Assembly (NCBI GenBank): GCA_964291415.2
Contig: OZ219918.1
Coordinates: 512,001-576,000 of the forward strand
From: Alphaproteobacteria bacterium
Lineage (GTDB): Bacteria; Pseudomonadota; Alphaproteobacteria; SP197
Length of the DNA: 64,000 nucleotides
Direction: 5' to 3'
A program made the position numbers and the translations under genes. Numbering within the stretch: position 1 is the stretch's first letter; each line of letters opens with the position of its first letter. The notes below the pieces were generated by a model. The model had not been told where the DNA came from, searched no databases, and saw nothing but the letters and a program-made list of their open reading frames with translations. Below are positions 1 to 64,000 of this stretch, one piece after another.

Positions 1-668
1 CACAGGGCGTAGCCCGTCGCCGTCATGAAGATGGCAAGGTAGACGACGGCCAGCCAGCCGGACCACGATGCCTGGCGTACGGCCTGCCACTGGCCGCTCT
101 CCACCACAAGGGACGCCACCAGCATTTGCGGACCGGCGAAGGCGGCAAACCAGGCGACCAGCCGCAATCCGCCGACCGGTCCCAGGGTTTTCACCATGGT
201 CTGGCCGGCGGCCCAGGCAACGCCCCCGGCCACCACCATGAGGAAGGCCAGGGGTTCGGTGTGCACCCGGGGTTCGCCGGCGATCAGCGCCACGCCGGCA
301 AAGGCCAGCACCATGGCGCACCACTGCTGGCGTGACAGGTGATCGTGAAAGAAGACGCTCGCCATGATGGCGGCGAAGACGACCTCTACCTGTACCACGA
401 GGACGGCGGTGGAGGCATCGAGATCAACGAGGCCCGTGAACTGCAGTCCGTAGGCGAGGGTGCCGCCGAAGAAGGTGACCAGCGCCAGGCGTCCGGCCAT
501 GTTCCACAGCGGCCTGACGAACCACACGAGGATCAGGGCCGCCAGGGTGAAGCGCATGCCCATGAGCAGGATTGGCGGAAATTCGTCGAGCGATCCCTTG
601 GCCACGGCGAAGCCTGCACCCCACAGGACCGGCACGGTGACCGCGATGACGAGATCAACAGGTTTCAT
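1..668 (-). CDS. EamA/DMT family transporter (runs off the window edge)
   Basis: Manual translation from ATG 668: MKPVDLVIAVTVPVLWGAGFAVAKGSLDEFPPILLMGMRFTLAA..., a hydrophobic EamA-type N-terminus (WG..F...K, PP....RF). Absent from the ORF track because the stop is outside the window. Confidence 0.85.
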   Translation of the reverse strand, partial: MKPVDLVIAVTVPVLWGAGFAVAKGSLDEFPPILLMGMRFTLAALILVWFVRPLWNMAGRLALVTFFGGTLAYGLQFTGLVDLDASTAVLVVQVEVVFAAIMASVFFHDHLSRQQWCAMVLAFAGVALIAGEPRVHTEPLAFLMVVAGGVAWAAGQTMVKTLGPVGGLRLVAWFAAFAGPQMLVASLVVESGQWQAVRQASWSGWLAVVYLAIFMTATGYAL

Positions 669-769
669 CGATGAAGGGAGGCGCCGGGTTGACGGACATT
701 CGTCGCCGGTCTTCGATCCCGATGCAAGCTATAGTGACGATGGCTGAACATGCACCGGGGGAACCTGGC

Positions 770-1216
770 ATGCTGAAACTGACTGGGATCGTGGGCATGG
801 CGTCCGATGCCGCTCTCGGCGGGCGACTGCATGACCTTGCCCACGAAGACCTGGTCGAGACCATCGTCCTCGACCGCCGCGACATGCTGCGCAAGAGACT
901 GCGCACCGTCACCGACAAGGGCACCGACTGCGCCATCGCACTGCCGCGCACCACCGCCCTTGACGACGGCGCCGTGCTGTTGCTCGAGGCGAAACGCGCG
1001 ATCGTCGTCAGGGCCAGCGTCGAGACGTGGCTGCACGTGAAGCCTGCCGATGCGGCGGCGGCCCTCGAACTGGGCTACCATGCAGGCAATCTCCACTGGC
1101 GCGTCGCCTTCCGCGGTCCACTCCTTGCCATCGCCCTGGAGGGCCCGCGCAAGGACTATCTCGCCCGCCTCGATGCCTTTCTTGCCGACGGCCGGATTGC
1201 CTTGGTGGATGACTGA
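770..1216 (+). CDS. ureE: Urease accessory protein UreE (Ni chaperone, no His-rich tail)
   Basis: RKRLRTVTDKG..LPR...LDDG N-domain and LGYHAGNLHW Ni-site motif. GGGGGA RBS before ATG 770; the track start at 671 is probably over-extended. Confidence 0.85.
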   Translation: MLKLTGIVGMASDAALGGRLHDLAHEDLVETIVLDRRDMLRKRLRTVTDKGTDCAIALPRTTALDDGAVLLLEAKRAIVVRASVETWLHVKPADAAAALELGYHAGNLHWRVAFRGPLLAIALEGPRKDYLARLDAFLADGRIALVDD

Positions 1217-1880
1217 CGTCCGCACCCTTCTTGCCGCCCTCCGGATGGGCGACAGCGCCTTCCCCTCGGGTGGATTCGCCTTCTCGTGGGGCCTGGAGAC
1301 CCTGGTGGAGGATGGCAAGGTGAGAGACGGCGCCGGGGTCCTGGTTTTCGCCAGGGGCCAGCTCCGGAACCGCTGGGCGACCTCCGACCGGGTCATGGCA
1401 AGGCGGGCGGCACAAACCCGTTGCGACGAGGAGTGGAGTGATCTCGACCGTCTGCAGGACGCCATGACCCTTGCCGGCGAACTGCGCGCCGGGTCATGCC
1501 AGGCGGGTCGCGCCCTGTTGCGTGCCCATGCGGGCCTCGGCAACCCGGTCGCCCTGCGATGGCGCCGCCTCGTCGCCGAGGACCGCGCCCGCGGCCATCT
1601 TCCGGTGGTCCAGGGCGCGGTGTGGGCCGGGTCGGGCATGTCGGTCGAGGTTCTCGAAACCCTGTCGGCCTGGACACTGGCGTCCGGCATTGCCCAGGCT
1701 GCCATCCGGCTCTCCCTGACGGGACCGCTGGAGGCCCAGTCAATTCTGGTCGAGGTGGCGGACGACATCGCCTGCATCCTTTCCGACCCGCCTCCCGACG
1801 AACCCCATGCCTTTACTCCCCTGGCCGACATCGCCGTGATGCGCCACGAAAGGGGGGACGTGCGGCTTTTCGCCAACTGA
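1209..1880 (+). CDS. ureF: Urease accessory protein UreF
   Basis: [17 protein letters not shown]-terminal motif and MRHE...RLFAN C-terminus; overlaps the ureE stop. Confidence 0.9.
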
Positions 1881-1896
1881 AGGAAAGGACGACAAG

Positions 1897-2517
1897 GTGA
1901 CGGAACCACTCTCTGCGGCACGCGTCGGGATCGGCGGGCCGGTGGGTTCGGGAAAGACAGCGCTGCTCGAACGCCTGATTCCCGCCTTCGCCGGCCGCGG
2001 CACCAGCCTTGCCGTCATCACCAACGATCTCGTGACGCGGGAAGATGCCGAACGGCTGCAGCGCAGTGGTCTGATCGAGCCCCACCGAGTCGTTGCCGTC
2101 GAGGCGGGCGCCTGCCCGCACACGGTCATCCGCGAGGATCCGACGCTCAATCTCGATGCAGCGGAACGACTCGAATTGCGCTTTCACCCCCTCGACCTCG
2201 TGCTGCTCGAATCGGGAGGCGACAACCTGGCATCGACCTTTTCTCCTGAACTCGTCGACTACTGGATCTTCGTCATCGACGTCTCGGGTGGCGGCGACAT
2301 CCCGCGCAAGCGGGGTCCAGGCGTCCTCCAGGCGGACCTCCTCGTGATCAACAAGGCGGATCTGGCGCCCCATGTCGGCGTCGATCTCGCCGCGATGACG
2401 AAGGAGGCGTGCGACGTGCGCCGCGGCAGGCCCGTCATCGTCACCAATTGCCGGACGGGCGAAGCGGTCGATGATGTCGTCGACCACATTGTCCGGAACG
2501 TGCTGTTCGACGGCTGA
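1897..2517 (+). CDS. ureG: Urease accessory GTPase UreG
   Basis: [10 protein letters not shown]-loop, GACPH metal motif, ESGGDNL, INKADL. Confidence 0.95.
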
Positions 2518-3311
2518 TGAACCGGTCCGCGATGGGACGCGACAGGCAGCTGGTCCTGGATTTCGCGCGGGCGCCTTCAGGCCGGACCTTCCTGAAGAGC
2601 CAGTACGTCGCCTTTCCCTTTCACCTGACCCGTCCGTTTGACGACGGTGACGGGCTGATCGTGATTCTCCAGTCGCTGGGAGCCGGCCTTCTCCAGGGCG
2701 ACCGGTTTGCCGCCGGAATCACGGCTGGCGAGGGGACCACGGTGACGATCCGGACCCAGGGGGCCACCATCGCCCATGCCATGCCGGCCGACGACGCCCT
2801 GCAGCATATCCGTCTCGATGCGCATCCGGGCAGCCGGCTTTTCTGGCAACCGCGCCCGCTGGTGCTGTTCTCCGGCGCCCGGGTCCGTACATCGCTGGAG
2901 GTGGTGGTTCATGACGGCGCGGGCGTCATGTGGTGCGATGCGTTCCTGTCTCACGATGCAGGCGAGACCGGGAAGCCCTTCACGTCCCTTCAGTCGGAGA
3001 CGGTCCTGCGGACCGCTGACGGGAACCTCCTGGTCCTGGACCGCGTGCGAACGTCCGGGAAGGACCTCGCGTGTGCGGGCGTGGCGGTTCACGGCACCAT
3101 CGGCCTGGTTGGCGACAGCGCTGCGACGCCCGGCCTCGCGGATGCCCTCAGCGAGGCGGTAACGCTGTCCGGCGCCTATGCCGGTGTGTCGTCCCTTCCG
3201 GGCGAATGCGGCCTCCTTGTGCGCATTCTGGCGGACGATGGCGCCATGCTGGCGCGCGCGGTGGAGGATGTCGTGGCTGCGGTCGCGCAATGTCCCCGGT
3301 CGGTGCTATAG
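2517..3311 (+). CDS. ureD: Urease accessory protein UreD/UreH
   Basis: PFHLTRPF, GLLQGDR, TQGAT motifs; coupled to ureG by a TGATG overlap. Confidence 0.85.
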   Translation: MNRSAMGRDRQLVLDFARAPSGRTFLKSQYVAFPFHLTRPFDDGDGLIVILQSLGAGLLQGDRFAAGITAGEGTTVTIRTQGATIAHAMPADDALQHIRLDAHPGSRLFWQPRPLVLFSGARVRTSLEVVVHDGAGVMWCDAFLSHDAGETGKPFTSLQSETVLRTADGNLLVLDRVRTSGKDLACAGVAVHGTIGLVGDSAATPGLADALSEAVTLSGAYAGVSSLPGECGLLVRILADDGAMLARAVEDVVAAVAQCPRSVL

Positions 3312-3344
3312 GGAGGCACGCCAGGAGACTTGGGGTAGAGAGGC

Positions 3345-4643
3345 ATGACACGCACGATCAACTCGGTGGCCGTGATCGGCGCCGGAACCATGGGAACCGG
3401 AATCGCCGGCAAGTGCGCGGACGCGGGTTGCAGGGTCCTGCTCCTTGACGTGGACCGCGACACCGTGGATGCGGCGATGCACCGCATCACCGAAGGCCGC
3501 CCGCCGGCCATCGACAATCCCGACAGCACCAAACTGATCGAGACCGGCACCTTCGACGATCTGGCGAAGATCACGGACTACGACTGGATCTGCGAGGCTG
3601 TCATTGAGGATCTCGCAACCAAGCGCGACATGTTCGCGAAGCTCGAGCACTGGCGCAGCGACGGTTCGGTGATCTCCACCAACACATCGGGCATCCCGCT
3701 GCGCTCGATCACAGAAGGCATGCCCGCGAGGTTGCGCCGGGACGTCGTGGTGACACACTTCTTCAATCCCGTGAAGGTGATGAAGCTGCTGGAGATCGTT
3801 CCCGGAGAGGAGACGGCGCCGGATGTGGTCAAGGCGATGGCGGCGTTCTGCTCGACCAGGCTCGACAAGGGTGTCGTTCATGCCAAGGACACCGTGAACT
3901 TCATCGGCAACCGCATCGGCTGTTTCTGGATGCTGTCGGGCCTCCACAAGGCCAGAAAGGCGCGCCGCGAAGGCGGGTTGCAGATGGAGGAGATCGATGC
4001 CCTCATGTCGGCGCCCGTGGGGCTGCCGCCGACGGGACTCTATGGGCTGATCGATCTCATCGGCCTCGACGTGATGGACCTTGTCGGAAAGAACCTGGCG
4101 GCGAATCTCCCCGACGGCGACACGGGCCACCTCTACACGACATTCCCGCAAGAAGAGCAGGCGATGCTTGCGAGGGGCCAGCTCGGACGCAAGACGCGGG
4201 GTGGTTTCTATCGGGTCACCAGGACCGATGACGGTGAACGGCTGCGCGAGACCTTTGATCTCGACGAAGCCCGATGGCGCCCGTCGACAGCGACGGACAT
4301 TGCGGGGACTCCACGTGAACTCATGACCGCCCCGGGTGCCGCGGGTGATTTCGCCAGGGACCTCATGGGTGGTGTTCTCGCCTACGCTGCCGGCCTGGTC
4401 GGCGAGATATCCGACGACATCGTCAACATCGATCGCGCGATGCGCTGGGGGTTCGCCTGGAAGAAGGGGCCCTTCGAACTCATCGACGACATCGGACACG
4501 ACACGCTGGCCGCCATTCTCGAATCGTCGGGAGAGCCGTTGCCGAGAATGCTCCGCGTCGCAAGGGATGCCGGGGCGTCAACCTTCCACGACGGCGAACG
4601 TTTCCTTGGCCTGGATGGTCGCTGGCACGATCTCGTTGACTGA
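3345..4643 (+). CDS. 3-hydroxyacyl-CoA dehydrogenase (FadN-like N-terminal part)
   Basis: GAGTMG Rossmann motif, EAVIEDL, STNTSG, HFFNP, FIGNR, two C-terminal helical domains (..GF.W..GPFE). Confidence 0.88.
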   Translation: MTRTINSVAVIGAGTMGTGIAGKCADAGCRVLLLDVDRDTVDAAMHRITEGRPPAIDNPDSTKLIETGTFDDLAKITDYDWICEAVIEDLATKRDMFAKLEHWRSDGSVISTNTSGIPLRSITEGMPARLRRDVVVTHFFNPVKVMKLLEIVPGEETAPDVVKAMAAFCSTRLDKGVVHAKDTVNFIGNRIGCFWMLSGLHKARKARREGGLQMEEIDALMSAPVGLPPTGLYGLIDLIGLDVMDLVGKNLAANLPDGDTGHLYTTFPQEEQAMLARGQLGRKTRGGFYRVTRTDDGERLRETFDLDEARWRPSTATDIAGTPRELMTAPGAAGDFARDLMGGVLAYAAGLVGEISDDIVNIDRAMRWGFAWKKGPFELIDDIGHDTLAAILESSGEPLPRMLRVARDAGASTFHDGERFLGLDGRWHDLVD

Positions 4644-4843
4644 GATTGCGTCATAGGGTGTTGACTTCGGTCGTTGTCTCAACCGGCCGATACCGGTGGT
4701 TCAGGGTCACCAGCGACGTATCGCAGCAGAGTTTGAGCAGATTCGCGGAGCGTTACATGCCAGACAGCGGACGTTGACCAATCGGGCCTCGTCGGGTTCC
4801 TGGTGGAAGGTCGCGATGCACTGCAGGGCGGGAGCATTCAACG

Positions 4844-5821
4844 ATGGACGATGAACTCTGGCGCGTCATGCAGGAACCCGATATCGACCATCGTCTGGCT
4901 GATGGACTGCGCTCAAATCGGAGTTTCGCGGAATGGTGGGTCGGGAGAATTCTGCCGACATTGAAGTTGGGCGATCTCGTGGAGATCAAGCCCAACTATA
5001 CGCGGGAAGAAGAGTCCTGGTCCTCACAAAGCAAACCGGCCCGGGAAACGGATCTGCACGTTGTTGCCAAGGACGCTCATGGCGATCGCTTCGCCATCCT
5101 GACCGAGAGCAAGGTCGTGGCACCGGCCAGCAAGCATCAACCCGAAGACTACTCCGCTTACGTCCGGTGGGGGGAGTCGCAGGGAATGTGGAGGCGGGGA
5201 GTCACAGTTCTCATGGCTCCAAAGGGCTACCTGGATCGACCGTCGAGCGCAGGAATGTATGACATCAAAATGAGCTATGAAGAGATTCGCGATTCGGCCC
5301 AAGCCAACGGCCTCAAGGATTTGGCATCCTACCTGGATGCCGGCATCGTTCGGCATGGCTATTCCGGATCAGCCAGAAACCCGAGTGAATTGATCGGCGG
5401 GTTTCGCGTGCGTTACTCCGATCTTCTTCGGGAAGAATACAGGCGTCTCTACGACAGTCTTTCGGGGAACACCAAGAAACAGTTCGATGCGAGTCAGCGG
5501 TGGTTCGAGTTTCGTCCACGACAGTGTCGGTTAGGGAGGGTCACTGTTCCGGGCGTTGAGGTTATCCACAAGATCTGTAACAGGGCGAAGAGGGATCAGG
5601 ATCGTTCCGCGCAGCAGTATCTGGCAGTGCATGTTCCGCGGGCCGGGTGCTACGAGAATAGTCCGCCGAACTGGAATGGGCGATATCGATGGCGTGAGAG
5701 CAAGGCGTTCTGGATTCTGGACACTCCACTGGATGCCGACGATTGGCTGTTCTTCGATGACTTCGATGCTGAGGCCGCACGACGCGTCTGGGCGAGAATG
5801 TCCGAACTGATCGAAGACTAG
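4844..5821 (+). CDS. Hypothetical protein, PD-(D/E)XK nuclease-like N-terminal domain
   Basis: E.DID helix, then ETDL....ILTESKV.A....QPEDY, resembling the D...ExK...Q..Y core of PD-(D/E)XK families. Codon usage looks less GC3-biased than neighbours by eye. Confidence 0.6.
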   Translation: MDDELWRVMQEPDIDHRLADGLRSNRSFAEWWVGRILPTLKLGDLVEIKPNYTREEESWSSQSKPARETDLHVVAKDAHGDRFAILTESKVVAPASKHQPEDYSAYVRWGESQGMWRRGVTVLMAPKGYLDRPSSAGMYDIKMSYEEIRDSAQANGLKDLASYLDAGIVRHGYSGSARNPSELIGGFRVRYSDLLREEYRRLYDSLSGNTKKQFDASQRWFEFRPRQCRLGRVTVPGVEVIHKICNRAKRDQDRSAQQYLAVHVPRAGCYENSPPNWNGRYRWRESKAFWILDTPLDADDWLFFDDFDAEAARRVWARMSELIED

Positions 5822-5955
5822 GCGAAGGGAACACTGCGACACAGACCTGGCAGACTGGGTCAAGGGCACACGGATGCCATTGCGGCTCACAAGATGCGAA
5901 CGAAAAGTGCGGCAGGCTTCGATACCGACGATCGGGACTACGGGGTCGTACAGAC

Positions 5956-5984
5956 TTGACGCCACCTCCCAATCGGCCTACATC
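5956..5984 (+). promoter_or_regulatory. Putative sigma70 promoter of the NYN leader
   Basis: TTGACG (5956-5961), 17 bp, TACATC (5979-5984). Lack of the -7 T is common in alphaproteobacterial promoters. Confidence 0.5.
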
Positions 5985-5988
5985 TTGA

Positions 5989-6050
5989 GCAGTCACCCCT
6001 GTGGCTTCGACTGCAGGGCGCGGGGCCGCTTAGGCGGCCCCTGCTTTTTT
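5989..6050 (+). ncRNA. Candidate ~60-nt two-hairpin RNA or leader upstream of the NYN gene
   Basis: Hairpin CCCUGUGG-cuucga-CUGCAGGG (5997-6018, two G-U pairs), followed directly by a terminator hairpin and U6. Confidence 0.45.
6020..6050 (+). terminator. Intrinsic terminator 11 nt upstream of the NYN start codon
   Basis: Perfect 8-bp stem GGGGCCGC-ttag-GCGGCCCC (6022-6041), then TGC and TTTTTT (6045-6050). Confidence 0.8.
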
Positions 6051-6061
6051 GGCGGTTTCCA

Positions 6062-6685
6062 ATGCGCACATTCGTTTACGTCGATGGGTTCAATCTCTAC
6101 TACGGGGCGCTCAGGCGAACGCCGTGGAAGTGGCTGGACCTTGTCGCTCTGGCCGGAAGAGTGCTGCAGCCGCATCATCAGATCGTGACGCTTCGGTACT
6201 TTACGGCGAAGGTCTCGGAGACCGTCAGGGATCCGACCAAACCGCATCGCCAGGACAGCTACTTGCGTGCGCTGCGTGCCACGCGGCCGGAGGTCGAAGT
6301 GCATTTCGGCCACTTTCTCACCCATAGAGTGTGGATGCCGCTGGTTCGGCCGACCGGCGATCAGCACATGGTCGAGGTCTTCAAGACCGAAGAAAAGGGC
6401 ACGGATGTCAATCTTGCGGTGCACCTCCTGAACGACGCCGGGCTCGATGCCTATGACTGCGCGGTCGTCGTGAGCAACGACGGTGACCTGGCGGAGGCCA
6501 TGCGCCTTGTACGCCAACGTCACGGGAAACGCATCGGCCTGGTAAAGCCGGGCACCGGGCGGCTGTCTCAGCAGCTCAGGGAGCACGCCGATTTCTTGCG
6601 CCCGATCCGATCCAGCTACCTGCAGAACTCGCAGCTTCCGGATCCGATCCCCGGGACGAACATCAGGAAGCCAGCAGCTTGGTAA
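6062..6685 (+). CDS. NYN domain (LabA/DUF88, PIN-like) predicted ribonuclease
   Basis: VYVDGFNLYYG, EEKGTDVNLA, VSNDGDL: the acidic catalytic set is intact. Confidence 0.92.
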   Translation: MRTFVYVDGFNLYYGALRRTPWKWLDLVALAGRVLQPHHQIVTLRYFTAKVSETVRDPTKPHRQDSYLRALRATRPEVEVHFGHFLTHRVWMPLVRPTGDQHMVEVFKTEEKGTDVNLAVHLLNDAGLDAYDCAVVVSNDGDLAEAMRLVRQRHGKRIGLVKPGTGRLSQQLREHADFLRPIRSSYLQNSQLPDPIPGTNIRKPAAW

Positions 6686-7017
6686 GGTCCGCCATACTCG
6701 AGTACCCGACTTCCTCCTGGCGCGGCTGATGCTTGTTGATCATTGATCGCCGTCCCTGACCAGGGCGCAGCCCTCATCGAAGAGAGAGTTTGGCACCTTC
6801 CCGATCGTGTTGGCGTCGTGTCTCGGGAAGGTCAAGGTTTCGCGGGGCGGGATTGTCTGGCTGAGTTCTGACGATCTGGAACACCCGCTCCGTGCCGTCG
6901 ACTTCCGTTCTCAGCGAGTAGCGCCAGGGGGCAGGTGTCTTCATTTCCCTGCATCCGGTTCGGCTGAGGGTCGCAGAGTGCCCGAAGGGTTCCGGATTCT
7001 GCCGGATGGACCGTGAC

Positions 7018-7467
7018 TCACGGCCCGCCGGTCAGGGCGATGGCGACACCCACAGCGCCGTCCGTGGCCGGGCTGATCGTGATCAGGGCTTCCTCGAGGA
7101 CGCAGATCCGCGCTTCGCTGAAACAGGCGCCGAAGGTGACGGCGATGGCGGCCGGCTGGTGAAGGCGGCCGGGATCGAAGGGGAATGTCTCCAGAACCGG
7201 GCCGTTGAAGTAGTCGGCGTCCACCTTCACCACCCGTGGCAGTTCACCCGTCCATGGCCGGTTGTCATCGGCCGGGGCGAAGGCGACACCAAGCGTGCCG
7301 GAGAGCGTCACATCGGGAGGTGGCAGAAGGGCTATGGCGAGAGCCCTTCCCTGGTTCACGTAGGCCTCGATCCTGACGGAGGTGGCGGAAAGGATGCCGG
7401 TGACGCCGCCGGCCAGTGCCGGCGACAGGGAGACGAGAACCGCAAGGACTGCGACGACGCGCTTCAT
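7018..7467 (-). CDS. Secreted hypothetical protein with a C-terminal Cys pair
   Basis: Signal-peptide-like MKRVVAVLAVLVSLSPALA; GACFSEARICV near the C-terminus. Confidence 0.65.
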   Translation of the reverse strand: MKRVVAVLAVLVSLSPALAGGVTGILSATSVRIEAYVNQGRALAIALLPPPDVTLSGTLGVAFAPADDNRPWTGELPRVVKVDADYFNGPVLETFPFDPGRLHQPAAIAVTFGACFSEARICVLEEALITISPATDGAVGVAIALTGGP

Positions 7468-7577
7468 GTGCCGAGGATAGGACATCATCCGGAACGATCA
7501 AATGCTCCGTTTCTTGCGACTGGACAAAATGCCCTGATGGCGGCACACATCGGGTCTGATTGCACCATCAGGTCTTC

Positions 7578-9173
7578 ATGATGTCCCACGACCACGAGGT
7601 CGCCAGGCGGCGCACGTTCGCCATCATCTCCCATCCCGATGCCGGCAAGACGACGCTTACCGAAAAGCTGCTGCTGTTCGGCGGCGCCATTCAGCTTGCC
7701 GGGGCGGTCAAGGCGCGGGGCGAACGCCGCCGGGCGCGTTCCGACTGGATGAAGGTGGAACAGGAGCGCGGCATCTCGGTGACCGCATCGGTGATGAACT
7801 TCACCTACCAGGGGTGCGTCTTCAATCTGCTCGACACCCCCGGCCACGAGGACTTCAGCGAGGACACCTACAGGGTGCTGACGGCCGTCGACAGCGCAAT
7901 CATGGTGATCGATGCCGCCCGTGGCATCGAGGCCCAGACCCGAAAGCTGTTCGAGGTGTGCCGGCTCAGGGACATGCCGGTGACGACCTTCATCAACAAG
8001 ATGGATCGCGATGGACGCGATCCCTTCGATCTGATCGACGAGGTCGAACAGACACTGCAGATCGAGATGGCGCCGGCGAGCTGGCCCATCGGCATGGGGC
8101 GCGACTTCCAGGGATGCTGGGACCTGGTGCACGACCGCCTCGTTCTCATGAAGCGTGGCAAGGGAGAGACGATTGCGGACGGCATTGCCTGCGAAGGCAT
8201 CGATTCGCCCGAACTCGACACCCTGCTTCCCGGTCATGCTGTCGCGCAACTGCGCGACGAGGTCGAGATGACCCGGGAACTGATGGCTCCATTCAGTCGG
8301 CAGGACTACCTCGCAGGCAACCTCTCACCGCTCTATTTTGGCAGCGCCCTCAACAACTTCGGCGTGCGGGAACTCATCGGCGGCCTGGTGGGGAACGCTC
8401 CGCCGCCCGGTTCGCGGCCAGCGCTTGAACGCACGGTTGAACCGGCCACGCACGAGGTCACCGGCTTTGTCTTCAAGATCCAGGCCAACACGGACCCGCG
8501 CCATCGTGACCGGATCGCCTTCGTTCGCCTGGTGTCGGGGCATTTCCGGCGAGGCATGAAACTGAAGCACTCGCGGACCGGCAAGCACATCATCATGCAC
8601 AGCCCGCAGGTCTTCCTGGCGCAGGATCGTGAACTGGCCGACGAGGCCTTTGCCGGCGACATCGTCGGTGTCCCCAATCACGGCAATCTCCATATCGGCG
8701 ACACGCTCTCGGAGGAGGGAGATCTCACGTTTACCGGCATTCCGAGTTTCGCGCCTGAACACCTGCGGAACGTGCGCGCTGCGGATCCCCTCAAGTCAAA
8801 GCACCTCGGTCGCGCCCTGCAGCAGCTGGCCCAGGAGGGCGCCGCCCATGTCTTCCGACCCGTGATGGACTCCGATTGGGTGGTGGGGGTCATGGGGCCC
8901 CTGCAGTTCGATGTCCTCGCCGACCGGATTCGCAGCGAGTACGAGGTTCCGGTGCGGTTCGAGTCCTCGGGCATCCATACGGCACGCTGGCTCGACGCGC
9001 CCTCGGAGCGGATGATCCGCACATTCGCCGACCGCAACCGCGGGGCGATGGCCACCGACCACGTCGGCCGGCCGGTGTTCCTGGCGCGCAACGCCTGGCA
9101 TCTCGACCGGGCCATCAGCGATGCGCCGGATCTTGCCTTCCGGGATGTCCAGGAACACGTTCATGGCGCCTGA
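7578..9173 (+). CDS. prfC: Peptide chain release factor 3
   Basis: RRRTFAIISHPDAGKTTLTEK, DTPGHEDFSEDTYR, NKMD, FVFKIQAN.DPRHRDR. Confidence 0.98.
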   Translation: MMSHDHEVARRRTFAIISHPDAGKTTLTEKLLLFGGAIQLAGAVKARGERRRARSDWMKVEQERGISVTASVMNFTYQGCVFNLLDTPGHEDFSEDTYRVLTAVDSAIMVIDAARGIEAQTRKLFEVCRLRDMPVTTFINKMDRDGRDPFDLIDEVEQTLQIEMAPASWPIGMGRDFQGCWDLVHDRLVLMKRGKGETIADGIACEGIDSPELDTLLPGHAVAQLRDEVEMTRELMAPFSRQDYLAGNLSPLYFGSALNNFGVRELIGGLVGNAPPPGSRPALERTVEPATHEVTGFVFKIQANTDPRHRDRIAFVRLVSGHFRRGMKLKHSRTGKHIIMHSPQVFLAQDRELADEAFAGDIVGVPNHGNLHIGDTLSEEGDLTFTGIPSFAPEHLRNVRAADPLKSKHLGRALQQLAQEGAAHVFRPVMDSDWVVGVMGPLQFDVLADRIRSEYEVPVRFESSGIHTARWLDAPSERMIRTFADRNRGAMATDHVGRPVFLARNAWHLDRAISDAPDLAFRDVQEHVHGA

Positions 9174-9444
9174 CGCGGCACTCTTCGGGCTCAGGGGATT
9201 CAGTCATGGCGCCTCGCGCCTGATCACGGTCATGAGCCCGTCGGGCATTGCGGCAGTGATTGCCCGCCTGACATTCGATCCTGGCGAAATCCGCGCCGAA
9301 CTCTATCCCGGCGTGCTGCCGCAGTACCACGAGAAGGTGCGTGGCGGCGTCGATCGTCTCGTCGAGCGCCATGGCATCGTGGTCCTCGATTTCCCCGACT
9401 GGACCGAGAAGAAGGCCCGGTTCGGGGCCTCCATCTACCGCTGA
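9163..9444 (+). CDS. Small hypothetical protein (93 aa)
   Basis: Overlaps the prfC stop and fills the gap to the next gene; host-like codons; no family recognised. Confidence 0.5.
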   Translation: MAPDAALFGLRGFSHGASRLITVMSPSGIAAVIARLTFDPGEIRAELYPGVLPQYHEKVRGGVDRLVERHGIVVLDFPDWTEKKARFGASIYR

Positions 9445-9465
9445 GATCGCGAAGGAGTGGCCGAC

Positions 9466-10683
9466 ATGACCGACATCCACAGGGCCGAACCGGAGACGGC
9501 AGGTCTTTCGTCCATGAGACTTGAACGCATCGGCGACTGGATGAAGCGCTATGTCGACGAGGGGAAGCTCCCCTGGGCCATGACAGCAATCGTCCGGGAA
9601 GGCGCCCTCGTCTACCGGGAAGCTGCCGGTCTTGCGGACGTGGAGGCCGGACGGGCCATTTTTCCCGATGCCATTTGCCGCGTCTACTCGATGTCCAAGC
9701 CGGTGACCGCGGTGGCCGCCCTCACGCTCTATGAGCAGGGCCTGTTCGGGCTCGAGGATCCGGTCGAAGCCTACATCCCGCAACTGGCCGGCATGTCCGT
9801 GCGGGTGGGCGAGACCCCCTACGGCATGCATCTCGAGCCCGCCAGCCGGCCGATCGCCATACGTGATCTGTTCTGTCACACCTCCGGGTTCACCTACAGT
9901 TTCAACGGCAGCGACGGCCTGGCGAAACTCTATCGGGAAAACCGGGTCGACTTCGGGCCCCGGTCCGGGACGCTCGGTGAGGTCGTCACCCGCCTCGGCG
10001 ATCTGCCGCTCGATCATCACCCGGGAGCACGGTGGACCTACGGCGTCTCAATCGATGTCCTCGGCCATCTCGTGGAGGTCGTCTCGGGCAGGCCGTTTGA
10101 TCGCTACCTTGCCGAGGAAATCTTCGAGCCTCTGGGCATGACCGACACCTTCTTCGAACTGCCGACGGATCGTGTCGACCGCTTCGTGCCATGCTACGAG
10201 CGGACTTCCGACAACCGCTTCCGGCGTGTCGACGGTACGGCGGACAGCCGCTTTGCATCTGCGGTCACCTGCTATTCGGGAGGCGGCGGCCTGCTCTCCA
10301 CCATGAACGACTACCTCAGGTTCGCCGACATGCTCCGGGAGGGAGGGCGCGGCGTGCTGGGGCGGCGCACCGTCGAGTTCATGGCGACGAATCATCTCCC
10401 CGACGACAGCGACCTTGCGGCCATGGGGCAGGAGGTCTTTGCCGAAACGAGCTACGTTGGTGTCGGATTCGGACTGGGTGTGTCGGTGATGCTCGATCCG
10501 GCTGCCGCAGGAGTCATGGCCTCGCCGGGCGAATTCGCCTGGGGAGGCATGGCGTCCACCGCATTCTGGGTTGACCCGCTCGAGGACATGGCCGTGGTGT
10601 TCATGACCCAGCTCATCCCGTCTGGATGCTATCCCGTACGCAAGCAGCTCAGGGTCCTGGTCAATCAGGCGCTGACAGCGTGA
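9466..10683 (+). CDS. Serine hydrolase, beta-lactamase family (EstB-like esterase/amidase)
   Basis: YSMSKP (SxxK), DLFCHTSG, PLGMTDT, GGGGLLST, WGGMAST; AAGGAG RBS. Confidence 0.9.
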   Translation: MTDIHRAEPETAGLSSMRLERIGDWMKRYVDEGKLPWAMTAIVREGALVYREAAGLADVEAGRAIFPDAICRVYSMSKPVTAVAALTLYEQGLFGLEDPVEAYIPQLAGMSVRVGETPYGMHLEPASRPIAIRDLFCHTSGFTYSFNGSDGLAKLYRENRVDFGPRSGTLGEVVTRLGDLPLDHHPGARWTYGVSIDVLGHLVEVVSGRPFDRYLAEEIFEPLGMTDTFFELPTDRVDRFVPCYERTSDNRFRRVDGTADSRFASAVTCYSGGGGLLSTMNDYLRFADMLREGGRGVLGRRTVEFMATNHLPDDSDLAAMGQEVFAETSYVGVGFGLGVSVMLDPAAAGVMASPGEFAWGGMASTAFWVDPLEDMAVVFMTQLIPSGCYPVRKQLRVLVNQALTA

Positions 10684-10726
10684 CAGCCGGGTTGACACGA
10701 TCGCGACGTCATCGGAGAACCGCCTC

Positions 10727-11893
10727 ATGACCGGAAGAGCCTACTTCCCTTCGGCACGGGATTTCAGCCCGCGGGCACTCGAGAGCGTGACCCTCGATTA
10801 TGGAGAGGCAAGGCCGCTTCCGGCCGAGGCCTACGTGTCGCAGTCGTGGTTCGAGAGCGAGAGGGCCCGCCTGTGGTCGCGGACCTGGGCGTGCCTTGTG
10901 GCCGCGTCCTATGTGCCCGAGCCCGGCGATGTCATGCCGCTGGATCTCGTCGGGATTCCGCTCTTCGTGGTGCGCGGCCATGACCGCGAGGTTCGTGTCT
11001 TCCACAACGTCTGCCCGCACCGGGGCATGCGGCTCGTCGGCAAATCCGGCAAGGCGGGCGTGGTGCTCACCTGCCCCTACCACAACTGGACCTTCGGTCT
11101 CGAGGGCAGCCTGCGTCTCACACCCCACATCGGCGGACCGGGTCGGCACGAATGCGAAGGGTTCGACCGGCAGCGATTTCGCCTCAACGAGGTGCGGAGC
11201 GCGGTGTGGTTCGACCAGGTCTTCGTCAACCTCTCCGGCGATGCCGCCGACTTTGCGGACTTCATCCGCCCGCTCGCTGACCGCTGGTCCTGCTTCGACG
11301 AATCGCTTCTCTGTCACGGGGGCGAAGATTCGATCGTGACCTTCGATCTCGAGGCCAACTGGAAACTGGCCATCGAGAATTTCTGCGAGGCCTACCATCT
11401 GCCGATGGTGCACCCCGGACTCAGTTCCTATTCACGCCTCGAGGATCATCTCAACATCGAGGAGGAGACCTTCTCGGGGCAGGTGAGCCTCGTGTACCAG
11501 CCCGACCGCAAAGGTCATCAGTTGTCGCGCTTTCCGGGTCTGCCGGATCCATGGCAGACCCGCGCCGAGTACGTGGCGCTCTATCCCAATGTCATGCTCG
11601 GCATTCACTACGACCACTTCTGGGCGGTCCGCGTCCTGCCCGACGGCCCGGGGCGCTGCCGCGAGGTCTTCGACATCTACTACGTCGGCACGGATGCCGC
11701 CGGCCCCGGTCACGCCGACCTGAGAGCGACGGTGCGCGAGACCTGGCGCGAGGTGTTCCTGGAAGACGTGGGTGCTGTCCAGGGCATGCAGGAAGGGCGC
11801 GCCTCGCCCGGATTTGCAGGCGGTGTCTTCACGCCTGTCCTGGAAGGAGCCTCGCACTGCTTCCACCGCTGGGTCGCACGCTCCATGCTGTAA
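10727..11893 (+). CDS. Rieske non-heme iron oxygenase alpha subunit (choline monooxygenase-like)
   Basis: NVCPHRG...CPYHNW Rieske motif; NWK...ENFCEAYHLPMVH; EDVGAV.GMQ.G. Confidence 0.9.
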   Translation: MTGRAYFPSARDFSPRALESVTLDYGEARPLPAEAYVSQSWFESERARLWSRTWACLVAASYVPEPGDVMPLDLVGIPLFVVRGHDREVRVFHNVCPHRGMRLVGKSGKAGVVLTCPYHNWTFGLEGSLRLTPHIGGPGRHECEGFDRQRFRLNEVRSAVWFDQVFVNLSGDAADFADFIRPLADRWSCFDESLLCHGGEDSIVTFDLEANWKLAIENFCEAYHLPMVHPGLSSYSRLEDHLNIEEETFSGQVSLVYQPDRKGHQLSRFPGLPDPWQTRAEYVALYPNVMLGIHYDHFWAVRVLPDGPGRCREVFDIYYVGTDAAGPGHADLRATVRETWREVFLEDVGAVQGMQEGRASPGFAGGVFTPVLEGASHCFHRWVARSML

Positions 11894-12035
11894 GGAGACC
11901 GCGCCGCTCACCGGTGCGAGGGAAGGGAGCGCGGCGCTCCTTGCCGTTTGATCGAACGCGGCACGGCAAATGACGGCCATGTTTGCTTGCCGACCTTCCG
12001 GAAATTGTATTCAATCGAATCGTCAGAAGGTTTCG

Positions 12036-12056
12036 CCATCGACGTCAAGTCGATGG
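12036..12056. promoter_or_regulatory. Perfect 8-bp inverted repeat upstream of the Urt-like operon (operator or 5' UTR hairpin)
   Basis: CCATCGAC-gtcaa-GTCGATGG, shortly before the GAGGAGG RBS. Confidence 0.35.
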
Positions 12057-12082
12057 GCCCCTGATTCAAACGAGGAGGAACA

Positions 12083-13597
12083 ATGAGCAAGCATGACAGT
12101 CAAACTGATGTCTCGCAGGATGCGACGACACCAACGACGGATGACGCCGGGTTCGGCATAGGCCGGCGGAGCTTCCTTGCGGGAAGCGCTGCAGCCGTGT
12201 CGGCGGCAACGGTGTTGCCCAACCTCAAGAAAGCGAAGGCGCAGGACGGCAGTCCCGTCAAGATCGGTTTCATCGAGGACGAATCAGGCAACCTGTCCGT
12301 CTATGGCATTCAGAAACTGCACGCCGCGCAACTTGCCGTGAAGGAAATCAACGAAGGCAAGACCCTCAAGGGCGGCGCCAACATCGGTACCGGCGGTTAT
12401 GGACCAATGGCGTCCTATGCAGCCAACGCGCCGACCATCAGCAAGGAGGGCGTGGCGCTCGATCTCGTCGATGCCGGTGGTGCGATGGGCGATGAAGCGA
12501 CAGTCTTCGTCGAGGACGATGATGTCTTCGTCGACTCGGGTGATCAGGGCATTCTCGGCCGCGAGGTTGACCTGGTGTCGGTTGATGGCCAGAGCAACAA
12601 TGCGCTGTGGCAGCAGCTGACCCGCCGGCTGATCCAGGAAGATGAGGTCGATGTCCTCGTTGCCGGTTTCGCCAGCGCCGAGCGCGAGGCGATCAGGCCG
12701 ATCGTCGACCAGTTCAACCAGCTCTACTTCTACACCAACCAGTACGAGGGCGGTGTGGCCGACGCCAACACGTTCTGCACCGGGCCGGTCTGCGAGCAGC
12801 AGGTCATTCCCGTCGTGCAGTACATGGTCGAGAAGTTCGGACCACGCTGTTACACGATCGCGGCGGACTACAACTTCGGCCAGCTCACCGCAGCCTGGAC
12901 CAAGGCCTTCGCTCCGCTTGTTGGTGGCGAGATCATCGGTGAGGAATTCATACCGCTGTCGGTGTCCGAATTCAGCCAGGTGATCGCCCGCATCCAGCAG
13001 GCCAAGCCGGACTGGGTCATGACCCTCCTGGTGGGTCAGAACCATCATAACTACTATCCGCAGGCAGCGGCCGCCGGACTGAGCTATCCGATGGCATCGA
13101 CGGTCAACATGGCGCAGGGCTATGAACACAAGCGGTTCCCTCCGCCATCCCTGAACCAGATGCACAACGCCATCCAGTATCAGCTCGAGGTGCCGACCGC
13201 CCGTAACCGAGCCTTCGTCAAGCGGTGGATGGATATGTTCCCGGAGGACGAGTACATCGGCGAAATGGCGCAGAACACCTACTTCACGGTGCACATGTAC
13301 GCCCAGGCAGCCCGTCTTGCCGGGACCACGGACCAGGAGACGGTCAAGAGGGCGCTGGAACTGGGATGGGCCATTGAGGCGCCGGAAGGTGCGGTCTTCC
13401 TCGAACCGGGGACCCATCACTGTGCCCATTACATCCGCCTGGCGGTGTGTGACGAGAATCACGATGTCTTCTTCGTGCGCGAATGGCCGATGATCCAGGC
13501 ATGGTGGCTCCAGCGCCTTGGCGTGAACCTCGTGCGCAATCCGGAGTACAAGCAGTACGTTCCCGACGAAGATCCCTTCTTCTCGATGTTCGGATGA
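12083..13597 (+). CDS. ABC transporter substrate-binding protein, UrtA/FmdD/AmiC-like (urea or short amides), Tat-exported
   Basis: RRSFL Tat motif; SAEREAIRP, YFYTNQYEGG, AADYNFGQ. Confidence 0.88.
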   Translation: MSKHDSQTDVSQDATTPTTDDAGFGIGRRSFLAGSAAAVSAATVLPNLKKAKAQDGSPVKIGFIEDESGNLSVYGIQKLHAAQLAVKEINEGKTLKGGANIGTGGYGPMASYAANAPTISKEGVALDLVDAGGAMGDEATVFVEDDDVFVDSGDQGILGREVDLVSVDGQSNNALWQQLTRRLIQEDEVDVLVAGFASAEREAIRPIVDQFNQLYFYTNQYEGGVADANTFCTGPVCEQQVIPVVQYMVEKFGPRCYTIAADYNFGQLTAAWTKAFAPLVGGEIIGEEFIPLSVSEFSQVIARIQQAKPDWVMTLLVGQNHHNYYPQAAAAGLSYPMASTVNMAQGYEHKRFPPPSLNQMHNAIQYQLEVPTARNRAFVKRWMDMFPEDEYIGEMAQNTYFTVHMYAQAARLAGTTDQETVKRALELGWAIEAPEGAVFLEPGTHHCAHYIRLAVCDENHDVFFVREWPMIQAWWLQRLGVNLVRNPEYKQYVPDEDPFFSMFG

Positions 13598-13607
13598 TCT
13601 GTTCAGT

Positions 13608-13650
13608 CAGGTTCCGCCAGGCGACCCCCGGGTCCGCCTGGCGGAACCTG
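13608..13650 (+). repeat. 16-bp perfect inverted repeat after the binding-protein gene (mRNA stabiliser or attenuator)
   Basis: CAGGTTCCGCCAGGCG (13608-13623) pairs with CGCCTGGCGGAACCTG (13635-13650). Confidence 0.75.
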
Positions 13651-13670
13651 TTCCTGTCTTTGTCACCTGA

Positions 13671-14576
13671 GTGAGCATGGCGGTGGAGGAATTCAGCCTC
13701 GTCATCAGTGTTGCCTATCAGTTCGGGACCAATGCGGCATTCCTGTTGCTGTGCGCGCTCGGACTGATCGTCATTCTGGGCATGATGAACATCATCAACC
13801 TCGCCCATGGCGAGTTGATGATGATGGGTGCCTACACGGCGTCGCTCAGCTACCAGGCGGGCCTTCCGTTTCCGCTGTGCGTCGCCGTGTCCTTTCTGGT
13901 CGTCGGTTTCGTGGGCGCCGTGTTCGAACGCCTGGTCGTGCGGCGATTCTATGGTCGGGAACTCAGCGCCCTGGTTGTGACCTGGGGCATCAGCCTGCTG
14001 TTGAGCCAGGGCACTTTGATGGTGTTCGGCCCCTTTCTTCCCTCCATCCCCATCCCGGGCGGATTCCTCGAAGTCGGCGCCTACTCCCTGTCGGTGTACT
14101 GGCTGATCCTCATCGCGGTATCCATTGCTGTCGTTGTGGCGCTCGCCTGGCTCTACAACCGCACCACCTTCGGCCTTCATGCACGCGCCACCATGCAGGA
14201 TGCCGCCATGGCCAGGGCACTGGGTGTCAACACCGGGCGCATCTACATGCTGACATTCAGTCTTGGCGCCGGACTTGCGGGTTTCAGCGGCGCGTTGCTC
14301 GCTCCCACGGCATCGATCATGCCGTTCATGGGCCAGCAGTTCGTGGCGCCCGCCTTCATCACCGTCGTGGTTGGTGGTGCGGCCAACGTGATTGCCGGCG
14401 CCGTAGGGAGCAGTGTTCTCCTGTCCCTGGTCCGCACTCCGGTCGGATTCTATCTCGGCGCGTTTCTCGGACTCGTCGCCCTTCTGCTGGCGGCGCTCAT
14501 CATCATCCGGCTGATGCCCAACGGGGTGTCCGCTGCCCTGCAACGCTGGTCTGACCGGCGTGCCCAGTCACACTGA
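13671..14576 (+). CDS. ABC transporter permease, UrtB/LivH-like
   Basis: GMMNIINLAHGELMMMGAY motif; multiple TM segments; start may be ATG 13677. Confidence 0.9.
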   Translation: MSMAVEEFSLVISVAYQFGTNAAFLLLCALGLIVILGMMNIINLAHGELMMMGAYTASLSYQAGLPFPLCVAVSFLVVGFVGAVFERLVVRRFYGRELSALVVTWGISLLLSQGTLMVFGPFLPSIPIPGGFLEVGAYSLSVYWLILIAVSIAVVVALAWLYNRTTFGLHARATMQDAAMARALGVNTGRIYMLTFSLGAGLAGFSGALLAPTASIMPFMGQQFVAPAFITVVVGGAANVIAGAVGSSVLLSLVRTPVGFYLGAFLGLVALLLAALIIIRLMPNGVSAALQRWSDRRAQSH

Positions 14577-14588
14577 ACGGTTCCGGCG

Positions 14589-15626
14589 ATGAAGCATCTT
14601 GCCCTGCTGACCGGACCCGAGGACATCGGGCAGTCGCGACTGTTCTGGGCGGTCTTCGTGCTCCTTGTCGTCAACTTTCTTGCCGGTCCGTTGTGGATGA
14701 GCGAATTCGAGGCGTCCAACGTCTCCTACTATCTGCTCAATCTTCCCATGGCGCTGGGTCTGTGCCTGCTGTGGGGATACTGCGGCGTCCTGAGTTTCGG
14801 CCAGGTCGCGTACTTCGGTATCGCCGGCTATCTCTACGGCATTATCGCCGGAAACATGCGAGGCGATCCCTGGGGGCCCCTGCTCGGCGAGGTTGGCGGC
14901 CTGGTGGCCTGTGCCGTGGTCTCGGCCATTTTCGGGTACTTCATGTTCTATGCCCGGGTCCAGCGGTGGATCGTTCCCATTTTGACTCTGGTGCTGGCCC
15001 TTCTTCTCGAGACCTTTCTCGGCCAGACGGCGGGCTATCAATGGCGCGTGGGAAGTGTGCAGCTTGGCGGCTACAACGGCATGACAGGCATTCCCTGGTT
15101 CCAGCTGGGTGACCTGACATTCTTTGGCTACTCCTTCTATTACTACGTCGTGCTGGTGGTGCTTGTGAGCTACCTGGGTTGTCGGGCGCTGGTCAATTCG
15201 CATCACGGCAAGGTCATGCTCGCCATGCGCGAGGACCCGTTGCGAACCGAACTCCTGGGCTACGACATACGGGCGCGCCAACTCGTGGTCTTTGTCATTG
15301 CCGGCGTACTCGCCGGGCTGTCGGGCCTCCTCTATGTCCAGTGGGGAAACTACATCACACCTTCCCAGGTCGGACTGGTGCAGGCGGCGCTGCCGGTGAT
15401 CTGGGTTGCGGTGGGAGGACGAAGCAAACTGCTGGCAGTCGCCATTTCGGCCTATGCCCTCAACTGGATTACGTATTCGCTGTCGTCGGCCGGGAACCAG
15501 TACGCCCTGGTGATCATCGGGGGATTGCTGGTGGCTGTGATGCTCTTTTTCCCTGACGGAATCATTGTCACCCTGGCCCGCAACATGAACCGCCAGGCCC
15601 TCGCCCGCCTTTTCCGGAGGGGCTGA
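14589..15626 (+). CDS. ABC transporter permease, UrtC/LivM-like
   Basis: LWGYCGVLSFGQ..YFG, AMRED..R..LLGYD, WVAVGGR. Confidence 0.9.
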   Translation: MKHLALLTGPEDIGQSRLFWAVFVLLVVNFLAGPLWMSEFEASNVSYYLLNLPMALGLCLLWGYCGVLSFGQVAYFGIAGYLYGIIAGNMRGDPWGPLLGEVGGLVACAVVSAIFGYFMFYARVQRWIVPILTLVLALLLETFLGQTAGYQWRVGSVQLGGYNGMTGIPWFQLGDLTFFGYSFYYYVVLVVLVSYLGCRALVNSHHGKVMLAMREDPLRTELLGYDIRARQLVVFVIAGVLAGLSGLLYVQWGNYITPSQVGLVQAALPVIWVAVGGRSKLLAVAISAYALNWITYSLSSAGNQYALVIIGGLLVAVMLFFPDGIIVTLARNMNRQALARLFRRG

Positions 15627-15630
15627 AGCC

Positions 15631-16356
15631 GTGACCATGCACTCCATCGTCCGCACCTCGGCCCTCGAAAAGAGGTTTGGCGGCATCGTCGCCACGCAAA
15701 ACGTCGAACTCGACATTCCCGAAGGGGAGTTGCGCTGCATCATCGGACCCAATGGCGCCGGGAAATCGACCCTGTTCGCATTGCTGTGCGGTATTCATGC
15801 TCCGGATTCCGGGCATATCTTCCTGAAGGATCGCGACATCACGGCGCTTCCGAGCTTCCGCCGGGTACGGCTCGGGCTGGGTCTGACCTTCCAGACCAAT
15901 CGCGCCTTCCACGATCTCACGGTAAGGCAGAATCTCGAGGCGCCGTTCAGGCTTCCCCAGGGCGGTCGCTCGTCCACATCCGAGAAACGCTACCAGTATG
16001 CGTTGTCGACCTTCGGCCTTGATACGACAAGCGATGTTCCGGCCCGTGAACTGCCGCACCATCGACTGCAGTGGCTCGAGATCGCGATGGTGCTGGCCGG
16101 CGGACCCGACGTCCTCCTTCTCGATGAGCCTACGGCCGGACTGTCGCCTGAGGAGACACTGCAGACGGCCAGGGTTCTGCGTCATCTCAACGATGATGGG
16201 CTGACAATCATCGTGGTGGAACACGACATCGCATTCGTCAGGGAGGTGGCCGAGCGTGTGACGGTGCTGCACCAGGGCGCCATCTTTGCAGAGGGCACCG
16301 TCGCGGACATCACGGCGCATGATGACGTGCGGCGCATCTATCTCGGACAGGCATGA
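15631..16356 (+). CDS. ABC transporter ATP-binding protein, UrtD/LivG-like
   Basis: GPNGAGKST, QWLEIAM, LLLDEPTAG, VEHD. Confidence 0.92.
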   Translation: MTMHSIVRTSALEKRFGGIVATQNVELDIPEGELRCIIGPNGAGKSTLFALLCGIHAPDSGHIFLKDRDITALPSFRRVRLGLGLTFQTNRAFHDLTVRQNLEAPFRLPQGGRSSTSEKRYQYALSTFGLDTTSDVPARELPHHRLQWLEIAMVLAGGPDVLLLDEPTAGLSPEETLQTARVLRHLNDDGLTIIVVEHDIAFVREVAERVTVLHQGAIFAEGTVADITAHDDVRRIYLGQA

Positions 16357-17066
16357 TGGGAACGGAGCTTCTCACGGCAACGGGGCTTCGATCGGGCTAC
16401 TCGATCGGCGATGTGCTCCAGGGATTTGACCTCAGCATCGACCGGGGCGAAGTCGTGAGCGTGCTTGGCCGCAACGGGGTTGGCAAGACAACCCTGATGA
16501 AGACGCTGATCGGTCTGTTGCCAACGCGGGCAGGAAACATCCGCTACCAGGGAGAGGATATCTCGGCACTGCCTGCCGACCGTCGGGCGCGCCGGGGGAT
16601 CGGCTATGTGCCGCAGGGGCGGGGAATATTCCCGCAGATGACAGTGCGCGACAATCTTAGCATGGGCGGCTTCATCAACCGCGACCAGCAAACGCCCGAT
16701 CCTGAAGTGGCGTTCTCGTTCTTTCCGTTCCTTCGCGACCGGCAACGCCAGCGCGGCGGCACGCTGAGCGGCGGGCAGCAGGCCATGCTCGCCATTGCGC
16801 GTGCGCTCATCAACGCGCCCGATCTGTTGCTGCTCGATGAACCCAGTGACGGCGTCCAGCCCAGCATCGTTCAGGACATCGGCGCCTTCGTCCGCGAACT
16901 CAACCAGTCCAGGCAACTGACCGTGCTCATCGTCGAACAGAACATCGACCTGATCCAGACCGTGGCGCAGCGCGCCTATGTTCTGGACAAGGGCAGGGTG
17001 GTGGCTGATCTTGACCGCGAGCGCCTTATGGACACGGAACATGTGGCCACCTACCTCGCGGTCTGA
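16353..17066 (+). CDS. ABC transporter ATP-binding protein, UrtE/LivF-like
   Basis: GRNGVGKTT, YVPQGRGIFP, LSGGQQ, DEPSDGVQPSIV. Confidence 0.92.
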   Translation: MMGTELLTATGLRSGYSIGDVLQGFDLSIDRGEVVSVLGRNGVGKTTLMKTLIGLLPTRAGNIRYQGEDISALPADRRARRGIGYVPQGRGIFPQMTVRDNLSMGGFINRDQQTPDPEVAFSFFPFLRDRQRQRGGTLSGGQQAMLAIARALINAPDLLLLDEPSDGVQPSIVQDIGAFVRELNQSRQLTVLIVEQNIDLIQTVAQRAYVLDKGRVVADLDRERLMDTEHVATYLAV

Positions 17067-17130
17067 CGGCGACATGTCCCTGGCTTGCCTGACGGAATGG
17101 CCCATGAACTGACAAGGGGGAACGACGGCT

Positions 17131-18147
17131 ATGGAAATGATCATGCGATCCTACCCGAACGACTGGGTAACGGAATCCATCATGTACCGGCGCGGCGTCG
17201 GTTACGGATCAACGGGTGTCACCCACCATCTCACGGAAGAGATCCAGGGTGTCTATCACTACACGATCGGCCCCTATTCCGAACCGGTTCTCCACATCAA
17301 TCCGGGTGACAGGGTCATCGTCGAGACGCGCGATGCCTTCGAAGGCAAGATCAGGAGCGAATCCGATGTTCCCTCGGAGATCCTGGAGATGCCCTGGCTC
17401 AATCCCCAGTGCGGCCCGATCATGGTCGAGGGAGCGGAAAAGGGTGATGTCCTGTGTGTCCATATCGAGAGCATGGCGCCACGGGGACCGAACCCCCGCG
17501 GCACCTGTTGCATGATCAAGGAGTTCGGCGCCCTGACCGGCACGACCCTGACGGCGACGCTCAATGAACCGCTTCCCGAGATCGTCCGCAAGGTCAACCT
17601 CGATGAGGAGAATGTCTATTGGAGCGACAGGGTGACGCTCCCCTACAAGCCCCATATTGGCACGCTCAGCTGCTCGCCCGAGATCGATTCGATCAATTCA
17701 CTGACGCCCGACGCCCATGGCGGCAACATGGATCTCCCCGACATGGGGCCGGGTACGATCACCTACCTGCCGATCCGCACCAAGGGTGGCCGTCTCTTCA
17801 TCGGTGATGCCCATGCCTGCCAGGGTGATGGCGAGGTGTGCGGTGTTGCCGTCGAGTACCCGACCACCACCACCATAACGGTCGACCTGATCAAGAACTG
17901 GCCGATCGAGTGGCCGCGCCTGGAGGCCGACGACTTCATCATGGGAATCGGCAGCACGCGTCCTCTCGAGGACAGCGCACGCATCGCCTACCGTGAACTG
18001 ATCCGGTGGATGGCGGCGGACTACGGGTTCGACCAGTGGGACGCCTACATGATGCTCAGCCAGTGCGGCAAGGTGCGCCTGGGCAACTTCGTGGATCCCA
18101 AGTACACGATCGGCGCCGCCGTTCCCAAGAAGTACATCCTGGACTGA
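17131..18147 (+). CDS. Acetamidase/formamidase (FmdA_AmdA) family amidase
   Basis: NPQCGPI.VEGA..GD, HGGNMD, GDAHACQGDGEVCG.AVE, DAY..LS. Confidence 0.93.
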   Translation: MEMIMRSYPNDWVTESIMYRRGVGYGSTGVTHHLTEEIQGVYHYTIGPYSEPVLHINPGDRVIVETRDAFEGKIRSESDVPSEILEMPWLNPQCGPIMVEGAEKGDVLCVHIESMAPRGPNPRGTCCMIKEFGALTGTTLTATLNEPLPEIVRKVNLDEENVYWSDRVTLPYKPHIGTLSCSPEIDSINSLTPDAHGGNMDLPDMGPGTITYLPIRTKGGRLFIGDAHACQGDGEVCGVAVEYPTTTTITVDLIKNWPIEWPRLEADDFIMGIGSTRPLEDSARIAYRELIRWMAADYGFDQWDAYMMLSQCGKVRLGNFVDPKYTIGAAVPKKYILD

Positions 18148-18238
18148 AGCAGCGGGCGCCAACCGGACAGTCCGGGCGCGTTGATTCGGGGCAGGGTGGC
18201 GCATAGGGTTCCCGGCACCGGGACATCGGAGGTTCGTC

Positions 18239-19387
18239 ATGCCTGAAACGCTGCCGGTGGCGGGGATGACCGGGGACCACCGGACCTCGTTCACCCTGCC
18301 TTCGCCGTGGTACTACCGAGCGGATGTACTCGAGCGCGAGAAGGAGGAGATCTTCTTCCGCTCGTGGCGTTTCGTCTGTCACAGGAGCGCGCTCGGCACT
18401 CCCGGCAGCTATGTCACCGTCGACATCCACGGTCAGGGAATTGTCGCCATCAGGGGACGGGACGGTCGTCTGAGAGCCTTCTACAACGTCTGCCAGCACC
18501 GTGCCCACGAACTGCTGCAGGGACGCGGCACCGTCAAGGCCGCCATCACCTGTCCCTACCATGGCTGGGCCTATGGCACCGACGGGTCACTGAGGAGCGC
18601 CCGGCTGTGTGACCGGGTGCCGGACTTCGACAAGGCCGATTTCGGTCTGGTGCCCGTGCGGATCCAGGAATTCGCCGGCTTCATCTTCGTCAACCTTGAT
18701 GACGATGCGCCGCCGATGAACGAGTGGGCGCCGGGCTTCGAGGAGGAGTGCCGGCGCTGGTTTCCCGATCTCGAGACGGTCACGTTCGGCGGCCAGAAGG
18801 ACTTCGACATCGCCTCCAACTGGAAGGTGACCGTCGAGAACGCCATCGAGGGCTACCACTTTCCCAACTCCGGTCCGGCCCACCGCGAACTCACCGACAT
18901 CATCGACATGGAGACAACGAAACTCCATGTGCATGATCGCTGGCTTGCCATCATCGCTCCGCCGGGCAAGAACCGGGCGCAGGTCTATCCCTTCCCAAGC
19001 TCCGGTCCTGGTGGCCAGACGGACCATTTCATCACGCTTTACCTGTGGCCGGACTGGATCATCTATTCCTGGCCTCATGCCGACATGATCTCGACCTTCC
19101 TGATGCGGGCTACGGGCGCGCAGTCATCGGTCGTGGAAAATGCTTACTACCGCGTTCCTGGCCGTGGCGATGACGAAACCACGCGCGCTTCGGAAGTCTG
19201 GTTCAACGAAGCCCTCGGACCTGAAGATGCCGCCCTCAACGAGGGTGTGCAGCGGGGTATCGTGTCGCGGGGCTACTACCAGGGCCGGTTCATTTCCCGG
19301 GACGGTGAACCAGGGGACAGCGAACACTGTGTCCATGCCTTTCAGACCTGGGTGAGAAGTGCATTGGAAGGAGACATGAACTCATGA
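18239..19387 (+). CDS. Rieske oxygenase alpha subunit, CntA/YeaW-like
   Basis: RAFYNVCQHRAH...CPYHGW; NWKVTVENAIEGYH; PEDAALNEGVQRGI.SRGY. Confidence 0.9.
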   Translation: MPETLPVAGMTGDHRTSFTLPSPWYYRADVLEREKEEIFFRSWRFVCHRSALGTPGSYVTVDIHGQGIVAIRGRDGRLRAFYNVCQHRAHELLQGRGTVKAAITCPYHGWAYGTDGSLRSARLCDRVPDFDKADFGLVPVRIQEFAGFIFVNLDDDAPPMNEWAPGFEEECRRWFPDLETVTFGGQKDFDIASNWKVTVENAIEGYHFPNSGPAHRELTDIIDMETTKLHVHDRWLAIIAPPGKNRAQVYPFPSSGPGGQTDHFITLYLWPDWIIYSWPHADMISTFLMRATGAQSSVVENAYYRVPGRGDDETTRASEVWFNEALGPEDAALNEGVQRGIVSRGYYQGRFISRDGEPGDSEHCVHAFQTWVRSALEGDMNS

Positions 19388-19770
19388 GCGAAGCGCGCAT
19401 GTTCCGTGGGCATGACCTCGATCTTGCCGTGGCTGGCGGCAGCGGCGGCAACGTGGTGGCCACCATCAACTCGGCGATCAGCACGACGCTGGGAGGCGGC
19501 ATGGGGGTGTTCGAGAACTGCAGCATTCCCTGGACCGTGACCTACGACGAGATCATCTACGGCATCGACGGTGAACTGGAAATCCATACCGACGAGGGAC
19601 GGCATCGTGTCGGTCCCGGCGACATCATGTGGCTTCCTGCCGGAACCCGGCTCACCTACGTGGCGCGTGAACCGGCGAAGTTCTTCTTTGCCGTGGCGCC
19701 GGTGACCGAGTCGAAGGCGGGAAGCAGCACCCACCATCACACACCCGTACCTCCGAATCCCCTGGACTGA
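19384..19770 (+). CDS. EutQ-like cupin protein
   Basis: LGGG.G.F....IPWTVTYDE..Y..DG.L......GPGD..W.P.G. Confidence 0.8.
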   Translation: MSEARMFRGHDLDLAVAGGSGGNVVATINSAISTTLGGGMGVFENCSIPWTVTYDEIIYGIDGELEIHTDEGRHRVGPGDIMWLPAGTRLTYVAREPAKFFFAVAPVTESKAGSSTHHHTPVPPNPLD

Positions 19771-19779
19771 CATCGCGCC

Positions 19780-21084
19780 ATGCGGGTGACCGGCTTCCCG
19801 AAGAACGATCATTCGAACGGCTGGTACAACATCCTGGAGGAACACTCTCCGGCGCGTGTCTGGAAAGGCGAGGGCGCGGCGGACTGGGTGGTGGTCGGTG
19901 GCGGTTTCGCCGGTCTCGCCGCGGCCCGGCGCCTGGGCGAACTGCGGTCCGGTGATCGCGTCGTGCTCCTTGAGGCGGGCCGCATCGGGGAGAATGCCTC
20001 GGGTCGCAATTCGGGCTTCATCATTGACCTTCCCCACGCGCTGTCGCGCGAACAGCCCGAACACGACCGCCGGCAGATCCGCATCAACCGGCAGGCCATC
20101 GCCTGGCTCGCCGATATCGTTGAACGCCACCAGATACGCTGTCAGTGGAGCCGCCGCGGCAAGCTGCACGTGGCGGCCACGTCTCCGGGACGCCGGAATC
20201 TCGATGTCATGCAGTCTCGTCTCGATGACCTTGGCGAGGACTGCGAGCGATGGGATCGCAGGCGCCTCGCTTCCTTCCTGGGCACGAAGAGCTTTGTTGA
20301 TGGCCTCTATACGCCAGGGTGCGTTCTCATGCAGCCGGCGGCGCTGGTGACCGGGCTGGCCCGCACGATGCCTGACAATGTCGAGATCTTCGAGAATTCT
20401 CCTGTGCGGGAGTTTCACGGCGGGGCAACGAAGACCCTTGCGACCCCGGCCGGGCAGTTGACGACGCCTCGGATCATTCTGGCGACCAACGGCTGGGCAT
20501 CCGCCTTTGGGTTTCTCAGGCGGAAACTGCTCACCATCCACACGTTCGCCAGCCTGACCCGGCCGCTTGACGATGCCGAACAGAAGGCTCTGGGAGGCGA
20601 GGGAGACTGGGGAACCATTCCTGCACTCCTGGGCGGGGCAACGATGCGCTACACGCGGGACAAGAGGCTGCTCATCCGGCTGGCCTTGCGTCACCGGCCG
20701 GACTTCACGATCACGGAACGCGATCTGGCGAAGGTTCGGCGTCAGCACGTTCGCTCCCTTTCCAGGCGCTTTCCCATGGTGCCGCGCGTCACCTTCGAAC
20801 ACACCTGGAGCGGCGTGATGTGCATGTCGCGCAACTCCGTGCCGAAGTGCGGCACACTGGCCGACGGCATCTGGGCTGCGGTGTGCCAGAACGGTGTCGG
20901 CGCCGCCAAGGGGACCATTTCCGGACGGGCGGTCGCCGAGATGGCCGTCGGCGAGGACACCGATCTGGTGGCCGACATGGCGGCATTCGAGGAACTAAAG
21001 CGCTTCCCGCCGAGTTTCGTGACGGCGCCCGTCATGCAGGCCCGCATCCTCGGTGCCAGGCTGACAGCAGGCCGAGAGGCCTGA
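19780..21084 (+). CDS. FAD-dependent oxidoreductase (DAO family, PuuB/OrdL-like amine oxidase)
   Basis: VVGGGFAGL, ENASGRNSGF, QPAALV.GL, HTWSG, NGVG.AKG. Confidence 0.88.
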   Translation: MRVTGFPKNDHSNGWYNILEEHSPARVWKGEGAADWVVVGGGFAGLAAARRLGELRSGDRVVLLEAGRIGENASGRNSGFIIDLPHALSREQPEHDRRQIRINRQAIAWLADIVERHQIRCQWSRRGKLHVAATSPGRRNLDVMQSRLDDLGEDCERWDRRRLASFLGTKSFVDGLYTPGCVLMQPAALVTGLARTMPDNVEIFENSPVREFHGGATKTLATPAGQLTTPRIILATNGWASAFGFLRRKLLTIHTFASLTRPLDDAEQKALGGEGDWGTIPALLGGATMRYTRDKRLLIRLALRHRPDFTITERDLAKVRRQHVRSLSRRFPMVPRVTFEHTWSGVMCMSRNSVPKCGTLADGIWAAVCQNGVGAAKGTISGRAVAEMAVGEDTDLVADMAAFEELKRFPPSFVTAPVMQARILGARLTAGREA

Positions 21085-21087
21085 TTT

Positions 21088-21850
21088 ATGCTCGCCGTCG
21101 CCCCGCTCGGACAGGATCTCATGGGCGAGGATGGATCGCGAGAACGTGTTGTGTGCCCTCGATCAGGCGCAGCTTGGCCGACTGGTCGACTGGATCGGGG
21201 CTGCCGGCGAGGATGACGCGGTTTCGGTCCTGGTTCTCACGGGCACCGGCCGGGCCTTCAACGCCGGGGCGGACATCGGCGAGGCCGAAACACAGGACGA
21301 AGGGGGCTTTGCGGCCAACACGGCGCTCTATCAGGAACTGGCCCGCCGGATCAGCGGTCTCGGAAAGCCCGTGATCGCTGCTGTCAACGGCTACTGTCCG
21401 GGCGGCGGGGTCCAACTTGCCGCCATGTGTGATCTGAGAATCGCCGCGAGATCAGCCCGCTTCGGCCTGCCGGATGCAGCGCTTGGATTCAGTGTCTCGG
21501 GCGGGTTGTCGTGGTTCCTGCCGCGCCACATCGGTCTCGGGAGAACGATGGACCTCTATCTGACCCAACGACTGGTGGATGCCGACGAGGCGCAGCGGAT
21601 CGGCCTCGTGGCAGACGTTGTCGATGACGATGACCTTCCCGCCCGCGCGAACGACCTTGCGGCCACCTTCGCCGGGCTTCCCGGCTGTGGCGTGGTTCAC
21701 ATGAAGGCCCTCCTCGGAGCCTCCCACGAGTCGCTCGAGGCGGTGCTTGCCGATGAGGACGCGCGCGACCGTGCCTGCTTTGCCGATCCGGCGACGAGGA
21801 AACGGCTGCGGACCTTTCTCGAGGCGCGCCGGACCGAAAGGGTGAGGTGA
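21088..21850 (+). CDS. Enoyl-CoA hydratase/isomerase (crotonase) family protein; +1 frameshift in the C run at 21101-21104
   Basis: FNAGADI, KPVIAAVNG..PGGG, ARFGLP. ATG 21088 joins the 21131 frame if one C is removed. Confidence 0.8.
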
Positions 21851-22087
21851 ACGGCAGACTCGGTTCTGCGGGAGCCGCGGGCGCTGCCGTCCCCAGCTTC
21901 ACTCGCTGTGGAACTGGCTCGACCGATTTCACGATCCCGGGGCCTGCGTCCCTCTCGGTCAAACCCGACGATGACTCGCCTGTCAGGGCTATCGATCAGC
22001 GTTTGACTTTCCGCCACGTACATCTTCGAATGCGACGGAGAAGTCCGTTCGGTTTGATCTTGCGACAAGAACAAGAGGAGGAACTTC

Positions 22088-23257
22088 ATGAGATCCCGTT
22101 TCCTAGCAGTACTGGCATCGGTTGGCGCGCTGGCTCTGGCCGGCGGGGGCAATGCCCTGGGCGACACGATCACCTTTGGTGCACCCCTGTGTCTGACCGG
22201 AGACCAGGCTCCCCTCGACACGCCCGGCTACCGGGGTGCGCAGGTCGCCATCAAGGCGCTCAATGACCAGGGCGGTTTGCTCGGCCAGCAGGTTGAGATG
22301 ATCGCCATCGATGGCAAGACCGATCCGGTCACGGTCGGCAACGCGGCTGTGGAACTCATCGACGGCGGCGCCGACTTCATTCTGGCGCCCTGCGACTTCG
22401 ATTTCGGTGGACCGGCGAGCCGCGCGGCACAGGAGTCGGGACTGGTTGGCCTGTCGCTGTGCGCGTCGGACCCGCTCTACAGTTCCTGGTCTCTCGGAGA
22501 CAAGCAGTTCACCCTGTCGATGTGGAACACGACCATGGGGGCGACAGCCGCCGAGTATGCCTACAACGAGCGCGGCTGGAGGAACGCCTATGTCGTGACC
22601 GACCAGTTCATCGCCTACACCGTGTCGCTCTCCAAGTACTTCGTCGAACACTTCAAGGCTCTGGGTGGCAACATCCTGGCGGAGGACACGTACAACAACG
22701 GAGACAACGACTTTTCGGCCCAGCTTGCGCGCCTGCAGGCGCTCGACGAGAAGCCGGATGTCATCTTCATCTCGTCCTACGGACAGGATATCGGCTTCAT
22801 CATCCGGTCATTGCGCGAAGTCGGCTATGACGCACCGGTGCTCGGCGGGGATTCCTACGACGATCCGGCGATGATCGAGTCGCTTGGCCCGCTCGGCAAC
22901 GACATCTACTTCGTGACACATACCTTCATGAGTTCCGATGCCCATCCGGAAATGGAGCAGTTCATCGGACTCTTCGAGGACATGTTCAACGAGCCGCCGG
23001 ACACGTCATTCGTGGCAACCGGCTGGGACGCGGTGATGCTTCTTGCCCAGGCTGCGGAGATTGCAGGCACGACGGATGGCGCGGCGGTCGCACAGGCGCT
23101 TGAGGAGAACGTGTTCCATCTTCTCACCGGCGATCTGACATACCGCAACGCGGCTGAAGGACATGCCCCGGACAAGGCGGCGGTGCTCGTCGAAGTCAAG
23201 GACGCGTCAACGCATTTCCTTGGCTGGCGGACGCCGTCCAACGTACCGGCGCCATAG
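22088..23257 (+). CDS. Branched-chain amino acid-type ABC substrate-binding protein (LivJ/K-like)
   Basis: Signal peptide; LTG..A, N..GGLLG, DFSAQL; GAGGAGG RBS. Confidence 0.9.
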   Translation: MRSRFLAVLASVGALALAGGGNALGDTITFGAPLCLTGDQAPLDTPGYRGAQVAIKALNDQGGLLGQQVEMIAIDGKTDPVTVGNAAVELIDGGADFILAPCDFDFGGPASRAAQESGLVGLSLCASDPLYSSWSLGDKQFTLSMWNTTMGATAAEYAYNERGWRNAYVVTDQFIAYTVSLSKYFVEHFKALGGNILAEDTYNNGDNDFSAQLARLQALDEKPDVIFISSYGQDIGFIIRSLREVGYDAPVLGGDSYDDPAMIESLGPLGNDIYFVTHTFMSSDAHPEMEQFIGLFEDMFNEPPDTSFVATGWDAVMLLAQAAEIAGTTDGAAVAQALEENVFHLLTGDLTYRNAAEGHAPDKAAVLVEVKDASTHFLGWRTPSNVPAP

Positions 23258-23287
23258 AATCGCCTGAACCACCCTGCCGGCGCGGAC

Positions 23288-24055
23288 GTGTCCGCGCCGG
23301 CAGGAATCACGGTACTCCGGAGCGCCATGGCCCCACTTGAAGCGGCGTCCGTCACGGTCGAGTTCGCCGGTCTGCGCGCACTCGATGACGTCTCGCTCAC
23401 CCTTGGACCCGGGGAGATACTCGGGCTCATCGGGCCGAATGGATCCGGAAAGACAACGCTGGTCAACGCCATGACCGGGCAGGTTCCCGTGGCTGGCGGC
23501 ACGATCTCCCTGGGGGATGCCGTCCTGACCGGACGAACGCCCCGTGAGATCGCCCATGCGGGCGTTTCCCGGACGTTCCAGATCGGCAGGCATTTCGACA
23601 ACCTGACCATTCTCGAGAATGTCGCGACGGCCGCCCTCGGAAAGGGTGCCCCGGTGCGCGTGGCCCTGGAGCGCGCCACCGCGCTGATCGAGGAGTTCGG
23701 GCTCGGCCGACGCCTTGACGATCTGGCCGAGGTGCTCAGCTACGGTGAGAAGCGCCGCGTGGAAATCGCCCGGGCGCTGGCCGGCGAACCACAGTACCTG
23801 CTGCTCGACGAGCCCGCCGCGGGCATGAACGAGGAAGAGACCGAGTCGCTGATCGACATCCTCGCCATGCTGCCGAAGGACCGCGGGCTCGGCCTGCTCA
23901 TCATCGACCACGACATGGGCCTGATCATGCGCCTGTGCGAGCGTCTGCACGTGCTGGCGTCCGGACGCACCATTGCCGAGGGGGACCGTCGGACGGTCCG
24001 TGACGATCCGGCGGTCATCGAGGCCTATCTCGGCAGCGGCACCGGGCATGCTTGA
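23288..24055 (+). CDS. ABC ATP-binding protein, LivG-like
   Basis: GPNGSGKTT, LSYGEKRRVEIARAL, LLDEPAAGMN, VIEAYLG. Confidence 0.9.
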   Translation: MSAPAGITVLRSAMAPLEAASVTVEFAGLRALDDVSLTLGPGEILGLIGPNGSGKTTLVNAMTGQVPVAGGTISLGDAVLTGRTPREIAHAGVSRTFQIGRHFDNLTILENVATAALGKGAPVRVALERATALIEEFGLGRRLDDLAEVLSYGEKRRVEIARALAGEPQYLLLDEPAAGMNEEETESLIDILAMLPKDRGLGLLIIDHDMGLIMRLCERLHVLASGRTIAEGDRRTVRDDPAVIEAYLGSGTGHA

Positions 24056-24761
24056 CATCGAATCCCTGGAGGTCAGCTATGGTGCCGTCCGTGCGGTGCG
24101 CGGCGTGTCGCTCCGGGTCGACAAGGGCGAACTGGTAACCCTTCTCGGAGCCAATGGCGCGGGAAAATCGTCCACACTCATGGCGATCGCCGGAGCGGTC
24201 CGAGCCACCGCCGGCCGGGTCCGGCTGGACGGCGCGGACGTGAGCGGGGCCACGCCGGAAGACATGGTCCGGCGTGGCGTGGCGGCTGTGCCGGAGACGC
24301 GCGACGTGTTTCCGGACCTGACGGTGGCGCAGAACCTGCAGCTCGGCGCGTTCACGCGCCGCCGCGATCAGGCCGGCGTGCTCCACGATCGCGACGCGCA
24401 CTTCGCCCGTTTCCCCATTCTTGCCGAACGACAACACCTGCCGGCGGGAAACCTGTCGGGAGGCGAACAGCAGATGCTGGTCATCGCGCGGGCGCTCATG
24501 TCACGTCCGAACGTCCTTCTCCTGGATGAGCCGTCGCTCGGCCTGGCGCCGATCGTGGTCGACCAGATCTTCGACATGATCCGCAACCTGAAGGAATCGG
24601 GCCTGACGATCATGCTCGTCGAGCAGAACGCGGCGAAGGCCCTGGCGGTCAGCGATCGCGCCTACGTCATGCGGCTCGGACGCATCGAGGCGGATGGTCC
24701 GGCATCCGAGATCGCTGCCGCGACGGAACTGAAGTCCCTCTACCTGGGCGCAGAACCATGA
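24048..24761 (+). CDS. ABC ATP-binding protein, LivF-like
   Basis: GANGAGKSS, LSGGEQQML, DEPSLGLAP, VEQN. Confidence 0.92.
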   Translation: MLDIESLEVSYGAVRAVRGVSLRVDKGELVTLLGANGAGKSSTLMAIAGAVRATAGRVRLDGADVSGATPEDMVRRGVAAVPETRDVFPDLTVAQNLQLGAFTRRRDQAGVLHDRDAHFARFPILAERQHLPAGNLSGGEQQMLVIARALMSRPNVLLLDEPSLGLAPIVVDQIFDMIRNLKESGLTIMLVEQNAAKALAVSDRAYVMRLGRIEADGPASEIAAATELKSLYLGAEP

Positions 24762-25645
24762 ACCCGGTGCAATTCGTGCTGGATGTGCTGAGCCTCGGCG
24801 GGGCCTATGCCCTGATGGCCCTCGGCCTCGTCATCGTCTACGGGATTCTCCGCCTCGTGAACTTCGCGTATGGCGAGCTGATCATGGTCAGTGGCTACAC
24901 CATGTTCCTGGTCAGCGGCTCCGGACTCCCCTGGCTCGCGATGGCGGGATGCGGCGTGATCATGGCGATCGCCGCGGGGATCGCGACGGACTATCTTGCG
25001 TTCCGCCCCGTGCGCGCCAAGTCCGTCACCGCCGTTCTGATCACGTCCTTTGCCTTCTCGACCCTGCTGCAGAACGCTGCGCTCCTCTTCATTTCGCCAA
25101 GGCCCCGCGCGGTGCCGCTGCCGGAGCTGTTCTCCCGTACCGTCGAATTCGCCGGCGTCATCACGCCTGTCCGCAATCTCATCACGATCGCCGTCGCGGT
25201 CATCATGCTCGGGATCTTCTCCTGGCTCATGCGGTCGACGGCACTGGGCATCGCCATGCGGGCTGCGGCCACGAATTTCCGGATGGCGCGCATGATGGGC
25301 ATTCCGGCCAATCTCATCATCTCGGCGGCCTTTGCGATTTCCGGTCTGCTGGCGGGTGCCGTGGCCATTCTCTGGATTGGCAGGATCGGCACCGTCGTGC
25401 CCGGGATCGGCCTTCAGCCCCTCCTGATTGCCTTCATCGCGACGGTCATCGGCGGCATGCGCAGCCTGCCGGGTGCGGTGGTCGGCGGGTTTCTGCTGGC
25501 GCTCATCGACACGGCGCTGAACTACACGCTTCCCCAGGATCTTCTCAAGTTCCGCGATGCATTCACCTTCTCTCTGGTCATCCTGATCCTGCTGTGGCGT
25601 CCGGAGGGAATTGTACGCGGCCCGGCATCGGGTCAACGAACATGA
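24758..25645 (+). CDS. ABC permease, LivH-like
   Basis: YALMALGL..VYGILRLVNFAYGE; G.AMRA; VIGGM.S.PGA. Confidence 0.92.
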   Translation: MNPVQFVLDVLSLGGAYALMALGLVIVYGILRLVNFAYGELIMVSGYTMFLVSGSGLPWLAMAGCGVIMAIAAGIATDYLAFRPVRAKSVTAVLITSFAFSTLLQNAALLFISPRPRAVPLPELFSRTVEFAGVITPVRNLITIAVAVIMLGIFSWLMRSTALGIAMRAAATNFRMARMMGIPANLIISAAFAISGLLAGAVAILWIGRIGTVVPGIGLQPLLIAFIATVIGGMRSLPGAVVGGFLLALIDTALNYTLPQDLLKFRDAFTFSLVILILLWRPEGIVRGPASGQRT

Positions 25646-26667
25646 TGACACGACGAAACTGGCTGACCTTCCTTCTCCTTGGCGGGGTGATTGTCCTCGT
25701 TGCCGTGGCGGCGGATCTCGTGGGCGACCGGCTTCTCCTGCGCATCACGACCAACCTGTGCATCTCGATGGTGCTCGTGGTCGGCCTGCAGATCTTCATG
25801 GGGAACTCCGGCATTCTCTCCTTTGCCCATGTGGGGTTCATGGGGGTCGGCGCCTATACGTCGGCGGTCCTCACCATCCCGGTTCAGATGAAGGGGATGG
25901 CGCTGCCGAACCTCTACCCGTTCCTCGCCGACGTGCAGATGCTGCCTGTCGTCGGCATGGCCCTCGGGGGGCTGGCCGCGGCCCTCGTTGCGGCCCTGGC
26001 CGTCTACCCGCTCATGCGTCTGTCCGACGCCGCAGCCGTCATCACGTCCTTCGCGCTCTTCGTCGTGCTGCACACGATCATGTACCACTGGAGCGATGTG
26101 ACCAACGGTCCGCGCACCCTTTTCGGATTGCCGAAAGGAACGACGCTGCCGCTCGCCGCAGGCGTCGCGATCGCCGCCGTGCTTGTTGCGCTGCTCTTCA
26201 AGGAGTCGCGGGTGGGCCGGCTTCTTCGTGCGAGCCGGGACGATGAAATCGCCGCGGCCTCGCTGGGAGCGCACATTCCGAGGCTGCGCTGGCAGGCCTT
26301 CATCGTCTCGGCGCTTCTTGCCGGCATCGGTGGCGCCCTCTGGGGCCATTTCATCACCTCCTTCTCGCCCAAGCAGCTGTGGCTGAAGGAGACCTTCGTG
26401 ATTCTCGCCATGCTGGTCATCGGTGGACCGAGAACGGTGACCGGGGCCGTGGTCGGCGTGCTGCTCGTCACCGCGAGCTTCGAGAGCCTGCGATCGCTCG
26501 AGGGCGCCATCAACCGCGCCGACATCCTCTCGGAACCCCTTGTGGGAATGACCGAGCTGACGCTTGCCGTGGCGATGATCGCGGTGCTTGCCCTGCGTCC
26601 GGGCGGAATATGTCCCTCCCGCGAGGTCGGCTACTATCTGTTCCGCCGCCGCTCGCGCGGTCCCTGA
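25642..26667 (+). CDS. ABC permease, LivM-like
   Basis: GNSGILSFAHVGFMGVGAY; GR.LRASRDDE.AA. Start overlaps the previous stop (ATGA). Confidence 0.9.
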   Translation: MMTRRNWLTFLLLGGVIVLVAVAADLVGDRLLLRITTNLCISMVLVVGLQIFMGNSGILSFAHVGFMGVGAYTSAVLTIPVQMKGMALPNLYPFLADVQMLPVVGMALGGLAAALVAALAVYPLMRLSDAAAVITSFALFVVLHTIMYHWSDVTNGPRTLFGLPKGTTLPLAAGVAIAAVLVALLFKESRVGRLLRASRDDEIAAASLGAHIPRLRWQAFIVSALLAGIGGALWGHFITSFSPKQLWLKETFVILAMLVIGGPRTVTGAVVGVLLVTASFESLRSLEGAINRADILSEPLVGMTELTLAVAMIAVLALRPGGICPSREVGYYLFRRRSRGP

Positions 26668-26915
26668 GCTCCCTGATCCGGCACGCTCGGTCGCCCCCTT
26701 GTCTTCACGGCGCGGTACAACGAACCGATCCGCATCGAGTATCTCCCATGACGTCGGCATCGTGGCCAGATCCGACGATTGCTCGCCGGCCGGGGCACTA
26801 CCCATCGGCTGGCAACGTGTCTAGTATGGTCGACGGACGTGAGGGAGACCGCCGCTTTCCCCGCCTCTGTCACATCGTGTGCGGCGAAGGTACGGCTGAG
26901 GAGAGGTGCTGGGGT

Positions 26916-27395
26916 ATGCAGAAATCGCTTCTGATTGATCCTGACAAGTGCACGAGCTGCCTGCAATGCGAAATGGCCTGTTCGTTCGAGCATGAAGGCT
27001 CGTTCAATCCGGCCCGCTCCAGGATCAAGATCTTTGAATTCGAACACGGCAAGCGCGCCGTTCCCTATACCTGCACACAGTGCGCGGAGGCATGGTGCGT
27101 GCATGCCTGTCCGGTGGAAGCGCTGGTCCGCAACCCGGCGACGGGAGCGGTCGAGGTCAAGGATGATGTCTGTGTGGGGTGCAAGGTGTGCACGATTGCC
27201 TGCCCCTTCGGGACGGTGAACTACAATCCCGACACGGGCAAGGTCATCAAGTGCGACCTGTGCCACGGCGATCCCAAGTGCGCCGAGGCATGTCCCACCG
27301 ACGCCATCGTCTACGTGGATTCGTCGTGGACCGGTCTTGATCGCATGCGGCGATGGGCCGGGCACGTGGACACCAACCAGTCGGCCAAGGCCTGA
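26916..27395 (+). CDS. aorA: 4Fe-4S polyferredoxin subunit of aldehyde oxidoreductase (AorA-like)
   Basis: Four Cys clusters: CTSCLQCEMAC, CTQC...C...CP, CVGCKVC...CP, CDLC....C...CP. Confidence 0.85.
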   Translation: MQKSLLIDPDKCTSCLQCEMACSFEHEGSFNPARSRIKIFEFEHGKRAVPYTCTQCAEAWCVHACPVEALVRNPATGAVEVKDDVCVGCKVCTIACPFGTVNYNPDTGKVIKCDLCHGDPKCAEACPTDAIVYVDSSWTGLDRMRRWAGHVDTNQSAKA

Positions 27396-27419
27396 CGACA
27401 GCTCCGGGGAGAAACGACG

Positions 27420-29240
27420 ATGTCCTGGCAAGGCCAGATCCTGCGTGTCAATCTCACCAAGGGAACCGCTGAAGCCGAACCATTGAACATGGAATGGGCC
27501 AACGCCTATATCGGCGAGCGCGGACTTGGAACGAAGTACCTCTACGAAAATGTGGATCCCAAATGCGATCCGATGGGGCCGGACAACGTCCTCATCTTCG
27601 CCACCGGACCGCTCAACGGAACCATGGCCTCGACCAGCGGCCGCTATGCCGTGCTCTGCAAGAGTCCGCTCACCGGCGCCATCGGCGATTCCAACTCCGG
27701 CGGCAAGTTCGGCGCCTTTCTGAAGTATGCCGGCTACGATCTCCTGCTCGTCGAGGGCAAGGCGGACAAACCGGTCTATCTCCATATCGATGACGACAAC
27801 GTCGAGATCCTGCCGGCGGACGAGATCTGGGGGACCGGCGTCTGGCATACCGAGGAGTGGATCAAGTCCCGTCACCAGAATCCCCAGCTCAAGATCGCCT
27901 CGATCGGCGAGGCCGGGGAGAACGGCGTTCTCTACGCCTGCGTCGTGAATGACCTTCACCGTGCCGCCGGACGCTGCGGCGTCGGCGCCGTCATGGGATC
28001 GAAGAATCTCAAGGCGGTGGCGGCCTATGGCACCAGGGGTGTCACGGTGGACGATCCGGCGAAGTTCATGGAGGTGGTGAAGGACACCCACGCCAAGCTC
28101 GCTGCCAGCGATGGCCGCGAGGAGCTCACCGAGGGCGGCACCCATCCCATGATCGACATGATGCAGGAGTGGGGTGGACTGCCCACCAGGAACTTCCGCG
28201 AGGTCCAGTTCGAAGGCATCGACAAGGTCAATCCCGCGGCAACGACCGCGGCCAACGCCAACGGCCACACCAACCTCATCACCAACAAGGCCTGTTTCGG
28301 GTGCACCATCGCCTGCGGCCGGATCGCCCATATCGATCCGGAGCACTTCACCATCGTCAACCGGCCGGAGTACCGGCATGCTTCGGGTGGCCTGGAGTAC
28401 GAGACGGCCTATGCCTTCGGCCCGGTTGTCGGTGTCGACGATCTCGATTCCCTGACGTTCGCCAACTACATGATGAACGAGCACGGCATGGACCCGATCT
28501 CGTTCGGCGTGACCCTGGCGGCGGCGATGGAGCTCTTCGAGATGGGAGTCCTGACCAAGGACGACACCGACGGCATCGACCTCGGCTTCGGCAGTTCCGA
28601 AGGACTGGCTGTCATGGCGGAGAAGACCGGCAAGGGCGAAGGTTTCGGCAAGGAACTGGCCCTGGGCTCCAAGCGGCTGTGCGAGAAGTATGGTCACCCG
28701 GAACTCTTCATGGGCGTGAAGGGCCAGGAGTTCGCCGGCTACGACAGCAGGGCCCTGCAGGGCATGGGACTGGGCTACGCGACCTCCAATCGCGGTGCCT
28801 GCCATCTCAAGCACGATGTCTTCGGCCCCGACATGGAGGACATTTCCGGCAACGGCAAGGCGGCCCCGGTCAAGGAGAGCCAGGACATGGTCTCGATGAT
28901 CGATTCCACCGGCCTCTGCCTGTTCACCACCGCCGGCTGGGGACCGGAAGATTTCGTCGCCCAGCTTGACGCGGCACTCCCCGGGGACTGGACCCTGGAG
29001 CGGTGCATCGAATCGGGTGAAAGGACATGGACTCTCGAGCGAATGTTCAACATGGCAGCCGGGTTGACGGCTGCCGATGACACCCTGCCGCCGCGCATGC
29101 TGAACGAGCCGGTGCCGTCGGGAAGCGCCAAGGGCAAGGTCAGCGAACTCTCGAAGATGCTGCCGGAGTACTACAGCCTGCGCGGCTGGACGGAGGCGGG
29201 TCAGCCGACCAACGAGACCCTGGCGCGCCTTGGTCTTTGA
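27420..29240 (+). CDS. aorB: Aldehyde ferredoxin oxidoreductase (tungstopterin AOR family) catalytic subunit
   Basis: KSPLTG, AAGR.G.GAVMGSKNLKA, CFGCTIAC, EYET, G.D.IS.G, RGACH, DSTGLC.F, EYY..RGW. Confidence 0.93.
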   Translation: MSWQGQILRVNLTKGTAEAEPLNMEWANAYIGERGLGTKYLYENVDPKCDPMGPDNVLIFATGPLNGTMASTSGRYAVLCKSPLTGAIGDSNSGGKFGAFLKYAGYDLLLVEGKADKPVYLHIDDDNVEILPADEIWGTGVWHTEEWIKSRHQNPQLKIASIGEAGENGVLYACVVNDLHRAAGRCGVGAVMGSKNLKAVAAYGTRGVTVDDPAKFMEVVKDTHAKLAASDGREELTEGGTHPMIDMMQEWGGLPTRNFREVQFEGIDKVNPAATTAANANGHTNLITNKACFGCTIACGRIAHIDPEHFTIVNRPEYRHASGGLEYETAYAFGPVVGVDDLDSLTFANYMMNEHGMDPISFGVTLAAAMELFEMGVLTKDDTDGIDLGFGSSEGLAVMAEKTGKGEGFGKELALGSKRLCEKYGHPELFMGVKGQEFAGYDSRALQGMGLGYATSNRGACHLKHDVFGPDMEDISGNGKAAPVKESQDMVSMIDSTGLCLFTTAGWGPEDFVAQLDAALPGDWTLERCIESGERTWTLERMFNMAAGLTAADDTLPPRMLNEPVPSGSAKGKVSELSKMLPEYYSLRGWTEAGQPTNETLARLGL

Positions 29241-29284
29241 CCCGGTCGACGTCACGGGACGGTGACCGCCGGATGTGTGTATCA

Positions 29285-29312
29285 GGGATTCCGGCCGCAG
29301 GGCCGGAATCCC
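29285..29312 (+). repeat. 12-bp perfect hairpin between aorB and aorC
   Basis: GGGATTCCGGCC-gcag-GGCCGGAATCCC; no clear U tract. Confidence 0.75.
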
Positions 29313-29334
29313 GTCCTTCCTGGAGGGGACAACC

Positions 29335-30594
29335 ATGAACCATGTCATTGTTGGCGCCGGCCCCGCCGGCGTGATCGCGTCGGAAACCCTGGCCCGCATG
29401 GGGCACGGCGGCCGTATCACGGTGTTGTCGGACGAACTGGAGCCGCCCTACTCCAGGATGGCCATTCCCTACCTCCTGGCTGAGGACATCGACGAGGAAG
29501 GGACGTGCCTGCGTCACGCGGCAGGCCACTACGACGGTCTCGGCGTTGCTGTGAAACACGACACCGTGACGGCCATCGATGCGGCGGCGAAATCCCTCTC
29601 CCTCGCCAGCGGCGACAGTCTTGCCTTTGACAGGCTGCTTCTTGCCACCGGAGCGAGCCCCATCCGGCCGCCCATTCCAGGCATGGACCTGGACAAGGTG
29701 ATGTCCTGCTGGACCCTCGCAGACGCCCGCCGGATCATGGAGCACACGAAACCCGGCGACAATGTCGTGCTGATGGGTGCGGGTTTTATCGGATGCATCA
29801 TTCTCGAGGCCCTGGTCGCCCGTCAGGTCAATCTCACCGTGATCGAAATGGCCGATCGCATGGTTGCCCGCATGATGGACAGGACGGGCGGTGACATGAT
29901 TGCCGCATGGTGCCGCGAGAAGGGTGTCGACGTTCACGTGTCGACCCGGGTGAACGGTGTCTCGCGGAACAGCGACGGCTCGCTCACCCTCGATCTCGAG
30001 GGCAAGGCGCCGCTCAACGCGGATCTCGTCGTGTGCGCGACGGGCGTCGCGTCGAACACCGGTTTCCTGGAAGGCAGCGGAATCGAGACCGACATCGGTG
30101 TCGTGGTCGACGAACACCTGGAAACCAGTGTCCCCGGCATCTACGCCGCCGGAGATGTTGCGGCGGGTTTCGATTTCATGACCGGCGGCCATGACGTCCA
30201 TGCCATCCAGCCCACGGCCAGCGAGCACGGGCGCGTCGCGGCGATGAACATGGCGGGCAAACGAACGGCCTACCGTGGCAGCCTGGTCATGAACACGCTC
30301 AACACGCTTGGCCTCATCTCCACGTCCTACGGTCTGTGGGACGGTGTCGAGGGTGGCGATGTCGCCACCGCCGTCGATGCCAGGGCCTACAGGTACCTGA
30401 GGCTGAATTTCCGTGATGACGTTCTTGTGGGTTGCCTGGCGCTGGGCCTCACGCAACACGTCGGTGTGCTGCGTGGCCTCATCCAGACGAAGACGCCGCT
30501 TGGAAAGTGGAAGGATGTCCTGATGGCCGATCCCCACCAGATCATGTCCGCCTACCTTGCCACGGCCCAGGACGCGTCACGCCGCGCTGCATGA
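29335..30594 (+). CDS. aorC: FAD/NAD(P)-dependent oxidoreductase (AorC-like)
   Basis: GAGPAG, LLLATG, GAGFIG, YAAGD; GGAGG RBS. Confidence 0.85.
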   Translation: MNHVIVGAGPAGVIASETLARMGHGGRITVLSDELEPPYSRMAIPYLLAEDIDEEGTCLRHAAGHYDGLGVAVKHDTVTAIDAAAKSLSLASGDSLAFDRLLLATGASPIRPPIPGMDLDKVMSCWTLADARRIMEHTKPGDNVVLMGAGFIGCIILEALVARQVNLTVIEMADRMVARMMDRTGGDMIAAWCREKGVDVHVSTRVNGVSRNSDGSLTLDLEGKAPLNADLVVCATGVASNTGFLEGSGIETDIGVVVDEHLETSVPGIYAAGDVAAGFDFMTGGHDVHAIQPTASEHGRVAAMNMAGKRTAYRGSLVMNTLNTLGLISTSYGLWDGVEGGDVATAVDARAYRYLRLNFRDDVLVGCLALGLTQHVGVLRGLIQTKTPLGKWKDVLMADPHQIMSAYLATAQDASRRAA

Positions 30595-30839
30595 AGATTC
30601 TCGTGAGAACCGCGGGCCTGCTCGGCAAGTACCTGCCGCCCGGGCCCGCGAAGAATCGTGCCGAGATCGATGTGCCGCGGGGTTCCACCATCACCGATGT
30701 GATGAAGCGCCTGGGATTTCCCGAAGGCAGCTACCTGGTGACGCTGAACGGCATGGCGGTCCCGACGGCCGAGCGTGCCACACGGGAACTTGAAAACGGC
30801 GACAATCTGGCGCTCATGCCGCCGCTCAAGGGTGGCTGA
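30591..30839 (+). CDS. MoaD/ThiS family sulfur carrier
   Basis: Ubiquitin-like size (82 aa) ending ..MPPLKGG; overlaps the aorC stop. Confidence 0.88.
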   Translation: MKILVRTAGLLGKYLPPGPAKNRAEIDVPRGSTITDVMKRLGFPEGSYLVTLNGMAVPTAERATRELENGDNLALMPPLKGG

Positions 30840-30845
30840 TACCGG

Positions 30846-31103
30846 TCAGTGAACCTTGTGGCCGAGGTCGATCTTTCGCGGAGTGTGTGCGTCGGTGTCG
30901 ATGTCATAGGCCCGGCGGATCCGGACATTGCGCAGGATCGTCTCGAGGAGGCGCACGGCCTGGGCCTCGTTGTGTGACGGATCCTCGCAGGACCGCCGCA
31001 GCCAGTCGACCATGTCCCGCTCGTTCGCGGCGAGTTCGTCGGCGACATCCTCCACTTCATCGAGCAACCGCTGCACTTCCAGGTACTGCACAAGATCCGT
31101 CAA
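30846..31103 (-). CDS. Small acidic helical hypothetical protein (85 aa)
   Basis: GGAGG 7 nt before TTG 31103; MTDLVQYLEVQRLLDEVE...; host-like codons. Confidence 0.6.
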   Translation of the reverse strand: MTDLVQYLEVQRLLDEVEDVADELAANERDMVDWLRRSCEDPSHNEAQAVRLLETILRNVRIRRAYDIDTDAHTPRKIDLGHKVH

Positions 31104-31577
31104 GGGATTGCCTCCCGGCCCGGCAGTTCCAAGACTGGCCCTTCCATCCCCGCCTGTCCAGATCCAGACCATGCGGTTTCCTTCGCCAAGGTGATCAATC
31201 ACAATGCATCGACGGTGTCTTTCGCAGCTGCCGTCGCCAGCCCCGTCCGTTCGCCATACGGACTGCAGACCGGTGGTACGCAGGCTCTGAAGGAGCTTGG
31301 CGAATTGACATCGTGCCGGGAGTGGTGCCAGCGGTCTGTGGCTCTGCAGAAGCGACAGGAACGGCAGCGACCTCGCGGTCGTCATCGACAATCCACACAG
31401 CGGCTGCCATCGGGCCTGGCCCGGCGTTGACAACGGCGGGGGCACTCTTGTTTGGTGCCGATACAGGTTGCCATTCGCGAGCAGGAAGACGCTGACGAGA
31501 GCGCGTCCAGCCTGTAGCGTCGCGAGGCTGTGTGTACAAGCCAGGGTCGTGCGGACCTGTCACGGCGTGAGGATCCG

Positions 31578-32711
31578 ATGAACGATACGATTGGCGCCCG
31601 CCCCTTCCGCTTCTTCGACAACCGCGAGAAGTACCTGCTCTTTGTCACCACATGCGGCGAAAAATGGGCAATCGGCGAGCGCATAGGCGCGGAGCTTTCC
31701 AGGCTTGCTCCTGAACCTCCTGCATTGCGGGTGTTCGACGCCGGAACCGGCGACGGCACTGTGATGGCCGGTGTCCTCCGACGGCTTCACGGGCACTTTC
31801 CTACCGTGCCGTTTCTCGTTGTCGGGAAGGAGATCAGCCTTGAGGATGTAAGGCTCACCTTGGACAAGCTTCCCGATCGATTCTCCGAGCATCCGCAGAC
31901 CGTCGTGGCGCTCACCAACATGCACTATCGCGAAGCCCCATGGTTGTTGCCGAAGAGGAGCGAAGCGCAACACAACCTCAATTGGCGCGAGGTCGCCCTC
32001 GAAGGTCACACCGCGCACGAGTTCGAACGGCAGATCGCCGATCTCCGCCCGCTTCTGGCCGACTGGTGGAAGGTGCGCACGAGTTCCAGGACCGGCAACC
32101 CGGTTTACGTCGAGCCGTCCGTGATCATTCTCTACCGCTCCGACCACAGATTCATGCTCGATACGGTCATTCCCGGTAGGGGAGCATCTCCGGAAGGCTA
32201 CGACCTCGTTATCGCGGCGCAGCCGTATCGCGCACGCCACGCCGCAGATTTCAAGGTGCGGTTCGTGCTCGAGCCCCTGGCCGCTTCGCTTGCAAAGGGC
32301 GGGCGCATGATCGCCATCCAGTCGACGGGGCAGGATCCGGGCATGGAGATCATCCGCAAGATCTGGCCCGCGGAGGAACCGTTCCGGACTCCGGGACCGG
32401 TGCTCATGCAGGAACTGCGTTCCCGGCTCAAGACTGAGTTTCCGAATCGCGAGTTCGGCATCGACGGCGAGTCGAACAGCATTTTCCGCTATTCCCTGCA
32501 CGTCATGCCGAACGAGGTCGCCGAAAACATCGGGACCTCGACCCGGCTGGCGGCGTGGAATGCCGCGGTGTACGTCGCCCAGATAGACGACGAGCGCATC
32601 ACCCGCGCCATGTCCGGGGGCGCCTACCTCGATGCGACGGCCGAAGTCGTGACGCGCCATGGCGGGCTGTGGTTCGTCGACGAATCGTTCGTGGTCGTAC
32701 GACTCAGATGA
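31578..32711 (+). CDS. Conserved hypothetical protein with class I SAM-methyltransferase-like motif
   Basis: PFRFFDNREKYLLFVTTC.EK N-terminus; RVFDAGTGDG resembles SAM motif I. Confidence 0.75.
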   Translation: MNDTIGARPFRFFDNREKYLLFVTTCGEKWAIGERIGAELSRLAPEPPALRVFDAGTGDGTVMAGVLRRLHGHFPTVPFLVVGKEISLEDVRLTLDKLPDRFSEHPQTVVALTNMHYREAPWLLPKRSEAQHNLNWREVALEGHTAHEFERQIADLRPLLADWWKVRTSSRTGNPVYVEPSVIILYRSDHRFMLDTVIPGRGASPEGYDLVIAAQPYRARHAADFKVRFVLEPLAASLAKGGRMIAIQSTGQDPGMEIIRKIWPAEEPFRTPGPVLMQELRSRLKTEFPNREFGIDGESNSIFRYSLHVMPNEVAENIGTSTRLAAWNAAVYVAQIDDERITRAMSGGAYLDATAEVVTRHGGLWFVDESFVVVRLR

Positions 32712-32716
32712 CGTGA

Positions 32717-35688
<2,972 letters not shown>

Positions 35689-35769
35689 ACGTCTCGCCGG
35701 TGACGGCGGTTGTCATTTTTCGGGTGGTAGGTAGAGTGAGACCGGACGGTCCATGAACCGGATAGTGAC

Positions 35770-36938
35770 GTGAATCTACACGAGTACCAGGCCAAGGCCC
35801 TGTTGTCCGCCAGGGGCGTTCCCGTTCCCCTCGGCCAGGTTGCCGCCAGTGCGGACGACGCGGTTGCCGCCGCGCGAGAGCTGGGCGGGGACGTGTGGGT
35901 GGTCAAGGCCCAGGTGCATGCCGGTGGCCGGGGAAAGGCTGGCGGAATCCGTGTCTGCCGCAGTCTCGACGAGGTGGGGAAGGCCGCGGACGCCATGATC
36001 GGCAGCCGCCTGGTCACCCACCAGACGGGGCCCGATGGCAATCCGGTCAACCTCGTCTACATCGAGGAAGGACTCTCGATCGCCTCCGAACTCTACCTTG
36101 CCATTCTCGTGGACCGCGCCACGGCCTCCATGGCCATCATCGCCTCGCTCGACGGCGGCATGGATATCGAGGAGGTCGCCGCGAAAACGCCTGAACGGAT
36201 TGTCACCCTGGCCATTGATCCCGCTTGCGGACTCCAGCCCTTTCATGGCCGCCGACTTGCCGCCGCCCTGGGACTCGGTGGCGATGTCGCGAAGCAGGCA
36301 TCCGCCATTCTCGGGTCGATGGCGGAGACGTTCCAGGAATTGGATGCCAGCCTCCTGGAGATCAATCCGCTCGTTGTCACCGCCTCGAACGACCTCGTCG
36401 TTCTCGACTGCAAGGTCAACATCGACGACAACGCCCTCTTCCGGCACCCCGATCTCGTTGCCATGCGTGACCCCGACCAGGAAGATCCGGCGGAGCGGGA
36501 GGCCAATGCCATTGGCCTCAACTATGTCAAGCTCGATGGCACCATCGGCTGCATGGTGAACGGCGCCGGCCTTGCCATGGCGACCATGGATATCTGCAAG
36601 CTCGCCGGCGGCGAGCCGGCCAATTTCCTTGATGTCGGGGGTGGCGCCACGAGGGACCAGGTGGCGGCAGCCTTCAGGGTCATCGTCTCGGACGCCAACG
36701 TTCGCGCCATTCTCGTCAACATCTTTGGCGGCATCATGCGTTGCGACGTGATCGCCCAAGGCGTGGTGGACGCGGCGCGGGAACTCGATCTCGAGGTGCC
36801 TGTCATCGTCCGCCTCGAGGGGACCAACGTGGACCAGGGAAAGGCGATACTCCAGCAGTCAGGGATGGCGATCATCCCGGCCGACGATCTCGGCGACGCC
36901 GCTGCCAGAGCCGTGGCGGCCATCGGTGGAGGCGGATG

Positions 36939-36939
<1 letters not shown>
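35770..36939 (+). CDS. sucC: Succinyl-CoA synthetase beta subunit
   Basis: [44 protein letters not shown]. Confidence 0.98.
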
Positions 36940-37814
<875 letters not shown>

Positions 37815-37848
37815 GGGAGGCTGCCCCGCGAGCGGGCAGCGTGACACC

Positions 37849-40728
37849 ATGGACGAGCATAGAGACGACGTCTCCTACCTCTACGGACACAACACGAACT
37901 ACATCGAGGAACTCTACGCACAGTACGTCACGGACCGGTCCCTGGTCGGTGAGGCATGGCGGGAGATCTTCGATGATCTGGCCAGCGACGAGGCGGCCAC
38001 GCGTTCGGAGCTGTCGATCACCCGCGGCCATCACGGCGTGGCGGATCACCACAATGGCGGGCAGGCATCGCCTGTTGCGGTACCGCTGCCGACCGGGGCG
38101 CCGCCGCCGCCGGGCAGCCGGGAATCGGTGGCCGAGTTCGCTCTCGCTCGCGACAGCATCCGCATCCTGATGATGATCCGCGCCTATCGCGTGCGCGGAC
38201 ACCTCGCGGCCGACCTCGATCCCCTTGGGCTCGACAGCGACCGCAATCATCCCGAACTCGAACCGCGGACCTATGGGTTCATCGAGCAGGACTATGGCCG
38301 CGAGTTTTTCGTCGACGGTGTTCTCGGCCTGCAGCGGGCGACCCTTGAACAGATTCTCGATGTCGTGCGCCGGACGTACTGCGGCACCATCGGCGTGGAG
38401 TTCATGCATGTGCAGAGCGCGGAGGAAAAGTCCTGGATCCAGCGCAAGTTCGAGGGATCGCGCAGCGATGCCGAACTCGATTCGGAAGAGAAGAAAAGGG
38501 TGCTCTCGGAGATCACCCGGGCCGAGGGTTTCGAGAAGTTTCTCAACATCAAGTACCCGGGCGCCAAGAGATTCTCCCTCGAGGGCGCCGAGAGCACCAT
38601 CGCCGCCATGGAGACCATCATTCGCGGCGCCGCGCATCTCGGCGTCGAGGAGATCGTCCTCGGCATGCCGCACCGTGGTCGCCTCAACGTGCTCACCAAT
38701 GTCATGGGGAAGCCTTATGCCCAGGTCTTCTCGGAGTTTCACGGGGAGGCAGGGCACCCGGATGCGGTGCAGGGCGCCGGTGATGTCAAGTACCACCTCG
38801 GCACCTCGTCGGACCGGCAGGTCGCCGACGGCCGCACCATTCATCTCTCGCTGACCGCCAATCCCTCCCACCTGGAGGCGGTCTGTCCCGTGGTTCAGGG
38901 GCGGGTGCGTGCCAAGCAGGCCCTCGCCGATGACGACGACCGCAAGAAGGTCATGGGCCTGCTCCTGCACGGAGACGCGGCGTTCGCCGGCCAGGGCCTG
39001 GTGGCCGAGACCCTGGGCATGTCGGAGCTGCGTGGACACAAGACGGGTGGCACCATCCACCTTATCGTCAACAACCAGATCGGCTTCACGACGAGCCCGA
39101 AGTACTCGCGATCGTCACCCTATCCCAGTGATGTGGCCAAGATGGTGATGGCGCCGATCTTCCACGTGAACGGTGACGACCCCGAGGCGGTCGTTCACGT
39201 TGCCAAGCTGGCGGTCAAGTACCGCCAGGAATTTGGGCGCGATGTCGTCGTCGACATCTTCTGCTACCGCCGGCATGGCCACAACGAGGGGGACGAGCCG
39301 GCGTTCACGCAACCGTTGATGTACGGACAGATCGCCAAGCAGGCGACCACGCGCGAACTCTATGCCGAGAGGCTGGTGTCCGAAGGAGCCATCGTGCCCG
39401 CCGAATCCGAGGCCATCAGCCGCAGCTACTACCAGGTGCTGGACGAGGCCCTGGAGGCGGCGGCGGGATTCCGCACCAACAAGGTCGACTGGCTGGAGGG
39501 GGTCTGGTCGGGGATCGAGGTCGCCGACAGGGATGGCGCACGGCGCGGCAAGACAGCCGTGACTGTGGACGACCTGCGCGGTATCGGCCGCGCCATCTGC
39601 ACGATTCCCGAAAACCACAACGTTCACCGGAAACTCCGGCGCATCATCGACCAGCGCCGGGAGATGATCGAATCGGGCCGCAACATCGACTGGGCCACGG
39701 CCGAGGCACTGGCTTTCGGCACGTTGTGCTACGAACGGGCCAACGTGCGCCTGTCGGGCCAGGACTGCGGCCGCGGCACCTTCAGTCAGCGCCATTCCGT
39801 CCTGGTGGACCAGGAAACCGAAGAACGCTTCATCCCCCTCAATCACATCAGCGAGGATCAGGGCACCTTCGAAGTGATCGACAGCATGTTGTCGGAAGCG
39901 GCGATCCTCGGATTCGAGTACGGCTACAGCCTTGCCGATCCCAACACGCTGGTCCTGTGGGAGGCCCAGTTCGGCGATTTCTCGAATGGCGCCCAGGTGA
40001 TCATCGACCAGTTTCTCTCGGCCGGGGAGAGCAAGTGGTTCCGCATGTCGGGGCTCGTCATGCTGTTGCCCCACGGCTACGAGGGCCAGGGCCCCGAACA
40101 CAGTTCGGCCAGGCCCGAGCGCTATCTCCAGCTGGCCGCCGAAGACAACCTGCAGATCGCCAATTGTTCCACGCCGGCCTCCTATTTCCACATCCTGCGC
40201 CGGCAGATGAAGCGCAAGTTCCGGAAGCCGATTGTCATCTTCACGCCGAAGTCCCTGCTGCGGCACCGGCGCTGCGTGTCGGGCATCGAGGAGTTTTCCG
40301 GCGACACGCAATTCCACCGCATGCTCTGGGACCTCGATGACGCCAATCGGGGCGAGGACATCGCCCGCCTCGTCCTGTGCACGGGCAAGGTCTACTATGA
40401 CCTTCTCGAGAAGCGCGAAGAGCTTGGCCTCGCCAACACCACGCTGGCGCGGGTCGAGCAACTGTCGCCGTTTCCGGTCGACCTGGTCCAGGAAGTCGTC
40501 GACGTCTATCCCGGCGCCGAGGTCATCTGGTGCCAGGAGGAGCCGCGCAACATGGGTGCCTGGACCTATGTGCGCGACAAGCTTGACCAGGCGATCGAGG
40601 CAGGAACGCTGACAATGCCCCCGATCCGCTATGTTGGCCGGCCTGACGCCGCTTCGCCGGCGACGGGTTACATCAGGGTCCATGAACGCGAGCAGGAGGC
40701 GCTGGTGTGCCAGGCGCTCACGGGTTGA
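37849..40728 (+). CDS. sucA: 2-oxoglutarate dehydrogenase E1
   Basis: KRFSLEG, GMPHRGRLN, NPSHLE, HGDAAFAGQG, WEAQFGDF, GPEHSSAR. Confidence 0.98.
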   Translation: MDEHRDDVSYLYGHNTNYIEELYAQYVTDRSLVGEAWREIFDDLASDEAATRSELSITRGHHGVADHHNGGQASPVAVPLPTGAPPPPGSRESVAEFALARDSIRILMMIRAYRVRGHLAADLDPLGLDSDRNHPELEPRTYGFIEQDYGREFFVDGVLGLQRATLEQILDVVRRTYCGTIGVEFMHVQSAEEKSWIQRKFEGSRSDAELDSEEKKRVLSEITRAEGFEKFLNIKYPGAKRFSLEGAESTIAAMETIIRGAAHLGVEEIVLGMPHRGRLNVLTNVMGKPYAQVFSEFHGEAGHPDAVQGAGDVKYHLGTSSDRQVADGRTIHLSLTANPSHLEAVCPVVQGRVRAKQALADDDDRKKVMGLLLHGDAAFAGQGLVAETLGMSELRGHKTGGTIHLIVNNQIGFTTSPKYSRSSPYPSDVAKMVMAPIFHVNGDDPEAVVHVAKLAVKYRQEFGRDVVVDIFCYRRHGHNEGDEPAFTQPLMYGQIAKQATTRELYAERLVSEGAIVPAESEAISRSYYQVLDEALEAAAGFRTNKVDWLEGVWSGIEVADRDGARRGKTAVTVDDLRGIGRAICTIPENHNVHRKLRRIIDQRREMIESGRNIDWATAEALAFGTLCYERANVRLSGQDCGRGTFSQRHSVLVDQETEERFIPLNHISEDQGTFEVIDSMLSEAAILGFEYGYSLADPNTLVLWEAQFGDFSNGAQVIIDQFLSAGESKWFRMSGLVMLLPHGYEGQGPEHSSARPERYLQLAAEDNLQIANCSTPASYFHILRRQMKRKFRKPIVIFTPKSLLRHRRCVSGIEEFSGDTQFHRMLWDLDDANRGEDIARLVLCTGKVYYDLLEKREELGLANTTLARVEQLSPFPVDLVQEVVDVYPGAEVIWCQEEPRNMGAWTYVRDKLDQAIEAGTLTMPPIRYVGRPDAASPATGYIRVHEREQEALVCQALTG

Positions 40729-40767
40729 CTGCCGCACGCCGCCCTCGAACTTAAGGAAGACCACGCC

Positions 40768-41970
40768 ATGCCAGTCGACATTACGGTCCCGCAACTGGGG
40801 GAATCGGTCGCCGAGGCGACCGTCGCCACCTGGCTCAAACAAAAGGGCGAGACGGTCAACAAGGACGAGCCGTTGCTCGAACTCGAAACCGACAAGGCCA
40901 CCATGGAGGTCTACGCGCCGGTTGCCGGCATCATTACCGATATCCTCCACGCGGAGGGCGCCGATGTTGCCGTCGGCGCCGTGGTGGGACGTATCACCGC
41001 AGGTGCAGGAGACGTTCGTCCGGAGAAGCCGGTGGAAGCGAACCTGTCGCCGGCCGTGCGCCGCGCCCTCGCCGAACACGGTCTTGATGCTGCGGATGTC
41101 ACGGGGACCGGCAAGGACGGACGGCTGACCAAGGCCGACGTTCTGGAGCACGCCAGACGCACTGCCGAGTCCCCGCCGGCCACTGCCACGCCCGCGCCGC
41201 AGACGGTGCCGGACCCGCCGGCTGCTCCCCAACCGGCAACATCGGTCCCACCGTCACCTCCTGACCCGGAGGGGCGCGAGGAACGGGTGCGCATGAACCG
41301 CCTGAGGAAGAGAATTGCCGAGAGACTGAAGGCTGCCCAGAACACGGCGGCAATGCTGACGACCTTCAACGAGGCGGACATGACGGCCGTCATGGAGGCC
41401 CGGCGGACCTACCGCGATCTCTTCGAGAGGAAACACGGCGTACGCCTTGGCTTCATGTCCTTCTTCGTGCACGCCGCGGTCCAGGCTCTCATGGACGTCC
41501 CCGCCGTCAACGGCGAGATCGCCGGAGACGAGATCGTCTACAAGCACTACTACCATGTCGGCGTTGCGGTGAGTGCACCGCAGGGTCTTGTCGTGCCGGT
41601 GCTGCGTGATGCCGATCGCATGTCTCTTGCCGATGTCGAGAAGGCCATCGCGGCCTTCGCTGCAAAGGCACGCGACGGCAATCTCGTTCCCGATGACCTT
41701 ACCGGCGGTACGTTCACGATCTCGAACGGCGGCATCTTCGGTTCGCTCTTGTCAACCCCGATTCTCAATCCGCCGCAGTCGGCCATTCTCGGCATGCACA
41801 AGATCCAGGAGCGACCCGTCGTCGTGGCAGGAGAGGTGGTCGCGAGACCCATGATGTACCTCGCACTCTCCTATGATCACCGCATCATCGACGGACGCGA
41901 GGCGGTGACCTTCCTGGTGCGGATCAAGGAGGCCATCGAGGACCCGCAGCGCCTGTTGCTGAAGATCTGA
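40768..41970 (+). CDS. sucB: Dihydrolipoamide succinyltransferase E2
   Basis: Lipoyl ETDKA, E3-binding [20 protein letters not shown]. Confidence 0.98.
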
Positions 41971-41993
41971 ACGGGCTTTGAGGGAGAGCGATC

Positions 41994-43385
41994 ATGGCCG
42001 AACGTGACTTCGATGTTGTGGTCATTGGCGCCGGCCCGGGAGGCTACGTCTGCGCCATCCGCTGCGCCCAGCTCGGGCTCAGGACCGCCTGCGTCGACAA
42101 GCGTGCGACGCTTGGCGGCACGTGTCTCAACATCGGCTGCATTCCCTCGAAGGCGCTCCTGCAGTCATCCGAACTCTTCGAGCAGACGGCTCACCTCAAG
42201 AGCCACGGCATTCTGCCCGGTGAAGTCGGTCTCGATCTTTCCGCCATGATGGCGCGCAAGGACAAGGTGGTGACGACGCTCACCAAGGGCATCGCTGCGC
42301 TTTTCCGAAAGAACGGCATCACGCATCTTTCGGGAACCGGCCGCATCCTCGATTCCCACACCGTCGATGTCGATGGCAACTCCGTCACCGCGGACCACAT
42401 CGTCATCGCCACGGGCTCGGACCATGCGACTCTTCCCGGCATCGAGATCGACGAGAAGCGGGTCGTGTCGTCGACGGGCGCCCTGTCGCTCGCCGAGGTG
42501 CCCCGGAGCATGATTGTTATCGGCGCCGGTTTCATCGGTCTGGAAATGGGGTCCGTGTGGCGGCGTCTCGGTACCAGGGTCACGGTGGTCGAGTACCTCG
42601 ACCGCATTGTCCCCGGCATGGATGGCGAGATCGCCGGGCAGTTCCAGAAACTGTTGCGGCGCCAGGGGCTCGTGTTCCGTCTTGCCAGCCAGGTGACTGC
42701 CGTGACTCCGGGCAAGGACGATGTCGAAGTCACCCTGGAGCCGGCCGGGGGCGGCTCGTCGGAGACCCTGACGACGGAGATCGTGCTGGTCAGCATCGGC
42801 CGCAAGCCCTTCACCGAAGGTCTTGGCCTTGCCGAGGCCGGTGTCGCCACCGACGACAAGGGGCGCATCAAGGTGGATGGCCGTTTTGCCACCAGTCAGC
42901 CTGGAATCCATGCCATCGGCGACTGCGTTGCCGGAGCCATGCTCGCACACAAGGCCGAGGACGAGGGCATTGCCGTTGCCGAGACCCTGGCCGGCGGTGC
43001 GGGGCACGTCAATCACGATGTCATTCCTGGCGTCGTCTACACGAGTCCCGAGGCGGCGTCGGTCGGCAAGACGGAAGAGGAATTGCAGGCCGCCGGTGTG
43101 GACTACGTTGCCGGGCGCTTTCCCATGATCGCCAACTCCAGGGCGCGCACCTACGACGAGACGGCGGGAATGGTGAAGGTTCTCGCCGACAGGTCGACCG
43201 ACCGGGTGCTGGGAGTGCATATTCTCGGAACGGCCGCCGGCGAACTGATCGCCGAGGCCGCGGTCGCCATGGAGTTCGGCGCATCGTCGGAAGACCTGGC
43301 CCGCACCTGCCATGCCCATCCGACATTCTCCGAGGCCGTCCGCGAGGCAGCGCTCGCCGTCGACGGTCGCGCCATACACGCCTGA
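41994..43385 (+). CDS. lpdA: Dihydrolipoamide dehydrogenase
   Basis: GAGPGGY, GGTCLNIGCIPSK, HAHPTFSE. Confidence 0.98.
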   Translation: MAERDFDVVVIGAGPGGYVCAIRCAQLGLRTACVDKRATLGGTCLNIGCIPSKALLQSSELFEQTAHLKSHGILPGEVGLDLSAMMARKDKVVTTLTKGIAALFRKNGITHLSGTGRILDSHTVDVDGNSVTADHIVIATGSDHATLPGIEIDEKRVVSSTGALSLAEVPRSMIVIGAGFIGLEMGSVWRRLGTRVTVVEYLDRIVPGMDGEIAGQFQKLLRRQGLVFRLASQVTAVTPGKDDVEVTLEPAGGGSSETLTTEIVLVSIGRKPFTEGLGLAEAGVATDDKGRIKVDGRFATSQPGIHAIGDCVAGAMLAHKAEDEGIAVAETLAGGAGHVNHDVIPGVVYTSPEAASVGKTEEELQAAGVDYVAGRFPMIANSRARTYDETAGMVKVLADRSTDRVLGVHILGTAAGELIAEAAVAMEFGASSEDLARTCHAHPTFSEAVREAALAVDGRAIHA

Positions 43386-43392
43386 CGGTCGC

Positions 43393-44367
43393 TCAGGCCC
43401 GTGGATGGGCCTTCTGGTAGACCTCGAGGAGACCGCCGGCGTCGATACGGGTGTAGCGTTGGGTCGTTGTCAGGCTGGCATGGCCGAGCAGTTCCTGAAT
43501 GGTCCTCAGATCCACGCCGTTGCCGAGGAGGTGGGTGGCAAAGCTGTGGCGCATGGCATGGGGAGTCGCGGTCGCGGGAAGACCGAGGCGTTTCCTCAGT
43601 TCCCGGAAGCGCTTCTGGGCGACGCCTGGATTGAGCCGGCCGCCGCGGGTGCCGATGAAGAGGGGGCTTTCCGGTGGCGCTCCGTCGGGGCGATGACGCA
43701 GGTAATCCAGCAGCGCTTCCCTGACCCGCGGGAGCAACGGCACCATGCGCGCCTTGTTCCCCTTGCCGACGATTCGCAGGGTCTCGCTGCCGGAAATGTC
43801 CCTGACATCGAGAGCCAGCGCTTCCCCCAGTCTCAATCCGCCACCGTAGAGCAGCATCATGAGGGCGAGATCGCGTTTGCCGATCCAGACCCTCGTTGCC
43901 GAATCCTCCGCGCAGGCCAGCACGTCGGTAGCCTCGTCCATGGTCAGCGGCCTTGGCACCTGCCGCGGAACCCTTGAAGCCCGCGCATTGTGGATTGCAG
44001 GATTGGACACCACGCCCTGCCGATCGAGGTACTGGAAGAAGCTCTTCACGGCTGAGAGGGCCCGGGACGTCGATGTTCTGGCGAGGCCGCGCGCTGCCCG
44101 GCTGGCGAGCCACGATCGCAGGTCGCCATGGTCGAGGGAACCCAGTGTCGAAAGGCGTGTTTCCTCACCGTGGTGGTCGGCCATGAAGGCGACGAACTCC
44201 CTGAGGTCGCGGTGGTAGGCAACGACGGTGTTGTGCGCGAGGCGACGCTCGGACGCCAGCTGCTCAAGCCACGCTGCCGCCAGTCCTGCCACCTCTCCGG
44301 TGACGGCACGTGGCGCGGCGGGGTCCGGATGTGAGTTGTCCTGTGCCGGTGTCGTCCGGCTCCCCAT
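43393..44367 (-). CDS. xerC: Tyrosine recombinase XerC
   Basis: LYGGGLR..E, GKGNK.R, TPHAMRHSFATHLL, LGH.SL.TTQRYT; usual alphaproteobacterial position next to lpdA. Confidence 0.92.
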   Translation of the reverse strand: MGSRTTPAQDNSHPDPAAPRAVTGEVAGLAAAWLEQLASERRLAHNTVVAYHRDLREFVAFMADHHGEETRLSTLGSLDHGDLRSWLASRAARGLARTSTSRALSAVKSFFQYLDRQGVVSNPAIHNARASRVPRQVPRPLTMDEATDVLACAEDSATRVWIGKRDLALMMLLYGGGLRLGEALALDVRDISGSETLRIVGKGNKARMVPLLPRVREALLDYLRHRPDGAPPESPLFIGTRGGRLNPGVAQKRFRELRKRLGLPATATPHAMRHSFATHLLGNGVDLRTIQELLGHASLTTTQRYTRIDAGGLLEVYQKAHPRA

Positions 44368-44370
44368 GGA

Positions 44371-45036
44371 TCAGGATCCCTTGAGGATGGTCTGGCCCGT
44401 CTTCTTCCAGTCCGTCAGGAAGGCCTCGAGACCCTTGGAGGTCAGCGGGTGATCCACCAGCCGGCGCAGCACGCCAGGTGGAAGCGTGGCGACGTCGGCG
44501 CCCGAAAGTGCCGCCTGACGCAGGTGGGCCGGCGAACGGATCGATGCGACGAGAATGCGCGTGTCGAGCTCGGGATAGTTGTCATAGACCTCGCGGATAT
44601 CGTCGATGAGCTCCATTCCGTCGTGACCGATGTCGTCGAGTCGGCCGACAAAGGGAGAGATGAAGGCTGCTCCCGCCTTGGCGGCGAGCAGGGCCTGGTT
44701 GACGGAAAAACACAAGGTGACATTGACCGCAGTACCGTCATCGCTCAGCGCCTTGCACGTCTTGAGCCCGTCCCAGGTCAAGGGCACCTTGACGGTGATG
44801 TTGGGGGCGAGTTCGGCGAGACCCTGCCCCTCGGCCAGCATGGTGTCGAAGTCGGTGGCGGTCACCTCGACACTCACCGGGCCGCTGACCACCGTGCAGA
44901 TGTCGTCGATGACATCCCTGAAGTGACGGCCGGTCTTGGCGATGAGCGACGGGTTGGTGGTGACGCCATCCACCATGCCGGTAGCAGCGAGATCGCGGAT
45001 CTCGTCCACATCAGCCGTATCGACAAAGAACTGCAT
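44371..45036 (-). CDS. tal: Transaldolase / fructose-6-phosphate aldolase family
   Basis: [39 protein letters not shown]. Confidence 0.93.
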
Positions 45037-45123
45037 GCCGGCGCACCTTCACTGTCTGCAACGAGTCGCGGTCTGGACGGCAGGTGTTCCAACCGGTTGC
45101 CGTCCTCTGGCAGAGTGTAGCGG

Positions 45124-47307
45124 ATGGCCGACAAGGACGCCACAGCCCGGGACACGATCCAGGTCCTCCTGCCCCTGCCGGTGCCCGGGCCCTACGACTA
45201 CCATGTCCCCGAGGGCGTCGAGGCGCCCGTCGGCGCCATTGTACGTGTTCCGCTGGGAAGCAGGATCGTCACGGGCGTCGTGTGGGGACACGAGAGCCCC
45301 GATGTCGATCGCGCCCGCCTGCGTCCCATGGCGGGCCTGTGGGATGTGCCGCCTCTCAAGCGATCCCTCCTCAGGTTCGTGACCTGGGTGGCCCGTTACA
45401 CGGTCAACGCCGAAGGAGCCGTTCTGCGCATGGTGTTGAGGTCGCGCGAAGCGCTCGAGCCACCGCCAGGACGCCGGGCGCTGCAACTCGCCGGTGCACC
45501 GCCCGAGAGAATCACCCCGCAGCGCCAGCGCGTTCTTTCCCTGATGGCCGACGGTTCGCCAAGGCCGGTCGGCGAACTGGCGGCCGAAGCGGGAGTGAGC
45601 GTGGCCGTGCTCAAGGGTCTCGTGGAGACGGGCAGCCTCGAGCCCGTCCTCATTCCCCCGGCGCCGGCTTATGCGCCTCCTGATCCCGGGGCTCCGGGTC
45701 CGAGGCTCAGGGCCGACCAGCGGACCGCGGCCGCAAGTCTCGCCTCGACGCTCGACAGCAACACCTTCACACCCACCCTTCTCGAGGGCGTGACCGGATC
45801 GGGGAAGACAGAAGTCTACTTCGACGCCATCGCGAGGGTTCTGGCAACCGGGCGTCAGGTGCTGGTGCTGCTGCCGGAGATCGCTCTCAGCGCCCAGTTC
45901 CTGAATCGCTTCGAGGAACGGTTCCGGGCGCCGCCCGCCATCTGGCATTCCGATGTGCCGCGCTCGCGGCGTCATCCGGTGTGGCGAGGAGCGGCTACCG
46001 GAGAGGTGCGCATAGTCGTCGGCGCGCGCTCGGCCCTCTTTCTGCCCTTCCGGGATCTCGGTCTGATCGTTGTCGACGAGGAACACGACAGTTCGTACAA
46101 GCAGGAGGACGGTGTCTGCTATCACGCCCGGGACATGGCGATCGTGCGGGCCCACCTGGAGACCATCCCGATCATCCTGTGTTCGGCGACACCCTCAATC
46201 GAGACACTCGTCAACGTGGATCGTGGCCGCTTCAGGCGCGTTGAACTCAAGGCACGCCATGCCGGAGCCCTGTTGCCGGACATCCGCACCGTCGACATGA
46301 CCACGGCCGGAATCGCCCGAGGCAGCTGGCTTTCCGGTCCGCTTGTCCGGGCAATGACGGCTCGCCTCGAAGCAGGCGAGCAGACACTGCTCTTCCTCAA
46401 CCGCCGCGGCTACGCGCCCCTGACGCTGTGCCGGGCGTGCGGTCACCGGTTCTCCTGCCCGGACTGCACCGCGTGGCTGGTGGAGCACCGGTACCTCGCG
46501 CGGTTGCAGTGCCATCACTGCGGCCGCTGGATACCCCGGCCGCAGGCATGCCCTGTCTGCGAGCAGTCCGATTGCCTCGTGGCGTGCGGACCTGGCGTCG
46601 AACGCCTCGACGAGGAGGTGGCGCGCCGGTTTCCCGATGCCCGCCGGGAGGTGATGACATCCGATACCCTCGCCGGACCGCATGCCGTGGCCGATCTGGT
46701 GAGGCGGATCGAGAGCGGCGGTCTCGATATCCTCATCGGCACGCAGATTGCCGCCAAGGGTCATCACTTCCCCCTGCTGACTCTGGTCGGTGTTGTCGAT
46801 GCCGACCTCGGCCTTCATGGCGGTGATCCCAGGGCGATGGAACGCACCTGGCAGTTGCTTCACCAGGTGGCCGGCAGAGCCGGGCGCGAAGAGCGTCCCG
46901 GCGAGGCGTTCCTCCAGACATGGGATCCCGCCCATCCCGTGATGCACGCTCTGCAAACCGGAGCACGGGACGCCTTCATCGAGCGCGAGAAAAGGGAACG
47001 CGAAAAGGGCGGCATGCCGCCCTATGGCCGCCTCGCAGCCGTCATTGTTTCCGGCACCCGGGAGGAGGACGTGCGTTCCCTTGCCCTCTTCCTCGCCCGC
47101 AAGGCGCCTTCGGCGCCGGATATCCGGACCCTTGGTCCGGCACCGGCGCCGCTCGCCATCCTGCGCGGCCGTCACCGCTGGCGCCTTCTGGTCAAGGCGT
47201 CGGCGGAAGCACCGCTGCAGCGTGCCCTGCGCACATGGCTCGATCCGGTTCGCCTCAAGGGTGATCTGCGCCTCCAGATCGACGTCGATCCGCAGAGCTT
47301 CATGTGA
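45124..47307 (+). CDS. priA: Primosomal protein N'
   Basis: GVTGSGKTEVY, DEEH, LNRRGY, four CxxC, QVAGRAGR, IDVDP. Confidence 0.97.
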   Translation: MADKDATARDTIQVLLPLPVPGPYDYHVPEGVEAPVGAIVRVPLGSRIVTGVVWGHESPDVDRARLRPMAGLWDVPPLKRSLLRFVTWVARYTVNAEGAVLRMVLRSREALEPPPGRRALQLAGAPPERITPQRQRVLSLMADGSPRPVGELAAEAGVSVAVLKGLVETGSLEPVLIPPAPAYAPPDPGAPGPRLRADQRTAAASLASTLDSNTFTPTLLEGVTGSGKTEVYFDAIARVLATGRQVLVLLPEIALSAQFLNRFEERFRAPPAIWHSDVPRSRRHPVWRGAATGEVRIVVGARSALFLPFRDLGLIVVDEEHDSSYKQEDGVCYHARDMAIVRAHLETIPIILCSATPSIETLVNVDRGRFRRVELKARHAGALLPDIRTVDMTTAGIARGSWLSGPLVRAMTARLEAGEQTLLFLNRRGYAPLTLCRACGHRFSCPDCTAWLVEHRYLARLQCHHCGRWIPRPQACPVCEQSDCLVACGPGVERLDEEVARRFPDARREVMTSDTLAGPHAVADLVRRIESGGLDILIGTQIAAKGHHFPLLTLVGVVDADLGLHGGDPRAMERTWQLLHQVAGRAGREERPGEAFLQTWDPAHPVMHALQTGARDAFIEREKREREKGGMPPYGRLAAVIVSGTREEDVRSLALFLARKAPSAPDIRTLGPAPAPLAILRGRHRWRLLVKASAEAPLQRALRTWLDPVRLKGDLRLQIDVDPQSFM

Positions 47308-47548
47308 ACAGCCCGCGAAAGCGAGGTTCCGCAGGTCTTCGTTTTCGGGAGCACTCATCAGGGCAACGCTGACGGCCGCGAGTGCCCTGATGCCGGGCAT
47401 GTGCGAGCCTCACCTCGCGGCGATCCGCCTTGCACCCGGAGTCCTGCTGTGCTACCCCATCGCCCGCTTCCCGCCCGCAACGGGGCGAAAGCCCCGGCAT
47501 GTTCCGGGAGCACCCACTTCCTGTCTGATTGGATGAGGGCTGACGGGT

Positions 47549-48109
47549 TTGGCCTCCGACAACCATGCAGTAACCGGTCTTTCGGGACGCTACGCACGGG
47601 CGCTCTACGAGCTTGCCGGGGAGGCGGGCGAACTCGATCGGGTGGCCGACGATCTGCGTGCGATCACGCGCGCTCTCGAGGATTCGCCCGATCTGCGCCG
47701 CCTTGTCAAAAGCCCGCTGCTGTCCCGTGACGAACAGGGTCGCGCCATGGCCGGTGTGCTCGAGGCCATGGGGTCCGGGACACTGGTTCGCAACACGGTC
47801 GGCGTGCTGGCTCAGGCTAGACGACTGCATGCCCTGAAGGATGTCGCTTCTGACTTCCTGCGTCTCAATGCCCTGCGGCGCGGCGAGACCACGGCCGAGG
47901 TGACATCGGCGCGGCCCTTGAGTGACGGGGAACTGGCCCGCCTGCGGGAAGCCCTGGGGCGAATTGTCAGGCGTGATGTCACGATTGAACCCAGCGTCGA
48001 TCCGTCAGTGATCGGCGGACTCGTGGTCACCATCGGATCGCGCATGATGGACAGCACCATACGTACCAAACTTCAACGTCTCGAGCTTGCGATGAAGGGG
48101 ACCGGCTGA
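47549..48109 (+). CDS. atpH: ATP synthase F1 delta subunit (TTG start)
   Basis: [31 protein letters not shown]. Confidence 0.95.
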
Positions 48110-49641
48110 TGGATATCCGTGCCGCCGAGATTTCTTCCATTATCAGGGAACAGATTGCCAGTTTCGGCGCCGAAGCGGAGGTGTCGGAGGTCGGCCGGGT
48201 CCTGTCGGTGGGCGACGGTATCGCCCGGGTCTACGGCCTGGACAATGTGCAGGCCGGCGAGATGGTCGAGTTCCCAGGAGGCGTCCAGGGGATGGCGCTC
48301 AATCTCGAGACCGACAATGTCGGCATCGTGATCTTTGGCAGCGACCGGGACATCGTCGAGGGCGACACCGTCAAGAGGACCGGTTCGATCGTCGATGTGC
48401 CCGTGGGCAAGGGTCTTCTCGGACGCGTTGTCGATGCGCTGGGCCGGCCGATCGACGGCGCCGGCGCCATCGAACACGACGAACGCCGGCGCATCGAGGT
48501 CAAGGCGCCGGGCATCATTCCCCGCGAGTCGGTCAGTGAGCCGATGCAGACCGGTCTCAAGGCCCTGGACGCCCTGGTGCCGATCGGCCGCGGTCAACGC
48601 GAGCTCATCATCGGCGACCGGCAGACCGGCAAGACGGCTGTGGCCGTCGATACCATCATCAACCAGAAGCAGAACTGGGATTCGGGCGACGAGACCCGAA
48701 GGCTCTACTGCGTTTATGTCGCCGTCGGCCAGAAGCGTTCGACGGTGGCCCAGATCGTCAAGTCGCTCGAGGATCACGGCGCCATGGAGTACACGACCAT
48801 TGTCGCCGCCACGGCGTCCGATCCGGCGCCAATGCAGTTTCTGGCTCCCTACAGCGGTTGCGCCATTGGCGAGTACTACCGTGACAACGGCATGCACGCC
48901 CTCGTCATCTACGACGATCTGTCGAAGCAGGCCGTCTCCTACAGGCAGGTCTCCCTGCTGTTGCGCCGGCCGCCGGGCCGCGAAGCCTACCCGGGCGACG
49001 TGTTCTACCTCCATTCGCGACTGCTCGAACGGGCGGCCAAGATGAACGGGGATTTCGGCGGCGGATCACTGACCGCACTGCCGGTGGTCGAGACCCAGGC
49101 TTCCGACGTGTCGGCCTACATTCCAACCAACGTCATCTCGATCACCGACGGACAGATCTTTCTCGAATCGGAACTTTTCTACCAGGGCATCCGGCCGGCC
49201 ATCAATGTCGGGATCTCGGTGTCGCGGGTTGGCTCGGCGGCGCAGACCAAGGCGATGAAGAAGGTCGCCGGATCGATCAAGCTCGAACTTGCGCAGTACC
49301 GGGAAATGGCGGCCTTTGCCCAGTTCGCCTCGGACCTTGATGCCTCGACACAGAGGCTTCTGGCGCGTGGAGAACGGTTGACCGAACTCCTCAAGCAGGA
49401 CCAGTACAGGCCCATGGCCGTGGAGGATCAGGTCGTCGTCATCTTCGCCGGCGTGAACGGCTATCTCGACGGCATCGCACCGTCTGCCGTCACACGCTAT
49501 GAACAGGCCATGCTTGCCGCGGTGCGCGACAAGGGCGCCGACATGCTTGCCGATATCCGCTCGAGCGGTGCGCTATCCGACGGGACGGCGGACAAGCTCA
49601 AGGCCTTTCTCGATGATTTCACCGGATCGTTCGCGGCCTGA
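48109..49641 (+). CDS. atpA: ATP synthase F1 alpha subunit
   Basis: [31 protein letters not shown]. Confidence 0.99.
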
Positions 49642-49660
49642 TCGCGCATCCTGAACGGCC

Positions 49661-51989
<2,329 letters not shown>

Positions 51990-51993
51990 CGTC

Positions 51994-52401
51994 ATGGCCG
52001 GCAGGGTCAACTTCGAGCTGGTGAGTCCGGAACGCATTCTCGTCTCGGACACCTTCGACATGATCGTGATACCCGGAGGCGATGGAGACATCGGCGTGCT
52101 GCCCGATCATGCACCGCTGATCTCCACCATCCGTCCGGGCGTGATCGACATCCATGACGACGGCAAGGTGGCGCATCAGGTCTTCGTCGCAGGAGGCTTT
52201 GCCGAGGTCCTGCCCGACCGTTGCACCGTGCTGGCCGAAAAGGCGCTCATGGTGGCCAGTATCGATGCCGGAGACGTTCGTGCCCGGATCGAGGCTGCCG
52301 AACTCGACCTGCGCGATGCTGAAAGCGACGCCGACCGCACACGGGCCGAGGGCGAACTCGCGATCCTCAACGCCATGCTCGAGGCCGTCCCGGACTCCTG
52401 A
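51994..52401 (+). CDS. atpC: ATP synthase F1 epsilon subunit
   Basis: FELVSPER, PG..GD.GVLP.HAP, GGFAEV. Confidence 0.96.
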   Translation: MAGRVNFELVSPERILVSDTFDMIVIPGGDGDIGVLPDHAPLISTIRPGVIDIHDDGKVAHQVFVAGGFAEVLPDRCTVLAEKALMVASIDAGDVRARIEAAELDLRDAESDADRTRAEGELAILNAMLEAVPDS

Positions 52402-52556
52402 GCACGCGTTGCGGCTGAAGGGCGCGTCCCGCTTTGATCAGGTCGAGTCACTTCGGCCGTCTTCCAGCGTTGTTGTCTTCGGCGCGAACCGAATGACATG
52501 CGCTCAGGAGGCCGGAACCGCCATGGACCGTGCTTCTGTTGGAGTTTTCGGGCGGC

Positions 52557-52726
52557 AGGATCGATCACCTTGAGGATGGGAGATTTCGGAAAGTCCAGAT
52601 CAAGGGTGTAGGCGGTCCGCACTTCGTGGATGCACAGTAGAACTATAGGGGGCGCATCCCGGCGAGATTGCTTCACGCAACCACGTCGTTGGCAGCGATC
52701 AAGCACGCTCCCTCCATCTCCGAAAC
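52557..52726 (-). pseudogene. vapC: Decayed 3' half of a VapC (PIN) toxin
   Basis: Manual translation: VSEMEG....ANDVVA*SNLA, frameshift, RDA...LL..HEVRTAYTLDLDF.K..ILKVIDP. This resembles the GN...DA......H.V...YT.D.DF....L.V.DP C-terminus of VapC toxins; in-frame TGA at 52673-52675. Confidence 0.6.
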
Positions 52727-52727
52727 A

Positions 52728-52748
52728 AAGGACCGTGAAGCCGGTCAC
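52728..52748 (-). pseudogene. 7-codon stub of a second PIN toxin gene
   Basis: GTG overlaps the HTH gene stop (GTGA) and reads MTGFTVL, like the M..FT.L.D start of PIN partners of excisionase-HTH genes; breaks off before the catalytic Asp. Confidence 0.4.
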
Positions 52749-53212
52749 CAAGAGCCATACCCCATGTCTCCGGTCTGGGCCTCGCGGGTCATATTCTCAA
52801 GAACCTGTTCGCGCTCGCGGTCGATGGCACTCTTGTAGGCCATGACATCTTCCATACGAATGCGGCGGTGCTTGCCGACCTTCCGATGCGGGATGATTTT
52901 CCTGTCGAGGAGCTTGATCAGGAAGGGGCGAGAGACGTTCAAAACGTCGGCTGCCTGGACCGTGGTCAGCTCCGCGCTTTCCGGGATCAGCGCAACGCCC
53001 CGTCCCGCGGCCATGGCTTCCAGGACACGCACGAGCAGGTCGACCGCACCGGCGGGAAGATCGATCGTCTGCTCCGCTTCGCTGTCCCTGATGACGCGCA
53101 GCTTCAGGGGCCGGTTCATCCCGCCATAGGGAGAAAGAGCCTCGTAAGTGCTTTGTGCGATCGCTGCATCCTGCGGCGTGGACGGGAACTGCCGGTGAGC
53201 AAACGTGTTCAT
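52745..53212 (-). CDS. Excisionase-like HTH_17 DNA-binding protein (antitoxin of HTH-PIN modules)
   Basis: ELTTVQAADVLNVSRPFLIKLL...IP..KVGKHRRI...DV.AYK; GGAGG RBS. Confidence 0.9.
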   Translation of the reverse strand: MNTFAHRQFPSTPQDAAIAQSTYEALSPYGGMNRPLKLRVIRDSEAEQTIDLPAGAVDLLVRVLEAMAAGRGVALIPESAELTTVQAADVLNVSRPFLIKLLDRKIIPHRKVGKHRRIRMEDVMAYKSAIDREREQVLENMTREAQTGDMGYGSW

Positions 53213-53250
53213 GTGTGCCTCCGGATAGGACGTGCTCGATCGAATCTCAC

Positions 53251-53279
53251 TCGATCAATGAAATAAATGCATTAATCGA
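53251..53279. promoter_or_regulatory. AT-rich inverted repeat, probable autoregulatory operator of the HTH gene
   Basis: TCGATCAATG-9 nt-CATTAATCGA (9/10 match), about 40 bp upstream of the start at 53212. Confidence 0.5.
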
Positions 53280-53356
53280 AGCAAACGACAATGGGCGCGG
53301 TACGGGACACTCTGCCGGTCCGGGAGAGTTCCGTTTCTTCAGACCGACGGTGTCAC

Positions 53357-53593
53357 TCAATTGGGACCGACGTCGAACAGCGCGTGTATTGCTTCCTTGT
53401 CGGTGACATCGACGCGAGCCTGCATGGCTTCGGCGTTCCAGTTCAGATCGGGTTCGACCGAATCGGCTCGGTACCTTGCGAGTGCGTCGGCCAGCAGTCT
53501 GGAGACGAGGCTGCCCAGGGAGCCTCCTTCGGTCTTCTGGAGCTGCTTCAACTCTTCCAGTATCGGGACAGGGATGTCGATGGTCACACGCAT
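53357..53593 (-). CDS. VapB-like ribbon-helix-helix antitoxin
   Basis: MRVTIDIP..ILEELKQLQK.EG.SLG.LVS.LLA.AL ... W.A..M.ARVD..DKEA. Confidence 0.75.
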   Translation of the reverse strand: MRVTIDIPVPILEELKQLQKTEGGSLGSLVSRLLADALARYRADSVEPDLNWNAEAMQARVDVTDKEAIHALFDVGPN

Positions 53594-53630
53594 GATGCGT
53601 GATGCTGTTTCGTATGGCGTCACGAGTCAA
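53594..53630 (-). promoter_or_regulatory. Putative promoter for a leaderless antitoxin transcript
   Basis: Minus strand: TTGACT (53630-53625), 17 bp, CAGCAT (53607-53602), 8 nt, ATG; tandem GCATCA repeats overlap the -10 and the start. Confidence 0.5.
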
Positions 53631-54071
53631 ACTCGCGCTCCAGCGAAGGGCTCGGCATGGCAGCCGCTGCCAAGTTCCGGACGTGTTGACGCCACGTGCA
53701 ACACGGTGCTTCACCGGTTCGCCGACGATGTCGCGATGATGCCCCCGGGGCCGTCTCAGCCGCCTTCTATGGTGCGAACCACGATTGCGCGAACGTGTCG
53801 TCTCGGGTGTGTCGCCATGCCGGATCCCCGGACTATGGGCCTCGCCTGATTGCGCCCGGGTAGTTTTCCATTGAGGACGAAAGCCGAATCCCGCGGTCAA
53901 GACAGACACCAGAAGCGCGAACTTCCAACATCTTGCATTCCAGCACGGGGCTTCGCCGGGAGTCGATTCCGCTATGGTTCGGGTGACCCGGATTGGTGAG
54001 GCTGCGGCGAAAATGGTAGAATGATGCAAATCAGGCACGAACGAAAACGTGCCGCAAGGGGAGGATTGGCC

Positions 54072-55151
54072 ATGACGACATCGATACCTTCACGGGGCGC
54101 CGCCTTGCGGGCGACCGGACCCGTTCTCGTCGCCGTTGCGGTGGCGGCCTTCGCGTTCACCGCTCGGGCGACGGAGGATCTCAACGTGATCGGCTGGTGT
54201 GACATCACGGATCCGGAACTGAACGGCCCGTTCGAGGAGGCCTTCGACGTGCGCATCAACGTCAAGACCCATGAGGATCCGGCGGTCGCGCAGACCATCA
54301 TCGAGCAGTCGGCGCCCGGGGACTGGGACGTCTTCCACACCGACGCGACGCTCGTGGCGACCCACGTGGAGGCCGGCCTGCTCGCAGAACTCGACCCGGC
54401 GGACTTTCCGCTCGACGACATCTTTCCGCAGGTCCTGCGGCGCGATCTCCACTTCGTGGACGGCAAGCTCTACGCGGTGCCGGATGTCTTCGGCTGGAAC
54501 ACCGTCGCCTACAACAGCGAGCGTGTCGATGCGGAGGATATCGCAAGCTACGACATCGCCTGGAATCCGAAGTACGAGGGCCGCATCGCGGTCTGGGATT
54601 TCTACGTGCAGATCATGCAGAACGTCGGGCTCGCCATGGGACTGGCTCCCGACGAGATCACCATGGACAATCTCGCGGAGGTCGAGGAGCGGCTGCTCGC
54701 CATGAAGCAGAATGTCGGAGTGGTCGGCGACATCGCGACCATCCAGACGGCCCTGGCGACCGGCGATGCGGATATCGTGCTCGGAGGGGGACAGTGGATC
54801 GTGACCGGCCTGCAGGAGGAGAATCCGGCGCTCGACTGGACCGTTCCCGAGGAAGGCGGAATCTTCTACCTCGAGAGCGTCGGCGTCGTGGCGTCTTCGG
54901 AGAAGAAGGAACTTGCCAACGAATACGTCAAGTACCTGATCAGCGCCGCGGGGCAGGGGAGGTTCGCCATGAATTCGTGCGGCATGGCGATGCCGGCGAA
55001 CTCGAAGGCCGAGCTGACCGACGAGGAAAGAGCGCTGCTTCGCTGGGACCTCAAGGACACCTTCCTCGAGGACTCCCACATCAACCACTACTATGAGCAG
55101 GAACTCGACATGGCGATGATCGACGCCTGGGCACGGTTCCTGCAGCACTAG
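54072..55151 (+). CDS. Polyamine-type ABC substrate-binding protein (PotD/PotF-like)
   Basis: Signal peptide; WDV...D, YAVP..FGW...AYN, W.P.Y.GRI, PEEG; GGAGG RBS. Confidence 0.85.
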   Translation: MTTSIPSRGAALRATGPVLVAVAVAAFAFTARATEDLNVIGWCDITDPELNGPFEEAFDVRINVKTHEDPAVAQTIIEQSAPGDWDVFHTDATLVATHVEAGLLAELDPADFPLDDIFPQVLRRDLHFVDGKLYAVPDVFGWNTVAYNSERVDAEDIASYDIAWNPKYEGRIAVWDFYVQIMQNVGLAMGLAPDEITMDNLAEVEERLLAMKQNVGVVGDIATIQTALATGDADIVLGGGQWIVTGLQEENPALDWTVPEEGGIFYLESVGVVASSEKKELANEYVKYLISAAGQGRFAMNSCGMAMPANSKAELTDEERALLRWDLKDTFLEDSHINHYYEQELDMAMIDAWARFLQH

Positions 55152-55210
55152 GCGGACCGGCGCCGGACCGGTCCGTTCCGGCGTGCCGCTGACCGTTCGC
55201 ACCGGATCCG

Positions 55211-56066
55211 ATGCCGGGGCGTGATTCCAGGGGCTGGGGGTACGTTCTCCCGGCCCTGGCATGGACGCTTGCCTTCTTCGTGCTGCCATTCCTCCTGATG
55301 GCCTGCTACAGCCTGTGGCGCTTCGAAGGAGGCCAGGTTCTGCATGTCTGGACTTTCGAGAACTACGAAGCGTTTGTCGTGCGGCCCCACTTTCATCGAG
55401 GCGCTCGTCAATTCGCTCGAGGTGACGGCGCTGACCGTGGTCCTGAGCGTCCTGCTGGCCTATCCGCTGGCCTGGATCCTGGCGTTCCGGGTGCCAGCGC
55501 ACCTGCAGCGGATCGCGCTGGTGCTCGCGGTCCTGCCATTCTGGACATCCTATCTCGTCCGCTCCTACAGCTGGCTTCTGGTCCTCTCGGACAGGGGCAT
55601 CATCAACAGCGCGCTGCTCGCGGCCGGGATCGTCGAGACGCCCCTGGAACTCGCCCACAACCGGGGCGCGACCGTGCTGGGGTTCACGCACTTCTTCACC
55701 ATGCTGCTGACACTGACCATCTTCGCCAGCCTGGTCCAGATCAATCCCCACTACCACGCGGCCGCCGCGGATCTCGGAGCGTCGCGCCTCAGGATCTTTC
55801 TGAGGATCACCCTGCCCCTGAGCCTTCCCGGAGTCGTCGTCGGGGCCTTTCTTACCTTCGTCGTCGCGGTCGGGGACTTCATCACGCCGCAGATCCTCGG
55901 AGGGGGCACCGAGCTGCTGATGCCCCAGGCGATCATGCTCCAGATCAGCCGCTACGTGGACCTGCCCATGGCGTCGGCGATGAGTCTCATTCTGATGGCC
56001 GTCGTGACGCTGGTCTTCCTCGCCTGCGCGCGCTGGCTGAAGGTCCGCAGCCGGGTGTCGCCGTGA
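55211..56066 (+). pseudogene. PotB-like ABC permease split by a +1 frameshift at 55385-55388
   Basis: The N-terminus (..TFENYEAFVVRP) and the remainder (TFIEALVNSL..AYPLA..LPFWTSYLVRSYSW..AAADLGAS) lie in different frames, joined at CGG CCC C ACT. Confidence 0.8.
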
Positions 56067-56866
56067 TGTCGAGAAGGTCTCTCGCCCGGCTGGCCACCAT
56101 CGCCTATGTCGCGGCGATCTACGGATTCATCTTCCTTCCCGTGGTGGTGCTCATCGTCTTCTCGTTCCAGGACGGCAAGCTTCCGGTACCGCCCTTCCGC
56201 GGGTTCACGCTGAAGTGGTATGACGCGCTCTTCGCCAACAGGCGCCTCATGGACAGCCTCGCGAACTCGGTCGTGGTCGCCCTTGCCTCGGGCGCGGCGT
56301 CGACGGTCCTGGGCTTTCTCGCGGCCTACGGCCTGGCGCGGTACCGTCCCGCCGGCGGTCCGGTGATCCAGTGGCTCCTGGTCCTGCCGCTTTTCGTCTC
56401 CTACCTCGTCATCGGCATGGGTCTCCTGCTGGTGCTGAGGGAGTTCGGGATCTCGAAGTCGCTGCTGACGGTCGGCATGGGCCACCTCGTGATCAACCTG
56501 CCCCTGGCGTTCGCGGTGATCTACGGACAGATGGGCGATCACCAGGTGTATGCCGAAAGGGCCGCCAGGGACCTCGGAGCCAGCGAAGCCACCGTGCTCA
56601 GACGAATCACGGTGCCGATGCTGTGGCCCGCCCTGTTCGCCGCGTTCGCGCTCACGTTCACCTTCTCCTGGGACGAATTCATCATTGCCTTCCTGCTCAG
56701 CGTCTTCGACGTCACCCTGCCCGTGGAGCTGTGGAGCCTCCTGCGCCGGGGGCTCAACCCGCAGGCCAACGCCGCCGGATCCCTCGTCTTCACCGTGACG
56801 ATAGCGGTCCTCGTCCTCGCCCTCCTGGCTTACCGCTTCCATCGCAGGAAAGGCACAGCCTCATGA
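56066..56866 (+). CDS. PotC-like ABC permease
   Basis: GFTLKWY, ERAARDLGAS (EAA motif), FSWDEF, TLPV. Confidence 0.92.
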   Translation: MSRRSLARLATIAYVAAIYGFIFLPVVVLIVFSFQDGKLPVPPFRGFTLKWYDALFANRRLMDSLANSVVVALASGAASTVLGFLAAYGLARYRPAGGPVIQWLLVLPLFVSYLVIGMGLLLVLREFGISKSLLTVGMGHLVINLPLAFAVIYGQMGDHQVYAERAARDLGASEATVLRRITVPMLWPALFAAFALTFTFSWDEFIIAFLLSVFDVTLPVELWSLLRRGLNPQANAAGSLVFTVTIAVLVLALLAYRFHRRKGTAS

Positions 56867-57927
56867 ACGGGGCCCACGTCATGCTCGAGGGAGTGAGCAA
56901 GAACTATGCGGGAATCCCTGCGGTACGCGATGTCAACCTCTCGATCGATCGAGGTGAGTTCGTTGTCCTGCTGGGGCCTTCCGGGAGCGGCAAGACGACG
57001 CTCCTTTCGATCCTGGGGGGCTTTGTCGAGCCGACCTCGGGGCGTGTCGTGATCGGCGGGAGAGACGTGACGCTGACGCCGCCGGCCCGGCGACCCACTT
57101 CCACGGTCTTCCAGGACTATGCGCTCTTTCCGCACATGAACGTTGCCGGCAACATCGCCTTCGGCCTCGAGATGCAGGGACTCGGGCGAACCGAACGCCT
57201 CTCCCGCGTATCGGACGTGCTGGACATGGTCGGACTCTCAGGCTTCGAGCGGCGGCCGGTGGCGGAACTCTCCGGCGGGCAGCGGCAGAGGGTGGCGCTG
57301 GCCAGGGCCATCGCAGTACGGCCGGAAGTTCTGCTCCTGGACGAGCCGCTCGGCGCCCTCGATCTCAACCTGAGACGCCAGATGCAGGATGAGCTGGTCG
57401 GCCTGCAGCGAAGCCTGGGCACGACCTTCGTCCATGTCACCCATGACCAGGAAGAGGGCATGAGCATCGCCGACAGGATCGTGGTCCTGAACAACGGCCG
57501 CGTCGAGGACTCCGGCACCCCGAACCGGGTCTACCTCGAGCCGGCGACACTGTTCGCCGCCACGTTCATGGGCGAGACCAACATCATTAGGGGCCGGGTG
57601 GAGGAGGTTGCCGAGGGGCACCTGAGGCTCTCGACGCCGCTGGGCGACATCCGGGTCCAGGGCACGGCACCTGTGGGACACGACGTCCGCGTCTCGATCC
57701 GGCCGGAGCATGTCCTGTTCGAACCCGCCCGCGATACCGAGAGTCTGGGTGAGGTTGTCTTCACCGACAGTGTGTTCCAGGGAGCGCACTACCGGTGCCG
57801 GGCGAGGAGTGCCGGGTACGACGACCTGGAACTCCTCGTGTATGTTCCGGTCGAGCGTGGTGCGGCCGTCGGCGAGAGGGCCGGAGTGCATGTCCGCCGC
57901 CGCCGCATCGTCCTGCACGCGAACTAG
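56863..57927 (+). CDS. PotA-like ABC ATP-binding protein
   Basis: GPSGSGKTT, VFQDYALFPHM, LSGGQRQR, DEPLGALD, VTHDQEE, C-terminal TOBE-like region. Confidence 0.93.
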   Translation: MNGAHVMLEGVSKNYAGIPAVRDVNLSIDRGEFVVLLGPSGSGKTTLLSILGGFVEPTSGRVVIGGRDVTLTPPARRPTSTVFQDYALFPHMNVAGNIAFGLEMQGLGRTERLSRVSDVLDMVGLSGFERRPVAELSGGQRQRVALARAIAVRPEVLLLDEPLGALDLNLRRQMQDELVGLQRSLGTTFVHVTHDQEEGMSIADRIVVLNNGRVEDSGTPNRVYLEPATLFAATFMGETNIIRGRVEEVAEGHLRLSTPLGDIRVQGTAPVGHDVRVSIRPEHVLFEPARDTESLGEVVFTDSVFQGAHYRCRARSAGYDDLELLVYVPVERGAAVGERAGVHVRRRRIVLHAN

Positions 57928-57941
57928 AAGGAGGACATCGT

Positions 57942-59123
57942 ATGGTCAGGGGCTACTTTCCGCAGGAAGAATACGAGGAACGCTGGAGGCGCGTTCATCG
58001 GGAGATGGAACGGCGCGGCTTCGCTGCCGCGGTGGTGTGGAGCCGGTCCATACAGAGCCAGGATCGGGCCGGCGATGTCCTCTACCTCACCAACTACTAT
58101 GCCCCCGAAGCATCGCCCGACACACACGGCCGCCATGCCTGGGGATACTACGCCGTCATTCTGCAGCCCGGCGAGACGCCCGAGCTCGTGGCCGAGGCGA
58201 GCGACGTGCGCAACGAATTCCTTGCCACGGACCGCGTGTCGCGCCACCGCGACCTCGTCGACGGCGTGGTGCGGCGGCTTGAGGCCAGGCGGCTCGAGGG
58301 AGCTGTCGCCTTCACGGGCGCGACCGTGCTGCCCTATCGCTACGGCCGCGAGATGCTCGCGAGGACCCCGGGCATCGACTGGCGCGAGGACGAGGACCTC
58401 GTGCTCGCGGTTCGCCGCATCAAGAGTCCGCGGGAACTCGACTGCATGCGCGAGGGCGGGGCCAACGGGGCCGTCGCGCTCGATATCCTCATGAAGGAGA
58501 TGGTCCGGGGCGCCACCGAGCGAGAGGCGGTGGCGGAGGCGGTTCGCGAACTCTACAGGCGCGGCAACGGCGGCTCCTACATTTCGGTCAACCACGGAGA
58601 CACCATCGGTTACTGGTGCCGCGAGCCCCTGCTGGGACGCGGCGGCGATGCCCCCCGGGCGGGCGACCTCGTGCGGGGCTGGATGGACACGACCTTCCAG
58701 GGGTACTGGTTCGACCATGGCCGCACGGCCGTGGCAGGATCCGCGCCCACGGCGGAACAGCGCCAACTCATCGAGGACTGCGCCTCGATCGTCGAGACCA
58801 TTCAGAAATCAGTGCGCCCGGGGGCCACCGGCGAGGAGATCGCGGCGGCGGGCCGCGCCGTGGTCGAGACGGTGGGAGGCGACGACGGCACCATGAGCCA
58901 GACCTATTCCGTGGTCGCCCACGGCACCGGACTCTACTGGGAGCCCCCGTTCATCAATCTCGCCGGCGACAACCCGGATGAGCGGATCGATGCCGGCATG
59001 GTGATGGGCGTCGAGTACTTCCTGTCACGCCCCGGTGTCGGGACGGCGGGAATCGAAGAGAACTTCATCGTCGGTTCCGAGTGTAACGAGAGCCTCACCA
59101 ACCTTCCCATGCTCGGCTGGTAG
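57942..59123 (+). CDS. M24 family metallopeptidase (Xaa-Pro/creatinase-like fold)
   Basis: Creatinase-like N-domain; RRIKSPRE; ligands MD, FDHGRT, AHGTG, VE, IEE; AAGGAGG RBS. Confidence 0.88.
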   Translation: MVRGYFPQEEYEERWRRVHREMERRGFAAAVVWSRSIQSQDRAGDVLYLTNYYAPEASPDTHGRHAWGYYAVILQPGETPELVAEASDVRNEFLATDRVSRHRDLVDGVVRRLEARRLEGAVAFTGATVLPYRYGREMLARTPGIDWREDEDLVLAVRRIKSPRELDCMREGGANGAVALDILMKEMVRGATEREAVAEAVRELYRRGNGGSYISVNHGDTIGYWCREPLLGRGGDAPRAGDLVRGWMDTTFQGYWFDHGRTAVAGSAPTAEQRQLIEDCASIVETIQKSVRPGATGEEIAAAGRAVVETVGGDDGTMSQTYSVVAHGTGLYWEPPFINLAGDNPDERIDAGMVMGVEYFLSRPGVGTAGIEENFIVGSECNESLTNLPMLGW

Positions 59124-59396
59124 CCGTCGTCCGTGCCGCAGCGCGGCGACCGGCACGGCACAGCGCCATGGGTGCCGCACCCGGCCTGCCGGCGCCGACA
59201 TGCCGCAGCAGGTTGCCGATAGAGATGGCAAGGAGCAGGGACATCGTCGGCGCACGAACGTCGAGGAGATCCGAGAGCCAGGCAACGCTCTCGTGTTCCG
59301 ATTCAGCTCGGACTGGGCCGAGCCGGATCGGCGTTCGGCGGGTGCGCCGGCGGGCAACCTGGACACGAGGTCGCTGAGGGAACGCGCTCGGGAACC

Positions 59397-60317
59397 TCAC
59401 TCCCCGGTGCCGACAAGGCGCCGGAAGTCCGTTTCGATGGCGACTGTTTCCAGATGGCGTCCGATGAGGACGATGCGCGAGCCACGCATGCCAGACGGCC
59501 ATGCGGCAAGACGGGAGAGGGGATGGAAGACGTGGCCGATGCCGTTGATGACGATCGGCACGTCGCTGCCGAGGAGATCGACAAGACCCTTGAAGCGAAG
59601 GAGCCGGTCGCCCTGGCGGGCAATGAGCCTCTCGATCCAGTCCATCAGTCGCGCCGCCTCGAGCGGTTTGTGAGCGGCGAGCGACAGGCTGGTGATGGTG
59701 CTGTCATGCTGCGTGGAACTGCTGGCGTGGATCCACGTCGACGGGTCCGGAACATGGCGGACGATATCGTCCGGCGTGACCGGTGATGCGAGGATGCGCG
59801 CATCCGCGTTGAGACTCCGCAGTCGCGCCTCGAGGCGATCCGTATCGGGAGCGAGGTCCGTCTTTGTGAGAACGATGGTGTCGGCGATCACCGCCTGGCG
59901 CAGGCATTCGGCCTGTGTTTCGAAGGGCCGTTCACCGGCCAGCGCATCCACGGTGGCAACGATACTCGCCATTGTTACCTGCCGACTGATCCTGTCGTCA
60001 TGAAGAAGCGTGTGAACCAGGGGTGCGGGATCGGCAAGGCCGCTTGTTTCGATGAGAATGCGGTTCGGTGCGTGCTGGTCTCGAAGGCGCATGATGGCCA
60101 ACACGACATCCTCGCGCACCTCGCAGCACAGGCAGCCGGCACCGACCAGCATGGTCGCCTCGTCGAGGTGTTCGATGAGGAGGTGGTCGACGCCGGTTTC
60201 TCCGAACTCGTTGACGATGACGGCGCTCCCGGCCATGGCCGGATGCCGGAGGAGGGCGTTGACGAGCGTCGTCTTTCCGCTGCCGAGGAAACCGGTGATG
60301 ACCGTGACGGGTGTCAT
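59397..60317 (-). CDS. CobW/COG0523 family G3E GTPase metallochaperone
   Basis: TGFLGSGKTT, NEFGE, GCLCC, IETSG, TKTD, LRFKG. Confidence 0.92.
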   Translation of the reverse strand: MTPVTVITGFLGSGKTTLVNALLRHPAMAGSAVIVNEFGETGVDHLLIEHLDEATMLVGAGCLCCEVREDVVLAIMRLRDQHAPNRILIETSGLADPAPLVHTLLHDDRISRQVTMASIVATVDALAGERPFETQAECLRQAVIADTIVLTKTDLAPDTDRLEARLRSLNADARILASPVTPDDIVRHVPDPSTWIHASSSTQHDSTITSLSLAAHKPLEAARLMDWIERLIARQGDRLLRFKGLVDLLGSDVPIVINGIGHVFHPLSRLAAWPSGMRGSRIVLIGRHLETVAIETDFRRLVGTGE

Positions 60318-61156
60318 CAGGCAGCGATGCCCAGCAGGTCGAGAGGCCGCTCGTGGAGGATCTCCTCGATGAGAGCGTCTGGAATCTTCGGCATGACCAG
60401 TCCCTCGCCCCACCGGTTGATGGCGCGGAACTCGGCGACGGCGACGGCCGGACGGCGAACAGGAAAGTCGGATCCGAAGAGAAGCCGGCCGGTGACCCCG
60501 TACTCCCGGGCGATCATGAGACCGTTGTAGAGCTGCCAGGGCCTGTGATAGCGCGCCGAGAGATCGGCAAAGATGTTGTCGTTCTTGCGCATGAGGATGG
60601 CCGTCTGCTCCATGTACGGCTGTCCGAAGTGGGCTACGATGATCTTCAGGTGGGGAAAGTCCGTGGCGACCCGGTCGAGCAGGCACGGGTCGGCGAACTC
60701 GAGACTGCCCGTGTAGGCGCCCCCGCAGTGAAACATCACCGGCACGTCATGGTGACAGGCGATCTCGTAGAGCCGCCCGCAGGCGGGGCTTCTGGGGTCC
60801 ATCGCCTGATAGGTGGGCGAGAGTTTCAGGCCCTTGAGTCCCAGGGCCAGCGACGACTCGAAGTCATCGCCGGCATCGGCATCGTCGGGATGGACCGAAC
60901 AGAATCCGACCGCCCGTCCCGGGTGCCGGCGGACCACCTCGGCGATGAACTCGGAGGGCGTGTGATTGCCCGAGTGCTTGGGCAGGGCGACGACGACGAA
61001 CCGGGCGACCCCGGCCTCATCGATGGCCTCCGTGAGGAGATGGGGGTCTGCCTTGCCGTCGCCGAGGACGTTGCGCAGGGACTGCAAAGCCCTGTCCTCG
61101 TCCGTGCGGTGTTCGAAGAGAAAGGCGTGCGTATGCCAGTCGACGAGTTCTCCCAT
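60317..61156 (-). CDS. Amidohydrolase_2 family TIM-barrel metallohydrolase
   Basis: DWHTH, KGLKL.P, FHCG, AHFG, FGSDFP. Confidence 0.9.
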   Translation of the reverse strand: MGELVDWHTHAFLFEHRTDEDRALQSLRNVLGDGKADPHLLTEAIDEAGVARFVVVALPKHSGNHTPSEFIAEVVRRHPGRAVGFCSVHPDDADAGDDFESSLALGLKGLKLSPTYQAMDPRSPACGRLYEIACHHDVPVMFHCGGAYTGSLEFADPCLLDRVATDFPHLKIIVAHFGQPYMEQTAILMRKNDNIFADLSARYHRPWQLYNGLMIAREYGVTGRLLFGSDFPVRRPAVAVAEFRAINRWGEGLVMPKIPDALIEEILHERPLDLLGIAA

Positions 61157-61295
61157 GATCTCATTCCTGCATCAGTCTGACCGCGGGAGGCCTTCAAATG
61201 GCGATCTTGTGAGCGCTCCCCGGTCTCATGTATACTATGCCACGTCATTGGAAGGACCTTCTGGGGTCAGGAGGGGTGCGCCGGCAGGGCAAGTC

Positions 61296-62120
61296 ATGAG
61301 CCATTGGGATCTTGACGATATCGACTGGCAAGCCTTCGATCGGTCCAGTGTCGATCCCGACATGGTTCGTATCGTCAAGGCTGCATCGCTGGTCGAATAC
61401 AACGGCGACCTCTATGGCCGATATCTTGCGAACATCTTTGCGGACGACGATGCCTTTGTGGCGGCCGCGGGAATCTGGGCCACGGAAGAGGTGCGCCATG
61501 GCATCGCCCTGGGGCGCTGGGCGATGATGGTTGACCCGGCCTGGGATTTCGAAGCGGCCCGGGAGCGATTCAGGTCCGAATACAGCCAGGTCGATCTCAG
61601 CCTCGAGCACTCGGTGCGTGGCTCGCGTTTCAGCGAACTGGTTGCCCGCTGCATCGTCGAGGTCGGGACGTCGTCCTACTACACGGCCCTTGCCGAAGCG
61701 ACGCAGGAGCCCGTTCTGAGGCAGATCTTCAGGAGTATCGCGGCCGACGAGTTCCGGCACTACAAGCTGTTCTACGATCACATGAAGCGGTACAGGGTGA
61801 TCGACAATCCCAATCTCCTGACGCGCGTCCGTGTCGCCGTGACCCGACTTGCCGAGTCGGAGGATGACGAACTCGCCTTCGCCTACTACGTCGCGAACGA
61901 TGTTCCGGAAGCCTACAACCGGAAGGCCTGCGCCGCTGCCTACGGCAGCCGCGCCCTGCCGCACTACCGGCAGAAACACATCCGACTGGCGGTCAACATG
62001 ACCACCAAGGCCATGGGGCTCAAACCGAAGAGCCGCCTGGCCTCCCTGATTGCATGGGTCGTCTGCCATCTCTTCGACTGGCGCCGCCAGCGCCTTGTGC
62101 GCCAGGCTCCCGCCTACTGA
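61296..62120 (+). CDS. Ferritin-like diiron protein
   Basis: HWDLDDI.W, VE, WA.EEVRH, VE.GTSSYY, DEFRH (paired ExxH). Confidence 0.85.
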   Translation: MSHWDLDDIDWQAFDRSSVDPDMVRIVKAASLVEYNGDLYGRYLANIFADDDAFVAAAGIWATEEVRHGIALGRWAMMVDPAWDFEAARERFRSEYSQVDLSLEHSVRGSRFSELVARCIVEVGTSSYYTALAEATQEPVLRQIFRSIAADEFRHYKLFYDHMKRYRVIDNPNLLTRVRVAVTRLAESEDDELAFAYYVANDVPEAYNRKACAAAYGSRALPHYRQKHIRLAVNMTTKAMGLKPKSRLASLIAWVVCHLFDWRRQRLVRQAPAY

Positions 62121-62141
62121 CGTCCGGCCGCGCCGGGAGGC

Positions 62142-62630
62142 TCAGGAATCGCTCCTGTCGAGGAGGTCGGCGAAGGCGGCGAAGACGTCACGGTACATCT
62201 GACGCTTGAACGCAACGATGCCGGCCTGGATGGTTCCGGCACGCATCCAGCGCCAGGCGCGGAATTCGGGGTGGTCGGTGCCATGGACGTCGATGGTGTC
62301 GTCCGTGCCCTCGAACCGCATGGCGAACCACACCTGCCTCTGGCCGCGATAGCGGCCATTCCAGGTCCGGCTGACGAGTTCCGGGGGGAGGTCGTAGGTC
62401 AGCGGTTGGGGAATCGCACGAAGCACCGAGACGGCGCGGATTCCCGTTTCTTCGGCAAGTTCGCGCAAGGCTGCCCCGACGGGTTCCTCCCCCTCGTCCA
62501 TTCCACCCTGGGGCATCTGCCAGACACCGGGACGGTCGAGCCTCTCGCCGACAAAGACCAGGCCGGCTTCGTTGAGGAGAACGATACCCACGCCTTCCCG
62601 CCATGGCAGGCACGGGTTCGGGGATGTCAT
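62142..62630 (-). CDS. rppH: RNA pyrophosphohydrolase (Nudix)
   Basis: WQMPQGG.D.GE....AALRELAEETG, YRGQRQ.WF, IV.FKR..Y. Confidence 0.95.
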   Translation of the reverse strand: MTSPNPCLPWREGVGIVLLNEAGLVFVGERLDRPGVWQMPQGGMDEGEEPVGAALRELAEETGIRAVSVLRAIPQPLTYDLPPELVSRTWNGRYRGQRQVWFAMRFEGTDDTIDVHGTDHPEFRAWRWMRAGTIQAGIVAFKRQMYRDVFAAFADLLDRSDS

Positions 62631-63892
62631 CGCGATGCCAGTGCGATGCCTTCGATGAGATCGAGCGCCCGGCTCAACTGGTAGTCCCCCAGCGCCTGCT
62701 CGCTGCGCCGGGAGGAGGCATCCTCGTCCTCTTCTTCCGAAGGAACGGCGTTTCCGGCATCAAGGCTGTTGACGAGATCGGCCTCGCCAAAGCGCTCCAC
62801 GCCGCTCGACTGGATGACCGCCTCCTCGACGATGATGTCCGGCGAGATGCCGGTCCCCTGGATCGACATGCCGGAGGGTGTGTAGTAGCGGGCGGTCGTC
62901 AGGCGCATGGCGCCGCCGCTGGCCAGCGGCATGAATGACTGGACCGATCCCTTGCCGAACGAATGCGTCCCCATGATGATGGCCCTGCGGTGGTCCTGCA
63001 GGGCGCCGGCGACGATTTCGGAGCCCGAGGCGGATCCGCCGTTGATCAGCACGACGATCGGCAGCCCCTCCGCGAGGTCGCCGCTCTCGGAGTGAAAGCG
63101 CTGGGCATCACCTTCCCGCCGGCCCCGTGTCGAGACAATCTCTCCCTGCTCAAGGAAGGAGTCCGCCACGGAGATGGCCTGGTCGAGCAGACCTCCGGGG
63201 TTGTTGCGCAGATCCAGAACGATACCCTGAAGATCGCCGGCCGCGGCGTCCTCGATGGCCTCCATGGCGTCGTCGACGCCGCCCTGGGTCTGCTGGGTGA
63301 ACGACGTGATGCGCACGTAGCCCACCTTCTTCTCGAGACGCCACCGCACCGACTGGATGGTGATGATGGCTCGGATGATGGTGAACGTGATGGGCTCGTC
63401 GACGCCCTCGCGGGCGACGGTGAGCGTGATTTCGGAATCGGGCGGGCCGCGCAGCTTGTCCACGGCCTCGTTGAGGGTGAGGCCGAGCAGGGGTTCCTCG
63501 TCAAGATGGGTCACGAAATCACCGGCCTTGATGCCGGCGCGCTGCGCCGGTGTGTCATCGATCGGCGCCACGACCTTGACGAAGCCGTTCTCCATGGTGA
63601 CCTCGATCCCCAATCCGCCAAACTCCCCGGTGGTCTGGACCTGGGCTTCCGCGTAGGCATCGGGCGAGTAGTAGCTCGAATGGGGATCGAGAGAGCCCAG
63701 CATGCCTTCGATGGCGGCTTCGATCAGATCGGAATCGGAGACCTCCTCGACGTAATCCGAGCGCAGACGCTCGAATACGTCGCCAAAGAGATCGAGGGCG
63801 CGCCACGTGTCGTCGCCGGCAGCCGTCGCGTGCCCCGGACCCTGCAGGACGAAAAGACCGAGGACGATTGCCAGGGAAATCGTTCGTTTCAT
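62627..63892 (-). CDS. ctpA: Carboxyl-terminal processing protease, S41 family
   Basis: LDPHS, PDZ FGGLGIEV, LDLRNNPGG, SASGSEI, SFGKGSVQ, TTARYYTPSG. Confidence 0.95.
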   Translation of the reverse strand: MKRTISLAIVLGLFVLQGPGHATAAGDDTWRALDLFGDVFERLRSDYVEEVSDSDLIEAAIEGMLGSLDPHSSYYSPDAYAEAQVQTTGEFGGLGIEVTMENGFVKVVAPIDDTPAQRAGIKAGDFVTHLDEEPLLGLTLNEAVDKLRGPPDSEITLTVAREGVDEPITFTIIRAIITIQSVRWRLEKKVGYVRITSFTQQTQGGVDDAMEAIEDAAAGDLQGIVLDLRNNPGGLLDQAISVADSFLEQGEIVSTRGRREGDAQRFHSESGDLAEGLPIVVLINGGSASGSEIVAGALQDHRRAIIMGTHSFGKGSVQSFMPLASGGAMRLTTARYYTPSGMSIQGTGISPDIIVEEAVIQSSGVERFGEADLVNSLDAGNAVPSEEEDEDASSRRSEQALGDYQLSRALDLIEGIALASR

Positions 63893-64000
63893 TGATTGCT
63901 CTCTTCGCTGAAGGCCGCGGTCAGCCAGTCCGGGGCGTTCACGGGAATCCCCTTGTGGCGGATTTCTACATAGAGGGTTCGCTCTTCCGTGTCATCCGCC
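63889..64000 (-). CDS. envC: C-terminal end of an M23/LytM protein, probably EnvC (partial)
   Basis: Manual translation ..TLYVEIRHKGIPVNAPDWL..*; stop overlaps the ctpA ATG; envC-ctpA synteny is usual. Confidence 0.75.
   Translation of the reverse strand, partial: ADDTEERTLYVEIRHKGIPVNAPDWLTAAFSEESNQ

Follow-up and report, generated by a model that had tools for sequence, protein, structure and literature searches.

Positions 5956-6685 of the 64-kb stretch of DNA analysed here (the window) contain a small RNA gene followed by an NYN ribonuclease gene, both on the + strand. The locus comprises the following features:

5956-5961, + strand: TTGACG, the -35-like hexamer of the promoter of the RNA gene, read from the sequence
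5979-5984, + strand: TACATC, the -10-like hexamer; weak (3 of 6 bases, final T absent), its position kept in relatives
5991-6050, + strand: predicted small RNA of ~60 nt, the 5′ end placed by the promoter geometry and the 3′ end by the U-run
5997-6018, + strand: hairpin 1, with arms 5997-6005 and 6010-6018, a stem of nine positions and a UUCG loop (6006-6009)
6020-6050, + strand: hairpin 2, an intrinsic terminator with the core stem 6022-6029/6034-6041 (eight G-C pairs) and the loop TTAG
6051-6061, + strand: gap of 11 nt between the U-run and the ATG at 6062, GGCGGTTTCCA
6062-6685, + strand: gene of an NYN-domain ribonuclease of 207 aa, HEC-09 family, by matches to Pfam NYN and PADLOC HEC-09

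The two promoter hexamers are separated by 17 nt and agree with the consensus at 8 of 12 positions. A consensus promoter scan of positions 4500-7600 returned 0 sites, the TTGACG-17-TACATC site of the window not being called. Hairpin 1, which is preceded on its 5′ side by a conserved C-run, contains one C-A mismatch, located at the loop-closing position. The core of hairpin 2 is likely extended by two pairs, G6020-C6044 and C6021-G6043, with U6042 bulged. On its 3′ side the core is followed by TGC and then by T6 (U6 in the RNA, 6045-6050), and the terminator scan detected the 6022-6041 hairpin with 8 pairs, 8 GC and the tail TGCTTTTTTG. The short gap before the ATG appears to have no room for a separate NYN promoter, and its only Shine-Dalgarno-like element is a weak GGCGG six bases before the ATG. 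Direct reading confirmed to the base the coordinates that the original prediction had given for the promoter, the hairpin, the terminator and the 11-nt gap; its statement that a Shine-Dalgarno sequence is absent was roughly right for the window, apart from the GGCGG.

The predicted NYN assignment of the protein held for both sequence family and fold. The only Pfam match was PF01936 (NYN; E = 3.1e-10, 41.2 bits against a cut-off of 24.2). With an AF2 model (pLDDT 80.5), Foldseek returned PDB entry 2qip (E = 1.3e-08) and two entries of MARF1 NYN domains (5yaa_C, 4.8e-06; 6fdl_B, 5.1e-06) at probability 1.00. Sequence identity to these best-fold entries is 16-19%, and a sequence search of the PDB with the family profile gave 0 matches. 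All 29 aligned sequences share the acidic residues D8, E111, D115, D140 and D142; judged by them, the NYN endoribonuclease of the window is probably catalytically intact.

The PADLOC profiles matched by the protein are HEC-09 and NYN. The HEC-09 match (PDLC04163; E = 9.5e-45, 150.7 bits) aligned residues 2-207 with profile positions 3-202 of 203. HEC-09 was introduced as an Hma-embedded candidate defence gene (Payne et al., bioRxiv 10.1101/2024.01.29.577857). In the available part of that preprint it is described as a putative NYN/MARF1-like RNase with conserved aspartates that are equated with the catalytic ones of MARF1, and, when cloned together with its putative native promoter region, it gave E. 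coli no protection from any phage in the test. In the window, the neighbours at 4844-5818 and 7018-7485 have no PADLOC match, and this HEC-09 copy is not embedded in Hma or in other defence genes. Relatives of similar length number 5,891 at E <= 0.001. Fused forms seem rare, only 4 longer proteins being found at E <= 1e-10, which is a weak indication.

Folding of the RNA region of the window on its own (5985-6075) gave a structure no better than chance (z = -1.20; 18 of 200 shuffles equalled it). This result, and the position of the hairpin ~200 nt past the stop codon of the upstream gene (4844-5821), would suit a chance structure or a terminator belonging merely to that gene. Because the single-sequence fold was not significant, the evidence for more-than-chance structure comes from the comparison of relatives only. 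The set of loci consisted of the window and 80 relatives with 40-74% identity from many phyla, the best 80 of 580 confirmed loci; a further 20 plasmid or phage loci were picked by hand.

A covariance model of the RNA, R1, had a seed of 54 sequences. On the NYN strand, R1 matches ending at most 120 nt before the start codon were found in 77 of the 81 loci, 23 of these 77 lying outside the seed. The match in the window (5990-6050, 75.6 bits, E = 2.4e-22) was the sole significant one on the + strand of the 64 kb with the filters off. None of the four exceptions is a clean negative: the RNA is severed by the contig end in L059 (partial match), it precedes a disrupted NYN in L057, the contig stops 23 nt after NYN in L036, and in L070 the RNA lies downstream of NYN in convergent orientation. 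Among distant relatives (~30-47% identity), 8 of the 12 checked have a terminator-like hairpin upstream of the start.

The paired positions vary in concert. In a MAFFT alignment, which was not fitted to the structure, 91.5% of the pairing cells could pair, compared with 72.0 +/- 0.9% in shuffles, and 0 of 500 shuffles reached the observed value; in slid controls 40-52% of the cells paired. The same alignment contained two-sided changes in 16 of 17 pairs, with 183 cells changed on both sides versus 55.7 in shuffles, and RNAalifold reported compensatory changes in 14 of 15 pairs. For hairpin 1, two-sided compensatory changes were found in 8 of 9 pairs and 85.5% of the cells pair; for the hairpin 2 core these values are 8 of 8 and 98.1%. 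Each of the two extra pairs of hairpin 2 forms in 49 of 54 sequences. Of 54 sequences, 40 have the UUCG loop in hairpin 1 and 46 have at least 5 U in the 9-nt tail. The junction and loop bases are invariant, and the sequence outside the stems is conserved. The covarying two-hairpin structure that the original prediction expected upstream of homologues was thus found. In Rfam 15 the window (5500-7100) had no match at E <= 1, and six relatives gave nothing over the RNA, only RNAI, tRNAs and weak unrelated matches. On these comparisons the RNA, whatever its function, is a new, strongly covarying bacterial motif absent from Rfam 15.

The sigma-70-like promoter is also kept. At the fixed position, the best -35/-10 pair of 46 of the 77 relatives agrees with the consensus in at least 8 of 12 bases, a score reached by 3.1% of 289 control windows and by 8.8% of shuffles. 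With the threshold raised to 9 of 12 bases, the figures are 31 of 77 relatives, 0.3% of the control windows and 1.0% of the shuffles. In 50 of 77 the two hexamers stand 17 nt apart. Since the element has a promoter of its own and accompanies NYN beside unrelated neighbours, the possibility, named in the original prediction as one that would overturn it, that the hairpin only terminates the transcript of the upstream gene is excluded. A chance structure is likewise refuted, for the element shows covariation and is kept with NYN in 77 of 81 loci although their upstream genes are unrelated, and we regard an explanation of either kind as hardly credible.

The presence of the module beside unrelated genes in many phyla could also mean that the hairpins act as DNA, as a recombination site or as the end of a mobile element with NYN as its cargo. 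Genes for an integrase, transposase, relaxase, methylase or similar protein account for 13 of 73 neighbour ORFs scanned (the first of 147 selected), which would agree with such a role. However, the stems contain 74 G-U cells versus 17 A-C cells, and this excess identifies one strand as the folding strand. The promoter before the element and the U-run after it have the sense direction, and no second end or direct repeat was found downstream of NYN in the window, where the model search gave no second copy. A function at the DNA level is very improbable.

In the 77 loci the RNA lies 2-61 nt before the NYN start codon, and the distance is 9-14 nt in most of them. A second promoter would not fit into this gap, so in this arrangement NYN would be made only by read-through. 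Of 54 relatives whose start is canonical and whose gap is at most 25 nt, 17 have a canonical Shine-Dalgarno core (GGAG/GAGG/AGGA). The tight spacing is what would be expected if the element were only a cis-acting 5′ leader, keeping NYN expression low or serving as an operator for autoregulation, and the free RNA had no function. The tandem geometry fits an RNA needed in cis for NYN expression as well, an observation that counts against an antitoxin. A role as leader only is contradicted by loci with another geometry. In four loci, all from Actinomycetota, the RNA is convergent with NYN and lies at its 3′ end (L070, 44.7 bits; L089, 53.0; L090, 54.2; L091, 25.4), and in L070 and L089 a promoter-like site, read by eye, precedes it; L092 has a weak divergent R1 match upstream (18 bits). 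Placed on the opposite strand, the RNA of these loci cannot be the leader of NYN, and the convergent downstream copies argue that it is a separate, linked gene. Copies of the RNA that persist as orphans (see below) also speak against a leader. Hairpin 1 is G-rich in its 3′ arm and hairpin 2 in its 5′ arm, and no conserved antiterminator pairing was seen by inspection, which seems hard to reconcile with control in cis. We consider it quite unlikely that the element is a leader and nothing else. A minus-strand R1 match in L085 (17.7 bits) was not counted as a convergent RNA, the terminator half being mainly what was matched; L085 has a hairpin and terminator ~21 nt before the annotated start.

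Two or three gene geometries occur, and in each of them the RNA stays closely linked to NYN. Among loci with both flanks present, no intact NYN was found without the RNA. Of two relatives on mycobacterial plasmids, L093 had neither an R1 match nor a terminator-like hairpin upstream, and for L099 a crude hairpin search, the only one applied, found nothing. RNA copies without an intact NYN were present at four places (L003:3162, L013:7518, L015:2187 and L072:6118), with scores of 27.2-71.2 bits, three of the four being at least 46.8 bits. L017 and L035 have two extra RNA copies each, followed only by NYN stubs. Better retention of the RNA than of the stubs in these tandem units is not claimable, because the DNA of the stubs has also remained similar. 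Three whole RNA genes are present in each of two Paracoccaceae genomes.

Hairpin 1 is single in nearly all loci. It occurs once in the window according to searches with R1 and with R2, a model of hairpin 1 only that scored 32.2 bits at 5997-6018; a stretch near 6756-6770 that resembled hairpin 1 by eye had the support of neither model. The prediction of a single-copy RNA thus holds for the window; it does not extend to the whole family, as illustrated by the Paracoccaceae genomes and by the E. coli plasmid locus L084, where ~four tandem hairpin 1 units (repeats of period 33 x 2.6 and period 29 x 3.1) are followed by the terminator and then by NYN. The single hairpin 1 of the window and of almost all relatives counts against an antitoxin reading.

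The tight, orientation-independent linkage, the invariant junction and loop bases and the failure to find an intact NYN without the RNA would also be understandable if the RNA were a cofactor, scaffold or specificity subunit of an NYN ribonucleoprotein, activating or directing the enzyme with no inhibition. With its two G+C-rich hairpins and UUCG loop the RNA is probably long-lived, and a stable, compact-looking RNA would suit a permanent subunit. Of a classical antitoxin one would expect a short lifetime. The lack of phage protection by HEC-09 in the one published test, as far as the available part of the preprint reports it, would fit a non-toxic housekeeping ribonucleoprotein or a narrow target range; it too counts against the antitoxin reading. 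On the other hand, the RNA has no variable guide-like segment, everything outside the stems being conserved. RNA copies without NYN, and extra copies beside one NYN, are easier to explain with an antidote, and a terminator that holds NYN output below that of the RNA, together with carriage on tiny plasmids, fits the logic of addiction. A cofactor role appears unlikely, although it is the most probable of the alternatives to an antidote.

No conserved protein partner was found when the flanking ORFs within 3.5 kb were clustered over the 81 loci, in agreement with the prediction that there is no adjacent protein antitoxin. After NYN itself (81 of 81) and its antisense shadow ORFs, the commonest flanking family occurred in just 7 loci. 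A long ORF, taken by eye for a putative DNA methylase, recurs in 4 of 81. NYN relatives are encoded on 455 of 72,556 plasmid records, including plasmids of 3.4-5.7 kb and small plasmids of E. coli and Klebsiella, and on only 3 of 50,697 phage records. Neither phages nor plasmids gave a BLAST match to the 68-nt RNA region, a result that is uninformative about phage-borne mimics because BLAST cannot be expected to find so short and diverged an RNA.

Taken together, the module looks like an undescribed RNA plus RNase toxin-antitoxin or defence module. We consider it somewhat better than an even bet that 5956-6685 is a self-contained, type III-like module of an RNA antitoxin and an NYN toxin. We infer how such a module would operate, from the transcript ends through RNA-protein binding and inhibition to toxicity and its trigger. 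The promoter would fire and most transcripts would end at hairpin 2 and its U-run, yielding an abundant small RNA. Rare read-through transcripts would carry the NYN frame behind a weak ribosome-binding site and give little enzyme. The RNA would bind NYN and hold it inactive, the recognition unit likely being hairpin 1 with the conserved 5′ C-run and the YGC/UGC junction bases. If the supply of RNA failed, upon plasmid loss or when a phage shuts off host transcription, free NYN would cut cellular or phage RNA and growth would stop.

The chances are about equal for and against the wider proposal that the locus is the first representative of a large and so far unrecognised class, in which RNAs of a new structured family act as antidotes to an NYN toxin in many phyla, with thousands of homologues and on hundreds of plasmids. 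If the RNA is the antidote of NYN, type III toxin-antitoxin systems would gain a widespread new family with a different toxin fold and RNA architecture, on the scale of the 5,891 homologues and 455 plasmid records. HEC-09 would then be explained as half of a two-part system, to be tested as an RNA-protein pair and not as a single gene. The versions on small E. coli plasmids, L081 and L084, offer a model that is directly tractable in a laboratory host. In full-text literature searches, whose listed matches were partly titles and abstracts, we found no description of an RNA partner of an NYN protein. The original prediction had regarded a system with an NYN effector as undescribed; the protein family had already been named, as PADLOC HEC-09, and what remains new, as far as the available text of its sources goes, is the RNA partner.

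Several known systems invite comparison. VapC, a type II toxin, is a PIN-like superfamily RNase in a two-part module and is neutralised by a protein antitoxin, VapB; beside NYN, in contrast, there is no conserved protein partner. The best structural matches of the NYN protein, the MARF1 NYN domains and VPA0982 (PDB 2qip), have target lengths of 149-162 and lack its extra C-terminal ~45 residues, which include the conserved QLPDPIPGT...W tail. HEC-09 belongs to the same protein family, with a match over the full length of the profile, but the accessible part of the preprint presents it as a single protein and mentions no RNA partner (bioRxiv 10.1101/2024.01.29.577857). According to the available part of a 2025 paper (PMC12283969), type III families comprise toxIN, cptIN and tenpIN, plus AvcID and AbiF. 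AbiF and AvcID resemble the NYN module in combining a protein effector with an adjacent non-coding RNA; their effectors belong to other families (AbiF; the cytidine deaminase AvcD), a distinction drawn here by description only (PMC12283969, same part).

The closest likeness is to ToxIN, CptIN and TenpIN. As described in that part of PMC12283969, these systems, like the window, consist of a promoter, a structured RNA, a rho-independent terminator and an endoribonuclease gene with no protein antitoxin, and, like the NYN module, they occur on plasmids and chromosomes and spread horizontally. The hallmarks of type III systems are a rho-independent terminator before the toxin gene, tandem repeats of the RNA and a common promoter (Blower et al. 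2012, as quoted in the available part of PMC12283969). In the window, the 8-bp G-C hairpin at 6022-6041 and its U6 stand directly before the NYN gene, and a common promoter, weak in itself and conserved in position, lies upstream of the RNA; tandem repeats are absent there, and L084 is the only locus to share them with ToxI. The RNA of the NYN module is usually one hairpin plus a terminator and not a series of pseudoknotted repeats as in the part of the literature available for the three systems, and, unlike theirs, its gene is convergent with the enzyme gene in Actinobacteria. The enzyme has an NYN/PIN-like fold and lacks homology to ToxN, CptN and TenpN. That its fold is unrelated to these toxins counts against reading the RNA as an antitoxin. 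By analogy, then, the logic of the module would be that of a type III toxin-antitoxin system, built from a toxin fold and an RNA unrelated to the known ones.

The original prediction had placed a promoter, two hairpins, a U-run, a short gap and an ATG at the module, and this layout agrees with the sequence of the window base for base. The elements and two genes on either side are the following:

3345-4643: 3-hydroxyacyl-CoA dehydrogenase gene
5956-5961, + strand: -35-like hexamer TTGACG, followed by a 17-nt spacer (direct reading)
5979-5984, + strand: -10-like hexamer TACATC (direct reading)
5997-6018, + strand: hairpin 1, with a UUCG loop
6022-6041, + strand: hairpin 2, eight G-C pairs and loop TTAG, reported by the terminator scan
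to 6050: TGC and six T after hairpin 2, with 11 nt more to the ATG
6062-6685, + strand: NYN reading frame, 207 codons
7560-9173: large ORF, a translation GTPase by eye

The promoter scan of positions 4500-7600 called nothing, since the final T is missing from the -10 hexamer. Folded alone, the RNA of the window was not better than its shuffles (z = -1.20), and Rfam had no family matching the region. Thus, judged by the scans and the single fold of the window alone, the terminator is good, the promoter-like site weak and hairpin 1 unremarkable.

With one genome scanned for each species, 580 confirmed relatives were obtained. The loci examined were the best 80 of these 580 (40-74% identity) and 20 more, from plasmids or phages, that were chosen by hand. 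By their record titles, the 80 belong to Gemmatimonadota-type bacteria, Acidobacteriota, Alpha-, Beta-, Gamma- and Deltaproteobacteria, Nitrospinota, Planctomycetota, Bacteroidota, Chloroflexota, Verrucomicrobiota, Actinomycetota and others. The 70-140 nt upstream of the start codons had a common layout nearly throughout the 80, with differing stem sequences. In a MAFFT alignment of 54 upstream regions, built without fitting to any structure, the covarying two-hairpin structure that was to be looked for upstream of homologues was indeed present. Pairing was possible in 91.5% of the cells, as against 72.0 +/- 0.9% with the 3′ partners shuffled (none of 500 shuffles was as high), and fell to 40-52% when the partners were slid by 1-3 columns. 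Two-sided changes occurred in 16 of the 17 pairs, and 183 cells were changed on both sides compared with 55.7 in the shuffles. An independent RNAalifold prediction gave 15 pairs, and compensatory changes were seen in 14. Two extra pairs (G-C and C-G, each in 49/54 sequences) flank hairpin 2 with a bulged U. Since the stems contain 74 G-U pairs and 17 A-C mismatches, the sense strand is the folding strand. The conserved unpaired elements begin with an A at the 5′ end and a C-run after it; the UUCG loop was found in 40, a CGC or UGC linker in 48, UGC 3′ of hairpin 2 in 44 and a tail with at least five U in 46 of the 54 sequences.

Covariance models of the whole RNA (R1) and of hairpin 1 only (R2) found exactly one copy in the window, as predicted. 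When R1 was applied to the 756 kb of the window plus 80 loci, 77 of the 81 loci had a match on the NYN strand ending at most 120 nt before the start codon, 23 of them outside the set from which R1 was built. In the four exceptions the RNA is cut by the contig end and matched partially (L059), the contig stops 23 nt past NYN in an Acidimicrobiaceae lineage that has the RNA downstream (L036, no match), NYN is disrupted behind the RNA (L057), or the RNA lies directly downstream on the opposite strand (L070). Among the loci with complete flanks there was no NYN without the RNA. A promoter-like pair scoring at least 8/12 at the expected distance was present in 46/77 loci, versus 3.1% of 289 control windows and 8.8% of shuffles; at 9/12 or better the figures were 31/77, 0.3% and 1.0%. 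The spacer was 17 nt in 50/77 loci, and the gap from RNA end to start codon was mostly 9-14 nt. A canonical core of the Shine-Dalgarno sequence, noted as lacking in the window, was seen in only 17/54.

One of the two main rival explanations has the RNA acting purely in cis. In four actinobacterial loci the RNA gene runs towards NYN from the opposite strand and adjoins the NYN stop codon:

L070: convergent RNA, 44.7 bits
L089, Mycobacterium abscessus prophage: convergent RNA, 53.0 bits
L090, Paenarthrobacter plasmid: convergent RNA, 54.2 bits
L091, Frondihabitans plasmid: convergent RNA, 25.4 bits

By eye, a promoter-like site precedes the RNA in L070 and L089, and a further locus (L092) has a weak divergent R1 match (18 bits). 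Because the RNA can be convergent or divergent in such loci, it is the linkage that is conserved and not co-transcription, and the RNA is very probably more than a leader. Four orphan RNAs (L003:3162, L013:7518, L015:2187, L072:6118) are followed by no NYN-like frame, and two Paracoccaceae loci (L017:4379-4989, L035:4146-4988) carry three tandem promoter-RNA units each, the first two having behind them just 5′ stubs of NYN (16-57 codons). The orphans L013:7518-7578 and L015:2187-2246 lie about 0.6-2 kb downstream of NYN; 90-190 nt past them is a similar ORF (71 aa in L013) containing ...DELIAR.KKAAQR.MTPEEKRAQRISYIL... A conserved, separately transcribed partner RNA very probably exists, its ends being deduced from the sequence.

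The window protein has a Pfam NYN domain (E = 3.1e-10) and is covered end to end by the PADLOC profile HEC-09 (E = 9.5e-45). In the passages on HEC-09, Payne et al. (bioRxiv 10.1101/2024.01.29.577857) count it among nine 'Hma-embedded candidate' defence genes and describe a putative RNase of NYN/MARF1-like type, in which three aspartates are conserved and which protected against none of the tested phages; these passages carry no mention of RNA. Large and uniform, the family comprises 5,891 proteins of 113-363 aa (E <= 0.001); the best 120 members share 68-95% identity and nearly all have 207 aa, and just four longer proteins were found at E <= 1e-10. The structures nearest to the AlphaFold model (pLDDT 80.5) were 2qip and MARF1 NYN domains, and D8, E111, D115, D140 and D142 were invariant in 29/29 aligned sequences. 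At L057:4389-5607 a 42-codon NYN-like stub comes after the RNA and, from 4593 onward, a 338-aa ORF that stops where the NYN match stops (NYN residues 6-207 at 5001-5606); this ORF may be a fusion of NYN with an unrelated N-terminal portion.

For the 81 loci, every ORF of 70 aa or more that lies within 3.5 kb was included in a clustering. The NYN cluster was present in 81/81; the next clusters (45, 29 and 8 loci) were antisense or alternative-frame ORFs overlapping NYN, and the commonest real flanking family occurred in just 7/81 loci, which bears out the predicted absence of an adjacent protein antitoxin. In the first 73 of 147 selected immediate neighbour ORFs, 13 were integrase, transposase, relaxase, methylase, Fic, RadC or primase-like; the others were housekeeping or unmatched. 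Relatives were encoded by 455 of 72,556 plasmid records (Klebsiella 207, Xanthomonas 61, Escherichia 48), including plasmids of 3.4-5.7 kb, and by only 3 of 50,697 phage records. Three tRNA genes (L029:4617-4873) stand directly upstream of the RNA-NYN promoter in one locus, a typical insertion neighbourhood.

Just upstream of the module in the window, a 325-aa ORF (4844-5821, +) had no match in Pfam, NCBIfam or PADLOC; its nearest Atlas clusters were PD-(D/E)XK nucleases (PDDEXK_4, score 0.96, a lead only). The G+C content over 4500-6000 drops to 0.57 versus 0.63-0.70 around it. Together with the RNA-NYN module, the nuclease-like gene may make up a small acquired islet, bounded by the dehydrogenase gene (3345-4643) and the large ORF at 7560-9173. 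Downstream of NYN, a 156-aa ORF on the opposite strand (7018-7488, -) had no Pfam, NCBIfam or PADLOC match and was not kept beside NYN in other loci.

On plasmids, R1 placed the RNA before NYN at 35-47% protein identity:

Leptospira plasmid: 44.8 bits
Phaeobacter plasmid: 32.5 bits
E. coli 3,461-bp plasmid: 27.0 bits
E. coli 4.6-kb plasmid: 24.7 bits
Xanthomonas plasmid: 15.5 bits
Granulicella plasmid: 14.6 bits

The 3,461-bp plasmid (L081, NZ_CP091696.1) carries the RNA at 341-400 and also a ColE1-type RNAI. Its annotation lists just three genes, for NYN, for a 'VbhA family antitoxin' and for an HTH protein, and it would make a handy natural test system. R1 is no longer effective at about 30% identity (Klebsiella, Pseudomonas, Photobacterium); a hairpin and a strong terminator nonetheless preceded the start codon in 8 of the 12 loci checked. 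A variant upstream RNA accompanies relatives of about 30-37% identity on plasmids of Klebsiella, Pseudomonas, Xanthomonas and Thiothrix (L087:2360-2480, L097:~500-580, L086, L098, L088, L100); it has a larger first domain with a common GCGAUUAAGUU-like stretch, then a strong AAACCGSC...GSCGGUUUUUU terminator.

The RNA had been called single-copy, unlike ToxI. One unit is indeed the rule in the window and most members, but the E. coli 4.6-kb ColE1-type plasmid (L084, NZ_LR890655.1) has about four tandem hairpin 1-like units at 2330-2478, between a promoter-like site and a terminator, with NYN after them. The unit is an ACAACCCnCC-hairpin, with A-rich linkers between units; Tandem Repeats Finder reported period 33 x 2.6 (96% matches) and period 29 x 3.1. 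Among 5,426 complete E. coli genomes, 10 carry this module, on small plasmids every time. The tandem units indicate that hairpin 1 with the 5′ C-run is the functional unit and hairpin 2 the terminator.

A type III-like toxin-antitoxin module is the best-supported reading. The terminator-throttled layout, the absent protein partner, the plasmid carriage, the extra and orphan RNA copies, the tandem units in one lineage and the RNase, intact as judged from its sequence, argue for it; the negative phage test in the HEC-09 passages of Payne et al. (bioRxiv 10.1101/2024.01.29.577857), the probably very stable RNA and its single unit in most members argue against it. That the RNA is the antitoxin of NYN we regard as slightly favoured; the other main rival makes it a cofactor of NYN. 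Literature searches for an NYN protein linked to an RNA partner found no such paper. Set against the operational type III criteria in the relevant part of PMC12283969, the window module has a terminator before the toxin gene and an upstream promoter, but it has no tandem repeats and its toxin is not of the ToxN, CptN or TenpN type, and it thus falls outside these families. On paper, it would work as the type III families do.
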